A DNA stretch of 64,000 nt from a virus (IMGVR_UViG_3300022654_000689), one strand, 5' to 3'. Shown: positions 1-64,000, counted from the stretch's first letter. The notes: a model not told the origin generated them from the sequence alone. A program made the numbers and translations.

Positions 1-1372
1 CCAATCCCTATAGAAAGTTCATTTATAAGAGGAATAGATATACCTAGCTATTTCATAGTAAGTAAAGGGTGTCGCAAAGCGTTAATAACGAACAGTACTC
101 AAGTTAAGTCATCAGGATATCTAAACAGAAAAGCAACTATAGCATGTCTTGATGAGCATAGTATAAGTAAAACTAAAGCTTGTGATACAAAGCATCTAGT
201 ACCAATACACATATTTAATAAAAGCGTATTAAAACGTTTAAATGGTAGATGGTATAGAGACGCTGTAGGGCAAGACCAACTAATAACGCCAGAATGTACA
301 TTTTTAGTAGGAAAAACTTTAGATTTTTATTCTCCAGCAACTTGTGCATGTGACGATGGTATATGTGAAAGATGTTACGGATCTTTAAGTAAATTCAATA
401 GAGATATTAATATAGGAGTTGTAGCTGTTTTATTATTAACGGAACCGCTTACTCAACGCTTAAACTATTAGGTGTTGTAAAACTTCTTTAATTGCTGGGA
501 AGTCCCATTGGGATAATCAGCAGCCAGGTCATTATGACAAGGTTCAACGACTATCGAAACCGTTAATAAGGGAGTAGAGTACACTCGGAATGAGTGGAAA
601 CAAGAAGCACCAGAAATGGTGAAGATATAGTCTGCTCTGCATAGAAATATGCAGTTAACACAAGGTATTAAGTTCTAAACACCTTTTAACAACTAAATCA
701 CGTAAAGTTGAATGGGGAGACACATTTGAGCAATATTTCCAAATTAATATAGATAATGTTTCATATACAAACCCTAAAATTAAGATAAGAATTGATAGCA
801 TGGAATTTGATGAAATGACAGATTTATATAGTTTTAAAGAAATGACAATAATAGATGCTCATGAAAAAGAACATGTTATAGAGTTACCATTACCGTTAAC
901 TGTTAATAATAATGAGATAGATATAGATAGATACTATAATGAAGATGAAGATTATTATTTAATATCAGATAAAGCGGACACTGATATATTCTATTATACA
1001 ATGGCTAATATAGAATTATCAAATGCATTAATGAGATTAAAAGACGTTTTAGATAAAAATGATTATCTAAAAGAACATACTAACGTAGAAGTTGTAAATC
1101 ACTTAATGGAACTAATAGAAGAATCAGGAATAAACATTAATGCAGTTCATTTAGAATTAATAGTTAGATGTTTAACAATAATGAATAGTCGTAGTGAATG
1201 GGCCAATGAAGAAACACCAGATTATTATATGTGTAAGATAAAAGACAGTATTCTTAACGGAAAATCGTTAACTAAATCAATAGTCTTTGAAGAGCTAAGT
1301 AAACAATTAACTACACTTAAGTATGGAATTTATGATAAATCTGGTAATTCATTATTGGATAATCTAATATAA
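1..1372 (+). CDS. Multisubunit RNA polymerase beta'-like C-terminal subunit (5'-truncated; exons <1..460 and 666..1372)
   Basis: Frame 1 reads KGCRKALITNSTQVKSSGYLNRK (bridge helix) and SPATCAC..ICERCYG (Zn site). After splicing it reads EPLTQRLLSSKH (trigger loop), in frame with ORF 800..1372. Confidence 0.9.
461..665 (+). mobile_element. Group I intron, ORF-less, 205 nt
   Basis: P1 CAACGCU/GGUGUUG with U-G at the 5' splice site; core AATTGCTGGGAA...AATCAGCAG...TTCAACGACTA...GATATAGTC; ends in G; removal restores the frame. Confidence 0.92.
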
Positions 1373-1376
1373 TACA

Positions 1377-1406
1377 ATGGGAATAGTGAAATCTCACTAT
1401 TCCCAT
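1377..1406 (+). terminator. Intrinsic terminator hairpin
   Basis: ATGGGAATAGTGA/TCACTATTCCCAT stem directly after the stop codon. Confidence 0.7.
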
Positions 1407-1476
1407 AATTTTATCTTAACTTTTATTAGCATATTATTAATATGGTAATAAAAAATTAAATTTGGAGGTAGTGTGT

Positions 1477-2118
1477 ATGATATTAGGTATAATTTTAGGA
1501 CTTTTAATAGGAGTATGTGGAATAGGTGTAACTCTAATAATTTCAGGAAATGGTCAAAAGTCTTATGGTAAAGTATATACCGGCTTTGGAATTATAATAG
1601 CGTCATTAGTAATTTCAGTAATCATAATTACATTTGCAATGATTAACGAAAAGGATAATGTAGAATCTGTAACACCTCCAAGTATAAATGAACAAGTAAT
1701 TCCTAACGAAGAACAAACACCTAATAACAACATCACAGAAGAACCTCAAAATGAATACGAAGATAGCAGAATAACAGCAATGAAAAACACAGTAATAGAT
1801 GATAATAGTGGATTAACTTGGGGTAGTGCAATAACATTTATCGAAAATCAACAATGGGAGATAGTAGAAGCGACAGGTGGAGATGTTGCATATCATGTAA
1901 CAGTTACAGGTACTTTTGTAGATGAAGAACTAGGAGCACTTCCAGTAGTACTTGAATTCACTTACACTCTAGATGAAGCTATCTCTTATGCAGATATAAG
2001 AGTGCTACACATGACTATTGCAGATATAGAATATTCAGCACAAGAAACATTAGATATAATAAATGAGATAATATTAGAGTATAATAATTATATCAATAAT
2101 TTACAATATAATTTATAG
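1477..2118 (+). CDS. Hypothetical membrane protein (2 N-terminal TM helices)
   Basis: GGAGG SD before ATG 1477; two hydrophobic segments then an acidic domain. Confidence 0.7.
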   Translation: MILGIILGLLIGVCGIGVTLIISGNGQKSYGKVYTGFGIIIASLVISVIIITFAMINEKDNVESVTPPSINEQVIPNEEQTPNNNITEEPQNEYEDSRITAMKNTVIDDNSGLTWGSAITFIENQQWEIVEATGGDVAYHVTVTGTFVDEELGALPVVLEFTYTLDEAISYADIRVLHMTIADIEYSAQETLDIINEIILEYNNYINNLQYNL

Positions 2119-2131
2119 GAGGTAATTATAT

Positions 2132-2791
2132 ATGAAAAAATTAATTCCAATATTCTTAATATCTACTATGCTATGTGCTTGTAGTAACACTAATCAAACA
2201 GAAGTTACTATAAGACCTAATTTTTCAAATGCACCATCAATTAACAATCATGATAATCATGTCCATTCTGATTTTACGCCATCAATAAATCTCAAAGATA
2301 AAGAACAAAAAGTAGAAGAAAAACAACCGGAAGAAACAAAGAAACAAGAGCCAAAGAAAGAAGAGCCAAAGAAAGAAGAAAAATTTGAAGCAACTTGCAT
2401 ATACTGTAATGGGCCGCTAAAAGATTCTGATAAGAAAAGTGTATGTCAGAATTGTGTTGAAAGAATTAAACAAGAACAAGAACAAGAGCAAGAAAGAGAA
2501 CTTACTTTTAAATGTAGATGGTGTGGAAAAACTATAAATGAAGATCAATACGATACATGGGGAGGGTGTTGTAGTGAAGGTTGTGCCGTAAGCGCTGAAG
2601 GGACAGCTTATGAAAATTACGAACGAGATGAACTTGGAATGGTTCCGGAAAAAGATGAAAACTTATATCAAGGAGTAGTACCAGACGGCGGATGTACTAT
2701 ATGTGGTTGGTGTGGTGCCAGAGTAATGGATGATAGAGCTTTCTGTTCTAATATATGTGAAAAAGCTCATAAAGATTATTATAATAATTAG
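2132..2791 (+). CDS. Putative lipoprotein with Cys-rich Zn-ribbon motifs
   Basis: Lipobox-like LCAC; CxxC repeats (CIYC, CQNC, CRWC, CGWC). Confidence 0.65.
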   Translation: MKKLIPIFLISTMLCACSNTNQTEVTIRPNFSNAPSINNHDNHVHSDFTPSINLKDKEQKVEEKQPEETKKQEPKKEEPKKEEKFEATCIYCNGPLKDSDKKSVCQNCVERIKQEQEQEQERELTFKCRWCGKTINEDQYDTWGGCCSEGCAVSAEGTAYENYERDELGMVPEKDENLYQGVVPDGGCTICGWCGARVMDDRAFCSNICEKAHKDYYNN

Positions 2792-2804
2792 GAGGTAATT
2801 TATT

Positions 2805-3047
2805 ATGGATATGTATTTAGAGTTTATATCAGGTTTAATACCATCAGTTGTAATGGCTTTAATTATGTATAGATATGGAGTTAGTTTAAGTAAAAAACAT
2901 CCGTCTGTAGACATAAGTCCATTAATATTTGCAGCAGTTACATTTGCATTTGGTATACTTGGTTTCTTGATATATAATAGCATTATACATTCTAAAATTA
3001 AAAAAGAAGAAAAAACTAGAATAGAAGGAGAACGCAATGATAAATGA
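2805..3047 (+). CDS. Small membrane protein
   Basis: SD GGAGG; two hydrophobic helices. Confidence 0.65.
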   Translation: MDMYLEFISGLIPSVVMALIMYRYGVSLSKKHPSVDISPLIFAAVTFAFGILGFLIYNSIIHSKIKKEEKTRIEGERNDK

Positions 3048-3420
3048 TGGAGGAGCAGCTAGACTTGTTTCATTTATTACAGCTGACAAGCCTAGCATTC
3101 AAGTAAAATTTGTTCATATATTGATTAAATTACAAGAGTTTGAATATAATGGTAAAAGTTATGATAGCTTAGTTTATAGTGAAGACGATTCAGCTAAAGC
3201 ATTTAATAGAAGAAAACCAGAATTTTTAGATGATATGTTATATAGTACTGAATTTAACATGGATAAACTAACTATGATTGACTCAAATGGAAAATTTATA
3301 GGAAGAATATTTGAAGTTATGAAAGATGATGAAGAAGATAAAAAACGTTTAGTAAGAGCTTTAAGAAAACTAATAATAGATTATAGAATAGATGGAAATT
3401 TATCAATTGTTGATATTTGA
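3037..3420 (+). CDS. Hypothetical protein
   Basis: SD AAGGAG; overlaps the previous stop. Confidence 0.6.
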   Translation: MINDGGAARLVSFITADKPSIQVKFVHILIKLQEFEYNGKSYDSLVYSEDDSAKAFNRRKPEFLDDMLYSTEFNMDKLTMIDSNGKFIGRIFEVMKDDEEDKKRLVRALRKLIIDYRIDGNLSIVDI

Positions 3421-3439
3421 TTAGTAGGAGTGATTATAT

Positions 3440-3664
3440 ATGGTTGGAAGCAATTATTGGTATTTTTGGATGGTGACATCGTTAATACTTGCTGGATTGA
3501 ACGCGTGGTTAGACAATGACATGTGGGCATGGTTTTCAATAGGATTAGCTTTTTATTATAGACTAAAATTTAAAGAAGAATTGAATAAGGAAAAACTAAT
3601 TTTAGAAATTAAAAACGAACTAAACAAAAAAGACAATAATGCTGAAAACTCTGATGATGAATAA
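3440..3664 (+). CDS. Small Trp-rich membrane protein
   Basis: SD AGGAG; two short hydrophobic segments. Confidence 0.6.
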   Translation: MVGSNYWYFWMVTSLILAGLNAWLDNDMWAWFSIGLAFYYRLKFKEELNKEKLILEIKNELNKKDNNAENSDDE

Positions 3665-3715
3665 TTTTAAAATTAAATTAATAAAAAATTATATTAAATT
3701 AGGGAGGATTTATTT

Positions 3716-6130
3716 ATGATGAAAACTGTTAATTTTGTAGAGAATATAGAAAGTACCATGAGAAGTATGTATTTTAAAGATGCTAAAAGTAGTAATGTCG
3801 CTGAAAGATTTAATGTATTAGCTAAAGTACTTAAAGATTCAATGACAGAAAGTTGGTATGAAAGAGAAAAGAATGAAAACAATGAAAAAGAAGTACATTA
3901 TTTCTCAATGGAATTCTTACTAGGTAAACAGCTTAAATCAATGATCCTCAACCTAGGAGTAACAACAGAGATAAACGATGCAATGGAAGAACTTGGTTGG
4001 AATTTAGATGAGTTAATAGAATACGAACCAGAACCTTCAACCGGTAATGGTGGTTTAGGAAGATTAGCTGCATGTTTCATAGATAGTATGTCTTCAAATG
4101 GTATAAGAGGATATGGACAAGGTCTTCGTTATAAATCAGGACTATTCAAACAAAAGATAGTTAATGGGTATCAAAAAGAATTACCAGATTTATGGTTACA
4201 AAATGGAATATATGCATGGGATGTAAGAAGAGAAGAACATTTCATAGTTAAGTTTAGAGGAAATGTAAGATTTGAAACTATAAACGGAAGATTAGAAGCC
4301 ATAACAGAAAACTATAAACCAGTAGTCGCAGTTCCTTATGATGTACCAACACCAGGTTATGAAAATGGAGTTGTAAACTATTTAAGATTATGGAATGCAG
4401 AATGCCCAAGTTATGAAATTCTAGATGAATGTGGAATAAACTTTACAAATTATCATGATGTATTAAAAACTAAGAATTCAATAGATGAAATTTGTGATGT
4501 ACTGTATCCAGATGATTCTCATTTCCGTGGTAAAGAATTAAGATTAAAACAAGAATACTTTATGTGTTCCGCTGGTGTTCAATCATTAGTTAAGAAATTT
4601 AAAGATAAAGGAATAAACTTAGAACACTTAGATAAGCATTTAGCAATTCATATAAATGATACTCATCCAACTTTATGTATACCTGAAATGATGAGAATAT
4701 TAGTTGACGAAGAAAAAATGGATTGGGATAAAGCTTGGGAAGTAACAACTAAAGTTATGTCTTATACAAACCATACAATAATGGCTGAAGCATTAGAAAA
4801 ATGGCCTGGATTTATGTTACAATCATTATTACCAAGAATATACATGATAATACAAGAGATAGACAGAAGATATATTGAAGATTTAAGAAATGACAAAGGA
4901 TATAGTTCTGAAAAGATAGACAGAATGAAGATAATAGATAATAATGGTAATATTAGAATGGCTAACTTATGTATAGTAGGAAGTCATAGTGTAAATGGTG
5001 TTGCAGCGTTACACACTGAAATCCTTAAAAAGGATACACTTAGAGATTTCTATAAAGATGAACCTCACAAATTCAATAATAAAACTAATGGTATAGCTCA
5101 TAGAAGATGGTTATTTAGCGCCAACCCAGATCTAACAGAATTTATAGATACATTAATTCCTAATAGCAATTGGAAAAATGATTTAAGTCAATTAAAACAA
5201 TTACACAATTATGTAGAAGATCCTAATGTTTATGATACACTAGGTTCTATCAAGTATATTAATAAAGTTAATTTAGCTAATATGATAGAAAAAGATAGTG
5301 GTATTAAGGTAGACCCTAATTCAATATTTGATATACAAGTAAAACGTTTACATGCCTATAAACGTCAATTAATGAACTTATTAGGAATATTAATGATATA
5401 CAATGATTTAATAAATGACCCTAATAAAGATTTCTATCCAATGACATTTATATTTGGTGCTAAGGCTGCAGCTGGATATCACGAAGCTAAATGCACAATA
5501 AAAGCAATATATGCAGTAGCAGATTTAGTAAACAATGATCCTAGAGTAAACGATAAGATGAAAGTTGTATTCATAGAAAACTACAATGTAAGTAAAGCTG
5601 AAAGAATAGTAACAGCAGCTGATATAAGTGAACAAATTAGTACAGCGTCTAAAGAAGCGAGTGGTACTAGCTGTTTCAAATTTGCATTGAATGGAGCGTT
5701 AACATTAGGAACATTAGACGGCGCAAATGTTGAGATAGCTGAAAATGTTGGATCTCAAAACATATTTATTTTCGGGCTACAATCAGATGAAGTAATTCAT
5801 AGATATAATACTTGGACTGATCTTGGTGGAAAATTTATGATGGATAGAAACTGCAATATTAGAAGAGCTATGGATATGCTAATAAATGGAAGCTTACCAG
5901 GAATAGGATCTGCAGGATTTGACTTATACAGAACATTAGTCAATAATGACCATTACTTTGTGTTATCTGATTTACAAGATTATGTAGACACTAAGTATCG
6001 TATGAATCAATTATATAGAACTAATAAAAATGAATGGAATAAAAAATGTTTTATTAATATAATGAATGTTTATAATTTTACAACAGACAGAACTATAAGA
6101 GAATATAGCAATGACATATGGTTTAAGTAA
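3716..6130 (+). CDS. glgP: Glycogen/maltodextrin phosphorylase (GT35)
   Basis: YFSMEFLLG, GNGGLGRLAACF, LRLKQEYF, HINDTHP, QVKRLHAYKRQ, and PLP-lysine region EASGTSCFKFALNG. Confidence 0.95.
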   Translation: MMKTVNFVENIESTMRSMYFKDAKSSNVAERFNVLAKVLKDSMTESWYEREKNENNEKEVHYFSMEFLLGKQLKSMILNLGVTTEINDAMEELGWNLDELIEYEPEPSTGNGGLGRLAACFIDSMSSNGIRGYGQGLRYKSGLFKQKIVNGYQKELPDLWLQNGIYAWDVRREEHFIVKFRGNVRFETINGRLEAITENYKPVVAVPYDVPTPGYENGVVNYLRLWNAECPSYEILDECGINFTNYHDVLKTKNSIDEICDVLYPDDSHFRGKELRLKQEYFMCSAGVQSLVKKFKDKGINLEHLDKHLAIHINDTHPTLCIPEMMRILVDEEKMDWDKAWEVTTKVMSYTNHTIMAEALEKWPGFMLQSLLPRIYMIIQEIDRRYIEDLRNDKGYSSEKIDRMKIIDNNGNIRMANLCIVGSHSVNGVAALHTEILKKDTLRDFYKDEPHKFNNKTNGIAHRRWLFSANPDLTEFIDTLIPNSNWKNDLSQLKQLHNYVEDPNVYDTLGSIKYINKVNLANMIEKDSGIKVDPNSIFDIQVKRLHAYKRQLMNLLGILMIYNDLINDPNKDFYPMTFIFGAKAAAGYHEAKCTIKAIYAVADLVNNDPRVNDKMKVVFIENYNVSKAERIVTAADISEQISTASKEASGTSCFKFALNGALTLGTLDGANVEIAENVGSQNIFIFGLQSDEVIHRYNTWTDLGGKFMMDRNCNIRRAMDMLINGSLPGIGSAGFDLYRTLVNNDHYFVLSDLQDYVDTKYRMNQLYRTNKNEWNKKCFINIMNVYNFTTDRTIREYSNDIWFK

Positions 6131-6178
6131 TATAAAAAGAGGTGATAGTTTGGCTACTAAAACAGAATTGGTGAATCA

Positions 6179-6907
6179 ATGACAAACAGGCACGGTAACG
6201 AATATACAATTGTTGAGTATAATAGCTGCTTTGATCTAACTGTTGAATTTAAAGAATTTGGTTATATAAAAGAACACATAAGATATGAACAATTTAAGTC
6301 AGGAAGTATAAAATGTCCGATGGATAGAACAGTTCTATCCATCGGTTATATTGGAATTGGCCCTTATGATCCTTTAGAGAATAAAAATAACAACTATGAC
6401 AGATGGAATAATATGTTAAAAAGATGTTATAGTAAAAGATATAAGAATAATAAAAAATCGTATAATGGTTGTTCTGTATGCGATGAATGGCAAAATTATC
6501 AAAATTTCGCCAGATGGTTTGATGAAAATTATTATCAAATTGAAGGCTGTGAAATGCATATAGATAAAGATATTCTAATAAAAAACAATAAAGTTTATAG
6601 TCCTGATACTTGCATCATAGTACCAGAATTTATAAACAGCATGTTCACTAATAGAAAAGCTGAGCGAGGAGCTTTGCCTCTAGGTGTAAATTGGAACGAA
6701 GATCATCAAAAGTATCAATCAGCATGTTGCGATCCTCTAGGTAAACGACATAGACTAGGTTATTTTGATACACCTGAAAAGGCATTCGACGCATACAAAA
6801 GAAAAAAAGAAGAAGTAATTAAAAAAGTAGCAGACAAGTATAAAAATCAAATTCCAGAAAAATTGTACCACGCACTTTATTCGTATAAAATTGAGATTAC
6901 TGATTAA
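6179..6907 (+). CDS. Free-standing HNH-type homing endonuclease
   Basis: WNNMLKRCY...VCDEWQNYQNFARW...HIDKDIL..NKVYSPDTC and C-terminal LPLGV..LGYFDTPEKAF, typical of phage HNH/AP2-like HEGs. Confidence 0.8.
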   Translation: MTNRHGNEYTIVEYNSCFDLTVEFKEFGYIKEHIRYEQFKSGSIKCPMDRTVLSIGYIGIGPYDPLENKNNNYDRWNNMLKRCYSKRYKNNKKSYNGCSVCDEWQNYQNFARWFDENYYQIEGCEMHIDKDILIKNNKVYSPDTCIIVPEFINSMFTNRKAERGALPLGVNWNEDHQKYQSACCDPLGKRHRLGYFDTPEKAFDAYKRKKEEVIKKVADKYKNQIPEKLYHALYSYKIEITD

Positions 6908-6915
6908 GTAATACA

Positions 6916-6952
6916 AAAAAAGAATAAGAGACATTTGTCTCTTATTCTTTTT
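6916..6952. terminator. Bidirectional terminator between convergent genes
   Basis: AAAAAGAATAAGAGAC/GTCTCTTATTCTTTTT inverted repeat. Confidence 0.7.
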
Positions 6953-8747
6953 CATATATAGATATAAATGAATCTATATTTTTTTGCTTAAGTTCATTCA
7001 TAACTTTATTAGCATCATTTTTATCAGTAGAAGAATTTGCAATTACTCTATAAAAAGATTTTCCGCCAACTTTAGCAGCTACCATAAATGCAGAATAACC
7101 TAGTTTTTTCAATTTAGATATCTCTGCTTCAGCATTTTTCTTATCAGCAAAAGACCCTGTAATTACTCTATAATAAGTTAATTTTTCTTTTTTTACAGGT
7201 TTATCATCTTCAACTATAGGTTTAACCACTTTTGATCCTTCAGGTAAATATGCAATTTTAAAATATTCACATATACCCTTAACTGTATATTCAGCTAATT
7301 GATATTTATAATTTTTTAATAATTTTATATCTGATTTATTATCATAAAATGCGTATTCGATTAATCATTTATATTAACTATATATTTCTACATAGATTGG
7401 ACTATATCTTTGTTATTTCTAACATGATCCTTTTCGAATAATATATTAATTACCCTACTCTACTTCCTTATTAACGGTTTCGATAGTCTCTGAACCTTTC
7501 TTTTTATTTTTATAAAAATACACATATCCGTACGCAGATTTTTTCTTTTTAGTAAGAATTTTAAGAATTTCAATTTCAATAGTTCGACATTTTCCTTTAC
7601 TTTTTCCAATAGATTGTATCCATCGTGCTGTATCTGCTATACTTTTAAATTCTGCTACAAAATTATTATTTTTATCATAAACTTCAATGGGAGAAAAAAT
7701 GCTTTCAGGACATTTCATTTTATCTTTCACTTTTTCCCAATGTTCTTTTGGTTTCATTAAATTATTTTTTATAGCATGATCTGTATTTTCTTTTGCCGAA
7801 CACCATTCTAAATTTAATACATTATTATTCGTTTTATCTCCATCCTTATGATTAACATATGGTAAATTATCAGGATTTGGAATGAATATTTCAGCAACTA
7901 ATCTATGCACTCTTAATGTGTATCCTTTTCCATCTTCTGAATAACTCACATACTTATAACCATGAGATTCATGCAAAGAATATATCTTATTTCGTGGAGT
8001 AAGACTTCTTTCTTTTGTTTTTAAATTACTTTGAACTGAATAAGGTTTACAATTTCTAACTTGTCCAAAATTAGAAACTTCCATGTATTTAAACTTAGGA
8101 TGTTTTTTCCATACTTCATATGTATTCATAAAATTCACCTTCCCATTAAAATATAGGGATTTGTTTATGAATTTTTAAATAAAAAGATTTGGCTGCTGAT
8201 TGTCCACATAGGAGTTTCCAGCAATTAAGATCATTTTACATCGACATTAATATTTTTTATTTATCGATGGACATGCAGCTTTGTATATAACTGTAAAATT
8301 TGCAGCTTTACGTCCTCTATTTTTAAATCCTTTATCTATATTTTTATAAACGCCATTAAATATTTCGTTACATATGATTAACGCAGCGTTTTTACTTTTT
8401 TGGGATGCATTATTTGCATGATATACTTCGACACCTCTTGCATTAAGCCATTGGCTGCAACTGCCTGCTGCATTTGCATGTAATGATACAAACAATGCTT
8501 CAGGTTTTCCTAAATCTTTCCATTTTTTGTTAGCATCATTTGCACGAGCAGTTAGTCCTATATCCTTGACAGTTCCAGGATCTGGGTTAGTTAAATGTAC
8601 TATTATACCATGAGCTTCTAATCTTTTCTTAATTAAATATTGCATTTCATTATTAAACTTCCATTCTAATAAAGAACTATCTGGTGATCTCTTACCCGGT
8701 GTTGTTTTTGCATGACCTGAATCAAGTATTACCAATTTTTTACTCAT
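6942..8747 (-). CDS. Endolysin: N-acetylmuramoyl-L-alanine amidase (Amidase_3) with C-terminal SPOR repeats (exons 8747..8263 and 7365..6942)
   Basis: ILDSGH, LLEW, FVSLHANA. The spliced junction gives CPSILIEYAFYDN with the catalytic Glu. C-terminus YYRVITGSFADKKNA is SPOR-like. Downstream of a holin. Confidence 0.92.
7366..8262 (-). mobile_element. Group I intron in the endolysin gene carrying an HNH endonuclease
   Basis: P1 CAUCGAU/GUCGAUG; same core motifs as the other introns; terminal G at 7366; removal restores the frame. Confidence 0.92.
7455..8129 (-). CDS. Intron-encoded NUMOD4-HNH homing endonuclease
   Basis: EVWK..EVSNFGQVRN (NUMOD4), RVHRLVAEIFIPNPDNLPYVNHKDGDKTNN..NLEW (HNH), NUMOD1-like tail. 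Confidence 0.9.
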   Translation of the reverse strand: MNTYEVWKKHPKFKYMEVSNFGQVRNCKPYSVQSNLKTKERSLTPRNKIYSLHESHGYKYVSYSEDGKGYTLRVHRLVAEIFIPNPDNLPYVNHKDGDKTNNNVLNLEWCSAKENTDHAIKNNLMKPKEHWEKVKDKMKCPESIFSPIEVYDKNNNFVAEFKSIADTARWIQSIGKSKGKCRTIEIEILKILTKKKKSAYGYVYFYKNKKKGSETIETVNKEVE

Positions 8748-9153
8748 AATATTCTTCATTCCCTTCTTCAATTTCTTCTTCAATACCACATTCATTTAAT
8801 AATGCTTCTAAATCTTCTTGTAATTTGCCTATTAAAATATCTTTTTCAAATGCAACGTCATCTTTTATATTAGTTTTAGTAAGAGTTGCAACGTTATCTT
8901 TAAGACCTTTACTATCAAAATTGACAGTTGCATTTAAAATAGCAATAAATTCAGTAAGTAACACATATGGACTAGTTACAACTGTTTTAAACAAATCGCC
9001 CAATGCTTGCCATGAATTTAAATCTGAAAGTTCCATTCCATTTGCAGTTAACATTGGAAGGATTATAGATAATAATACAGTTAGTATGTAATAAATATTT
9101 TGAGCGCGTAGCTTAATATTAATACCAACAATTTTTTGTAATTTATTCCACAT
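8740..9153 (-). CDS. Holin (phiLC3-like)
   Basis: Two hydrophobic segments, SWQALGDLF..SPYVL and KGLKD motifs; immediately upstream of the endolysin. Confidence 0.75.
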   Translation of the reverse strand: MWNKLQKIVGINIKLRAQNIYYILTVLLSIILPMLTANGMELSDLNSWQALGDLFKTVVTSPYVLLTEFIAILNATVNFDSKGLKDNVATLTKTNIKDDVAFEKDILIGKLQEDLEALLNECGIEEEIEEGNEEYYE

Positions 9154-9166
9154 AATATACCTCCTT

Positions 9167-9178
9167 TAATTAATTGTT
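9167..9178 (-). promoter_or_regulatory. Late promoter motif AACA-N6-TA (lysis cassette)
   Basis: AACA-ATTAAT-TA just upstream of the holin SD; matches the AR9 nvRNAP late consensus. Confidence 0.7.
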
Positions 9179-9215
9179 GGCGGAACATACAAAAAAATAA
9201 AGGCTATAGTAGCCT

Positions 9216-9917
9216 TTATCTTATTATGCTTATTGCTAAAAGTTCATCTAAACTATAGCCATTGCTTATTAACCATTGGTCATAAACTTCAGGTAAATCT
9301 ACAGGTATTCCATGTCTTTCCATTAAAACTGGATTCACCATTACTATTGTCATTACTCTTTCATTAGTACTTGCTGGTAATCCTAATTCACGTTTCATAC
9401 AATCTAATAAGTTTACTAATTCTTCATAACTATTATAAGTGTATCCAGAATAGTTGTTTAATACTGCAGGAAGATCTTGATATCTAACTTTTATAGTAAC
9501 ATTATATTCATATCCATTATTACTATTAACTTCTAATACTTCTACGTCTCCTATTGTTTTCCAATATAAATCAATTACATCTAATGCCATTAATTCGTCT
9601 TCTGAAAAATCTCCTTCTAGGTTTTGCATTCCATAGCTTAACATTCCTGCTGTTTCAGGATGTAAATAATAATTAAATAAATCTGCTTCATATAATCCTT
9701 TTCTTACTTCATTAAAATAATCTTCTATTACGTCTTCAGGTTTTGTTAATATGAATTGGTCGTCAGCCCATTGTTTATCTTTTTCTTCTTGTTCTTCTAT
9801 CATTTCTTGTACTTGTTGAGTATCTTGTATGTCTATAGGTTCTACTTCTTTTTCACATCCTATTATAGCTCCTGCCACTACTAATACTAATCCTAACATT
9901 TTTATTCTTTTTAACAT
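9216..9917 (-). CDS. Putative lipoprotein
   Basis: Signal peptide with IIGC lipobox. Confidence 0.65.
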   Translation of the reverse strand: MLKRIKMLGLVLVVAGAIIGCEKEVEPIDIQDTQQVQEMIEEQEEKDKQWADDQFILTKPEDVIEDYFNEVRKGLYEADLFNYYLHPETAGMLSYGMQNLEGDFSEDELMALDVIDLYWKTIGDVEVLEVNSNNGYEYNVTIKVRYQDLPAVLNNYSGYTYNSYEELVNLLDCMKRELGLPASTNERVMTIVMVNPVLMERHGIPVDLPEVYDQWLISNGYSLDELLAISIIR

Positions 9918-9966
9918 AATAATTTCCTCCTCAAATTTAATTTTATAATTTTTATTAATTTAATTT

Positions 9967-10371
9967 TTAAGCTTCTGCTTTTTCTAATTTGATTAAATTG
10001 TTCATTATATCTGCTTGTTGTAAATAAGCATAAGGATGATCATTTCTTAATCCAGTTTTTAATACTTTTATCTTTATCCATACACCTGTAGCATTTTTTC
10101 CCATATCTAGTACTTCAGCTTTTATCTCATTTCCATAATTCTCAGGATCTCTAAATAATACTACATCATGATACTGTAATATATACTTATTATTAAATCT
10201 CTTTTGTTCAGCTTCAAATCTATCTTGTTCTTTTAGGTTTTCTAAACCTTGTAAAAATTTTTCTTTTATGTCTTGATAGTTTAATAATTTTTTAGCTTCT
10301 TGATATCCTCCTTTAACTTCAGCTTTTAACATTCTCCATTGATAAACTAATTCATTTTTTAAATTTTTCAT
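9967..10371 (-). CDS. Hypothetical protein
   Basis: Strong SD GAGGAGG. Confidence 0.65.
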   Translation of the reverse strand: MKNLKNELVYQWRMLKAEVKGGYQEAKKLLNYQDIKEKFLQGLENLKEQDRFEAEQKRFNNKYILQYHDVVLFRDPENYGNEIKAEVLDMGKNATGVWIKIKVLKTGLRNDHPYAYLQQADIMNNLIKLEKAEA

Positions 10372-10434
10372 AAATATTACCTCCTCAAATTTAATTTAAA
10401 TTTATATATAAAAGAGCTTATTATTTAAGCTCTT

Positions 10435-10932
10435 TTATTTTCTAAGGTTTTCTATTCTTATTTTTATCTCTTCTATACCTTTTTCGTTAGTTCCAAAACT
10501 TGTTTCTTCTATTAATTCTATTGCATCACATAAACCTTTTATTGCATTTTCTTTTCCAACTATACTCATGCTATATTCATCAGCTTCAAATTCATCATTA
10601 AGGTCTCTATCTAATGCTACTCCATTATTTAATGCTGCTACAGTTTTGTCATATTGTTTATAGAAATGTCCTAGTTCATGATATATTAAGAATTCTTGTG
10701 CTTCTTTAGTTAAGTCTTCAAAATCAAAATCTACTATTATTAAAGGTCTTATTTCATTATCTTTTTTTACTGGTGTAAAAGCTATCATACTAAAACCATA
10801 GTTTGTTAACATTTCAGTACTTTTTATTGCCATGAATCCTAATTCATTTACTTCAAGATTATTTATTATTTCGTCATTTATACAATCTACTTCATAACTG
10901 TCATTTAATTTTTCTATTATATTATTTAACAT
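10435..10932 (-). CDS. HExxH zinc-metallopeptidase-like protein (M48/ImmA-like)
   Basis: FLIYHELGH followed by EFEADEY. Confidence 0.7.
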   Translation of the reverse strand: MLNNIIEKLNDSYEVDCINDEIINNLEVNELGFMAIKSTEMLTNYGFSMIAFTPVKKDNEIRPLIIVDFDFEDLTKEAQEFLIYHELGHFYKQYDKTVAALNNGVALDRDLNDEFEADEYSMSIVGKENAIKGLCDAIELIEETSFGTNEKGIEEIKIRIENLRK

Positions 10933-11114
10933 AAAAATACCTCCACAAATTTAAATTTATTTTTATTTCACAGATATAGTATATGAATGAAAAATTTATA
11001 AATACGGTTAAAAAAGTATCCATATAGACTATGATAGTCTATATGGATTAAAGTATAGTATTAAATAATATAATGTGGATAAATTATATCATCAAGTTGA
11101 AATTATCGTACATA

Positions 11115-11126
11115 AACAATACGTTA
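11115..11126 (+). promoter_or_regulatory. Late promoter motif AACA-N6-TA
   Basis: AACA-ATACGT-TA upstream of the HD-domain gene. Confidence 0.6.
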
Positions 11127-11186
11127 TATTGTATTGTAATTATTTGTTAATTAATTACAAATCTAAAAAGAAAAAGGTGTCTTATT

Positions 11187-11804
11187 GTGGATATAATAGA
11201 TTTTAATAGCATGTATAACACATTCATTAAAAATAATGACGACTTTACAATATGTGAAGAAATATTAAATAAATTATATAAAAAAGATCCAATAACTTAT
11301 AATCATTGTTATAGAGTTGGCTGTCTAGCTTGTAGTTTTTCTATGTTCCTGGGTAATAGTGACGATTATAACAAAAAAATATTCAATTCAGCAATATTAC
11401 ATGATATAGGAAAACTTAAAATATCTAATGATATTATGAATAAAAATGCAAAAAATCTTACACATGAAGACAGAATAATACTTAAAAAACATCCTTTATA
11501 CGGTGTTGAATTTATATTGAAAAATAACTACGAACAAATTTATTATGTTACACCGGTATTAGCACTTCATCACGAAACAACAAGTGGAACAGGATGCTTC
11601 AATCTTGATTATTTGGATCTATCTAATTTTATTATTACTGTTAAAATTTGCGATTGCTTTGATGCAATTAGAGTTGCTAGGAGACCAGATGATATTAATA
11701 GAACTGTAGATGAAGCGCTTAATATACTTAATACTAATTGTTTTCATAATCTTATACCTACATGGATTGAAAAATTTAATAAGTATATTAAATACATATT
11801 ATAA
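11187..11804 (+). CDS. HD-GYP-like phosphohydrolase
   Basis: TYNHCYRV, ILHDIGK, KKHPLYG, HHE..SGTGCF, ICDCFDA..RR. Confidence 0.8.
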   Translation: MDIIDFNSMYNTFIKNNDDFTICEEILNKLYKKDPITYNHCYRVGCLACSFSMFLGNSDDYNKKIFNSAILHDIGKLKISNDIMNKNAKNLTHEDRIILKKHPLYGVEFILKNNYEQIYYVTPVLALHHETTSGTGCFNLDYLDLSNFIITVKICDCFDAIRVARRPDDINRTVDEALNILNTNCFHNLIPTWIEKFNKYIKYIL

Positions 11805-11829
11805 AATTGATGAAAATAAGGAGGTTATT

Positions 11830-12672
11830 ATGATCGATTATAAAAAATTTAATGATGCTATGAAAGCAAAAGATACACTTAAAGGACACTTTATTTTAAA
11901 GGATGAAAATGGTAATATTCTTGAAGAAAAAGATAATTTAATCGTTTTAAGATCTAGATTATTCGTATTATTGCATTTATTTAAGCCAGATGATGAGACG
12001 CGTAATGAGATGGAACAATCATATATAAAAAATGACAGAAGAAGAATATGTTTATTCAAAATTGGTATGGGAGGAGCTGATACGCAATCTGCACCATTTC
12101 AACCATTTGTGCCTAAATTTACAGATAGAGATTTAGCTAATCCTATTCCATTTGTAGTAACAAATTCTATCAAAGAGTTAGATCCTGAATTGGATGCAAA
12201 TCCTAGTGTATTTTTACCAGATAAACATAATTTTAATAAAGCTAAACGTGAAGTATATCATTGGGCTGAAGAGAACGCAGATGATAGTGTTAGTTATTTT
12301 GCTAAAACTTTTGATAATATTAAATTTAATTTTAATACTGAAAGTAATGAAATGTATGCTGAGTTACAACTAACTATTGAAAACTGGGACGCTAGAGGCT
12401 TCTTCTTTAATGAATTGGGATTGTTACTGGCTGAAGAGTACTATATTAAAATCGACTCAGATCTAAATTATTTAAAAGACGAAAATGGAGAATTAATAAC
12501 AATATCTGAATCCGAGTTTAAAGAAGAAATGGCAGCTACTAAAGGAGCATGCGAAGATAATTATATAAAACAATATAAAGATATGGAATTATTTAGCAGA
12601 GTGACATTTGGTACTAAATCTTTAAAAACTCTTAATAATAAACTAATAATGGAATATAGAATATATGTGTAA
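11830..12672 (+). CDS. Putative baseplate/tail structural protein
   Basis: SD GGAGG before ATG 11830; DNLIVLRSR..ICLFKIGMGG..FFNELGL..LFSRVTF pattern resembles jumbo-phage baseplate proteins. Confidence 0.5.
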   Translation: MIDYKKFNDAMKAKDTLKGHFILKDENGNILEEKDNLIVLRSRLFVLLHLFKPDDETRNEMEQSYIKNDRRRICLFKIGMGGADTQSAPFQPFVPKFTDRDLANPIPFVVTNSIKELDPELDANPSVFLPDKHNFNKAKREVYHWAEENADDSVSYFAKTFDNIKFNFNTESNEMYAELQLTIENWDARGFFFNELGLLLAEEYYIKIDSDLNYLKDENGELITISESEFKEEMAATKGACEDNYIKQYKDMELFSRVTFGTKSLKTLNNKLIMEYRIYV

Positions 12673-12725
12673 AGCATTTGCTTTACACATATATTTATTA
12701 AATTTAAATTTATGGGAGGTATTTT

Positions 12726-13934
12726 ATGAATACAAATTTAGTAAACCAATTAAACAACGTTACAAATTCTATTAAATGCAAGTCTATATATGATTACTGT
12801 TTTATGACAAAAGCAATAATGTCTACAATAGCTAATATAACAAGTGATGAAAAGTCATTCATTGTATCTTTAGATTATTATAAAGAATCTATAAAATTTG
12901 AAAATTATTTAGGATTAGAGTACACATCATTTATTAAAACTAAAGTTAAGAAAAGACATAGTGGTGAATTAGTTGATGCATTTAAACCGGATAAAGTAGT
13001 ACTTATCAATGAAGATAATATAAAAGATCCTTTATTTAGAGCAGCTTTAGTAACTGTCATGAATGTAGAACTAGTACAAAAATTTTCAATTCCTGATAAG
13101 TTTGATTCGTATGATGTTAAAAGAAACGCAAGGAATACAAATCTATGGAGTGTATTATTGAATAATATAATAGAAGATAGTACATTAGACTCTGATACTG
13201 TTTATTGGATTATGATATTTGCATTGTTACTTAAAGAAGCAAATTATGATAGAAATGTTACAATTTCGAAGTTTGCATCTGATGAATACAAAGAACTACT
13301 AGATACCCATCTAAAATCAATTCAACAATATCATTATCTAATAAATGATATTATGGATAAAACTGGAATAACAAACTACTGTCAAAGATTTTATTCATTT
13401 GATAATGTTTGTAATTATCTAACTAATTTGAATCATCAGAAAAAAGAACTTTTATCTGTATTAAAAATGTTAGATTGCTATAAAAATTCAAAGTATTACA
13501 ATGAAACTGTATCTACATTATATTTAGGTATTCCTATATTTGACTCTGTTAAAACAGATAAAGGTTATAGTAGTGTATTTGAACCTAGATATAAATGGGC
13601 AACAGATGCTAGTAGTTTCAAGAGCTGTATTTCTTCTTTAGCTGAAATCAATTTAGCTCTTATAGAAATTGCCAATGAGACTGAACATTACAAGGACTTT
13701 ATTAATAATATTAATATTATCTTCATAGATAATTGTGTTAAACTAATTAATAATGAATATTCCGAACTATTTTCAACTAGAACTATAGGAGCTATGAAAC
13801 GTGTTAAGTACGGACGTTCAATTTCAAAAAGTGAAATTGAAGGTTTTAAATTCATAACCGAGATTAGTGATAAGTTTGAAGATAGGAAATTTGCTAAAAG
13901 TATCAAAAAGTATTATACAGATACAATACTATAA
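12726..13934 (+). CDS. Hypothetical protein (ends YYTDTIL)
   Basis: Long ORF with SD GGGAGG. Confidence 0.7.
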   Translation: MNTNLVNQLNNVTNSIKCKSIYDYCFMTKAIMSTIANITSDEKSFIVSLDYYKESIKFENYLGLEYTSFIKTKVKKRHSGELVDAFKPDKVVLINEDNIKDPLFRAALVTVMNVELVQKFSIPDKFDSYDVKRNARNTNLWSVLLNNIIEDSTLDSDTVYWIMIFALLLKEANYDRNVTISKFASDEYKELLDTHLKSIQQYHYLINDIMDKTGITNYCQRFYSFDNVCNYLTNLNHQKKELLSVLKMLDCYKNSKYYNETVSTLYLGIPIFDSVKTDKGYSSVFEPRYKWATDASSFKSCISSLAEINLALIEIANETEHYKDFINNINIIFIDNCVKLINNEYSELFSTRTIGAMKRVKYGRSISKSEIEGFKFITEISDKFEDRKFAKSIKKYYTDTIL

Positions 13935-13968
13935 AAGAAGTGTCCCATATCTGGGACACTTCTTTTTT

Positions 13969-16662
13969 TTACCAATTTATATTATATCTAGTGTCACATG
14001 AAATTTCATCTTCGTCATATGAATATTTTTCTATATAATCTCCATTCACGTCTAGTATTAATTCACCATTTTCATTAGTTTCAAGTATAATATTTTTAAA
14101 TTTAATATTTTCACTATAAGTTAATTGTTCAGCTAGATTAAATATTTCAGTTTCAGAATGTGTTTCTTGTAAATCAAAACAATCTGTATCTATTGATTCT
14201 TCAGATGAAATAACAAATTCATCAAACATTCTAACTGTATTAAATACTGGCTCATCATATATATAATTATATTCATTGTCAAGAATGTCAGTAGTATATG
14301 CTTTAAAAACCATTAATGTAATAGTTATATATTTTTTAACAAAATCACTAATTCCTATAAATTCATTTTCTATAAAATAGTTGCACGCAGGATCGTTTAC
14401 GAAAATATCCAAAGTTTCAGTTAATTCAAAAATTGTTTTATCGTACCATTCTTGTTCTTTAATTTCATCTCCAGCAACTGATATTGGAATTTTTATATGG
14501 TTATATAATTCTATATCATTTTTCATTAAATAGTCATCCCATGTTTTACATTCATTAATCATATATAAATTCATATTTTGAGGCTCTGTAAAGGCAGTTT
14601 CCCATAATTCCATATAATTTTTATATAAAGTATAATTATTCGTATCTAATATAAATTTTTCTAATTGTTCTTTTAAACCAATATTATATTTTAATATTGA
14701 CATAAATTCATCAATACTGTAATACTCATCTTGTTGAATATTAAATTGAGTGAACATTTCAAAATAACAATTAAGATCATCATAGTATAAAATATCTGCC
14801 GGGTTTTTCTTTAATACAGAACGGTAACGATCTATATTATCGGCAGTTAATATATCTCTACGGTTATAATCTATAATATCTTTTAATAATACGAAACAAC
14901 GTATATCAAAACCATTTTTAACATAAAGTTGATTTAATTCTATATTATTTATATTGTTTAGTAACATTTCAAGTTGTATTTCAACATTAACATTATTTTC
15001 AATTATTCTTTTGAAATTTTCAAATGGTTTAGTATCATTATTATATTTGTATATATTATATTTTATTAAATAGTCATATAAGTTTGGGAAACGTTTTTTA
15101 AAATCAGTAATACTGAGATTGTTACGTATCAATTTTTCACTATAAAATTGTAAACAATCAAAAAGTATATATTCAGAATCACCTTTTCCAACTTTAATTT
15201 TTTCATATATATTATTAAATTTGTAATAGTGACTAGATCTTAATAATTGTTCATATATTTCATCATGTTGCTGGTAATACGATTTTATATAATCTCTAGT
15301 ATATACGCTTGCTTGTGTAAATGATTCTAAAGCGAATGTATCAAAGAATTCATATAATAATGTGTATTTACCTTCCTTATCCAACCAATATCGACTATTT
15401 ATTATTTCATATTGCAATTCTTTTAAAAATTTCTCAATTTTTTCATTAGAACTTAGTGACCCGAATCCCCATATGCCTTTACCTATATTGGTGTAATTAA
15501 TTTTAGTACTAAGCTTATTACGTTTTAGAATCATTATAGTTATTGCAATAATCGCATTAAATACATCAATTGGTTGTGGCGATATATTTTTATTAACAAA
15601 TTTAAATCTTTCTTTATCTTTATAAATATTAAATCTAGATTCAATCGCATATATTAATGAAGCAAAATACGCAGTATTCGTTGTATTTTTTACAATATCA
15701 CTAAAAATATTTATTGATAGATACTTAGAATCAACTATATTAAAATCATGTTGTAATACTTCTTCTTTGGTTGCCTGCCATAATGCGTCTCCACCTACAA
15801 CATTTTCAAATGAAACAATTTCATCTGTTTCAACGTTTGTTACCTGATCTATTGGCGTTTTATAGAAAAAAACATCATCATTATTCCAATCTTTAGCTAA
15901 AACGTATTTATTTATTTTAATATTATTAAAACCAAATGCATCTAGTATTACTTCAAAACATTTATTAGTTCCTTTATATTGTATAATGGTATTTATTTTT
16001 TTAATTAATTTACGCTGATAAGTAAGTGGCAATCCATCAAAATAATCTAATCCATAACTTATAAATGTATTTTTACAATCAGTTTTGGTATATCGATCTA
16101 CATCAAAAAATCTTTCCATTTTTTTAGTCAAATACTTTTGAATTGCAAAAAATATAACTAATTCTCTAAAATATTCCTTATATAGAGGCTCTCCATTAAG
16201 GCCTGATGTGTGAATAACTTGGAAGTAATAATTTACTGTGTCATGATAGGCTTGAAGAAATATGGCTTTGTCACTATCTCCAAGCGAGTTATTTGTTGCT
16301 TTAAGTATGTCGAAATCTTTAGCTTGTCTAGCTGTAAAGTAATCAATATTATATTCCGAATTTAATTTTAAATAATACTTATTTTTTTCTTTATATGTTT
16401 TAAGTATTGTTTGTTTCTCTAAATCAGTAAGCCCGCTAACCCCTATATCCATCACTATTGACGTGTAAGTATCGGCAGCTGTACTTATTTCTAAAGTTTC
16501 ATATTTCATTGCTTCGTCATAATCTTTAATTACTAATCCTTCTGCAAAATCTATTACATTTTTAATATCATTAATATCTTCTTGAGATACAATTTCATAC
16601 GTTAAATTATCTAATTTCATGTATTTGTCTAAATAACGAGTCTTGTTATAATCTATTTCCAT
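13969..16662 (-). CDS. Putative baseplate wedge protein
   Basis: IIQYKGTNKCFEVILDAFG (KGT motif of baseplate wedge/gpI-like proteins); late promoter upstream. Confidence 0.55.
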   Translation of the reverse strand: MEIDYNKTRYLDKYMKLDNLTYEIVSQEDINDIKNVIDFAEGLVIKDYDEAMKYETLEISTAADTYTSIVMDIGVSGLTDLEKQTILKTYKEKNKYYLKLNSEYNIDYFTARQAKDFDILKATNNSLGDSDKAIFLQAYHDTVNYYFQVIHTSGLNGEPLYKEYFRELVIFFAIQKYLTKKMERFFDVDRYTKTDCKNTFISYGLDYFDGLPLTYQRKLIKKINTIIQYKGTNKCFEVILDAFGFNNIKINKYVLAKDWNNDDVFFYKTPIDQVTNVETDEIVSFENVVGGDALWQATKEEVLQHDFNIVDSKYLSINIFSDIVKNTTNTAYFASLIYAIESRFNIYKDKERFKFVNKNISPQPIDVFNAIIAITIMILKRNKLSTKINYTNIGKGIWGFGSLSSNEKIEKFLKELQYEIINSRYWLDKEGKYTLLYEFFDTFALESFTQASVYTRDYIKSYYQQHDEIYEQLLRSSHYYKFNNIYEKIKVGKGDSEYILFDCLQFYSEKLIRNNLSITDFKKRFPNLYDYLIKYNIYKYNNDTKPFENFKRIIENNVNVEIQLEMLLNNINNIELNQLYVKNGFDIRCFVLLKDIIDYNRRDILTADNIDRYRSVLKKNPADILYYDDLNCYFEMFTQFNIQQDEYYSIDEFMSILKYNIGLKEQLEKFILDTNNYTLYKNYMELWETAFTEPQNMNLYMINECKTWDDYLMKNDIELYNHIKIPISVAGDEIKEQEWYDKTIFELTETLDIFVNDPACNYFIENEFIGISDFVKKYITITLMVFKAYTTDILDNEYNYIYDEPVFNTVRMFDEFVISSEESIDTDCFDLQETHSETEIFNLAEQLTYSENIKFKNIILETNENGELILDVNGDYIEKYSYDEDEISCDTRYNINW

Positions 16663-16693
16663 TGTGTTACCCCCTATTCATTTCCGTTTATCA

Positions 16694-16727
16694 TACTTAG
16701 TTGTTTTTTCAGTCAAACAACCTAATA
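16694..16727. promoter_or_regulatory. Back-to-back divergent late promoters
   Basis: Minus strand AACA-ACTAAG-TA (16705..16694) and plus strand AACA-ACCTAA-TA (16716..16727). Confidence 0.7.
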
Positions 16728-16770
16728 TAATGTAAATAAAATCGAACAAATAGAGGAGGAACACATAAAA

Positions 16771-17379
16771 ATGGAAGGAATGTACATCGGGATAAAAATT
16801 AATAATAATGAATTATATAGAGTTGATTGTAGACGCTCATTAGTTCAAAAAGGTGCAGTAGATCTTACAGGTGTTGCTCTATTTGCTGATATTGGTTCTG
16901 CTTTCATTAGACAAAATGTAGAATCACTAAAAGGTGTTTCACAACTGTCATTTAAAGATTATGAAACAGGAATGGTATTTGAAATAGAAATGCATCAAGC
17001 TACAAGAAATGTAAATATATTGATGACTGATTCTGTAACTGGATTAAGTCGTTTGTTATTACCTAGTGAATTTAAAGTTATAATAGACACTAGCTGGTTT
17101 AATGTAATTGATGAAAATGGTAATTTAGCAGTATCTACTATATTTGAAGTTAATTCAATAGATCTTTCAAGATTATGCAATATGTCTAAAGATATTCTTA
17201 ATATAGGATTATTACATTATATTAAAGTTGGAGGATCTGCAACTGATATAAGAATTAATATGGCTCAAATAATACCTATTATTATAGCTCATGACGATTA
17301 TATAGCTACAATACAAATGAATGAAAATACACCTATATTAATACAACAATGGTATGAAAATGGTTGTCCATTAGAATAA
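16771..17379 (+). CDS. Hypothetical late (possibly virion) protein
   Basis: SD GAGGAGG; late promoter upstream. Confidence 0.65.
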   Translation: MEGMYIGIKINNNELYRVDCRRSLVQKGAVDLTGVALFADIGSAFIRQNVESLKGVSQLSFKDYETGMVFEIEMHQATRNVNILMTDSVTGLSRLLLPSEFKVIIDTSWFNVIDENGNLAVSTIFEVNSIDLSRLCNMSKDILNIGLLHYIKVGGSATDIRINMAQIIPIIIAHDDYIATIQMNENTPILIQQWYENGCPLE

Positions 17380-17484
17380 GTTTTAAGAGTATATTATAAT
17401 AATGCAGTGAATGACTAAATTTAGTCATTCACTTTTTAATTTATAAGTAACATCAAATTAAATTAATTTAAATGGGAGGTATTT

Positions 17485-19904
17485 ATGAATATATTAACAG
17501 AATACAAAGAAAGAATGATAAAGAATATCAAACGATTAAGACCTGATGTTCCTGATGAAAAGATTGAAAAGATAGTTGTTAAGAAGATGAAAGAACAAAT
17601 GAAGATACCTGAATGTGAATTAGAAGGTACTAGAACAAATGTGTTTAAATTAGTTCAATTTATAAGAGAAAAAGATTTAATAATAACTCCATTTGGCGCT
17701 TTATATCGATCACATGAAAATGCTCCTAATGAATTGGCTGGAATGGTCGATATGCTTCTTAAAGAACGTAAAGTTGCTAAAAAGCAAATGTTCAAGTATG
17801 CAGATACAGATCCAGTATTACACAATAACTACAAGATGATACAGCTAACACTAAAATTATTAGCAAACTCATTCTATGGAGCAAGTATAGAAGCTAATAG
17901 TATATTTTATCATCCATACTTCGGCCCCTCTATCACTTTCAGTGGCCAACGTATAATAATGACGGCAGTTAATATATTTGAGAAGTTCTGCGGTAATAAC
18001 ATCATGTTCCGTTCTCAAGATGATGTACTTCAATATATGATTAATATATTAGAAGAAGATTATATAGATATTGAAATTGATGACGTTGATATGAAAGATT
18101 TATATTTCTATCTAGTTGATAAAACAGACAACAATCCAGAAATGGTACAAGTTGCTAAGTTTATAAAATCATTATCTCAAGTTGAATTGAATAGAATTTA
18201 TTATCGTAACAATCTTCTTGAAATTGTAAAACATAGTAAGACAGTTCAAGATTTAATGTCTGGTATCTTAGGAAATGACAAATTTCTAGATCCAAATGAG
18301 CCGCCTGAAGAAATGAAAGAGAATATAGATAGACTTTGGGAGATTCTTGAAAACTGGGTATACTATAATAATCAAGATTTCTATTGTTGGGATAACGCAG
18401 ATGTAAGAGAAAGAAAAACAGTATTAACGATTAATTAATTAGTCCTTCATATTAGTGATAATATGTCGAAAGCATTCTAATTGCTGGGAACCCCTTAGAG
18501 CCTGATTAACTACAACGTGATCCGTGAGGATGAGCGTGAATGTTTGAAAATAATCAGGATTGGGCAATCAGCAGCTAAGATTTGTATTAAAATTTGAAGA
18601 TACCGATAACAATTTCGTATTACTATTAAAAATTTGGAGTGATACTACATGACAAGAAAATTAACACATGAAGAATTTTTAGAAAAAACATTTCAGAATT
18701 AGAAGAAACTAAAAAAAGAGACGCAGCAAAGAATAAATTTTGCGAGGATAATAATTTAAAATTGTTAAGAATTGGATACGAAAGTTATAAGAATATTAAT
18801 TCGGTATTAGATTCATATTTTAATACATTTAAAGTTCAACGACCAGTCGTAATGACGTACACTCTAAGCCAATAATGAGAGTGGAAATGGGTGCCATCTT
18901 ATTTTATTAAGATGTTGATATGGTCTGGCCTAACTAGAAATAGTTAGATCCATTGGGTCGGTCTGGCGAGCCGGCTTAAACATTTGCGTGATACTGATTC
19001 AAATTTCCTTTATCTACAACCATTTGTTAAAACATGCTTTGATATGTTCAATCTTAAAGATAACGACCTAAACAGAATGACAACTACTAATGTGTGTGGT
19101 TATTTGTTAGGAAAAGTTATAGCAAAACAATATTGGGAAATGACTACTAGTTTAGGAATACCTACAGCCAAACGTCCTATTATTGCGATGAAAAATGAAT
19201 TTTTCTATAAACGTATCATGTTAACTAAGAATAAGAAAAACTATGGAGGAATGGTTGCACTTCAAGAAGGTAACTTAGTACCACCTGAAAGAGGACTAGA
19301 TATTAAAGGTTTACCTATTAAGAAAGTTTCTGTAAACAAAGATGTAAGAGAACATTTTACAGATATACTACAAAATGATATTCTATTAGCAGATGATATA
19401 AGACTTAGCAGAGTAGTTTACAAGTATCAACAATTAGAAAGTGAGATAAGAGAATCACTTGCAAAAGGTGAAACTAGATTTACAAAACCAGATAAAATTA
19501 ATATGATTGAAACTTATAAATTACCATTTGGTATACAATCAGTAAGGGGGACTTTATTATGGAATGCAATATATCCAGAAAAAGAAATTAGTATACCAAC
19601 TAAAGTAAACACTGTTAAACTTGCAATAGACAATATATTTGAAGATCCAACAATACCTGACTTTGTTAAAGAAGCGACAGAAAAATTATTTAAAGAATTT
19701 CCAGATTTAGAATCTAAAGGTACAACAGTAATATGTGTACCAAAAGATTTAGATAAGTTAGACGATTGGATAATAGAACATCTTGATATTGATACTATAG
19801 TAAATGACAATATGAAACCGGGACTTCCAATATTAGAAGCTATAGGATTTAGACCAGTTACCGCTAATAAAACTCAAATTGCAAGTAACATTATCCATCT
19901 TTAG
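17485..19904 (+). CDS. Split family-B DNA polymerase, subunit with motifs B and C (exons 17485..18431 and 18989..19904)
   Basis: QLTLKLLANSFYG (motif B); spliced TVLTIDTDSNF (motif C); MKNEF, KKNYGG, DIKGL. Confidence 0.92.
18432..18988 (+). mobile_element. Group I intron with degenerate endonuclease remnant
   Basis: Short P1 GAU/GUC, core motifs present, terminal G at 18988; removal gives ATT-GAT-ACT-GAT-TCA. Confidence 0.88.
18649..18875 (+). pseudogene. Internally deleted homing endonuclease remnant
   Basis: MTRKLTHEEFLEK then stop; another frame gives ETKKRDAAKNKFCEDNNLKLLRIGY, similar to the C-termini of the HEGs at 42738 and 48286. Confidence 0.75.
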
Positions 19905-19940
19905 GATAATGTTACTATTTTAAAAAAGGAGAATAGGCCT

Positions 19941-20666
19941 ATGGGAAACAAATTTCAAGAAACACAAGCTATAAAATTATATATAATATGCGATATAGAC
20001 GATATATTAGTATTACAAACACCAAAATGGTGTAAAATGTTATACGAACAATATAAAGACGATCCAATAATGAATAAGTATTTGGCACTAGATAAACTAT
20101 TATGTAATAAGGATATAGTTCTTGAAAGAGGGGAATATTATTTAAACAAATGGCTCGCAAATCCTGATATTCCATTAGACAAAGTTCCTAAAGAAATTAA
20201 TGAAGCAATATTAGATGTTTGCGATGTTATAGATTTTTATGATGACTTAGAACCTACAAAAATGGGAATTGCCATAAGAGACTTATGTCAAACAACAAAA
20301 GTCGCTAAGATATATTTTGTAAGCAAAAATGATGAAGGCCCTGCATGGGAAAGTAAAAAAAGATTTATGGATAAACATTTTAATTTTGGAGATAAATCGG
20401 AGTTAATACGTGTTCCTTTAAAAGAACGCAAGAGTGATTATATTAATAAGTATATAAAAGATAAAGATAAAATCAATATTATATTTGAAGATCACCCTAA
20501 AAATGTAATAGACATTTTAGATAACTCGCTTCAAAACAATAAAGAAGTTGCGGCAATGTGTCCTGATTTTGGATACGTGCTATTTTCAGAAGATTTTTCA
20601 GATGAAAAACTTCAAGAATATGACGACAATTTTAGAGAAATTCGTATTTATGAAACATTAGATTAA
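19941..20666 (+). CDS. HAD-superfamily 5'-nucleotidase-like protein
   Basis: IICDIDDILV (DxD), WESKKRF, IIFEDHP. Confidence 0.65.
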   Translation: MGNKFQETQAIKLYIICDIDDILVLQTPKWCKMLYEQYKDDPIMNKYLALDKLLCNKDIVLERGEYYLNKWLANPDIPLDKVPKEINEAILDVCDVIDFYDDLEPTKMGIAIRDLCQTTKVAKIYFVSKNDEGPAWESKKRFMDKHFNFGDKSELIRVPLKERKSDYINKYIKDKDKINIIFEDHPKNVIDILDNSLQNNKEVAAMCPDFGYVLFSEDFSDEKLQEYDDNFREIRIYETLD

Positions 20667-20710
20667 TAAAACATACCATCATGATAATAAAAGGATGGGA
20701 GCGAAAAAAA

Positions 20711-21190
20711 ATGAGCCAATCACTTAATAATTTAAACATATATAATGAATTTGGAGCTGACGTTAGTTCTTCTCAGGCCAAACAAGTTGTACAAACGACG
20801 TATGATAGACAATTAGATACTCTTACAAAATTATTCAAATTAATAGTAACTACGATAAAAGAGAAATGGTCTAAATTTATGGCAACTATAGATGATAATT
20901 TAGCTAAACTAAAAAATCGTATAGATGTCTCTGGCAATGGAGGAGGGTCTAACCTATTAAGACAAGCATATTTTAAAATGGAACAAGTTAAAAAATTTGA
21001 TAACCCCATGAAAAGAGTTTTAATGAAAGCTAATATGATATTTTCTAAAGCTAGAAACTCATCCAACCCTCAATTAATAATGCAGGCTAAAGAACAGCTT
21101 AAAGAACAACGTCAAATCCAAAAAAACACAATAGATAGCGCAAAAACAGTTTTAGAAGAATCTAAAGCAATGTTAAAGAATAAACGATAA
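20711..21190 (+). CDS. Putative internal head protein
   Basis: IYNE possible maturation site, amphipathic basic helices; AACA-N6-CA upstream. Confidence 0.5.
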   Translation: MSQSLNNLNIYNEFGADVSSSQAKQVVQTTYDRQLDTLTKLFKLIVTTIKEKWSKFMATIDDNLAKLKNRIDVSGNGGGSNLLRQAYFKMEQVKKFDNPMKRVLMKANMIFSKARNSSNPQLIMQAKEQLKEQRQIQKNTIDSAKTVLEESKAMLKNKR

Positions 21191-21215
21191 ACCGTATCTA
21201 TAAAATTTTAAATTA

Positions 21216-21265
21216 TATATTATAATTGTGAATAAAGATAAAATATTTTATCTTTATTCACAATT
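21216..21265 (+). promoter_or_regulatory. TATATTAT early-type promoter followed by a perfect 42-bp palindrome
   Basis: AATTGTGAATAAAGATAAAA-TA-TTTTATCTTTATTCACAATT at 21224..21265. Confidence 0.55.
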
Positions 21266-21334
21266 TATCAATATCTTTATTCATCTAAGTTAATTAAAAA
21301 AATTAAATTAAATATGGTGAAAGGTGGTAATTAT

Positions 21335-22015
21335 ATGTTAGATAATAATGGTTTAGTAAGAGCGACTAGAGGAGAAATATACCAAGCAGATCTTGGTATG
21401 AATAGTTTTGGAATAGAAATTAAACCTTTCGTAGTTGTTATACAAAATGATACAGGCAACCATTATGCTGAAAATGTTATAATTGTTCCATTATACGAAG
21501 CAACTAATTATAACAAAGATAAATTTAAAAATTACCCAATGATAAAATTATTCAATAGAAACTATTTCATAAATTATAAAGACATAAACACAATAGATAG
21601 AATAAGATTAATACCTACACCAAAACCTTATGGACAATTAACTAAAGAAGAAGATATAGAATTAAACAAAAAACTAACAGAATTCTTAATAACAGAAAAA
21701 GAATTTAAAAGAGGACAAGTAAGATGGCTAAATGTTGATGACGGAAAACTAGAAGAATATGAACTACATGGAGAAAGACCTGCAGCTATATTAAGATATA
21801 ACAAAGATACAAATGAATATATAGTTGCATTAACAACAAAAAGTAAAAAACGTGGAATAGATACACATGTTCATTTAGAAACAGAAGCTACATTATTCTT
21901 AGAGCATATTAGAACTGTTCCAGCTAATGAATTAGGATTAAATGCAGATTATATATTAAACAAAAAAGAAATGAAAGAGATGGAAGAATGTTTAAGAATT
22001 AGTTTAGCTATATAG
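21335..22015 (+). CDS. Tandem PemK/MazF-domain protein
   Basis: Domain 1 RGEIYQADLG..VVVIQNDTGN..VIIVPL; domain 2 KRGQVRW..ELHGERPAAIL..VALTT..LEHIRTV..ECLRISL. Confidence 0.8.
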   Translation: MLDNNGLVRATRGEIYQADLGMNSFGIEIKPFVVVIQNDTGNHYAENVIIVPLYEATNYNKDKFKNYPMIKLFNRNYFINYKDINTIDRIRLIPTPKPYGQLTKEEDIELNKKLTEFLITEKEFKRGQVRWLNVDDGKLEEYELHGERPAAILRYNKDTNEYIVALTTKSKKRGIDTHVHLETEATLFLEHIRTVPANELGLNADYILNKKEMKEMEECLRISLAI

Positions 22016-22160
22016 TTAAACTAAAAAAAGAAAGTATTATTAAAATACTTTCTTTTTTTAGTTTCACAGTTTATTTTATAAACAAATAATTAATCATAAT
22101 AAATACCTCCTATTTTTTAATCCCATACGATCTACTCAGTCGTATGGGATCTTTTCAGTG

Positions 22161-24098
22161 TTATTGTTCCATAAATCCGGTAAACATTATATCACTCCAG
22201 TTTAATATGTCATCCATTCTAGTACTTAGGTTAGATTTAGCAGATTTTAATATAGTTATGTATATATGCACATCTGTAGTTTGCCCTATACGATATATTC
22301 TATCTTCGCATTGCGACTGATCTGCCTGTCTCCAAGGAGTACCAAAGAAAAACATTTGGTTCGCTTCAATTAATGTAACTCCGGTACTAAGTGTTTGAGA
22401 TGTAGCTAATAATACTTCACAGTTATCATCTTTTTTCCATTTATCTATTAAGTCCATTCTATTAGCAGTACCACCTACAATAGCTACGTTTCCTATTCCT
22501 TCTTTTTCTAAACTTTCTTGTAAATATTTAATTACTGGTAAACTAGATGAGAATATAACTGTTTTCTTATCATTATTTACAATCATATCTATTAATTTCT
22601 TTTTATTTTCTTCGAACATAGTTATAAACATTTCAGCACGTCTACTAGATAATATTTGTCCCACAGCTCTACCCATACAACTTTCTTTAAGTCTGATGGA
22701 CATAGTTTCTGCTTTTTTAAATACTTTTAATTCAGCAGGGGACATTCTAGGATATATATTAGTTTTTGTAAATTCTTCAATTTTTATTTGTTCCACTTCA
22801 TGATAATCTTCTAATCCTTTATCAGGGAAATTATTGACAAATTTCATATATAAATTAAATTCATCACTTGGGCAGTACATTTTATGTTGATTAAGCATCT
22901 CTATATATTCACGTTTATATCTTTCAAAATTAGGTTGTTCTTCTTTCATATATTTTTCAAATAAAGCTTTTACTTCTGCAGTTACAGATTCAACTTCATA
23001 TAAACCAGGTTTTTTAACTGTTAATGGCATTCTCAATACATGTTTAGTTGGTAATTTTAGTACTTCATCTTTAGTACGACGATGTATTATACGTTTAAAA
23101 CGGTTCTTAACTATATTACTACTTGATAGTGAGTCAACGTTAAACATTCTGTTATATACTACTGCAGCCTCCATATCAAAATATGGATCTATTAATAACA
23201 TTGAAGGTATAATTTCATTAGGTAAAGCTTTTATAGGTGTACCTGACATTAATAGAATATCTTTACATTTTATTTTTTTAGCAAATTGTATTAACTCTAT
23301 TACACGTTTACCTTTAAAATTACGGAAATTATGAGATTCATCGACAATTATCATATTTGATTTGTTATCTACATATGGGCCAAGTTTTGCAATAGCTTCT
23401 TGATTTACTATTACATATTTAGTTGTATCTGCATTATATTGAAATTTCTTTTTACCACCTACTATGAAAACTTCGTCATAGTATAATTTATCATTATTTT
23501 CATATTTATAGAAATACTGTTTTATCTCAACTGCCCAGTTTTCTTTTAATGAATTTGGACATACGATATATACTTTTTGAACCTTCAGACATTCAGCAAG
23601 TGCTATTGATGTAAGAGTTTTTCCTAAACCTTGATCAAAGCTTAATATTAGACCACGAAGTGAGTTATTTATTTTACGAGTATTGTAAGTTTTTATAAAT
23701 TCTGATTGATAATTTTTAAGATCGTATCTAATTCCGTTTAATGGTGACATATCTATCGGTCTTTCTTGCCAATCTTCTTTTTTTCCAACCCATGTTTTTT
23801 GTCTAATTTCAGACATAATTATTCGATATTGATAAGAATTATATTTCATGTCTAATTCTTCAAACAATGTTAATATCTCTAATGCAAAAAATAAATGACA
23901 TTCAAGAGTTGCTATTTTCATTTTTTCTTTAGATTTAATTATTTTCATGTTATAAAGCATTAAATCTTTTTTACTATATTGCTGATCAAATATCTTAGCA
24001 ATATTTTTTTCTTCATATAGGTTTTTTATTCTAGCTAACAGTTTTGTCATATTCATATTCTTAATACGTATTTTATTATCTTTTACCTCTACGAACAT
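22161..24098 (-). CDS. SNF2-family (SF2) helicase
   Basis: DQGLGKT, VDESH, MSGTP, STGVTL, QCEDRIYRIGQ. Confidence 0.92.
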   Translation of the reverse strand: MFVEVKDNKIRIKNMNMTKLLARIKNLYEEKNIAKIFDQQYSKKDLMLYNMKIIKSKEKMKIATLECHLFFALEILTLFEELDMKYNSYQYRIIMSEIRQKTWVGKKEDWQERPIDMSPLNGIRYDLKNYQSEFIKTYNTRKINNSLRGLILSFDQGLGKTLTSIALAECLKVQKVYIVCPNSLKENWAVEIKQYFYKYENNDKLYYDEVFIVGGKKKFQYNADTTKYVIVNQEAIAKLGPYVDNKSNMIIVDESHNFRNFKGKRVIELIQFAKKIKCKDILLMSGTPIKALPNEIIPSMLLIDPYFDMEAAVVYNRMFNVDSLSSSNIVKNRFKRIIHRRTKDEVLKLPTKHVLRMPLTVKKPGLYEVESVTAEVKALFEKYMKEEQPNFERYKREYIEMLNQHKMYCPSDEFNLYMKFVNNFPDKGLEDYHEVEQIKIEEFTKTNIYPRMSPAELKVFKKAETMSIRLKESCMGRAVGQILSSRRAEMFITMFEENKKKLIDMIVNNDKKTVIFSSSLPVIKYLQESLEKEGIGNVAIVGGTANRMDLIDKWKKDDNCEVLLATSQTLSTGVTLIEANQMFFFGTPWRQADQSQCEDRIYRIGQTTDVHIYITILKSAKSNLSTRMDDILNWSDIMFTGFMEQ

Positions 24099-24220
24099 AT
24101 TGAACCTCCTTATTTCAAAAAATATCATGATATTCTGTTCTTTTTTCATTTGCATATTATAAGTTTGAGTAACAATTTAAAAATTACTCAAAATCAAATT
24201 AAATTTTAGGAGGTAGTTTT

Positions 24221-24811
24221 ATGAATAATGTTGTTAGAAATGATATGGCTAAATTATTACAAAGATCTTTAAACGCTATATGGGAAAGTAGAATAATATA
24301 TCATATAGAACATTCTGATGAAATTGATATATCTTATTTAAATTCGCTAGTTGAAGCTTATATTAGAGTTGAAAATGCATTTAAAGATATTATATTTGAA
24401 CATAGACTAAAGGTTGAAGGATCTAATTTCTTAAAGAAATCTAAATTTAATAGTTTACCTAGACGTATGAGAGTTGAATTGTTAGACGATGGTGATCAAG
24501 CTACAAGAATGGGATATATTACAAAATCTATGAAAGAATTTTATCAAGGTAAATGTAGTGGAATTTCTTTCTATTTAGTATACAATATGTTTAGTAGAAA
24601 GATACCACTAGATTTTAACAAAGATTGGGCTACACCAGGATATGCGACTGGAGAATACAGAAGAATGAACTTATTAGTTGAAAGATTTTATGTGAAAGAT
24701 GGTGAATCATTCGTATTATTTAAAAACAACTGGGATGTGCAAATTACTGAGAAATCATTCTTTGCAATGAATTTAAAAGGTTTAGAAAATTTATTTGAGG
24801 AGGTAAAGTAA
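24221..24811 (+). CDS. Hypothetical protein
   Basis: SD AGGAGG; CATATTAT early-type motif upstream. Confidence 0.65.
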   Translation: MNNVVRNDMAKLLQRSLNAIWESRIIYHIEHSDEIDISYLNSLVEAYIRVENAFKDIIFEHRLKVEGSNFLKKSKFNSLPRRMRVELLDDGDQATRMGYITKSMKEFYQGKCSGISFYLVYNMFSRKIPLDFNKDWATPGYATGEYRRMNLLVERFYVKDGESFVLFKNNWDVQITEKSFFAMNLKGLENLFEEVK

Positions 24812-24812
24812 T

Positions 24813-26849
24813 ATGAATAATATGAAAGAGATAATGTCTTTATTAAAAATGCATCAAAATTGCATTGCTGAATTAAATTTAAAGAATAGTTTTAAAAAGT
24901 ATGAAAAAGACATTAAAGCTTTATTGGAAAAAGCGTCCGATTTGTATTACAATACTGACGAAAGAATAATAGATGATCAAACTTATGATGACTTATATAA
25001 AATGTACCGTAAGTATACTAATCAAACTATAATAGGAGCTGCACCTAGAACTAATCAAGTAGATGTTGATCATGAATTTATAGATTTAGTAGGAACATTA
25101 GATAAAGTTAATAATTTAAAAGAAACTAAAGAATGGTTAAAAGGTATATTTGGTGATAAAGAGGTTGAAGTTGTTATAACATGGAAGTATGATGGTAACT
25201 CTGTTGTTGAAACAATGCACGATGGTGAGTGTACAATGGGGTTAACAAGAGGTAGAGACGGAAAAGGAAAAGATGTAACAGCATTGTTAAAAGCAATACC
25301 TAGAACATTTCCTAAAGAAATGAAAGGTGATTTTGGTATCAAGTATGAAATCATTATGACTTATAAAAACTTTGAACAATATTTGAAAGATACTGAAAAA
25401 GATTATAAGAACCCTCGTAGTGTTGTTGGCGGTATATTTAGTATGGATGATGGTGTTAAGTATGCTAAGTATTTAACAGCTGTTCCATTATGGATACGTA
25501 AGAAAGGACAAAGAATAAGCAGATTTGATGAAATTCAATTAATGGAACAATATATACCTGATAATATTAACATGAATAATATGTATCAATCTGTTGGAAC
25601 GCTAGATGAAGTAATGAGTGATATAGAGTGGTTATATAATGATTTACAACAAAAACGTGTGTCAGACAGTATGGAATGTATGATAGATGGAATAGTAATA
25701 GAAGTATTAGACCAAGGATTGAGAGATAAATTAGGATATACAAATGATAGTAAAGACATACCTAAGTTTGCAATAGCATTAAAATTCCCATATATGGAAA
25801 AGACAAGTGAAGTAGAAAGAATAGAATTTTGGCTGTCTAAAAATGGTACAGGAATAATAACACCTGTATGCTATTATAAACCAGTACATTTTATAGGAGC
25901 TACACATGAAAAACAATCGTTACAAAACTATAAGAGATTTAAAGAGCTTAATTTAGGTGTAGGATCTCCTATAACAGTACAATTTAGAAATGATGTTTTA
26001 ACTTATATAGAACCATTAGCAACTGACAAAATTATAGAACCAATCCCATTTATAGATCATTGTCCTGAATGTAATGGTGATGTTGAGATAGTTGTTAACG
26101 AATTTGGAGAAGAAACTTATGTAAAATGTGGCAATCCTTTATGTCCTAGTAAAATGGAAGGTCAGATAATGAACTGGATTAATAAACTAGATTTAAAAGG
26201 AATAGGTGCGGCATATGTTCACATGATGTTTGAAAAAGGAGTAGTTACATCTATACCTGATTTATATAGTTGCAGTGAAAAAGACATGGCATTAGCTGTT
26301 AACAGTGAAATTATGGCTAAGAAATTTAAAAAAGCTATAAACGACAAATTAGATGTATTTGACTATGAACTTATAGGTGGACTTGGAATTGATGAGATAT
26401 CTAGAGATACCGCTAAGCTAATATTTAAAGTTATGACATTTGACGAATTCATAGATATATACAATGCTGGTGAACTTAAGACTAAATTAATCAGTATTAA
26501 CGGAATAGGAGATAAGACAATTAAGTATTTAGAAGAAGGTTTAACTGTTAGAGAAGATATGATAAGTGAGTTGTTAGAGCATATAAACATTAAGAATTTT
26601 AAAGATACAATAAAAACAGCTTCTAAAGTATATACGTTTGTAGTTACAGGAAAACTTAATAACTTCACAAGAGACAGTGTAAAAGAATATATAGAAACTA
26701 GAGGATATAAATTAGTAGGAAGTGTAACAAGTAAAACAGACTATCTTGTTAACAATGATATTAATTCTGTATCCGGTAAGAATAAAAAAGCAAAAGAATT
26801 AGGAATACCTATAATAACAGAAGAAGAATTAATAAAAATTTTAGAATAA
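24813..26849 (+). CDS. ligA: NAD-dependent DNA ligase
   Basis: KYDG adenylation motif, TRGRDGKG, IDGIVI, AIALKF, CPEC..C..C Zn finger, C-terminal BRCT. Confidence 0.95.
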   Translation: MNNMKEIMSLLKMHQNCIAELNLKNSFKKYEKDIKALLEKASDLYYNTDERIIDDQTYDDLYKMYRKYTNQTIIGAAPRTNQVDVDHEFIDLVGTLDKVNNLKETKEWLKGIFGDKEVEVVITWKYDGNSVVETMHDGECTMGLTRGRDGKGKDVTALLKAIPRTFPKEMKGDFGIKYEIIMTYKNFEQYLKDTEKDYKNPRSVVGGIFSMDDGVKYAKYLTAVPLWIRKKGQRISRFDEIQLMEQYIPDNINMNNMYQSVGTLDEVMSDIEWLYNDLQQKRVSDSMECMIDGIVIEVLDQGLRDKLGYTNDSKDIPKFAIALKFPYMEKTSEVERIEFWLSKNGTGIITPVCYYKPVHFIGATHEKQSLQNYKRFKELNLGVGSPITVQFRNDVLTYIEPLATDKIIEPIPFIDHCPECNGDVEIVVNEFGEETYVKCGNPLCPSKMEGQIMNWINKLDLKGIGAAYVHMMFEKGVVTSIPDLYSCSEKDMALAVNSEIMAKKFKKAINDKLDVFDYELIGGLGIDEISRDTAKLIFKVMTFDEFIDIYNAGELKTKLISINGIGDKTIKYLEEGLTVREDMISELLEHINIKNFKDTIKTASKVYTFVVTGKLNNFTRDSVKEYIETRGYKLVGSVTSKTDYLVNNDINSVSGKNKKAKELGIPIITEEELIKILE

Positions 26850-26861
26850 AGGAGGAATTAA

Positions 26862-27284
26862 GTGTTTACATTAGGAAAATTTAATTTTCAATTAGACGAA
26901 GAAGCATCGGAAGTAGATGGTGGATATTTAATGTTCACTATTTATAAACGAAATGCCTATAATTGTAACAACGTTCATAATATAAGCGTATTAATACATT
27001 CAGAAACATACGAACTAGAACCATTCTTTTTCTATTATGGAAATCGATTTGGCAATTTTAAATCATGCACAATAAATGACTCTGATATGTGGTATTATGG
27101 TAAAGATAAAGAAGGATGGAAATTTGTAATACCTAAATCTGAAAAATTAGATGATTACATTATAGAATATCCTATCAGTAGAGAATCTGCTTTGACATTA
27201 ATAAAAGTAGTATGTACAATTAGAGATAATTATGAAGAATATGTCAAGAAGATGAATAAAGAAGTAGTAGAATTACAATTATAA
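26862..27284 (+). CDS. Hypothetical protein
   Basis: SD AAGGAGG with GTG start. Confidence 0.65.
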   Translation: MFTLGKFNFQLDEEASEVDGGYLMFTIYKRNAYNCNNVHNISVLIHSETYELEPFFFYYGNRFGNFKSCTINDSDMWYYGKDKEGWKFVIPKSEKLDDYIIEYPISRESALTLIKVVCTIRDNYEEYVKKMNKEVVELQL

Positions 27285-27367
27285 AATGTAAAAAACATAC
27301 AATTATAGAAGGGAAATATATTTCCCTTCTTTTTTTTGAAATTAACTATATAAGGGGGCTGATTATA

Positions 27368-27895
27368 TTGGAAGACAAACGAATGACGAGTCGAGAGTTT
27401 ACTGACTTAGTAGGAATATCATTAAAAACGTTAGAAAGAATGGAAAAAGCTGGAAAAATAACACCTTATAGAGAGGGAAGAACTAGATACTATTTTCATG
27501 AACAAGTTAGACAATTTGAAGAATCAGAAGGTAAATTTATATTAGGTATAGGTATTCAAAAAGATGTTGTAGCTACATTAGCATATAGTGAAAAACCAGA
27601 TGGAGAAATACTTAAAATACTTAGTTTTTGTTTAGACAATAGTATTGCTATTGATGATACTTTTGAAGTCAAATGTAAAGATATCAAACAGGATATAATT
27701 CAATTAGTAGACATATGTAGAAACCCAAAAATTGCCAAGATAATATATAGTGGTAAAGAAAGCGTTTATCCTATACTTAAAGAAGAGTGTCAAGCTTATG
27801 GAGTTATATTAGTTAAAGCTGAAGAACAAGAGAAACCTAAAAAAAGTTGGTGGAGAAGGTGGTTAGATGGCAGACGAAAAAAGAAAAATAGATGA
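27368..27895 (+). CDS. MerR-type HTH plus degenerate resolvase-like domain (IS607 TnpA-derived?)
   Basis: EFTDLVGISLKTLERMEKAGKI..GRTRYY HTH; downstream resembles a resolvase fold but lacks YARVS. Confidence 0.55.
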   Translation: MEDKRMTSREFTDLVGISLKTLERMEKAGKITPYREGRTRYYFHEQVRQFEESEGKFILGIGIQKDVVATLAYSEKPDGEILKILSFCLDNSIAIDDTFEVKCKDIKQDIIQLVDICRNPKIAKIIYSGKESVYPILKEECQAYGVILVKAEEQEKPKKSWWRRWLDGRRKKKNR

Positions 27896-28613
27896 GATAG
27901 GATTATCTGATATTGATGAACTGTACCAAGAAGATATTGATTTATTAAATGCAGAAATGAATGCCATGCAAGAATTATATGACGAAATGAAAATCCACTA
28001 CGATAATGTAAAAAACAAAACTAAAACACAAGCTGGTAGTGGAGCGTACAATTTCTTATTGCAACAGTCTGAAACACTAGTCAAACTAAAAGAAGTCAAA
28101 ATGAAAATGGCTAAAGAAAGAGTTAATACTAAAAAAATTATGATGGATACTAAATTAAGTATTATACGTAATCGTAAAGACGTTGGTAACGAAGAATATA
28201 CTCTTGAAGTCGCTAAGCAAATGTATGATATGGTTATGAAAGGTAAAGTTGGTATGGAAGAACTTAAGAATCCTACTAATTTTATGGATCACGTTTCAAA
28301 TGAAGAAGAAGCCGATAAAGCATTAGCTAAAAAATTGGGTCTAGAAATTGATGAAGATATTGACTATGAAGCTGAATTAGAAGTTTTTGAATTAATTGAT
28401 GAAGAAATAATTGAAGAATCACTCATTCCAGAAGGTATTAAATTTATATGTAATATGCAAGGTGATGTAATAGCGGTTGATGAAGATTACAATGAAGTTT
28501 TAAATGTAGAAATACCAGATGCCTACAAAAAAATTGTATTTAGCTTAAATGACGATGACGAATATATAGCATTAAACATTGATGGTGACGAAGTAGAAAT
28601 TGCAGATTTCTAA
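27867..28613 (+). CDS. Hypothetical acidic coiled-coil protein
   Basis: Overlaps the previous gene; long ORF. Confidence 0.65.
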   Translation: MADEKRKIDEIGLSDIDELYQEDIDLLNAEMNAMQELYDEMKIHYDNVKNKTKTQAGSGAYNFLLQQSETLVKLKEVKMKMAKERVNTKKIMMDTKLSIIRNRKDVGNEEYTLEVAKQMYDMVMKGKVGMEELKNPTNFMDHVSNEEEADKALAKKLGLEIDEDIDYEAELEVFELIDEEIIEESLIPEGIKFICNMQGDVIAVDEDYNEVLNVEIPDAYKKIVFSLNDDDEYIALNIDGDEVEIADF

Positions 28614-28661
28614 TAAGCATTTTGTTTACATATTATATCAATGGAAGGAGTGTGAAGTTAA

Positions 28662-31283
28662 ATGCGTATAACACGTATAAAATTAAAAAACTTTGCGGGT
28701 ATTTATGCAGGAACAGGGTTGAAAGAAATTGATATTGAATTTAATTCAGAGAATACGATGAATATGTTTTTAGCAGCCAATGGTAAAGGTAAGAGTGTTT
28801 TAATGTCATGCCTTACACCATTTAGAGAAACATTTGATGATAGAAAAGATTTAATTATCAAAGAAACTGTTGGGGTAAAAGAACTATGGTTAGAAGACGG
28901 TTCAGATGAATACAAGATAACTCATTACTATGAACCTAAGAACAATAAGTCATTTATTGAAAAGAATGGTGTAGAACTAAATGATAATGGAGGAGTTAAA
29001 TCATTTTTAAATGTACTAAAAGATGAATTAAATTTAGACACGGAATATATTAAAATTGGTAAACTAGGCGCTGGTATTGATAGTTTCGTGTCTATGAACA
29101 GTTCAGATCGCAAGAAGTATATTGGAAATTTTATACCTAATATAGACGATGTATTACAAGCATATGAAGTTGCTAATAGTAATTTTAATGTTAAGAAAAA
29201 AGAACTAAAGAAATTAGAAGGGGAGTTTGAAAAACTCGGAGATATTGACGTAATGAAAGCTAACAGAGATACAATAGAATCAGAAATTAATGAATTAAAT
29301 GGTTCTATTGTATTTAATACTGGCAAAAAGGTACAATTAGAAAAAGAAGCCAAAGATATACATGCTGATGAATTAAATGATAAATTAGATGAATATGGTA
29401 ATATATTAAAGATAGCAGAAAAAGAATATAAGCAAAACCAAGCTGAACTGGATAAACTTTACAATAAGTATGCAAATTTAAAAGACTATGATGATAAACG
29501 CATTAATGATAGTATAATGGTAGAAAGCAATGTAGCAATTGAATGCAAAACCAAAGTTGATATGCTAAATGAAAGAAAAAATGAATTAGTTAAAGAGTAT
29601 AATAATACAATAGATTTAATTAATAATATGACATCTGTCGAATATAGTGAAGAAGATTTAAAAGAGATGTTAAAGCAAAAAAGAGATTTAGAAATTGATA
29701 TTGAAGATGCAGATGTAATAATAGATTCTTATATAAAAACAAATGAAAGCGCTGAATCAATATTATTAAAAATTAATAATACTAATAATTATTGGGATAC
29801 ACTGTCGTCTATCGATACACATACAGAACGACATATAATAATGAAAGCATCAGCACCAATATATAAAACATTTGATGAGATAACTTACATGCAAGTAACT
29901 GAAGAATTAAATGATATTAAAAAAGAAATTATGAGGCTAGAACAATTAAAATCTTTAACTAATGTTTTAGCGGATAGACCCAAAAATTGTATTATACCGA
30001 CTTGTGCTTTCATTAAAACTGCTTTAGAAGCTCAAAATGAAATTGACTCTAAATCAAAAATTTATGATGAAGAAATTAGATTAGCTAAAGCCATAGAAGA
30101 ATTAGATAACAGAAAAAGTTCAATAGACGAATATAATGAGTATATACAAAAAATTATTAATTTCAGTCAACAATGGAAAGTTGATCCTACAGATGTATTA
30201 GAACAAATGAAATCTAATCTTGGAGAATTAAAACATAGAGAAATTAAGAAATTAGAGTCTATGCAAATGTATGTAATGATGAAAGATATGATTGCAAACA
30301 ATAAATCTAAATTAGAATTAGTAAATGCTAAGATAGATAATTTAATGAAAGATAAACAATTGGCAGAAGACGCTCAGAATAAGTATAACGATTCAAATGT
30401 AAAGCTTTCAATACTTGAATCAGAAATTGAAAAGATAAATCTTGAAGCTGAAAAACTAATTAAAAGAATGAATGTTGCTAATGCTAAATTAAAAATCTTA
30501 AATTCAGTAAAAGATGCAAGAAAAGTAGTGACTGATAGTTTAGAAAAAGTTAATGAATCTAATGAATTTGTAACTAACAATAAAAAACTTATTCAGCGTT
30601 CTAAAGAAATTAGTAATGAACTAGGTATTATTAATAAAGAAATTGAAAAACTTACGCAATCTATTACAATCCATAAAAGTAATGTTAAAGAATTAGACCG
30701 CAAAATTATACTAGCCGAAGATATAACTGAAAGATATAATACACTTAATAAAGATTTTAGTAAGTATAAAGCATTAAGAGATACCCTAGATCCAAAACAA
30801 GGATTCCCGGTATTATTTATTAAGACATATTTAGAAGATATTAGTGATAGAGTAAACGAATTATTAAATGTTGCATACGATGGAGCATTCCAAATTAAAT
30901 TCAATATTACAGCTAGAGATTTTTTAATAGAAGTCTACAAAAGTGATGGAACGATGCTTAATGATATTAAACAAGCAAGTCAAGGAGAATTATCCATGAC
31001 TACAGTTTCATTATCATTAGCAATTATGGAAAAAAGTATAGATAGATATAATATCTTATACCTAGACGAAGTTGATGCAACGTTAAGTTCTGAGAATAGA
31101 CGATTGTTCATAGATATAATTCAAAAACAAATTGAGAAAATGGGTATAGAACAAGTATTCATTATAAGTCATAATAACGAGTATTTTAGTTATCCAATGA
31201 ATTTAGTATTACTAGAAGGTCATGATTTAGATACCGATGATGAGGATTTAATGAGTAATAAAAAAATTGTGTATGAATTATAG
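28662..31283 (+). CDS. sbcC: SbcC/Rad50-like SMC ATPase
   Basis: ANGKGKS Walker A, long coiled coil with central CIIPTC, ASQGE signature, LYLDEVD, IISH. Confidence 0.9.
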   Translation: MRITRIKLKNFAGIYAGTGLKEIDIEFNSENTMNMFLAANGKGKSVLMSCLTPFRETFDDRKDLIIKETVGVKELWLEDGSDEYKITHYYEPKNNKSFIEKNGVELNDNGGVKSFLNVLKDELNLDTEYIKIGKLGAGIDSFVSMNSSDRKKYIGNFIPNIDDVLQAYEVANSNFNVKKKELKKLEGEFEKLGDIDVMKANRDTIESEINELNGSIVFNTGKKVQLEKEAKDIHADELNDKLDEYGNILKIAEKEYKQNQAELDKLYNKYANLKDYDDKRINDSIMVESNVAIECKTKVDMLNERKNELVKEYNNTIDLINNMTSVEYSEEDLKEMLKQKRDLEIDIEDADVIIDSYIKTNESAESILLKINNTNNYWDTLSSIDTHTERHIIMKASAPIYKTFDEITYMQVTEELNDIKKEIMRLEQLKSLTNVLADRPKNCIIPTCAFIKTALEAQNEIDSKSKIYDEEIRLAKAIEELDNRKSSIDEYNEYIQKIINFSQQWKVDPTDVLEQMKSNLGELKHREIKKLESMQMYVMMKDMIANNKSKLELVNAKIDNLMKDKQLAEDAQNKYNDSNVKLSILESEIEKINLEAEKLIKRMNVANAKLKILNSVKDARKVVTDSLEKVNESNEFVTNNKKLIQRSKEISNELGIINKEIEKLTQSITIHKSNVKELDRKIILAEDITERYNTLNKDFSKYKALRDTLDPKQGFPVLFIKTYLEDISDRVNELLNVAYDGAFQIKFNITARDFLIEVYKSDGTMLNDIKQASQGELSMTTVSLSLAIMEKSIDRYNILYLDEVDATLSSENRRLFIDIIQKQIEKMGIEQVFIISHNNEYFSYPMNLVLLEGHDLDTDDEDLMSNKKIVYEL

Positions 31284-31296
31284 GAGGTAATTTAAA

Positions 31297-31644
31297 ATGG
31301 CTAGAATAGTTGAAAGCATTGAAAAATTTATTGGAATAATCTATAATAGAACCGATAATATATATCAAGAATTTAGAATATGTAACCGAGAAGAATTTGT
31401 ACAAAAAGTAATAGATTTTACAATAGACAATAAAAAGATAGAAGGAAGAATTATTGATACTGAAATTGAAGTAGAATCTATCTCGGATCCAATGTCATAT
31501 TTTGGTTCTTATGATCCTGTATTAAAAGTAAAAATTGAATTTACTAAAAGTGAAAGTTCACATTTTATATTGTCTGAGTATGTTTCAACTTACTATTATT
31601 TTGATATTATAACTGAAAAAGATTATGTTGAAAGATTATTATAG
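31297..31644 (+). CDS. Hypothetical protein (ends EKDYVERLL)
   Basis: SD GGAGG. Confidence 0.65.
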   Translation: MARIVESIEKFIGIIYNRTDNIYQEFRICNREEFVQKVIDFTIDNKKIEGRIIDTEIEVESISDPMSYFGSYDPVLKVKIEFTKSESSHFILSEYVSTYYYFDIITEKDYVERLL

Positions 31645-31657
31645 GGAGGCATTTTTT

Positions 31658-31948
31658 ATGTACATTGTAGCATGGAAGAAAAAAACTAAAGAAACAAAAG
31701 AACATTATGAAGTTGAAAATGTAGAAGAATTTATAGACCACATTTCATCTATAATGAAGCATGAGTTTGTAAGTAAACAGCCAAACTGTTCTATAGAAGA
31801 TATTACATGGAGTCAATCAGATTGGATGTTTATACCAGAAGATGTTAAATTTATAGGAATAAGTAAAAAAGACGAGGAATATTTATTCCTCGATTATAGG
31901 TATTTTAAAGAAGTGAATGAAAAAGAATTTTATGAAAGTATGTTATAG
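31658..31948 (+). CDS. Hypothetical protein (ends EKEFYESML)
   Basis: SD GGGAGG before ATG 31658. Confidence 0.65.
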   Translation: MYIVAWKKKTKETKEHYEVENVEEFIDHISSIMKHEFVSKQPNCSIEDITWSQSDWMFIPEDVKFIGISKKDEEYLFLDYRYFKEVNEKEFYESML

Positions 31949-31959
31949 GAGGTAGTACA

Positions 31960-32277
31960 ATGAAATTTGGAAGAGAAGATATAATATTTTTAGCAATAAC
32001 TGCAGTTGCTATATTAGCTTCAGCAATAACAATATTTATTATGGACAAATGTATAGATGATAGAGATTTAACAATAGAACAAATGGAATATAAGATAGAA
32101 GAATTATATCAGGAAAATGAAGAACTTAAAAACATAGATACTAATGAAGATGAATTAAAAGAAGTTCAAGACGAAAATGAAGAGTTACGTAAAGAAAATG
32201 AAGAACTTAAAAAATTAATGGATGAAAAACAAGAATATATCAATTACCTTTATAATCAATTAAACAAGCGTAGATAG
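31960..32277 (+). CDS. Membrane-anchored coiled-coil protein
   Basis: N-terminal TM helix; ENEEL repeats. Confidence 0.65.
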   Translation: MKFGREDIIFLAITAVAILASAITIFIMDKCIDDRDLTIEQMEYKIEELYQENEELKNIDTNEDELKEVQDENEELRKENEELKKLMDEKQEYINYLYNQLNKRR

Positions 32278-32314
32278 GACATTCCTATCTACGTTTTATT
32301 TTTGGAGGAAACTA

Positions 32315-32644
32315 ATGTTTGAATGGCAAATGATAAGTATGTATATAGAAGGGTTATTAGATGTTCAAAGAATTAATGTAGACCTGTCAGTTGATAAAAC
32401 TCATTATGTTGGGTTGGCTACTTTATGGGTGATGCCATTAGCTGAAGACGACGATACAAATGGAGCCGTCAGTTTTTATATGAAATTTAAGCTTGATAAT
32501 TTTGAACCTTATTATTTAAATGCTTATAAAGTAGGAAATGGATTTAATCATGATGATATTGATTTAACTGAAAATGAACGACATATTATAATAGAGAAAC
32601 TTACAAAAACTTTTAAAAGAGCCTATGCTGATTCACTTTTGTAA
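32315..32644 (+). CDS. Hypothetical protein (ends KRAYADSLL)
   Basis: SD GGAGG. Confidence 0.65.
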   Translation: MFEWQMISMYIEGLLDVQRINVDLSVDKTHYVGLATLWVMPLAEDDDTNGAVSFYMKFKLDNFEPYYLNAYKVGNGFNHDDIDLTENERHIIIEKLTKTFKRAYADSLL

Positions 32645-32693
32645 TTGCAAAATTTTAGTAACAGAAAATTAGTGAAATTTGGGAGGTATCTAT

Positions 32694-32918
32694 ATGAAAT
32701 ATTGGAGAGTCCAGTTGAATAATCATACAATCGTAGATTATATTAGTTCATTAGATATTGAAGATTTAAAAAATCAAATTAAAGAAAAATTTGATATTAG
32801 ATGTGATAATTTTATAGAATTCGAAAATTTTTGTCATTGTATTATAGATCAAACTAATTTATCACTATTTTTCACAGAAGTTTCAGAAAAAGAGTATGTA
32901 GATCATGTATTAAATTAA
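32694..32918 (+). CDS. Hypothetical protein (ends EKEYVDHVLN)
   Basis: SD GGGAGG before ATG 32694. Confidence 0.6.
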   Translation: MKYWRVQLNNHTIVDYISSLDIEDLKNQIKEKFDIRCDNFIEFENFCHCIIDQTNLSLFFTEVSEKEYVDHVLN

Positions 32919-32932
32919 ATGAAATTGGAGGT

Positions 32933-34752
32933 ATGTCTATGTATCAATTAGTAAACACAATGCTTATTAATAAGAATAAGAATAATCCATCTACAAAGAT
33001 AGTATTTGTTAGAAAAGATAAAGATGGTAATAAAACGTTTCAATATGTAGAAGACGTTAAATTAAAGTATTATTATAATAAACCAGAATATATGGACATA
33101 GGAATGGTAAACTTTATAGAACCTGAAAAGGTTAATGGTAGAATATGTAGATATGACGATTTATATAAAGATATGGCTAGTGTAATGAATGGTAAACTAA
33201 AAAATTTCTATATTGAAGCTGTTAATAGTGGTGAAGGTGTATTTAGTAAATTAAGACGAATGCATTTGGATTATGGTTTTCATGGAACTGATAAGAATAT
33301 AGTTGACAGTTATATAACTGCATTCTATAAAAAGCATAATCCTGATGAAAACTTATTTGGTATAACTAAGGCCTTCATGGATATAGAGGTTGATGGTAGT
33401 GTAATAGTAGGTTTCCCAGAACCAAGTTTAGCAGAGGCACCAGTCAATGTTATAACATTAGTTTGTGATAATGGACATGTATATACATTATGTCTTAAGT
33501 ATGATACAGAAACTTATGAAAATTGTATGTCCCGACAAGAAGAATTAATAAATGATTTAAAAGAAAGATATAAAGACACTAAATGGGATTTTAAATTTAA
33601 GATAGAAGAATTTGATGATGAATTAGATTTAATCAAAAGATTCTTTTATATTGTTAATGAAATTGAAAGACCTGATTTTATGGCAGCATGGAATGCAACA
33701 TTCGACTACCAATATCTATATAATCGTATAATAAGATTAGATGCCGATCCTGCAACTGTATGCTGTCCAGAAGATTTAGAATATAAAGGAGTTCATATTA
33801 AGATAGATACGAAGAATAGCGACCCTTGTGATAAATCTGACTTATTTGAATTTAACGGCTATAGCGTGTATGTTGATCAGCTTGCTATATATGCTAACCT
33901 ACGTAAATCAGCTAAAGAAGAATCATATGCATTGGATTATATAGGCGGTAAATTATTAGGAATTCATAAAGATAAAGTTGAAGGAGATATCAAAACATTC
34001 CATTTTGTAGATTATAGAAAGTTCCTATTCTACAATATACAAGATGCTATCATGTTATTACAGATAGAAGAAAAGAATAAAGACTTCGATCTATTCCAAA
34101 AAGTTGCATCATTAACAGAAACTAGAGTGACACATGCATTAAAGAAAACTGTGTGTTTAAGAAATCTAGCTGATAAATTCTATAGAGATAAAGGATTAAT
34201 AATTAGTAATAACCGTAGTAAACTTTATGTTAAAGACGAATCATCTAAGATACGTGGTGCGTTAAACTAACAGGCGCACGTTAAAGCTCTTTAATTGCTG
34301 GGAACTCCTATATGGACAATCAGCAGCCTTGAAAAAAGGTTCAACGACTATCGAAACCGTTAATAAGGGAGTAGAGTACCGAAAGGGAAACAAGAGCCGT
34401 CAGAAATGGCGATGATATAGTCTGATCTGTATAGCAATATACAGTTAACACATATGTTGTTGGGGATCCAAATCATACAGCATTTAATGGTATGGAGATA
34501 GCAGGTCGAGTTAGTAAGTTCTTATATGAATCAGTAATAGATTTCGACTTAAGTTCTCTATATCCTTCAATAATACTTGCATTTAATATATCACCTGAGA
34601 CATGTATTGGTAAAGTTAAGATAGATAGTGATATAGGTAATGCTGAACAATTATTAAATGATTTTGCTTCTGGCGATGTAATAAACTTTGGTAAGAAATG
34701 GATGAATTTACCAGGTATAGAAGATATTCTTAATGAGATTGATAATATATAA
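32933..34752 (+). CDS. Split family-B DNA polymerase, subunit with 3'-5' exonuclease and motif A (exons 32933..34262 and 34457..34752)
   Basis: FMDIEV, AWNATFD, YNIQD exonuclease motifs; spliced IRGAFVGDP; DFDLSSLYPSII..NISPET. Confidence 0.92.
34263..34456 (+). mobile_element. Group I intron, ORF-less, 194 nt
   Basis: P1 GUGCGU/GCGCAC; core nearly identical to the intron at 461; terminal G at 34456; removal restores the frame. Confidence 0.92.
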
Positions 34753-34786
34753 TAAACGTATAATGTATAATAGGAGGCTATAACTT

Positions 34787-35443
34787 ATGAATAAATTTAA
34801 TGTCGGAGATCAAGTAGTATGCAAGAGTTCACACTTCGCTTTTGCCATAGATATGGCAACTGGAAGTGTGTCAGTTAATGATTTCTTAGATATAGAATTA
34901 AATTCTGAAGGGATTTATAAAGGTGTAATACAAAGACCAGAAGATATAAATCCTAGTGGTGAAATGGCTCAACAATTTAAAGCAATAGCAAAACCTGAAT
35001 ATGAGGTAGTTGAAGTTTCTGGTAGAACATATGTAACTGATATGATTAGATGGGATACTTTTACAGAGTCTAAAATCGCAGATGACGAATATGAAAAAAT
35101 GATGGAAGACATATTAAAATCAACTCCAAAAAGTATAACTAAAAAACAATCAATGAATACACAAGCAGTTACAAAAGAAAAAGAAATTGTTAAGGAAATT
35201 ACAAAGCCTACAGTATATGATGAATTTAAGAAAAAGTATGAATTGCTTAAGAGATATCTTGGTATGATGGGAGTAAATGAAAATGATGCTAAAGAAGCTG
35301 TTGTTAAAGAGGAAGTAACAAAGATAACGGCTAAGTATTTAGAGATAGATAATCATAATGATTGTGCTGAATGTGTCAAATTAGTATTTAATATTATTGA
35401 TAATATTGATGAATTTATAAAAGATATAGAAAACCTTAATTAA
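34787..35443 (+). CDS. Hypothetical protein
   Basis: SD GGAGG. Confidence 0.65.
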   Translation: MNKFNVGDQVVCKSSHFAFAIDMATGSVSVNDFLDIELNSEGIYKGVIQRPEDINPSGEMAQQFKAIAKPEYEVVEVSGRTYVTDMIRWDTFTESKIADDEYEKMMEDILKSTPKSITKKQSMNTQAVTKEKEIVKEITKPTVYDEFKKKYELLKRYLGMMGVNENDAKEAVVKEEVTKITAKYLEIDNHNDCAECVKLVFNIIDNIDEFIKDIENLN

Positions 35444-35479
35444 GGTTTTCTATATTAAAATTATTTGGAGGTGTAATGT

Positions 35480-35863
35480 ATGTATTATATAGAAGTTGTT
35501 GAAGATTTTAATTTATTCGATTTTGTAGATGAAAACGAAATTAACAAAAAAACATACATCGAGGATAATCTTTCAGATGTTGTAAAGCGTATTAGTAATA
35601 TTGTAATAGAAACCAACATACCTAAAAACGAAACTAAACAACTTCTTTTAAGCTCAAATGGGTATATGAATTTATTACACTCCGATGAATTAAGTGAACA
35701 ATACTTAGATGAGAGTATAAATCGAGCATTTCGCAATAATGATGATATTAAAGTAACATTGATGTCGACTGAAGATGAAGATGATTGTACCACATCATTA
35801 TCAACATATATGTATTCGATTTATATCAAGAACGAAAAAAGCTATGTAGAATCAATATTATAG
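35480..35863 (+). CDS. Hypothetical protein (ends EKSYVESIL)
   Basis: SD GGAGGTG. Confidence 0.65.
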   Translation: MYYIEVVEDFNLFDFVDENEINKKTYIEDNLSDVVKRISNIVIETNIPKNETKQLLLSSNGYMNLLHSDELSEQYLDESINRAFRNNDDIKVTLMSTEDEDDCTTSLSTYMYSIYIKNEKSYVESIL

Positions 35864-35873
35864 GAGGAATGAT

Positions 35874-36626
35874 ATGATTAATATAAGCGCTAAGTATTAT
35901 AACAAATGTGTTAAATTCTTTATAGACGTTATTAAAAAGTATAGAACTAATGATGAAGATATAGTTAGTATAGATGATGATGGAAATCTATATGTATATA
36001 ATTCAGAAACAGTACCAGAATATTATACAATGCATCCAATATATAGAAAATGGAAAAAAGATAATAAAAAACTTACGATTGCTGATGAAGAAGAAGTTAA
36101 AGCGGTTAACAATTTTATAGACAAATTTAAAAATTATGGATTAAAACCTATAGAAATTATAGAGATTGGTAAGAACTTAACTGGTAAAAATGTCACAAAC
36201 ATAATATTACGTGAAGACAAAATGACTATAACATTAGAAGATAAAATTGATAAGAAAAACCCAGGTAAATTATTAGGAAGTTATGATTTTGATATAAATT
36301 TATATGAAAAAGAAGCACCTAAGTATGACATGACTAATATAGAATGCGATAATTATAAAGAATACGAAGATGTATTAGCTACAGATATATTAGGAAAACG
36401 TTTACAAATTAAAGATGATGTGTTTATAGATATCTGGAAGGCTCACTTCATGGCATTTGACGCATTTACATTAGACACAGTATACTTATTAGAAGAAACG
36501 GAAGATACAGTGTTATTAATATTAGAAAGTAATCTTAAAGAAGAATTGATAGATAAGTCAAAATCGGGTAATACTTATTTTGACAACGTATATTGTTTTT
36601 ATCGTATAGCCAAATGTAGAGCCTAA
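35874..36626 (+). CDS. Hypothetical protein
   Basis: SD AGGAGG. Confidence 0.65.
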   Translation: MINISAKYYNKCVKFFIDVIKKYRTNDEDIVSIDDDGNLYVYNSETVPEYYTMHPIYRKWKKDNKKLTIADEEEVKAVNNFIDKFKNYGLKPIEIIEIGKNLTGKNVTNIILREDKMTITLEDKIDKKNPGKLLGSYDFDINLYEKEAPKYDMTNIECDNYKEYEDVLATDILGKRLQIKDDVFIDIWKAHFMAFDAFTLDTVYLLEETEDTVLLILESNLKEELIDKSKSGNTYFDNVYCFYRIAKCRA

Positions 36627-36661
36627 CCAGGCTCTATTTTTTTTATAAGGAGGGTACGTAA

Positions 36662-39061
36662 ATGGCGAGAAATAATAGCAAAAAGACTCAAAATGATATA
36701 GATAAGCTAGAACGCGATATAATGGGTATTTCTAAAAAAGATGCTAAATTAATATCTGACATAGAAACAATTAGTAAAATTATTGATGACAATAATGTTG
36801 AATTTGAAAAATATTTAGGAAAAGCACCTATTGAAATGCTTACAACACTAACTGCTGCTAAGAATTCAATAGAAAATCTTAATAGAATGAGGTTAGGAAC
36901 AAACAAAAAGAATTTATCAGGTAAAGCAATTCTTAATGATGTTATAAAATCATCTAAACTATCTAATTTATTTGAATTAGAGAAAAAACGTATGGATAGA
37001 TATGAAGACTATAAATTAGTTGAGTGCTATATACCTGAAATATCTTATTGTCTTGACCTTATAAGAGATAGTGTAGTTTCACCGGATGATGTAACTAAAG
37101 AATCTATACATATAGAATATCTTGATAAACCAATAGATGAAATAAGTTCAGATGAAGCTAAGAACTTTAGATTATTGGAAAAGAAATTTAAAATAGAAAC
37201 TATGTTTAATAATGCTATAAGAGATACTTTAATGCTAGGAGATCAATTTATAGCAACTATGAAATTTGACGATGAAATGAATGATATGTTAGCTAGACGT
37301 GTTAATGGTCAATTTCATAATTCGGTAATGATACATGAAGATGATAAAACTTTATTAAATGAAAATTTTGTTGATTTAGAAGACGAAGCATTAGAGTCAT
37401 TAGCTGAAGAATTCATAAATATACAACAGTATTTAAAGAAAGAAAATCGTTCTAAAGATAAAGAGTTTCAAGTAGTAGATGTTAAAAAGGGACTTAGAAA
37501 AAAAGTAGCAGATATAGTAAACGATAGATTTCAATTTGATGAAATGCCAATAACTGGATTCGTTGCTGATACTATGGTTGAATTAAACGATTTTAATAAA
37601 GCAAATGCTAGAATGAATAGTTCATTCCAACCAATCAAAATGGATGGAGCAGTTGTTAAAAAACTAGATCCTGCCAAAACTGTTAAGCTTTATTCAGATG
37701 GAGTATGTTATGGATATCTTTATATAGAAACTCAAGATGTTAATAGTACTAAATCTGGTAAGAAAAATCGTGAGGTTGCAGATGGAGTTCCCTTCCAAGA
37801 TATAATGGGACAGGCTACAGGAGATTTTTTCGCTAATAATTATGGTTCAATAGTTAAAAATGATACAATGAATAAAGATAAACTTATAGCAGATGTATTT
37901 GGTAAAGCGCTAGAACGTAAATTAGATCGTAAATTCATAACTAAGAATAAAGAGTTTAAAGAATACATATATCATTTATGTAAAACTAAAGAAATATTCA
38001 ATAGTAAAATTAAAATATCTTACTTTACTCCTGAAGAAGTTACTCATCTTTGTATAGGTATGAAAGAAGATGGTTATGGCACTTCAATATTGTCTAAATC
38101 ATTATTCTTTGCATTAATATACATAGCTACATTAATAACTGAATTAATGATAAAACTTTCTAGAAGTAAAGATAAAAGAGCTATATATGTTGATGTCGGT
38201 ATAGATAACGATATAGAAGGGGCTATACAAGAAGTTGTATCTGACATAAAATCTAAAGAAATACATATGTCAGATTTAGAAAGTATAAGCTCAATCAAAG
38301 ATGTGTGTTCTTCATTTGATGATTACTTTATACCAGTTATAGATGGAGAAGAACCTATAAGATTTGATAGTATACCAGGACAAGAAAGTGAAGTAGATGG
38401 AGAATTCCTTAAAGACTTATTAAGATCTATAATAACAGGTATGGGATTGCCATCTAACTTAGTTGATGCTACACAAGACGTAGATTTTGCTAGAACTCTT
38501 ATTCAACAAAATGCAAACTTTATAAAACGTATAGTTGTATTACAAAGAGAGCTTAGCGAACAACTTGGAGAGCTTATCAATAATTTATATACATGTGAAT
38601 ATAAATCTACATTAACTAAACTTAACAAAAGTAAAGGTAAAAAGAATAATGCTAAAATGACTGGATTTTCAGTTAACTTCCCAAGTCCTAATTACTTAGT
38701 AATGTCTAACTTAAATGAACAATTATCAACAGTAACTACTACTATAGATTTCATATTAGATACATATATAGATCAAAATACAATGGGAATGGATGAAAAC
38801 GAAGGTAAAAAAAGAGCATTATTTAAACGTGAAATAACTAAAGATTTAGTTACCAATCTTGATTGGAATAAATATGACGATATGCTTAAAAAAGTTGAAG
38901 GTGAAATGCGTTTAGATAAAGCTAAGCAAAGATTAATACCTGATGAAACAGCTGGCGGAGTAACAGATGAAGAACTACAAGGTATGATGGGAAATGACCA
39001 AGGCGGAGGAGACGATGGTTTAGGAGATTTAGGATCTGACGGACTTGATGGTGGATTTTAA
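36662..39061 (+). CDS. Portal protein (jumbo-phage type)
   Basis: IPEISYCLDLIRDSVVSPD, LMLGDQF, YGTSIL, ITGMGLP, DFARTL motifs; acidic Gly-rich tail. Confidence 0.75.
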   Translation: MARNNSKKTQNDIDKLERDIMGISKKDAKLISDIETISKIIDDNNVEFEKYLGKAPIEMLTTLTAAKNSIENLNRMRLGTNKKNLSGKAILNDVIKSSKLSNLFELEKKRMDRYEDYKLVECYIPEISYCLDLIRDSVVSPDDVTKESIHIEYLDKPIDEISSDEAKNFRLLEKKFKIETMFNNAIRDTLMLGDQFIATMKFDDEMNDMLARRVNGQFHNSVMIHEDDKTLLNENFVDLEDEALESLAEEFINIQQYLKKENRSKDKEFQVVDVKKGLRKKVADIVNDRFQFDEMPITGFVADTMVELNDFNKANARMNSSFQPIKMDGAVVKKLDPAKTVKLYSDGVCYGYLYIETQDVNSTKSGKKNREVADGVPFQDIMGQATGDFFANNYGSIVKNDTMNKDKLIADVFGKALERKLDRKFITKNKEFKEYIYHLCKTKEIFNSKIKISYFTPEEVTHLCIGMKEDGYGTSILSKSLFFALIYIATLITELMIKLSRSKDKRAIYVDVGIDNDIEGAIQEVVSDIKSKEIHMSDLESISSIKDVCSSFDDYFIPVIDGEEPIRFDSIPGQESEVDGEFLKDLLRSIITGMGLPSNLVDATQDVDFARTLIQQNANFIKRIVVLQRELSEQLGELINNLYTCEYKSTLTKLNKSKGKKNNAKMTGFSVNFPSPNYLVMSNLNEQLSTVTTTIDFILDTYIDQNTMGMDENEGKKRALFKREITKDLVTNLDWNKYDDMLKKVEGEMRLDKAKQRLIPDETAGGVTDEELQGMMGNDQGGGDDGLGDLGSDGLDGGF

Positions 39062-39065
39062 TAAT

Positions 39066-39097
39066 AAAAGAGAATGATCATAAAGATCATTCTCTTT
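39066..39097. terminator. Bidirectional terminator
   Basis: AAAGAGAATGATC/GATCATTCTCTTT stem between convergent genes. Confidence 0.7.
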
Positions 39098-39107
39098 ATT
39101 TTTTTTT

Positions 39108-42100
39108 TTATTTCCAAGTAGTTGGTATACTTGCATAGTTAGTTAAATTAGTACATCCTGTAAAACAATTTGATTTAACTGCACTTGGATAAATATTCCA
39201 TACAGAAGGCGCAACCCCTGTAAGCGCAGAACAACCATTGAATGTTGATTGCATGTTAGAAATTCTAGGGTTTTTAGCTATAGTTAATAAAGTAGCACTA
39301 ATAGCAGTAAGTTTCTTACAATTATTGAATGCAAATGCCATATTTTCAAGTAATTGCATTCTAGAGAATAATGTGTTAGGTATTTCACCTTTAAGCTGTC
39401 CATTGTTATAGAATAAATAATCTATATTATTAATAAATGTATTATTTCTAAATAACCCACCTGGTATTTGACCTTCTAAATTAGTCATATAAGCAAAAGC
39501 CCAACCTACATCTGTTAGTGATAAATTATTAACAAAAATATCTTCCTCTACAAAATAAGGATTAACGTCTGTAAGCTCTGCTGAGTTTTTACCTAAACCA
39601 GTACAATATGCGAATATTGCTCTTATTGAAGTAGCAGCTTTACATTTCTTGAATAAATCAGTAGGAATTGGTCCAGTTAATGATGTACATCTTTGGAACA
39701 CTCCTCCTAAATTTGTAGTATTTACAAGATTTCTGAATATACCTTCAGGTATCATGCCTCTCATTCTATTACAATTATCAAACATACTTGATATATTAAG
39801 TATTGGAGAGTCTATTTCAACATAATCTTCAACATACTTAGATTTTTCAGTATCTTCAAGTGATTCATATGCAGATTTTGTAATAGGTGCTTCAGTTATA
39901 ATACGTTTCATTGTTTCAGTATTAATTTTGTAATATACTTTTTCTGCTGTTTTATTTAATATAGTAAATATATTTTCATCCAATTGTCCGTCAAAGTAAG
40001 TACATCCTTGGAATAACGATGAAACGTCTCCAAGTCTTACACAATCTTGGAACATGAATGGATGAAGTGTAAAGTTTATATTTTCACATCCACTGAACAT
40101 ACCAGCAATAGTTTCTAACATAGGTTTATTAGAGAAGAAATCTTCAGGTATATCTGTAGCAGTACCATCTTGTTTTCCTATACCGGTTCCTTGGAATACT
40201 CCATCAGCTTTTCTTATTTTAGAACAGTTTTTCCAGAAATCTGTCTTAATAGCTCCCGTTAAACCTTTACAGTTTGCAAATAAACTAGATATATCTGTAA
40301 CATTAGGGATATACGATAATAAATCCATTGGTATATCACCAGTTAATCTATCACAGTTTCCAAATGCATTACGTAAAATTGTAAGTTTTGAATTGTTTGC
40401 GAACAGTGTACCAGGTATAGAACCTGATATATTATTTATATATGAGTGTTCAGAATCTCCTATATCTCTTGCAAACATAGATTGAATAGTTGTAAGTTCT
40501 TTATTATTTGCAAATAGATTTGGAGGTATAGATCCTTCTAATTTTAAACAGTTATAGAACATTTCTTGTGTTGTAGTTAGCATTGGAAGATTTGCAAAGA
40601 AGTCGTTATCCAATGTAAATACGGCTTCTAATAATCCATAGAAACATCCATATAAACTTGTAATTTTAGGATTATTTCTAAATAATTTAGATGTTGGACC
40701 TTGAGTTATTCCAGTATTTGATGCAACGTAACCAAACAACCACGTTACTGTTGTAAGTTCTCCGTTATTTGCAAATAAATCATCAGGTATATTTCCACTA
40801 GCACCTTCTAAAGCGGCTGTTACCGTTTTTAGTTGTGTATTATTTGCAAAGAAGTCTGGTGGAACTTGTCCTGTCATTTTAATTCCTCTGAATGGATACT
40901 GTAGCGTTTTAATATTAGTTAATTTACTTAATAAATCAGATTCAAATTTACCACCGGTTATTTGAGCCCCACTAAATATATTATCTATAGTTTCACATGT
41001 TTCACCGAGACTTGCAAATATTGCTTTTACATTATCCCATTTTAATGATTGGCATGTATCAAAACTATGGTACATATATTTAACTTTAGATAAATCCATC
41101 TCAGGCAGTGTTACTAATTTAGTACAATTTGTAAATGTTTGACGCATATCACCTTTTACTACTAATTTTCCAGTAATTGATTTTAATTCTCTACATCCTT
41201 GGAATGTATAGTTTGCATTGTCTAGTTCCAAATTCATATTTCTTATTTCTTTTAAAGAAGTACAATTTTGGAATGACACGTTTGACATTGCAGGGAATCT
41301 TCCTAAGTCAAGATAAGTAGGTTTAGCTTCACTACCAAATTGTAATGATTGAATTCCTGATTCTGTAACTATTATACTACTTAATGAAGTTAAATTTTCA
41401 TTAAGACGAATATTATGGATATTAAATGATCCTCTTATATTTAACATTTCAAGAGATACAGAGTCTCTTAAATCAAGTTCTGTCATCTTAGTATTAGTTA
41501 AGTTAGCAGCATTTAATGATTTAAGATTTTCACAACCTCTTAACGATAATTCAGTTATGTGTCCGTTGTTAGATATATCTAAATTAGTTATTTTCGCACA
41601 ATTTTGTATTGTAAGTGATTCAAGTTTAGTATTCGTTATACTTAGATTGTAAAGTGCGTTACAGTCTTTTATTCTAACCGTTGCTAAGTCCGCGCAGTTA
41701 TCCATATAAATTGCATCAAGGAATTCTTGTTTATTACAGTCTAATATTGTAACTTTTGAACCGCTAAGATCAAAATATTCTAATGATCCCCCATTTTCAT
41801 TAAGAGCGACTTCACCTATTTGAGTGTTACTTAAATCTATATATTTAAGAGCTACGCACTCTGTTAAATTTATAGATTTATAGTTAGGGTTTGATCCTAA
41901 TAATGCACAATTCTTACAGTTAAGTTTTTGAAGCATTGTATTTTTACCAACTTCTAATTGGATTATACGTTTATTATCGGGTATGCTAAGTTCACATAGT
42001 TGTCTTGCACTACCAAGTAGTAATGATGACACATTAAGGAATTCTATACCATCAATATACATAACACCGTCTATACCTTTAATAGGCATATTATTGTCGA

Positions 42101-45100
42101 CAGCATTTTGTATTCGCCCCGTTACACTATACCATTGGTCTTTATTACAGAAGAATTTCTTTTTACCTTCAGCTTGGTCAGAGAATGATACCTGTATCCA
42201 TTGAGGTGATGCTGTTTTAAAGTTTAATGTATATTCTCCGTCTGGTACGTTAGAACGTATAACTGCAGAATTTTGCCATGTTCCATATTCATAAACGCTA
42301 TCAAGATAAACAAAACGTTCACTTACCCAACGTTTCATATGTTCAAGTCTCGATCCGTTAGACATGTATATCCATGCACTATTTTCTTCATTAACATATT
42401 TTATACGTTGATCTTCGTTATAGAATGTTTCTCCTATCTTATTAATTATTTCACTTTCAAAGAATTCCATTATTTTTTCATAAGAGAATATTCCATTAGA
42501 ACGTAAGTACATATATCTTTCAGCTATTTCATTTCCGAACATTTCTTTCAATTTAACCCATAAGTTAGATTGAGATGTATTGAAATCATCGAATTGCATA
42601 TCTATACCTGGTCCATATCTTAACTGACCGTCATTTGTAAGACCCAACATTGAGTCACACAGTTATGTTAATCTAGATATCTCTATCTAGCTCAGACTAT
42701 CGCACATCCCATATAGGGATTTGTCTCGTTTAGTCGTTCAGCGTGATTTAAGTTCATTAATAAATTGAATGACTAATTTTTCAATATTATCTTTTTCCCA
42801 ATAAGGTATTCTAAGTAAAGTTATATCGTTGTCTTTGCAATATTTATTTTTAATTTCGTCTCGTTGTTGTGTTATCTTTAATTGTTCTTTAGCATATTCT
42901 TCACCTTTACCTGCAAAATCTACAGGTTTGAAGTGTTGTTCTCCATCATATTCTATTGCAGCGTTTAATGTTTCAAGAAATACATCAAATCTAAAGTAAT
43001 TATTATCATCTACTTTTACAAAATATTCTTGTTTATGCGGAATGTTTTGTTCTACCAACACATCTGATAAAATTTTATTATTTTTACTATGAACACAACC
43101 ACATGAATATGTATAACCACCGGAAACCATACTTCCCACGATATTTTTAATAGTTCCACAATCACATTTACATTCGTATACATTTTTTCCATGTTCATTT
43201 AAACCAATTTTCTTTAATATTGTTAGTTTTCCAAATTTCATTCCAGTTATATCTTTTTCATGTTTTTCTCTTAACATTAATTTACGTTTACAACCGCAAT
43301 TTGTGCTTTTACCTTCAAAAATGTTATATGCTCTTACATTACTTATAGTTCCACAATCACATTTACACATAAAGTGTGAATCGTCAACAACTTTCAAAAT
43401 AGTCCAGCTTTCTATATGTTTACCAACATAATCTGCTAGATTATATTTAATTTTTTCACAACCACAAGATTTAATTTTATTTTCTTTTAGCTTTTGAGCT
43501 GGAACACTAGTTGTATTTCCGCACTCGCATTTGCAAATCCAATAAACTGGACTGCTAGAACGTAATCCTTTTCGTCTTTCTTCTCGTAATATTTTATTTT
43601 TTTCTTCATCTTTACTTAGAACTAATAATTTTCCAAATTTCATTCCTTTTTCTATCTTCATTTCGTAACCCCCTAATCTATGATATAATATTGTTAGGGT
43701 TTATTTATTAATTTTTAAATCTTCGCCCCTGTTGTCCATAAAGGAGTTCCAAGTCAATTAGAGACAATTTTTCCATATAATATTTCTATTATAGGCGACC
43801 ATTGTGTTAATCGTAAAACGATGGATACCAAATTGTATTACCTTCGGCGTTCTTACCAAATGTAGTAAGAACCATATTCTTACCAAAGTTATCTACAAGC
43901 CCGAAGCAATATACTATAAGATAATAGTCGATTAAATGTGTTACTGAAAAGTGTTCTTTTAATTCACTTCTAAATTCTTCAAGTGTACTATTTTTAACCC
44001 AAGATACTAAGTCTTGTAACTCTGAATGGTAACCTGCTTTAAGAACAGTGACAGCGTTATCTCCAGCACCTATAGTTTCACATACAACACTTTCATCCCC
44101 TGCATAGTGGAAACGGCTTTCAAATTCATTACGTATACTTTCCCAAGAATCATCAGCAAATGCCCCTGCTCCAGTTACCGAGTTAACTGCAATTTCATAA
44201 GACACTGCATTTTTTTCTCCTGTAAGACCCATATTATTATATGCATAACGGTCTATATTGAACATGTATATACCCATAGATTTTCCGTTAATTATTAATC
44301 TTACCGGGAAACCATCTATAGCAGATCTAGTAAGTGGATTCTTAATTTGTTGTGGGTACGGTGTATTAACTTTATTAAAGAACCAGTTAACATATCTTGC
44401 TGCTCCAACGTTGTTTGCTTGTGAAGAGTCCATAAAATTGGCCTTAAGCGTATATCGACTTTCTGGTATCCAATCATCTTTTGGAGCGTATTCCCAATTG
44501 TTACCTCCGTCTCTTAGTTTTATAGTGTAGTTTTTAACTGGGTACTCTAGTGATGAAGTACCTTGCCATGATACTTGACAACCTTCTTTACGGAAACGTT
44601 TACTAGGATCTAATGGGTCATCATAGTCTAGAGTAAGATTTTTAGCAACTTCTCCTGACATACCTTCCATTACACCTTCAAATTTTAAAGTAGGTATTGT
44701 GGAATCTCCGTAGTTTAGTTCTCTTTTTGCTAGTTGTTCATCTCTATCTTTTATGTCGGCTATAACATTTTGTAGAATTTCTTCATCAGTTAATGCGCAA
44801 TCATATATACGGAAATTTTTAATAGCACATTGTGCATAATGAGGTATCGGTCTTCCTTGTTCGTCAAGATTATCCTCAATCTCATCAAATGAAGCACCTA
44901 ATATAATTTTACCATCAAATGAGAATGGTTCTGTAGATGACATATACGCTGCTTTAGTTATAACACCATTTACGTACTGAATCATTATATTCTGGTCTCT
45001 GTCTATGACCCACGTCATACGTGTCCAAGTATCATCTTGGAATTGGCATTCAGTTATTTTGGAGTTTCTACTACGTAAACTACCTACTTGAGTATCTATA

Positions 45101-46563
45101 TACACCCCTTGAAATGGAGTATTTGCGTTTGCACACCATAGTACTTTTCCATTAACATCTCCAACATTTTTAACTTTATATAATATATCTATAGTCAATC
45201 CGTATCTTGCATTTTCAGCAAATGGAGCCCAGTCTATTTCTGCATATGTTTTTCCGTTAAACACTAATGCATTATCTATCCATCCATTTGTACCAAAGTT
45301 GAAGTTATGTAAAGTACATTTAACTCCATTACCACTTGTATCTTCCCATGTATTTCTAGTAATTGAGTCTTGTTGTTTTCCGTTCGCATCAAAGTTACAT
45401 ATTAAATCATGTGTTACTATTTCAAAAGGTATATAATCAACTGTGATTACTTCAACAGTCCAAGATAATTCATTTGATTTTATAGACCCATCTAGATTTG
45501 TTGAATATAATTTAAATGTATGTACACCTATTGATAGTTGGTCTCCAACGTTCCAATAGTTATATCCAGCAGATGATTTAGTCGTATCTACATGCACATC
45601 ATCAATAAATAAATAAGTTAAAAAATTTATTTCATCTTTCATACTGTTACGATATTCTATTTGTAAGTTTCTACCAACTTCTATTGAAGTTTGGGTAAAC
45701 TTACTACTTACATATAAACTACCACTATCCGCTAAAACTAAATTAAATACTAATTTATTAGAAGTTAAACGACCAGAAGTTGCGTATATTATAGCTTCAT
45801 GAACTCCCATAGTTTCTAAAAAACCTATGTCCCAAGTAGCTGATCCTTTTGGGTGGTCTTGTATTTCAGTCACTTGTCCATCTAATATTAAATATACTGT
45901 AATTGGATCATATGAAATTGTATCAATTTCATATTTTATTTTAACGAAGTCTTCTAAAGTTATATCATTAGAGTCATCAAATTTACTCGATACATGTAAA
46001 CCTCCAGCAACTATCTTAACTGTTATTGTACTAGTAAATTGACCTGCGATATCTACAACATAAATATCAACTCTATGCTCACCTTTTTCTATACCATTTA
46101 TTGTAAATTTATTATTACCGGGTGATATATTCTGTTCCTGAGTAACATAGTCTATACTTATGTATGCTGTACCAAATCCTTCATTTGGTGTTTTAAAAAA
46201 ATAATAAATATCTATTATATCATCTGTAGATACCATAATCTCTGATTCTGATAATAGTTCTATTGTAGGTTGTTCGACAGTAGGACCTCCACCACCTCCA
46301 CCGCCGCCTAAGCCACCATTTTCTTCAATATAATCAATTATATCATTTTTTATGACAGTTTTCAAAGTGTCAATTCTATTCTGCGTTTCTGCTACTTTAC
46401 TGCCTATTTCACTTAAACAGCCTTCGACATTTTTTGACTCATAAAGTCCTCCAACGTCTAATACTTTTTGTTGGCTGGCTAGATTGCTTGCTTTAACGAC
46501 CCATGCACCACGTTCTTCTTTTCCTTCAACAATGGCATTCGGATCCCAGATTTTTATTGACAT
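39108..46563 (-). CDS. About 2100-aa putative tail/receptor-binding protein: Ig/LamG-like, CotH-kinase-like and LRR/BspA-like repeats (exons 46563..43810 and 42659..39108)
   Basis: QGTSSLEYPVKNY, LKANFMDSS, DNFGKN and spliced WYPSFYDCDSMLG (CotH-like); LamG-like WTRMTW..IKNFRIYD; many ~25-aa LRR repeats. Confidence 0.8.
42660..43809 (-). mobile_element. Group I intron carrying an endonuclease
   Basis: P1 CGAU/GUCG; core AATTGACTTGGAA..GACAACAGGGGC..CTGAACGACTA..GATAGTC; terminal G at 42660; removal restores the frame. Confidence 0.88.
42738..43661 (-). CDS. Intron-encoded homing endonuclease (three CKCxCG repeats plus Vsr/PD-(D/E)XK-like domain)
   Basis: WICKCECG..KSCGC repeats; FRFDVF..AIEYDGEQH..RDEIKNKYC..LLRIPY. 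Confidence 0.85.
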   Translation of the reverse strand: MKIEKGMKFGKLLVLSKDEEKNKILREERRKGLRSSSPVYWICKCECGNTTSVPAQKLKENKIKSCGCEKIKYNLADYVGKHIESWTILKVVDDSHFMCKCDCGTISNVRAYNIFEGKSTNCGCKRKLMLREKHEKDITGMKFGKLTILKKIGLNEHGKNVYECKCDCGTIKNIVGSMVSGGYTYSCGCVHSKNNKILSDVLVEQNIPHKQEYFVKVDDNNYFRFDVFLETLNAAIEYDGEQHFKPVDFAGKGEEYAKEQLKITQQRDEIKNKYCKDNDITLLRIPYWEKDNIEKLVIQFINELKSR

Positions 46564-46605
46564 ATTTTATATTTCAACCCCTTTCGTGGAAAGTGATTAT
46601 TTCCA

Positions 46606-46617
46606 TATATGTATGTT
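46606..46617 (-). promoter_or_regulatory. Late promoter motif
   Basis: AACA-TACATA-TA upstream of the giant gene. Confidence 0.65.
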
Positions 46618-46645
46618 TCAATATAAAAAACAACGAAAGCTAATA

Positions 46646-47176
46646 TTAGCTTTCGTTGTTTATATGCTTAGAATAATCTATATATATTTTTAAAATATAA
46701 TCCATTAATGCTTCTAAAGGTATATATCCATCATAAAAATTATCAGGATTGAGAGGTATGCCTTTGTAGTTATACATTGAATAGCTTCGTTTCATTAAAT
46801 ATTCTCTAATAACATAGTAATCAGAAGTACTAATAAATCTTAAAATATGTCCAATATACGAAAGTTCTTCTCCATATAAAAGCCAGGATTCTTTAAATTC
46901 TCTATAAAGATCTTTAGCAATACCTCTAAATGATGATCTTTCAGGAAGCTCATTGTAACAGTATTTATCTCTTATTATATCAGCATCCCTATCTAACTCT
47001 CTATATAGTTTTACAGCCTCTACTCGATTATTATCATCAATAAATTTTTTAAGTTTTATTAATTTAGAACTGTCTATTTCATCTATTAAGAATAAATTAT
47101 ATCCTCTATTTTTAGTCAAATAATCAAATAACATTTCTGCAGATTCAAATTGTGCTTCTATACTTATACCTCTCAT
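46646..47176 (-). CDS. Hypothetical protein
   Basis: 176-aa ORF between the structural genes. Confidence 0.6.
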   Translation of the reverse strand: MRGISIEAQFESAEMLFDYLTKNRGYNLFLIDEIDSSKLIKLKKFIDDNNRVEAVKLYRELDRDADIIRDKYCYNELPERSSFRGIAKDLYREFKESWLLYGEELSYIGHILRFISTSDYYVIREYLMKRSYSMYNYKGIPLNPDNFYDGYIPLEALMDYILKIYIDYSKHINNES

Positions 47177-47221
47177 TTCATCATCATCCTTTAAACAATA
47201 ATGATAATTTGTTTTTATAAA

Positions 47222-50200
47222 TTAATCCAATCTAGGTTTTGGATCTAATATTTCTTGCCCTTTAGATCTCCATGGTATTACTATTTCATCTACTAATTCT
47301 ACTTGCTGTGTTCCATAAGGCGCAACTACGTCGTTTTCATTAGCATCTTTTACAACTATTCCTTTTAATTGATAAGTTTTACAACTAAATTGATCATTGC
47401 TTATTTCTATCATCGCATAAGTTGGAGCTTGTGGATGATCACCAACGTATCCATACCACCAAGGTCTAGTTGCATTATTATTTACTTCTGGGTTATTAGT
47501 AACACCTTGTATTATTTCTTTACCAGATAATTTAAATCCAGCAGCTTGATTCATTATATAAGTTGTACCGTTATTCCAATCTGGTGCATGAGATATAGTA
47601 CCATGCCCTAAAGCAGTTTCTTCTTCAGCAGTAGCAACTCCTGTTGCATCGAAACCATCTTTTTTAGGATATCCATCATAACCAGAATATATAGGTATTG
47701 ATCTAGAATAAGTGTGGTTATGTCCACAAAGTACTACATGAACTCTATGTTTTTCAAATACCGGTATAAATCTTTGTAACCATAGCGGTCTTATTATAGT
47801 GAATGGAGATAAATGCATATATACAACTGTCCATTTAGTTTTATCATTATCTTCGTCTTTAGTTAGATCTGCATCTAACCATTCACATTCTTTTTGTATC
47901 CATCCATCTACATTAGTTGGATCACCTGTAGCTAATTCCATCATTCTCTTATCTTTATTGTTAGAGTTTAAGCTTACAAAATGAACTGGTCCAAGATCCC
48001 AAGAATAAGCAGAAATATATGGAGATTTATCTTCGCCTTCTGGTAAGAAATGGTCTTCAGCAGTCATATAGTAAGTAAATGGTTTTGAATCTGTTTTGTC
48101 AGCAAGATCGTTGTTGCCGCAAGTTATCATGTGACAACAGTTTCTTGTAGATTCAAGTGAATATTGGAAGTAACCTCTCCATTCAAATGATCTATTAGCA
48201 TTTTGAGAAATATCGTGTATTGTCGATTACACCGCTAAGTAATCACTGTATATTTCTATACAGACTAGACTATATCATGATCTTATTAAAGATCTTCTCC
48301 ACTGTCCTTCTGCGGATTTTGAAGGAACTTAGTCGTTGAACGTCTCTCTTTTAATGTTTTATCTAAAATATTTGAAATATTATCATAATCGTAATAAGGA
48401 ATTCTTAATAGGAATATATTAGAGTCTTCACAAAACTTAGTTTTTGCTTTGTCTCGTTCTTTAATTTCATTAAATTCTTCATCAGTCATTCCAAATTTTT
48501 TCTGAAAATGTTGTTCCCCATCAAACTCTATTAATAGATTTAATGATTCTACAAAAAAATCAAATGGCAAAGTATACTTATATTTACAATTTTCAAATCT
48601 TTTTTGTCTTTCGTATTGTAAATTCGATTTATCAAGAATTTCGCATATTTTCTTTTCACCTTTTGATTCTTTTTCGCAATTACAACCTCTTCCTTTTTGG
48701 AAATTTATATAAGTTGAGCTGTATGGATTTCCATGAGGACATATCATATCCAAATGATCACTGTTTCTCACATACGTTTGTGATAGAAGTTTATAACCTC
48801 TTTTTTCTATAACTGTTTTAACGTCATTATAGTCAAGCCTTTGGCTAATATTATGAATCTTATTATCACATAATTTACATTTACTTCCAGCTTTTATACT
48901 GTCAGGTGTCATTTTTATTTCATGACCCTTGTCGCAAATTATATCAAGTTTCTTTTTAGAACCTAACCATTTATTAGATACTAATTCATAATTATTGCTA
49001 TCTAAGATTTTTTTAACTTCATTTAATCTTTCTTCATCTTTACAATGAGGACATCTTCTATTGTTACGTATATTAGAAATAGTAGTATTCCATGTATGAC
49101 CTTTATCACAAATTATATCAAGTTTAGTGTTTTGATCAATATAATCATCTTCATTTCTAAAGCTATATCCTATCTTTTTCAAATATTCTTTATTACTATT
49201 AATCGCATTTATTCTTCTAGATTCTAAATTATTTATTTTTCTACCCATTCTCAACACCTCTAATTACTTGTTGAGCTATTTTTAACATTAAAAAAGATTT
49301 CGCTGCTGATTTGCCATTGCACTAGTACTTAGGTTTTAACCTTATACCATCTAACCTATTTTTTCTGCTTTCGCCGCATTCGCATTTAGGATTTAACCTT
49401 GTGCTGTAGCTAGGTTAGCTTTAGGCTCTTCCAGCAATTCAAAGAATTTGCTATAATTATTTCTAATTATAGGGAGAAATTTCTCCAGTATTTAGATGCC
49501 AATCCCATCCTTCTGGTTCTTGTTCTACTATATTTTGATAGTTAACTTTCCATGCTTGATATTGTTCTGTAGTCCATCCTTGTTGGTCTGAAGTCCATAA
49601 TATTCTCATAACGTCATCAGCGCCATAAGTTTTTACTTTAAATGTAGCTATATCTGACCACATACCTTCAGTACCACATTGATATTCGTATTCACCTGGT
49701 TCTAAGTCTCTTATTATAGCTCTATGTATAGTAGCCTCTGTATCAAAATGAGATACTATTTCTCTTTGAGTTTCTACAGTAACCCATTTATTAGTATTAA
49801 CTAATCTATATCTTACCCAACCTTCGTCCATAACTGGTGTTTGATAAGTAAATGTACGAGTTTTTTCTCCATCTTTACCATAACATATATTAACTAAGTT
49901 AGGAACATTTTCTTTTAATTTAAGTTTATCAAAGTATATATCCCATTTTCCATCTTTTAAACTTCTTGGTCTGTAAGTTTCAACATCACAAGTTCTAAAG
50001 TCTAATGCTCTAGCTGCAGTTTGATTGTTTTCAGGTTGATCTTTAAAAGCAAAATCAGCAGCACTTTGACAGAAATCAAGTCTACGTATACCTATATCTT
50101 TACTCATTAATTGACCATATCTATATTCATATGCTTGAACTTTTTTGTCAGTAGTAAGTCCTCCTGCAGCTAGCATATCTATATAACCAATAGCTTTATT

Positions 50201-50878
50201 ATTGTTACCATCGTGATTCCAAGGGTTACCTCCTTGAGAATCAGTTGGTGGTTTACCTATTGATAAATATGCTGAAAATCCATCTTCTGGAAGGTTTACA
50301 TCCCACTCCATATCATAATTATTTACTTTTAATCTAGTACCTAATAATACTGGATCTGATACTTGTCTACATCTAACAAGAAATGAATGTTGATATGGTA
50401 TTATTCCTTCAAGAGCAAGACTTGTCCATCCACCTGTTGCGCCTTTAACACTTAAATATAGTCCTTTAAGATTAAGATCTAAACCATTAGGCTGGTTGTT
50501 ATAAAGTTCTATATAATGATGTGATGCAGGTGTATTATTTGCATTTTTATCTCCAGCCCCATACATTGAATTTATAATTAAACCGTTATATGTACCACTA
50601 GCTGATGGATCTGGTTCTGGTGCTTCAAATGCTTCAATAGGATATATAACAAATTCTCCATCGCCATTCATTCTAACTCTAAATTTACTTCCATCAGCTG
50701 AAGATAACTCAACATAGTCAGCTCCACCTTTATTTATAGCACCTCTAAGAACATCTACTGTAATAGATCTATTTGATAATGTATCTCCTTCTTTAAGAAC
50801 TATAGGTAATATATAATCATCTTTAACATTATCACTATTTGTAATCGGTGTCATTTCCGAAATTTTTTTATTAGCCAT
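47222..50878 (-). CDS. Purple-acid-phosphatase-like metallophosphoesterase with lamin-tail/FN3-like N-terminus (exons 50878..49483 and 48213..47222)
   Basis: WTSDQQ, spliced NTGDISQ, CGNND, VYMH, LCGHNHTYSR; LTD-like YIELYN..LNLKGLYL. Confidence 0.85.
48214..49482 (-). mobile_element. Group I intron carrying an endonuclease; non-canonical 5' splice site
   Basis: Core GAATTGCTGGAA..AATCAGCAG..TTCAACGACTA..GATATAGTC; terminal G at 48214; only a GGAG|AT join restores Gly-Asp. Confidence 0.85.
48286..49248 (-). CDS. Intron-encoded homing endonuclease (C-x2/3-H Zn-ribbon repeats plus Vsr/PD-(D/E)XK-like domain)
   Basis: ICDKGH repeats; ESKGE..LPFDF..LIEFDGEQH..RDKAKTKFC..LLRIPY. Confidence 0.85.
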   Translation of the reverse strand: MGRKINNLESRRINAINSNKEYLKKIGYSFRNEDDYIDQNTKLDIICDKGHTWNTTISNIRNNRRCPHCKDEERLNEVKKILDSNNYELVSNKWLGSKKKLDIICDKGHEIKMTPDSIKAGSKCKLCDNKIHNISQRLDYNDVKTVIEKRGYKLLSQTYVRNSDHLDMICPHGNPYSSTYINFQKGRGCNCEKESKGEKKICEILDKSNLQYERQKRFENCKYKYTLPFDFFVESLNLLIEFDGEQHFQKKFGMTDEEFNEIKERDKAKTKFCEDSNIFLLRIPYYDYDNISNILDKTLKERRSTTKFLQNPQKDSGEDL

Positions 50879-50893
50879 GTTAGTATTCCCTCC

Positions 50894-51973
50894 TTAAATT
50901 TCTTGAATTATGTATTCACCAAATTCTGTTATTAACACGTCTCCAGTTTCCCCTATAACTTTGTTAGTTGTATTTTGCGAAGATTCAGAATTTTCATTAT
51001 CATTTCCAGATGAAATTTCATTGATTATATAATCTCCGTTTTCTGTAACGAAGAAATCTCCGTTTTCAAGAAGTATTACATCTTTCTTAGGCACAGAAGG
51101 TTCAATATATTCTATTACTTCATCGACTATATAATCTCCATCTTCTGTAATGAAGAAATCTCCGTTTTCAAGAATTAATTTTATTACATTTTCAACAGTT
51201 GGTTTATCTTCATCATCAGGCCATGTTATATTTCCATTTTTAATAATAGCTTTTATATTATCCACGTCTTTTCTAAGACTTTCGATAGATTCTAATATAG
51301 CTTTAAGCATTCCATTGTTAGTTTCATCATTTATAATATCTTCATTTATTTCATCATCAGATATATCTATCCAAACCATCGTTTTATCTTCAGGAGGTAC
51401 AGAACCTACGTGAATATTAGTACCAAATGTATTAATATTTGCCCATTCATCCCCTAAAAATATATATGTATTTCTAGTATTTTTGACAAACGCCATACTT
51501 CCGGTTCCAACGGCGTTCCCATATTTACCTAATATTTGTTCTACTTCAATATCATTATCAACTCTGAATACACGGTGGTATGTGTCGTCTAATTCTTCTT
51601 TATCAACTTTTTCATCTATAAGTTTCTTAATATCATTTACTTCGTCATCTAATTCTTCTTTATCAACTTTATTATTCCAATTTTCTAAATCTTTTATAGT
51701 TATTTCTTTAAGTGCTTCGTGGTTTTCTAAATTTGTAGAAAAATCAGGTGATGCTGTAAAGGGTTTCCAATTATTATTACCAATATATACATAATAAACT
51801 TTTTTAGATGAAACATAACAAAGCATACCAATTTGCTTTTTTTCATCGACTATATTATTCATTTCATTCACTGTTTCTGTATAATGAATACCGCCCTGAA
51901 CGTCATTAGATAGAACTATAGGAAAATTACCATTATTTTTAGGTATAATAGTGCTTATTACTTCAATTGCCAT
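50894..51973 (-). CDS. Putative tail-fibre-associated protein
   Basis: IPKNNGNFPIV..GMLCYV; three LxENGDFxxTExG repeats; late operon. Confidence 0.55.
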   Translation of the reverse strand: MAIEVISTIIPKNNGNFPIVLSNDVQGGIHYTETVNEMNNIVDEKKQIGMLCYVSSKKVYYVYIGNNNWKPFTASPDFSTNLENHEALKEITIKDLENWNNKVDKEELDDEVNDIKKLIDEKVDKEELDDTYHRVFRVDNDIEVEQILGKYGNAVGTGSMAFVKNTRNTYIFLGDEWANINTFGTNIHVGSVPPEDKTMVWIDISDDEINEDIINDETNNGMLKAILESIESLRKDVDNIKAIIKNGNITWPDDEDKPTVENVIKLILENGDFFITEDGDYIVDEVIEYIEPSVPKKDVILLENGDFFVTENGDYIINEISSGNDNENSESSQNTTNKVIGETGDVLITEFGEYIIQEI

Positions 51974-51986
51974 TCATTTCATCCTC

Positions 51987-52901
51987 CTATCTAACACTTA
52001 TTTTTGTTAAACCTAATCCAGGGTTGTCGCTCTGATATACATAGTACTCTTCTACGATATTAGAATCATAATTGTTAACGATAATAATACTTTCACCACC
52101 AACTTTTCTAAAACCACCAGTGAAACCATTATTTATAAATGATATATTTTTTTCTCCAGCATAAGTTTTCTCTACTATACTTTTTGGGAGTGCTATATAA
52201 ATATATTCATCGTTTTTCGCGTCTACTGTTATATCCATGCTTCTATCTATTATTAATTTATTATTTTGTAGTGATCTTACAAAACTTGCATTAATAATTT
52301 CTGGTTTTTTAGATACTCCCCAATAACCTTTATTTAAAAATCTAATTGTCAATATCTTATTAATAGTTTGATTCCCGTCTGTTACTTCTAGTTTAAATTC
52401 TATATTTTTTGAAACTGCAGAATGATATGCAAAACTTCTTTCATTTCGTTCCAATGGTTCTTTTTTAGTGACACCATCTAATTTATATATTATGCTTTGT
52501 TCTTCTATAGTTTTTTTATTGTAACTCCATTCAAATATTAATGAATTTAGAATTTGGCCTACTTCAAAATTAGTACCGCTTTTACATTTAAAATCAGTAA
52601 TTACTAAATTTTTATAAAGTAAACGATCTAAAGCTTGTTTAACAGATATAATTTCACCTTCGTCTGTATTGTATGATATATCTGCGGCAGTTAGGTTAGA
52701 TAGGTCTATACCGCCGTTATCGATTGTAACACTAGTATTAAGTAACACCCAATTATTATAATCAAGTCCATATGCCATATAACAATTTTGATTAAGTATA
52801 TCAATACATAATTGACCTATAAATGAAGGTTCTATTCTTGATTCTACTGGGCTTATGCCTATTAATTTAATAATATCGTCTCTAGTAACATGTATTGCCA
52901 T
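51987..52901 (-). CDS. Putative tail-associated structural protein
   Basis: VKQALDRLLY..YIYIALP..YVYQSDN pattern; late promoter at 52927..52938. Confidence 0.55.
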   Translation of the reverse strand: MAIHVTRDDIIKLIGISPVESRIEPSFIGQLCIDILNQNCYMAYGLDYNNWVLLNTSVTIDNGGIDLSNLTAADISYNTDEGEIISVKQALDRLLYKNLVITDFKCKSGTNFEVGQILNSLIFEWSYNKKTIEEQSIIYKLDGVTKKEPLERNERSFAYHSAVSKNIEFKLEVTDGNQTINKILTIRFLNKGYWGVSKKPEIINASFVRSLQNNKLIIDRSMDITVDAKNDEYIYIALPKSIVEKTYAGEKNISFINNGFTGGFRKVGGESIIIVNNYDSNIVEEYYVYQSDNPGLGLTKISVR

Positions 52902-52989
52902 ATCGTATAACCCCCCTTTCTATTAATAAAATTTTGTTCCGAGCTATTAATTTAGATGATACGATTAGCTAATCGTATCATCTTTAGTT

Positions 52990-53538
52990 TTATTGGTTTT
53001 CAGGTGGTTGTGGAGTTGAATTAGCGTTTCTTCTTTTTCTAGCAGCTAATATTTCTTTAAGTATTACTTTAGCTTTGCCTTCATGTTTTCTATGTATTTC
53101 TTGTCTATATTGTTTTTTAAGTATTGCATGTTTTTTATATTTATCATATAATGGGTCTCCACTTCTTTTAGCTGAAAATAATGAGCATCTTTTTAAAAGT
53201 CTTCTTAATTGAGTTGCTTTATCAAATTTGACAACATTAGCTTCTAATAAAGCTTCTACTGTTTCTACTATTGAAAAATCTTCTGATAATAATAAGTCAT
53301 CATCATCTTCCATTAATCCTGATTCATCTAATAATACAGATTCTTGTAATATTAATTGATCTTCCATGTAGTATTCGTCAGCTTCATTTAACATCATTTC
53401 AGCTTGTTCTATTAATCTATCTAATTCAGCACTTTCTTCATCTATTGCTTGTTGTTCTACATCTGAGAAGAAAGAACCATCTTCTAATAGATATGAATCT
53501 TTTTCATATCCTTCATTATCAAAATTAAATATTTTCAT
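52990..53538 (-). CDS. Putative head protein with acidic propeptide and basic mature domain
   Basis: N-terminal half very acidic with LNE/LQE/LDE/LSE/LLE sites; C-terminal AKRSGDPLYDKY basic domain; late promoter 53579..53590. Confidence 0.6.
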   Translation of the reverse strand: MKIFNFDNEGYEKDSYLLEDGSFFSDVEQQAIDEESAELDRLIEQAEMMLNEADEYYMEDQLILQESVLLDESGLMEDDDDLLLSEDFSIVETVEALLEANVVKFDKATQLRRLLKRCSLFSAKRSGDPLYDKYKKHAILKKQYRQEIHRKHEGKAKVILKEILAARKRRNANSTPQPPENQ

Positions 53539-53998
53539 AATATAGTCTCCTTTTCTATTTAAATTCTAATTTTTTCAATATTAGTATGTTATTTATTTAA
53601 TTTTTATTTTAACACCAAAATTTATTATATTGTTATAACTTTTAATTAAAAAAATATATATTGTTTTATTATAATATATTTTCTAAAAATTTTAATTTTT
53701 TAAAAAAGTTATTTTTCAAAATTTATAGAACAATTGAATATTTCAATTTTCAATTGAATTAAAAATTCAATTTCAAATGGAACATTATTTAAGTTCCTGA
53801 AAATTCAATTGTTTAACCCGGTACTACAGTCAAATTTAAAATTTGACTTAAAAAAATTAAATATATAAATATATTTATTTATAATTAAAAAAAATAAAAT
53901 TTATTTAACAATAAATTAAATTTATTACTCATAATATCATCTCCCTTTATAATTATATATTAAAAAAATAATAGATAGACTATATATAGTCTATCTAT

Positions 53999-55048
53999 TT
54001 ATTCTTGTACAATTAATGATTTAAATAAATTACTTATTGATACAGATTTAATAGATTTAAATGATGCATATATTATAAATACAGTAGTACATAAACTAAC
54101 AATTTTATTAAATATAATTCCTAATAAGTCTAATATATTAACTTTATTACATTTAATATTATTCTTTATTATAGAGTCAATAATATCATTATAATCGTCT
54201 TTATGATCTAATATATCTAAATTATCATTATATTCAATATTGAAATAATTTACATCAGATTGATTTTTAATATCACTTAATTCAAATAAACATATAAATT
54301 TCCATTCTTTTCTTTTATACTCTTCAACCAAACATACAGTTTGTTTATTATCTTCATAGAATGTTACTCTATAATGTTCATAAACTTTATGTTTAATTTC
54401 AGTATTATCTTCAAGATGATTACCTAATTGATCATTTAATTTATGAGAATACTTATTATTGTAAATATGGTTTACAATATTATTACAGAAATATATCTTT
54501 CCTAATCTTCTTAATTTATTAATAGGTACATTAATATTATCATTTAATATTAATGGTTGATTATCTTCATCAAAATACATATCAAATTCATAAGTATCTT
54601 TATTAGTTTGATAGTACACTCCTCCAGATAGACCAAAATCAATATTATCGTTCTTAATACGATTCCAATTAACTGAATATGAGTTATCATCCAACTTACA
54701 TTCAGGTTTACTATATGAGTTATTAGTAGCTTTATCAACTTCAACTATAATCTCTTCAAATACAATATTAGAATTGTATAAGAATTTATAAAATAAAGCA
54801 ACTAACTTTTTTACAGTTTTCAATAATAGAATAACAATACTATAACGTTTTCCTCCTAAACGTTTTTCAATATTGTTATCTATCTTATCTAAAACAGTAT
54901 TCAATTGTTCAACATAATTATTGAATAGCTTAAATACCACTTCAGATGATACTTTAAGCACTAGTTTAAGGATGTCACCAATCAGACTAAGTGCTTTACC
55001 ACAATTAGATAAAATCTTTGAGATAAAATCTCTAGCTTTATCATTCAT
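53999..55048 (-). CDS. Hypothetical protein with amphipathic/hydrophobic termini
   Basis: SD GGGAGG; 349-aa ORF. Confidence 0.6.
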   Translation of the reverse strand: MNDKARDFISKILSNCGKALSLIGDILKLVLKVSSEVVFKLFNNYVEQLNTVLDKIDNNIEKRLGGKRYSIVILLLKTVKKLVALFYKFLYNSNIVFEEIIVEVDKATNNSYSKPECKLDDNSYSVNWNRIKNDNIDFGLSGGVYYQTNKDTYEFDMYFDEDNQPLILNDNINVPINKLRRLGKIYFCNNIVNHIYNNKYSHKLNDQLGNHLEDNTEIKHKVYEHYRVTFYEDNKQTVCLVEEYKRKEWKFICLFELSDIKNQSDVNYFNIEYNDNLDILDHKDDYNDIIDSIIKNNIKCNKVNILDLLGIIFNKIVSLCTTVFIIYASFKSIKSVSISNLFKSLIVQE

Positions 55049-55157
55049 AATAACTACCTCCCTATTGTAGTATATTCAGTTGTAATATTCAGTTTTGTTG
55101 TGTTGTATTATATTGTCAAACCATCTTAATTATAATATACGTTTGTATAAAATGTTA

Positions 55158-55169
55158 AACAATGAATTA
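55158..55169 (+). promoter_or_regulatory. Late promoter motif
   Basis: AACA-ATGAAT-TA upstream of the RNAP subunit gene. Confidence 0.65.
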
Positions 55170-55203
55170 TTATGTTACGATAAAAAAATTAAGGAGGGCT
55201 ATT

Positions 55204-56914
<1,711 letters not shown>

Positions 56915-56923
56915 GTGATTTAG

Positions 56924-57262
56924 ATGGCAAAAAAGAGATATGTATATGAAAATGTAGAAGTTATAAAAATAGTAGATGGAGATACTATTGATGTAATGAT
57001 AGATTTAGGTTTTAATGTATGGCAAAAAGTTAGAGTAAGATTATATGGAATAAACGCTCCCGAAGTTAAAGGAGAATCAAAAGCTGAAGGTAAAAAATCA
57101 ACTGAATTCCTTAAAGAACTTCTTCCGTTAAATAGTTTTATAAAAATGGAATGTGTTGGCAAAGACAAATATGGAAGATGGTTAGGAGATTTATATTTAG
57201 AAGATTTATTCATAAATGAATATCTTATAGAACAAGGATATGCTGAAAAATATATGGAGTAA
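56924..57262 (+). CDS. Thermonuclease (SNase-like)
   Basis: IVDGDTID..VRLYGINAPE..DKYGRWLG..LIEQGYA. Confidence 0.9.
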   Translation: MAKKRYVYENVEVIKIVDGDTIDVMIDLGFNVWQKVRVRLYGINAPEVKGESKAEGKKSTEFLKELLPLNSFIKMECVGKDKYGRWLGDLYLEDLFINEYLIEQGYAEKYME

Positions 57263-57276
57263 GTAAGGTATAAACC

Positions 57277-58471
57277 TTACTTACCTCTTTTTTGTATTTT
57301 ATGTTTTGGAGCGTATTCATGTCTGCCTTGAGCTTTATATTGCATATCCCAATATTTTTCAGTTTCAGCTTTTCTATATTTATCTATCATATATTGTAAT
57401 CTTTTAGCTTCTTTATCGGAAAGATGATGTTCTCTTACAAAACCATCTATTGCATTCTGCACTACATTAGTATAACCTGATTTAAGTGGAATTGTATATT
57501 CTTTACCATCAACTTCACATTTTATGCCACTTATATTTACGCCATTCATTGTAGCACCGCCCACAAATGATATATTTTTAATTTTCTTTTTATCGTCTAT
57601 TTTTCTATTAGCATCATTTTCATATACATGTTTATTTTCTCCATCAGATTTATGTTCAGCTTCATAAAGCTTAGCGGCTTTTTCAGCTTCTTTCATTATA
57701 GCGGCTCTTATTTTAGCTTTTTCACTATCTGGAACTACGTGAGTTATTCCATTAGCACTTATTCTTATTTTATTTACCCAATCTCTTATTTGAGTTTTAT
57801 ATATACCATTCCTTAAATCAAATGAAAAGCTTTGTTCAACAGCATATCCATCTTTATCAGCAAATATGACATTACCAAACATACTAGCACTATTGCTATT
57901 TCTTGGGAAGAATTCATCACCTGAAGATGGTTCTAATTTATAAAATCTAAGACCATATTTTAGTTCTTTATGATAAACATCTTTTGATAAAGCTCTTTTC
58001 TTTTGATCTTTATCCATATCTTTTATATCAGCTCTAGGAACTTTAGTATGAATATCTTTTTCGTCCCAATGAGGTCTATTAGGTATAGTCCATTTCTTAA
58101 CTTCATCTATTACTTCTTTTGCATTCTCTAGTTCAGCTTCTTCTAAGTTTTTAGCTTGATAACATCTAATTTTTATCTCTTCAACTTGTTCAACAGTTGT
58201 TGCTCTATTTACTTCATTATTGGCATTTTTTTGCAATACCAACTGCTTCTTTTACTTTATTACCTCTAATTCTATTTAATAAAGCTTGAACTTTTGTATT
58301 ACCTTTAAAACGTTCTTTTAATTCATTTATCTTTTTAATTATCAAAGACCAAACATCATTAGCAAATTTAACTATACGTCTTATTACATTTAAAACTACT
58401 TGTTTAGCTTTTGTTAAGATAGATTCTTCTTGATATAATTGGTATTTTCTTTCATTATATTGGCTATTCAT
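57277..58471 (-). CDS. Putative internal head protein, split by a frameshift in an A7 run (ORFs 58471..58217 and 58242..57277)
   Basis: Overlapping ORFs; only the first has an SD and late promoter; losing one A in GCAAAAAAATGCC fuses them. Confidence 0.55.
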
Positions 58472-58497
58472 ATCATATCTCCTTTCTTGTTATATCA

Positions 58498-58533
58498 TAT
58501 TTACTTGTTATAGAATGCAATAACATTTTCATG
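58498..58533. promoter_or_regulatory. Divergent late promoters
   Basis: Minus strand AACA-AGTAAA-TA and plus strand AACA-TTTTCA-TG. Confidence 0.6.
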
Positions 58534-58564
58534 TTAATATTAAATTAAAAAAGGAGAAAATATA

Positions 58565-59953
58565 ATGAGAATAGCTATAATAGGAGGAGGAGTTGCAGGA
58601 TTATTTGCAGCTTATACATTATTAAAAAAATTTAATGGTGAAAATATAGTGATATTTGAAAAAGGGAAACTAATTGAAAAACGTAAATGTCCAGCTGGTA
58701 AAGATAAGCAATGTATGCATTGTAATATATGTTCTATAACTAGCGGTATAGGAGGTTCTGGAGCATATAGTGATTCTAAATTAAATCTAGATAAATACAG
58801 TAAAATAGGAGGGTCACTAGGAGAGTTTTACAATCCAGAAGAATTAGAAAATTTATTTAATGAGGTACTTAAAATTTACTATGAATTTGGAATGGATCCA
58901 AATCTTAAACAATTTGGTCATGATGATAACGAAGAAACTGTTAGGATCAAAGAAAAAATTAAAAATAATCCTAATATGGAATTAGCAGAATGTGATACTA
59001 TACACCTAGGCACAGATAGAAGCCGAGAGTTGTATAGGAAAATTCAGGAGTATATTTTATCTAAAGGCGTAAAGATTTGCCAGAGTGTGTCACATATTGA
59101 AAATATGGAGGAAAAATTTTTATGTAACGGAGAAATTTTTGATTATGTAATAATAGCTACTGGTAGAAGTGGAAATTCATATCTAAAAGAACTAACTAAA
59201 GATATAGATGTTGAATTTGTTCCTAGTCGTATAGATATTGGAGTTAGAGTTGAAACTACTAATGAAGTAATGAAAGATATAAACAGTAATTTTTATGAAG
59301 CTAAGATATTCTGTAAAGGAGAATATGATGATGAAGTTAGAACTTTCTGTTCAAACCCTTCAGGAGTGGTAGCATCAGAGCAATGGGATATTAAAGACGG
59401 AAAAATATTTACGGTAAATGGTCATGCTTATGCTAACCCTAAACTTAAAACTAATAATACTAATTTTGCTCTACTTGTAACTAAAAATTTTAAAGGTGAT
59501 TTAGATGATCCATTAGAAGATTATGTATATTCAATTATTAAAATGACTAATAAACTTGCAGATAATGGAGTAATGGTTCAAAGTCTTGAAGATCTTAAGA
59601 ATTTTAGAAGAAGTACGGAAGAAAGTCTTAAAAAAATGAATCTTACCCCTACATTAAAAGCATATCCTGGTGATTTATCAAATACAATACCTTATAGAGT
59701 ATTAAAATCTATTCTAGATACCATAGAAATATTAGATGAGGTATGTCCTGGCTTAAATGATGGAAAGAATACATTGCTTTACGGAATAGAAGCTAAGTTT
59801 CATTCAAATAAAGCTAAAATAAATAAATTCGGAGAAACTAATATACCTGGAATATATTGTATCGGGGACTGCTCAGGTTATACTAGAGGAATAATGCAAG
59901 CTGCGGCTCATGGAATATTAGCAGCCACAAGTGTTATAAACAAACATATATGA
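58565..59953 (+). CDS. FAD/NAD(P)-dependent oxidoreductase (COG2509-like)
   Basis: IIGGGVAG, GIGGSGAYSDSKL, HLGTD, DIGVRVE, VRTFC, VNGH, IGDCSGYTRG. Confidence 0.88.
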   Translation: MRIAIIGGGVAGLFAAYTLLKKFNGENIVIFEKGKLIEKRKCPAGKDKQCMHCNICSITSGIGGSGAYSDSKLNLDKYSKIGGSLGEFYNPEELENLFNEVLKIYYEFGMDPNLKQFGHDDNEETVRIKEKIKNNPNMELAECDTIHLGTDRSRELYRKIQEYILSKGVKICQSVSHIENMEEKFLCNGEIFDYVIIATGRSGNSYLKELTKDIDVEFVPSRIDIGVRVETTNEVMKDINSNFYEAKIFCKGEYDDEVRTFCSNPSGVVASEQWDIKDGKIFTVNGHAYANPKLKTNNTNFALLVTKNFKGDLDDPLEDYVYSIIKMTNKLADNGVMVQSLEDLKNFRRSTEESLKKMNLTPTLKAYPGDLSNTIPYRVLKSILDTIEILDEVCPGLNDGKNTLLYGIEAKFHSNKAKINKFGETNIPGIYCIGDCSGYTRGIMQAAAHGILAATSVINKHI

Positions 59954-59979
59954 CAAAACTCGAAGGAGGTGTTGATAAT

Positions 59980-62547
59980 TTGAAACCTCTATTAAGTAAC
60001 GATTTGGCATTAGATGTGTCAATTGAAAATATGTTAATGCAAGTAGGAAATAAACCGGAAAGAGTTGTTCAATTTTATAAATATAATCAAATTCGTAGCT
60101 CTATAGAGATATCAAATATTTTAGACAATGCTAATAAAATTTATGTAGCTGCAGATTATCATTTAAATAAACCTAAAAGAATAATGGAAGGTATACCTAA
60201 AAAGATTCATGAAAGACACAATTCGGTTGTAACAGATAAAGACGCATTTTTGTTTCTAGGAGACTTAGGAGATCCTGAATACCCACTGTCTAAAAATTAT
60301 ATTAAAAAATATATAAATTCATTAAATGGAATAAAAATAATGATTTTAGGTAATAACGATATTAAAAATATTAATTATTATAAATCTTTAGGTTTCGATT
60401 ACGTTATTCAAAGTCTTAAATATAAAGATATGATATTTACACATTTTCCATATGAAACTGATTTAGTAAATATACATGGGCATATTCACGGTGCTGGTTG
60501 CTATTTAAATGTACCATTTAATAAACATCGTGACTGTTATATTGATAGTAACAATTTTTTTCCTTATGAAATAAATTACTTAAGAAATATAAAATATAAA
60601 GGTATAAATGCTAAAAGTAGGCCAATTAATGAATGTTACGAAAAGGAGATGATTTATTTGGATAATGAACTGGAAAAAAATATAGATGACTTAATTCTTA
60701 ATGAAGCTACTGTTGTTAATAAATTTAAACAAACAATGACGCTTTATAATGCAGATACAAGACCAGCGGATGTATTATATCCTAGACATCCATCGGCTGG
60801 TAATAGAATAGACAAACAATCTGGAGATGCAATATTCTTTTTCTCAACTCAAGAGGAAGCTATTAAATATGTTGTAGGTAAAGGTCTTATTAAAGAGTAT
60901 ATAGATTTCTGTGAAGATATGAACAAAGAAATAAAGAAAATAGAACAAAGTGATCCAGAAAAAGCTAAAAGAATTAGATTTTATATAGCTCAAATAAATA
61001 AATTTACTGAAGATGGAAAATATCCTCCTGTATTTAGAAAAATAGGCGTTCATATGAAATATTTTGGTTTAGATGATGCTAAAGTATTCCCTGAATTTCC
61101 ATTCTGTAGAATGTTTATAGAAAGAGCTAGTCGTTCAACTAGACCTTGTTATATACGTATTTGTAACGTGCCAACTGCTGATATTAAACATGGACATTGT
61201 GCTAACTATAAAGAATTTACAGTATTTAAACCATGTAAAGTTGATAAAATGCTTACATTTACATTAGGACAATTGTTTAGTAAAGTACCAGTTAAATATT
61301 TTAATCAATACGATGATTTTAAAAAATTCTTACCAACAATATGTAAAAACTTTGATAAAGATTTATTTAGAGGTTTAATATCTTATCCTGATTTTAGAAA
61401 ACGTCTTCAGTGGTCAGATGGTAAAACAAGTCATGAAAAACTTAATAGCATTGCTACGGAGGGGACTATAATGGAATCATATATACCTTATTGTGAATTA
61501 GAAGAACTTATGGAAGATGTATTTAATGAAGGTTTATTTAGAAGAAAAAAAGAACATGAACCTCCTAAAGAAATAGATGGAAAAGAGTTACTTACAAAAT
61601 CCGCTAAAGTTGCTTTAGGATCTGCAGCTATAGGCGGTGGTGTTACAGCTTTAGCAAATCTTAAATATCTTAGAAAAAATAAAGCCAAAAAAATAGCAGT
61701 TGAAGAAGGAGTATCATTAGAAGAAGCATTAATATTCGTGTTATCTTGTGAACAAGATCTTTTAAATGAGGGATATAGTATAGACGACATATATGAAATA
61801 GATATTATAACTGAATCAAGAAAATATCTGTTACAAGAATTATGTATAGAAGAAGAAATGTCTCTTAAAGAATCTGCATTATTGCTAACACTGATCGAAA
61901 ATGATTTTTTAAATGAAGGTTATGAATTAGAAGAAATATATAATGAAAAAGTTTTTAGTAATATCAAACAAAAATATAATGATTTTAAAGAAAAAAATAA
62001 AGACAAAATTCAAGCAGCTAAAGATTATGGTAAACTAGGATACAAAGGCGCAAAAGATAGTGTAAAAGCTGCAGCTATGGCAGCTGGAACTGGTTACATA
62101 GTAGGTCAATCTAAATTAGGAAGAAAGCTTCAAAATGGCAAAGTTACAGGAAAAGTAGCAGATTTCATGGGAGCTGGTAAAGTTGATCCTAAAGTTTATA
62201 CACCTAAATCAATAGCTAAAGGAGCAGCTATAGGAGCTGGATTATCAGTTGCCGGAGGTATGATAGGTACTCATTTTGCTAAAAAAGCTAAAGAAAGAGA
62301 AGAAAAAGAAAAGCAACAAAAACAAAATGAAGATATAAATTTAATTGAAGAAGGTTGTTCTTTAAAAAATCTTTCTAGTGATGAGTTAATAGAAAAAATG
62401 AGAGATTTAGAAAATGAAATACAAGATTTGGAACATTGGGTCAATAGTAAAGATTCTGATTCTGAAAAAGAAAAAAGACTTAAAGCTGCTAGAAAAGAAT
62501 TAGATGCTGTAGAAAAATTTTTTAAAAATAAAAAATATAACAAATAA
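59980..62547 (+). CDS. Multidomain polyprotein: calcineurin-like phosphoesterase, ART-like domain, and acidic-module/cationic-peptide repeats
   Basis: ADYH, FLGD, LGNND, THFP, NIHGHIH in the N-terminal part; later modules described under findings; SD AAGGAGG with TTG 59980. Confidence 0.7.
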   Translation: MKPLLSNDLALDVSIENMLMQVGNKPERVVQFYKYNQIRSSIEISNILDNANKIYVAADYHLNKPKRIMEGIPKKIHERHNSVVTDKDAFLFLGDLGDPEYPLSKNYIKKYINSLNGIKIMILGNNDIKNINYYKSLGFDYVIQSLKYKDMIFTHFPYETDLVNIHGHIHGAGCYLNVPFNKHRDCYIDSNNFFPYEINYLRNIKYKGINAKSRPINECYEKEMIYLDNELEKNIDDLILNEATVVNKFKQTMTLYNADTRPADVLYPRHPSAGNRIDKQSGDAIFFFSTQEEAIKYVVGKGLIKEYIDFCEDMNKEIKKIEQSDPEKAKRIRFYIAQINKFTEDGKYPPVFRKIGVHMKYFGLDDAKVFPEFPFCRMFIERASRSTRPCYIRICNVPTADIKHGHCANYKEFTVFKPCKVDKMLTFTLGQLFSKVPVKYFNQYDDFKKFLPTICKNFDKDLFRGLISYPDFRKRLQWSDGKTSHEKLNSIATEGTIMESYIPYCELEELMEDVFNEGLFRRKKEHEPPKEIDGKELLTKSAKVALGSAAIGGGVTALANLKYLRKNKAKKIAVEEGVSLEEALIFVLSCEQDLLNEGYSIDDIYEIDIITESRKYLLQELCIEEEMSLKESALLLTLIENDFLNEGYELEEIYNEKVFSNIKQKYNDFKEKNKDKIQAAKDYGKLGYKGAKDSVKAAAMAAGTGYIVGQSKLGRKLQNGKVTGKVADFMGAGKVDPKVYTPKSIAKGAAIGAGLSVAGGMIGTHFAKKAKEREEKEKQQKQNEDINLIEEGCSLKNLSSDELIEKMRDLENEIQDLEHWVNSKDSDSEKEKRLKAARKELDAVEKFFKNKKYNK

Positions 62548-62640
62548 TCATGTATATGATTGAAAATTTTTTAAAAAATTTTTTATAACAAATAATCATG
62601 AATTAAAATATAATAATTTAAAGATAACGGAGGAGAAAAA

Positions 62641-63483
62641 ATGTTAATAGATAGATATATGCAAATGCTAAGAGAAGAAGCAGATTGTGAAGTATATGAT
62701 GAAGTAGGAATGAAATATGAAGGTCCAACTCCTGAATCAAGAGCAAAAGCACAAGCACAAATGCAAAGATATAACAATGAACTAAGAGCTGGAAAAATGA
62801 GAACTGAAATAAAAGCTGGAAAAGAAAGAACTGCTAAATTAGCTAGAAAAGCTGGTCTTAAAAAAGCAGGATTAGCTGCTGCTGGTGTGGCTGCAGCAGG
62901 AGGAGCTGTTTATGGTGGTAAAAAATTAGCAGACCATATAAAAGCTAAAAGAGCAGCTAAAGCTAAAGAAGTAGCAGTAGAAGAAGGAGTATCATTAGAC
63001 GAAGCATTTGAATATGTATTAGAGTGTGAACAATATCTTTTAAATGAAGGATATGAATTTGAAGACATATATGATGAAGATTATGACATGGAAGAAGTAT
63101 ATGATGAAGTAGGAATGAAATATGAAGGTCCAACTCCTGAATCAAGAGCAAAAGCACAAGCACAAATGCAAAGATATAACAATGAACTAAGAGCTGGAAA
63201 AATGAGAACTGAAATAAAAGCTGGAAAAGAAAGAACTGCTAAATTAGCTAGAAAAGCTGGTCTTAAAAAAGCAGGATTAGCTGCTGCTGGAGCAGCTGCG
63301 TTAGGTGGAGCTGCATACGGAGTAAACAAAGCTATAAAAGCTAGAAGAGCTAAAAAAGCTGCTGAAGTTGCAGTAGAAGAAGGAGTATCATTAGACGAAG
63401 CAATGATGTGGGTATTAGAATGTGAACAAGAATACTTAAATGAAGGATACGACTTTATCGATATATATGGAGATTGGGAATAA
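62641..63483 (+). CDS. Tandem-repeat protein (two cationic Ala/Gly-rich peptide plus acidic module units)
   Basis: SD GGAGG, AACA-N6-CA upstream; two units of about 135 aa. Confidence 0.75.
   Translation: MLIDRYMQMLREEADCEVYDEVGMKYEGPTPESRAKAQAQMQRYNNELRAGKMRTEIKAGKERTAKLARKAGLKKAGLAAAGVAAAGGAVYGGKKLADHIKAKRAAKAKEVAVEEGVSLDEAFEYVLECEQYLLNEGYEFEDIYDEDYDMEEVYDEVGMKYEGPTPESRAKAQAQMQRYNNELRAGKMRTEIKAGKERTAKLARKAGLKKAGLAAAGAAALGGAAYGVNKAIKARRAKKAAEVAVEEGVSLDEAMMWVLECEQEYLNEGYDFIDIYGDWE
62689..63290 (+). repeat. 197-bp perfect direct repeat (62689..62885 and 63094..63290)
   Basis: Identical copies by eye, period 405 bp, in frame. Confidence 0.9.
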
Positions 63484-63489
63484 TAAAAT

Positions 63490-63518
63490 ATAGGATAGAT
63501 CATTTTGATCTATCCTAT
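63490..63518 (+). terminator. Terminator hairpin
   Basis: ATAGGATAGATCA/TGATCTATCCTAT stem. Confidence 0.7.
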
Positions 63519-63698
63519 TATTACTTTGTAATTTTATTTTATTTCCTTAATTTTAATATTTAATTTGTAATATTTAATTATTAATTTCAAATATATATTA
63601 TTACTTTGTAGCAGAGTGTATGAACAAATTGTTACCTATAATTTTACGCGTATTATTACATCAAATTTTAATTAAATTAGTGAGTGGAGGTATATAGT

Positions 63699-64000
63699 AT
63701 GATGGAGTACAATAATAAAACTAATAATACCATGGGAGGGAATACAATTATGTTTAACTATGATGAACTTACTAAAAAGATAAACGAGATAATGAATTTA
63801 CAGAATATAGAGAATGCTAACGCTAATGTAGACGAAGCTAGTTTCTCAGGTAAGAATGAAAAAGCTGCTGGATTATTACTTAAAGATTATGCACTTGACA
63901 ATTTGATTGATCCTAAGATAGCTCAATATCATAGAGATGGAATATTATACACTCATGATCTAGACAGATATGCATCAGGTATGCATAATTGTCTTATAGT
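63699..64000 (+). CDS. nrdD: Anaerobic ribonucleoside-triphosphate reductase, 5' part (alternative start 63750)
   Basis: Own translation: IENANANVDEASFSG..HRDGILYTHDLDRYASGMHNCL; runs off the window. Confidence 0.85.
   Translation, partial: MMEYNNKTNNTMGGNTIMFNYDELTKKINEIMNLQNIENANANVDEASFSGKNEKAAGLLLKDYALDNLIDPKIAQYHRDGILYTHDLDRYASGMHNCLI

Follow-up and report, generated by a model that had tools for sequence, protein, structure and literature searches.

A repeated acidic hairpin unit in two adjacent genes of an animal-gut phage and its possible role in loading proteins into the phage head

Two adjacent genes of an uncultured jumbo phage of the animal gut (IMGVR_UViG_3300022654_000689), here called ORF A and ORF B, were found to share a repeated unit of about 85 residues, composed of a basic flank, a weakly hydrophobic Gly/Ala core, a basic helix and an acidic hairpin of two to three helices. 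Judged by sequence comparison, this unit is a clean new protein module. By analogy with known phages, the best explanation, held tentatively, is that both proteins are late cargo loaded into the head and that their conserved ends are signals for loading or processing. Direct observation covers gene anatomy, protein family, fold calls, and the motifs for promoter and terminator.

The repeated unit and its relatives

Positions refer to the window, i.e. the whole stretch of 64,000 nucleotides that was analyzed.

58522..58533, + strand: late promoter motif of the AR9 type, AACATTTTCATG (AACA-N6-TG), called from sequence, 31 nt 5' of the first gene of the operon
58565..59953, + strand: FAD-dependent oxidoreductase gene, first gene of the operon (Pfam Pyr_redox_2, DAO, FAD-depend_C)
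59950..62547, + strand: ORF A, 865 aa, with phosphoesterase, ADP-ribosyltransferase (ART)-fold domain and repeated-unit tail
60097..60639, + strand: metallophosphoesterase domain, ORF A aa 50-230 (phrog_547, E 7.6e-19)
60724..61290, + strand: predicted ART-fold domain, ORF A aa 259-447 (AlphaFold2 core pLDDT 70-93; VIA matches)
61492..61539, + strand: half-module CELEELMEDVFNEGLF, ORF A aa 515-530
61588..61692, + strand: Gly/Ala core 1 with basic tail, ORF A aa 547-581 (simplified insertion energy +6.2 kcal/mol)
61693..61797, + strand: acidic module A1, ORF A aa 582-616 (HMM i-E-value 1.5e-21)
61840..61944, + strand: acidic module A2, ORF A aa 631-665, without a Gly/Ala core before it (HMM i-E-value 1.5e-17)
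62209..62292, + strand: Gly/Ala core 3 with basic tail, ORF A aa 754-781
62341..62439, + strand: degenerate module (LIEEGCSL...), from ORF A aa 798
62539..62598, + strand: two copies of TATAACAAATAATCATG (AACA-N6-CA), 5' of ORF B, repeat family D10
62641..63483, + strand: ORF B, 280 aa, an N-terminal half-module followed by two tandem units
62641..62706, + strand: conserved N-terminal motif MLIDxYMxxL[RN]E..EVYDE, ORF B aa 1-22, common to P0007-P0013
62821..62964, + strand: unit 1 (basic flank, Gly/Ala core, basic helix), ORF B aa 61-108
62968..63072, + strand: acidic module B1, ORF B aa 110-144 (HMM i-E-value 7.7e-21)
63226..63363, + strand: unit 2 (basic flank, Gly/Ala core, basic helix), ORF B aa 196-241
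63364..63480, + strand: acidic module B2, ORF B aa 242-280, ending ...DIYGDWE before the stop (HMM i-E-value 3.2e-23)
63490..63518, + strand: 13-bp hairpin terminator at the 3' end of the operon

Four acidic modules in the two genes had been reported in a preliminary description of this DNA, and all were recovered, with starts at 61693, 61840, 62968 and 63364 and HMM i-E-values of 1e-17 to 1e-23. A search with the module HMM, as proposed there, against the six-frame translation of 115 kb of the genome and the window returned these four full copies and no others. Two or three half or degenerate copies were seen in addition; relatives have a clear half-module where ORF A has the degenerate copy LIEEGCSL.... 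The acidic module is thus real, but the extent first assigned to the conserved element was too small, as it also includes the basic flank, the Gly/Ala core and the basic helix. At the DNA level, the repeat finder returned a 137-nt family (76-80% identity) and a 405-nt tandem duplication within ORF B (94% identity). By its sequence, ORF B arose recently from a small single-unit gene by tandem duplication.

The unit was present in about 16 protein clusters among 1.84 billion representatives, either at the C-terminus behind N-terminal parts that are unrelated, or as two to three repeats. These clusters were all unnamed, belonged to no Pfam or PHROG family and had no relative of solved structure. 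The module gave no match above cut-off in Pfam, PHROGs, NCBIfam and PDB sequences, in agreement with the initial description, in which it was not recognized as part of a known system. Searches of the IMG/VR viral contigs with the unit and with P0005 found no relative. The 50,697 phage records gave no match to the DNA and none to ORF B, and matched ORF A in its phosphoesterase part only. With no relative in these two collections, no virion proteome could be transferred. JGI metagenome contigs with relatives were only two, of 1.2 kb each.

The pair of an ORF A-like gene and a small gene, with the module in both, was kept in relatives. In small relatives (79-180 aa), both ends were conserved and the middle was variable, basic and of low complexity; majority-residue fractions were 0.74 (N-terminus), 0.36 (middle), 0.63 (core), 0.76 (basic helix) and 0.74 (module). 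In P0005, three modules follow basic, non-hydrophobic stretches, which means that a unit can lack the Gly/Ala core. Three to five units occur in the looser relatives P0016, P0018 and P0020; looser relatives end with a core and a basic tail. Tail architecture differed greatly among close relatives, and the sum of Lys and Arg was about equal to that of Asp and Glu in all family members. The cores had been called Glu-free, which is true for ORF A and ORF B but not strictly for homologues (e.g. KAKRSEKAKE).

AlphaFold2 modeling of the unit predicted a small hairpin for the acidic module. The basic stretch, first regarded as part of a free cationic peptide, was predicted to run on into the start of the module as one continuous helix; part of that peptide may therefore belong to a folded domain. 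The pLDDT was 77-82 for the hairpin and 37-44 for the Gly/Ala cores. Fold searches with the unit model returned generic helical hairpins only (best Z 6.5), and an Atlas search with P0008 returned nothing useful.

Operon layout and enzyme domains of ORF A

The stop of the oxidoreductase gene overlaps the start of ORF A, and a strong ribosome-binding site (GGAGG) precedes the ATG of ORF B. A strong terminator lies directly 3' of ORF B and none within the operon. Promoter motifs were compared with the late and early consensus of phage AR9 (PMC5312081). In this phage, the late pattern AACA-N6-T[AG] was seen 23 times in the interval 10-60 nt before gene starts, against about 3.9 expected. The early pattern, with mismatches allowed, was not enriched in the window, where the single perfect match precedes NrdD, the next gene after the operon. 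On this evidence ORF A and ORF B are probably expressed late. Their earlier designation as late genes agrees with the enrichment and with the copy before the operon, but less well with ORF B, which has no perfect copy and only the TATAACAAATAATCATG variants with one mismatch each. A glycogen phosphorylase gene (3716-6130), suspected at first to encode a capsid protein, was rejected as such.

Contigs 80-95% like the ORF A and ORF B genes occurred in two bovine-gut metatranscriptome runs. These contigs come from relatives, are strandless and without ends, and were not counted as proof of transcription. The bovine-gut relatives lack the phosphoesterase (joint from 59958 to 60659), as also seen at the starts of P0050 and P0006.

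Matches by tblastn between ORF A and annotated phage phosphoesterases were limited to the phosphoesterase part. For aa 259-447, at least 44 of the top 50 VIA matches were chains of the ART superfamily (Z 5.0-7.1, rmsd 2.6-4, 78-110 residues aligned). According to the model this segment has an ART fold, a fold-level call at modest Z (<=7.1). No Pfam ART family matched the segment even at E up to 10. Foldseek with the model returned no match at E <=0.001 in PDB and BFVD, and the ART fold was seen only by exhaustive VIA comparison. A weak lead from Atlas to ART-PolyVal and Arr scored 0.83, under the line of 0.9. The segment was inspected for an ART triad, R-S-E or H-Y-E in the right strands. Across five aligned homologues, the residues numbered R51, S64-T65 and E187 within the segment were invariant; R51 lies before strand 2, S64-T65 end strand 2, and E187 is in a later strand, a placement by strand and not by coordinates. 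A search for shorter stand-alone relatives of the ART domain found none.

Possible roles of the unit

Under the preferred explanation, the ORF A and ORF B proteins would be made late, loaded into the head and delivered with the DNA into the next host. ORF A would be enzyme-carrying cargo with its metallophosphoesterase and ART-fold domain, and ORF B and its single-unit relatives would be small basic cargo. The acidic hairpin and the related N-terminal MLIDxY..LxE motif would serve as handling signals, which dock the protein onto the assembling head core and neutralize the adjacent basic segment. The prohead protease would probably trim these signals after Glu; candidate sites are VAVE/E, SLEE/A and LNE/G (cut at the slash). 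The payload would be the basic and Gly/Ala parts, which could remain with the DNA or contact the membrane at ejection.

We infer packaging, docking, cleavage and payload activity from several lines of evidence. The unit is conserved and portable (four full copies, about 16 clusters), and the small relatives share the layout of T4 internal proteins, i.e. conserved ends and a variable basic middle. ORF A combines a phosphoesterase with an ART-fold domain, as would suit a packaged enzyme like T4 Alt, and this points to head cargo for both proteins. The late-type motif, the operon terminator and the separate early-type promoter of NrdD fit a late unit, and the cores are poor candidates for transmembrane helices. 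The x-x-E sites near the modules, pointed out in the preliminary description, match the after-Glu specificity of T4- and phiKZ-type head proteases: an invariant V-A-V-E at each module start fits the logo of SPN3US gp245, and the invariant S-L-x-E, L-[ND]-E-G and N-terminal L-[RN]-E (residues 10-12) fit the L/I-x-E type of T4. Several observations count against head cargo. Motifs of the x-x-E type come cheap in Glu-rich sequence, and the candidate cut sites lie within predicted helices of the folded hairpin. The module is C-terminal or internal, in contrast to the propeptides of SPN3US. An HMM of the N-terminal motif found ORF B and no other gene in 115 kb (about one third of the genome), unlike a general targeting tag. 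Mismatches occur in the copies of the late motif before ORF B, and the motif itself is short; the ART call is one of fold only with no sequence-family match, and the operon begins with the oxidoreductase gene and lies among genes of nucleotide metabolism, not of the head.

A rather unlikely alternative is that neither protein is packaged: ORF A could be an enzyme effector acting in the producing cell, ORF B its small partner and the unit an interaction element that stays uncleaved. Similarly low weight is given to an acidic hairpin that would then bind a basic partner or mimic nucleic acid, with repeats only adding avidity, and to basic and Gly/Ala stretches that would act as disordered linkers or as tails binding nucleic acid. 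Such a partnership would suit the conserved pair of module-sharing genes, the folding of the module as a small hairpin, the near balance of basic and acidic residues, the shared operon with the oxidoreductase and adjoining nucleotide-metabolism genes, and the tail architecture, which varies as disordered regions do. A late-type promoter without an early-type one would nevertheless be odd for an ART or phosphatase of host takeover, unless it is stored for the next infection, for which Alt is a precedent, and the terminal residues of small members, at both the N and the C end, are so extremely conserved that they look more like a handling signal than a linker. The cores could also be true transmembrane helices of membrane-anchored proteins (lysis regulators, holin-like proteins or tethered enzymes) with a cytoplasmic acidic hairpin. 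The order of hydrophobic run and Lys/Arg tail is like that of stop-transfer anchors, small members are holin-sized, looser relatives finish with core and basic tail, and weak matches below cut-off were obtained to Gram_pos_anchor and, for Gly/Ala core 3, to the thylakoid membrane protein family ssl2009. Simplified insertion energies of +2 to +7 kcal/mol and Kyte-Doolittle means of 1.1-1.8 make membrane anchoring very improbable. Both flanks of the cores carry net positive charge, and in proteins with up to six cores all loops are charged and Lys/Arg-rich, in violation of the positive-inside rule. Insertion energies and flank charges revealed no insertable hydrophobic helix and no positive-inside asymmetry as in integral membrane proteins or holins; a signal peptide is absent, no confident helix was modeled at the cores, and P0005 has none. 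On sequence and models, the cores are poor transmembrane candidates, unlike transmembrane helices.

The strict polyprotein is a special case of head cargo. In it, the head protease would strip every acidic module and free Glu-free cationic Gly/Ala peptides of about 45-60 residues, which we consider improbable; that such peptides are ejected and act on the host membrane, like fusion or antimicrobial peptides, or condense DNA, is equally doubtful. Multi-unit arrays do recur (two units in ORF B, three in P0005, three to five in the looser P0016, P0018 and P0020), the modules are bracketed by after-Glu motifs, and the cores are Gly/Ala-rich and moderately hydrophobic with Lys/Arg on their flanks, a composition similar to that of the PrP 106-126 segment and of fusion peptides from viruses. 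The T7 internal virion protein gp14 (T7_gp14, PF24072) was matched by ORF A aa 759-795 with 19.2 bits, below the Pfam cut-off of 27 and over a low-complexity Gly/Ala stretch only. Against a designed polyprotein, as first proposed, stands the origin of ORF B by recent duplication (94% identity in nucleotides) of a gene that, in relatives, contains only one unit. P0005 has modules without hydrophobic cores, the basic helix is predicted to run on into the module, and the Glu-free property is not strictly kept in homologues. Precursors of amphibian antimicrobial peptides, the layout initially invoked, have a signal peptide, an acidic spacer and a dibasic processing site before each peptide. This layout did not hold here: the N-terminus is acidic and amphipathic without a signal peptide, and Lys is abundant at all junctions, none of which has a distinct dibasic site. 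A related and likewise unlikely proposal is that the proteins are head-stored precursors, in which acidic hairpins mask fusion-peptide-like cationic Gly/Ala segments until the head protease unmasks them. Doubtful to the same degree is that these segments, once ejected, open or remodel the host membrane so that DNA can pass, together with large cargo such as the virion RNA polymerase and an ADP-ribosyltransferase. If true, they would be a new class of polyprotein-derived phage membrane-penetration peptides.

Knowledge of how jumbo phages choose, load and release head proteins is mostly confined to T4 and the phiKZ group. A role of the acidic hairpin in loading and processing, if real, would make it a compact, portable tag for large phage heads that marks delivered effectors, including an ART-fold enzyme, in an uncultured animal-gut phage lineage. 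Membrane activity of the cationic Gly/Ala segments, if present, would offer a testable answer to how bulky cargo passes the membrane.

Comparison with known systems

In adenovirus, a maturation protease acts within the capsid on pVII, pX/mu and pVI and frees DNA-condensing basic peptides and a membrane-lytic protein. This is an analogy only, as the virus is eukaryotic and protease and sequences are unrelated. T7 gp14 is an internal virion protein that leaves the capsid, meets the envelope and has a Gly/Ala-rich hydrophobic stretch; such a stretch is shared by ORF A, but the Pfam match is subthreshold and confined to low-complexity sequence. Polyvalent phage proteins are multi-enzyme proteins, some with ART domains; packaging and injection are predicted for them (Iyer et al., 2017; PMC5512222). 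ORF A resembles them in having several enzyme domains in one polypeptide and in the weak Atlas lead to ART-PolyVal. It differs in having only two enzyme-like domains, in lacking an association with MuF or portal, and in matching none of that family's domains in Pfam.

Like the phage studied here, phiKZ and SPN3US (head proteases gp175 and gp245) are jumbo phages that have virion RNA polymerases and numerous proteins inside the head. Searches of PHROGs and phage records found no homologues of their ejection or inner-body proteins. SPN3US gp245 cleaves after A-x-E (A/S/G-x-E) with Val preferred at P4, and the propeptides, of 20-254 residues, are nearly all N-terminal (PMC10052503). The VAVE that opens every module here would be a candidate site of this type; the C-terminal or internal position of the module is a difference.

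T4 internal proteins have conserved ends and a capsid targeting sequence that ends in [LI]-x-E (PMC9026906). The motif MLIDxY[MI]xxL[RN]E of ORF B and P0007-P0013 agrees with this pattern, without homology to the T4 sequence. Like IPI-IPIII, the small proteins are basic and fast-varying with an N-terminal tag, MLIDxYMxxL[RN]E here and a 10-residue sequence in T4. They differ in that a C-terminal hairpin of about 60 residues forms the larger of the conserved signals, and that the tag occurs in no second gene within 115 kb.

The closest analogue of ORF A is T4 Alt, a head-packaged enzyme, because ORF A holds a metallophosphoesterase and an ART-fold domain. Alt is an ADP-ribosyltransferase that is packaged and ejected, and loses 6 N-terminal (ITE-6) and 63 C-terminal residues (LTE-619) in processing (PMC5694885). 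No sequence similarity between ORF A and Alt was found, and ORF A differs by its phosphoesterase and by a repeated tail of 325 residues with Gly/Ala cores. Processing of Alt is done by gp21; for ORF A, we infer packaging and cleavage from its sequence. The likeness lies in the ART fold, in the probable late expression, and in the Glu-directed trimming of Alt, to which the invariant L-x-E and A-x-E in the tail of ORF A would correspond.

Acidic modules and expression signals

The window derives from a large phage of low GC content (~28%), whose DNA is present in sequencing runs from animal faeces and bovine-gut samples. It encodes virion structural proteins, a ligase, a helicase and an SbcC-like nuclease, and its RNA and DNA polymerase genes are split. 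The accessible genome record comprises 113.6 kb and is rated 44% complete. It ends at window position 62811 (62811/62812), inside the tandem repeat of ORF B, where the assembly seems to have broken off. The 804-aa ORF at 3716-6130 encodes a glycogen/starch phosphorylase (43% identity to the Salmonella enzyme); because this enzyme is also found in other human-faecal phage contigs and in a Synechococcus phage, it was regarded as an auxiliary metabolic gene.

The preliminary description had placed four acidic modules in two neighbouring genes, ORF A and ORF B, and this placing was borne out. In six frames of the 113.6-kb record and the window, the module HMM returned these four copies (1e-17 to 1e-23) and no further ones. 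The modules are also visible in the DNA as a 137-nt repeat family of 76-80% identity, and ORF B contains an internal 405-nt tandem duplication with 94% nucleotide identity.

59950-62547, + strand: ORF A, 865 aa; the 3' third carries modules
61693, + strand: acidic module start, ORF A aa 582
61840, + strand: acidic module start, ORF A aa 631
62641-63483, + strand: ORF B, 280 aa; the whole gene lies within the finding
62968, + strand: acidic module start, ORF B aa 110
63364, + strand: acidic module start, ORF B aa 242
ORF A aa 515-530, ORF A from aa 798, and ORF B residues 1-22: half or degenerate module copies

In AR9, late promoters follow AACA-N6-T-A/G and early promoters AAATATATATTAT-N6-G (PMC5312081). 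The pattern AACA-N6-T[AG] was counted 23 times at 10-59 nt upstream of gene starts in this phage, compared with ~3.9 expected occurrences. Two sites flank the genes in question:

58522-58533: late-type motif copy, 31 nt before the FAD-oxidoreductase gene
63589-63608: perfect AR9 early consensus AAATATATATTAT-N6-G, just past the terminator and directly upstream of an NrdD-like gene (from 63684)

The latter is the only perfect AR9 early consensus in the window. The stop of the FAD-oxidoreductase gene overlaps the ORF A start, no terminator separates these two genes or ORF A from ORF B, and a 13-bp hairpin terminator lies directly 3' of ORF B. ORF B is itself preceded by two copies of a late-motif variant with one mismatch (62539-62598). 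Based on the late motif before the operon, the lack of an internal terminator, the terminator after ORF B and the early consensus before NrdD, this three-gene operon appears to be a late unit, separate from its early neighbour.

Structure and distribution of the repeated unit

In metagenome homologues, a basic flank, a Gly/Ala core, the stretch YGGKKLxDHIKAKRAxKAKE and the acidic part stay together as a unit of ~85 residues; by sequence conservation, the conserved element is thus larger than the acidic module alone. One small family member was modelled with AlphaFold2 using a 12-row family alignment. The predicted helix begins in the basic stretch, continues through VAVEE and turns at an invariant Gly, after which come an acidic helix of amphipathic character (SLEEA...LNE) and a third, short one. 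The pLDDT was 77-82 for the hairpin helices and 37-44 for the Gly/Ala core, for which no confident helix was predicted; the N-terminal motif was predicted to be helical. A search of the hairpin fold against solved structures gave generic helical hairpins only (best Z 6.5). The preliminary description had named a match to a characterised domain as an outcome that would speak against it, and no sequence match of the module was detected in PDB, Pfam, PHROGs or NCBIfam.

Searching 1.84 billion representative proteins with the unit profile yielded only ~16 true family clusters, none of them named, which fall into three groups. Small members (79-180 aa) share the N-terminus MLIDxY[MI]xxL[RN]E..EIYDE, have a variable, basic, low-complexity middle and end in a single C-terminal unit. 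ORF A-like members have two to ~six cores and several half-modules in the tail. In the third group, the metagenome proteins P0004 and P0005, three modules each follow strongly basic but non-hydrophobic stretches; in P0005 (673 aa, encoded on a 330,661-bp contig), each module is preceded by ~100 aa of basic helical sequence without a Gly/Ala core. P0005 probably belongs to the phage of the window, which would make its gene the third one with modules. The protein also carries a second repeat, NVELQPETKLNKKVS..DMRDFVGAGDGSGHDMKTE, in four copies. The majority-residue fraction was highest in the basic helix (0.76), followed by the N-terminus and the module (0.74 each) and the core (0.63), and lowest in the middle (0.36). 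The overall charge is near balance in every family member.

On two short metagenome contigs, an ORF A-like tail is followed in the same order by a single-unit gene of 124 aa; ORF B therefore arose when a gene with one unit was recently duplicated in frame. Bovine-gut contigs differ in unit number and include relatives without the phosphoesterase part. Two bovine metatranscriptome libraries hold contigs of relatives, which as RNA-library contigs are no proof of transcription. Apart from the phosphoesterase part of ORF A, family relatives were not found in IMG/VR or phage records.

In a looser class of metagenome proteins (P0016, P0020, P0022, P0023, P0031, P0040), a Gly/Ala core is joined to AYGGxKxYxx[YF]Kxx[KR] without the acidic module. 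Since this combination often forms 2-3 repeats or lies at the extreme C-terminus, the core plus aromatic-basic helix was considered a recurring element in its own right.

Enzyme domains of ORF A

ORF A aa 50-230, + strand: metallophosphoesterase (phrog_547, E 7.6e-19)
ORF A aa 259-447, window 60724-61290, + strand: ADP-ribosyltransferase (ART)-fold domain (core pLDDT 70-93, modelled with five homologues)

The metallophosphoesterase is the only part of ORF A with relatives in cultured phages, and residues 236-540 are confined to this phage lineage. An exhaustive structural search with the ART-fold model placed at least 44 of the best 50 chains in the ADP-ribosyltransferase superfamily (Z 5.0-7.1). 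Matches included the Rhs toxins TreX and TreTu, Tpt1/KptA, diphtheria, pertussis and cholera-like toxins, as well as Arr, PARPs, DarT, ParT, MbcT and an anti-CRISPR. The nearest named protein Atlas clusters, found independently and serving as a lead only, were ART-PolyVal (0.83) and Arr (0.80). The assignment is a fold-level call, because Pfam ART models gave no sequence match to aa 259-447 and Foldseek alone missed the fold. Invariant residues of the domain are R51, S64-T65 and E187 (segment numbering), which could form an R-S-E triad.

In ORF A the ART-fold domain is fused to the metallophosphoesterase. The bovine-gut relatives miss ~700 nt at 59958-60659, where a ribosome-binding site and an ATG are found instead; in these relatives the ART-tail gene is free-standing, with the phosphoesterase unfused. 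The 695-aa variant P0049 (8.7-kb contig) is 100% identical to ORF A up to ~aa 680 and then has a different short end. The divergence lies at window ~61990-62030 and looks like either a sequencing error or a frameshift in an A-rich run, which would remove the part of the tail beyond the second module.

Possible roles and comparison with processed head proteins

The most economical reading, adopted tentatively, is that ORF A and ORF B are head-loaded cargo comparable to T4 Alt and the T4 internal proteins, carrying a larger handling module of a new type: ORF A would be loaded into the head as enzyme cargo and ORF B as small basic cargo. The strict polyprotein of the preliminary description, which would release peptides that act on membranes or condense DNA, is a narrower form of the cargo reading and appears improbable, as P0005 has modules without cores, ORF B is the product of a recent duplication, and the basic helix is predicted to be continuous with the module. 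Somewhat better placed, if still unlikely, is a non-packaged effector in which the module acts as an uncleaved interaction element.

Membrane-anchored proteins were judged the least probable explanation. The cores have net positive charge on both flanks, relatives with many cores are Lys/Arg-rich in every loop, and no signal peptide is present. For the best 19-residue core windows, the simplified Hessa insertion energy was +2 to +7 kcal/mol, and the Kyte-Doolittle mean ranged from 1.1 to 1.8; by these estimates, the cores are probably not transmembrane helices.

Within the cargo reading, T4 offers the closest comparison. Its head-internal proteins enter the prohead core via a 10-residue N-terminal capsid-targeting sequence, which is cut off by gp21, residues 8 and 10 deciding the cut (PMC9026906). 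Alt, an ADP-ribosyltransferase that T4 packages and ejects, is cut at two places, ITE-6 and LTE-619, the second cut removing 63 C-terminal residues (PMC5694885). The SPN3US protease cleaves A-x-E motifs after the Glu and prefers Val at P4 (PMC10052503). The V-A-V-E that opens every module in the family, the invariant S-L-x-E and L-[ND]-E-G within the module, and the L-[RN]-E that ends the N-terminal motif (residues 10-12) fit the after-Glu motifs of the T4 and SPN3US proteases, a suggestive resemblance at the level of sequence. Against reading them as protease sites, motifs of this kind are short in a sequence rich in Glu, the propeptides known from jumbo phages are located N-terminally, and the candidate sites lie within predicted helices.
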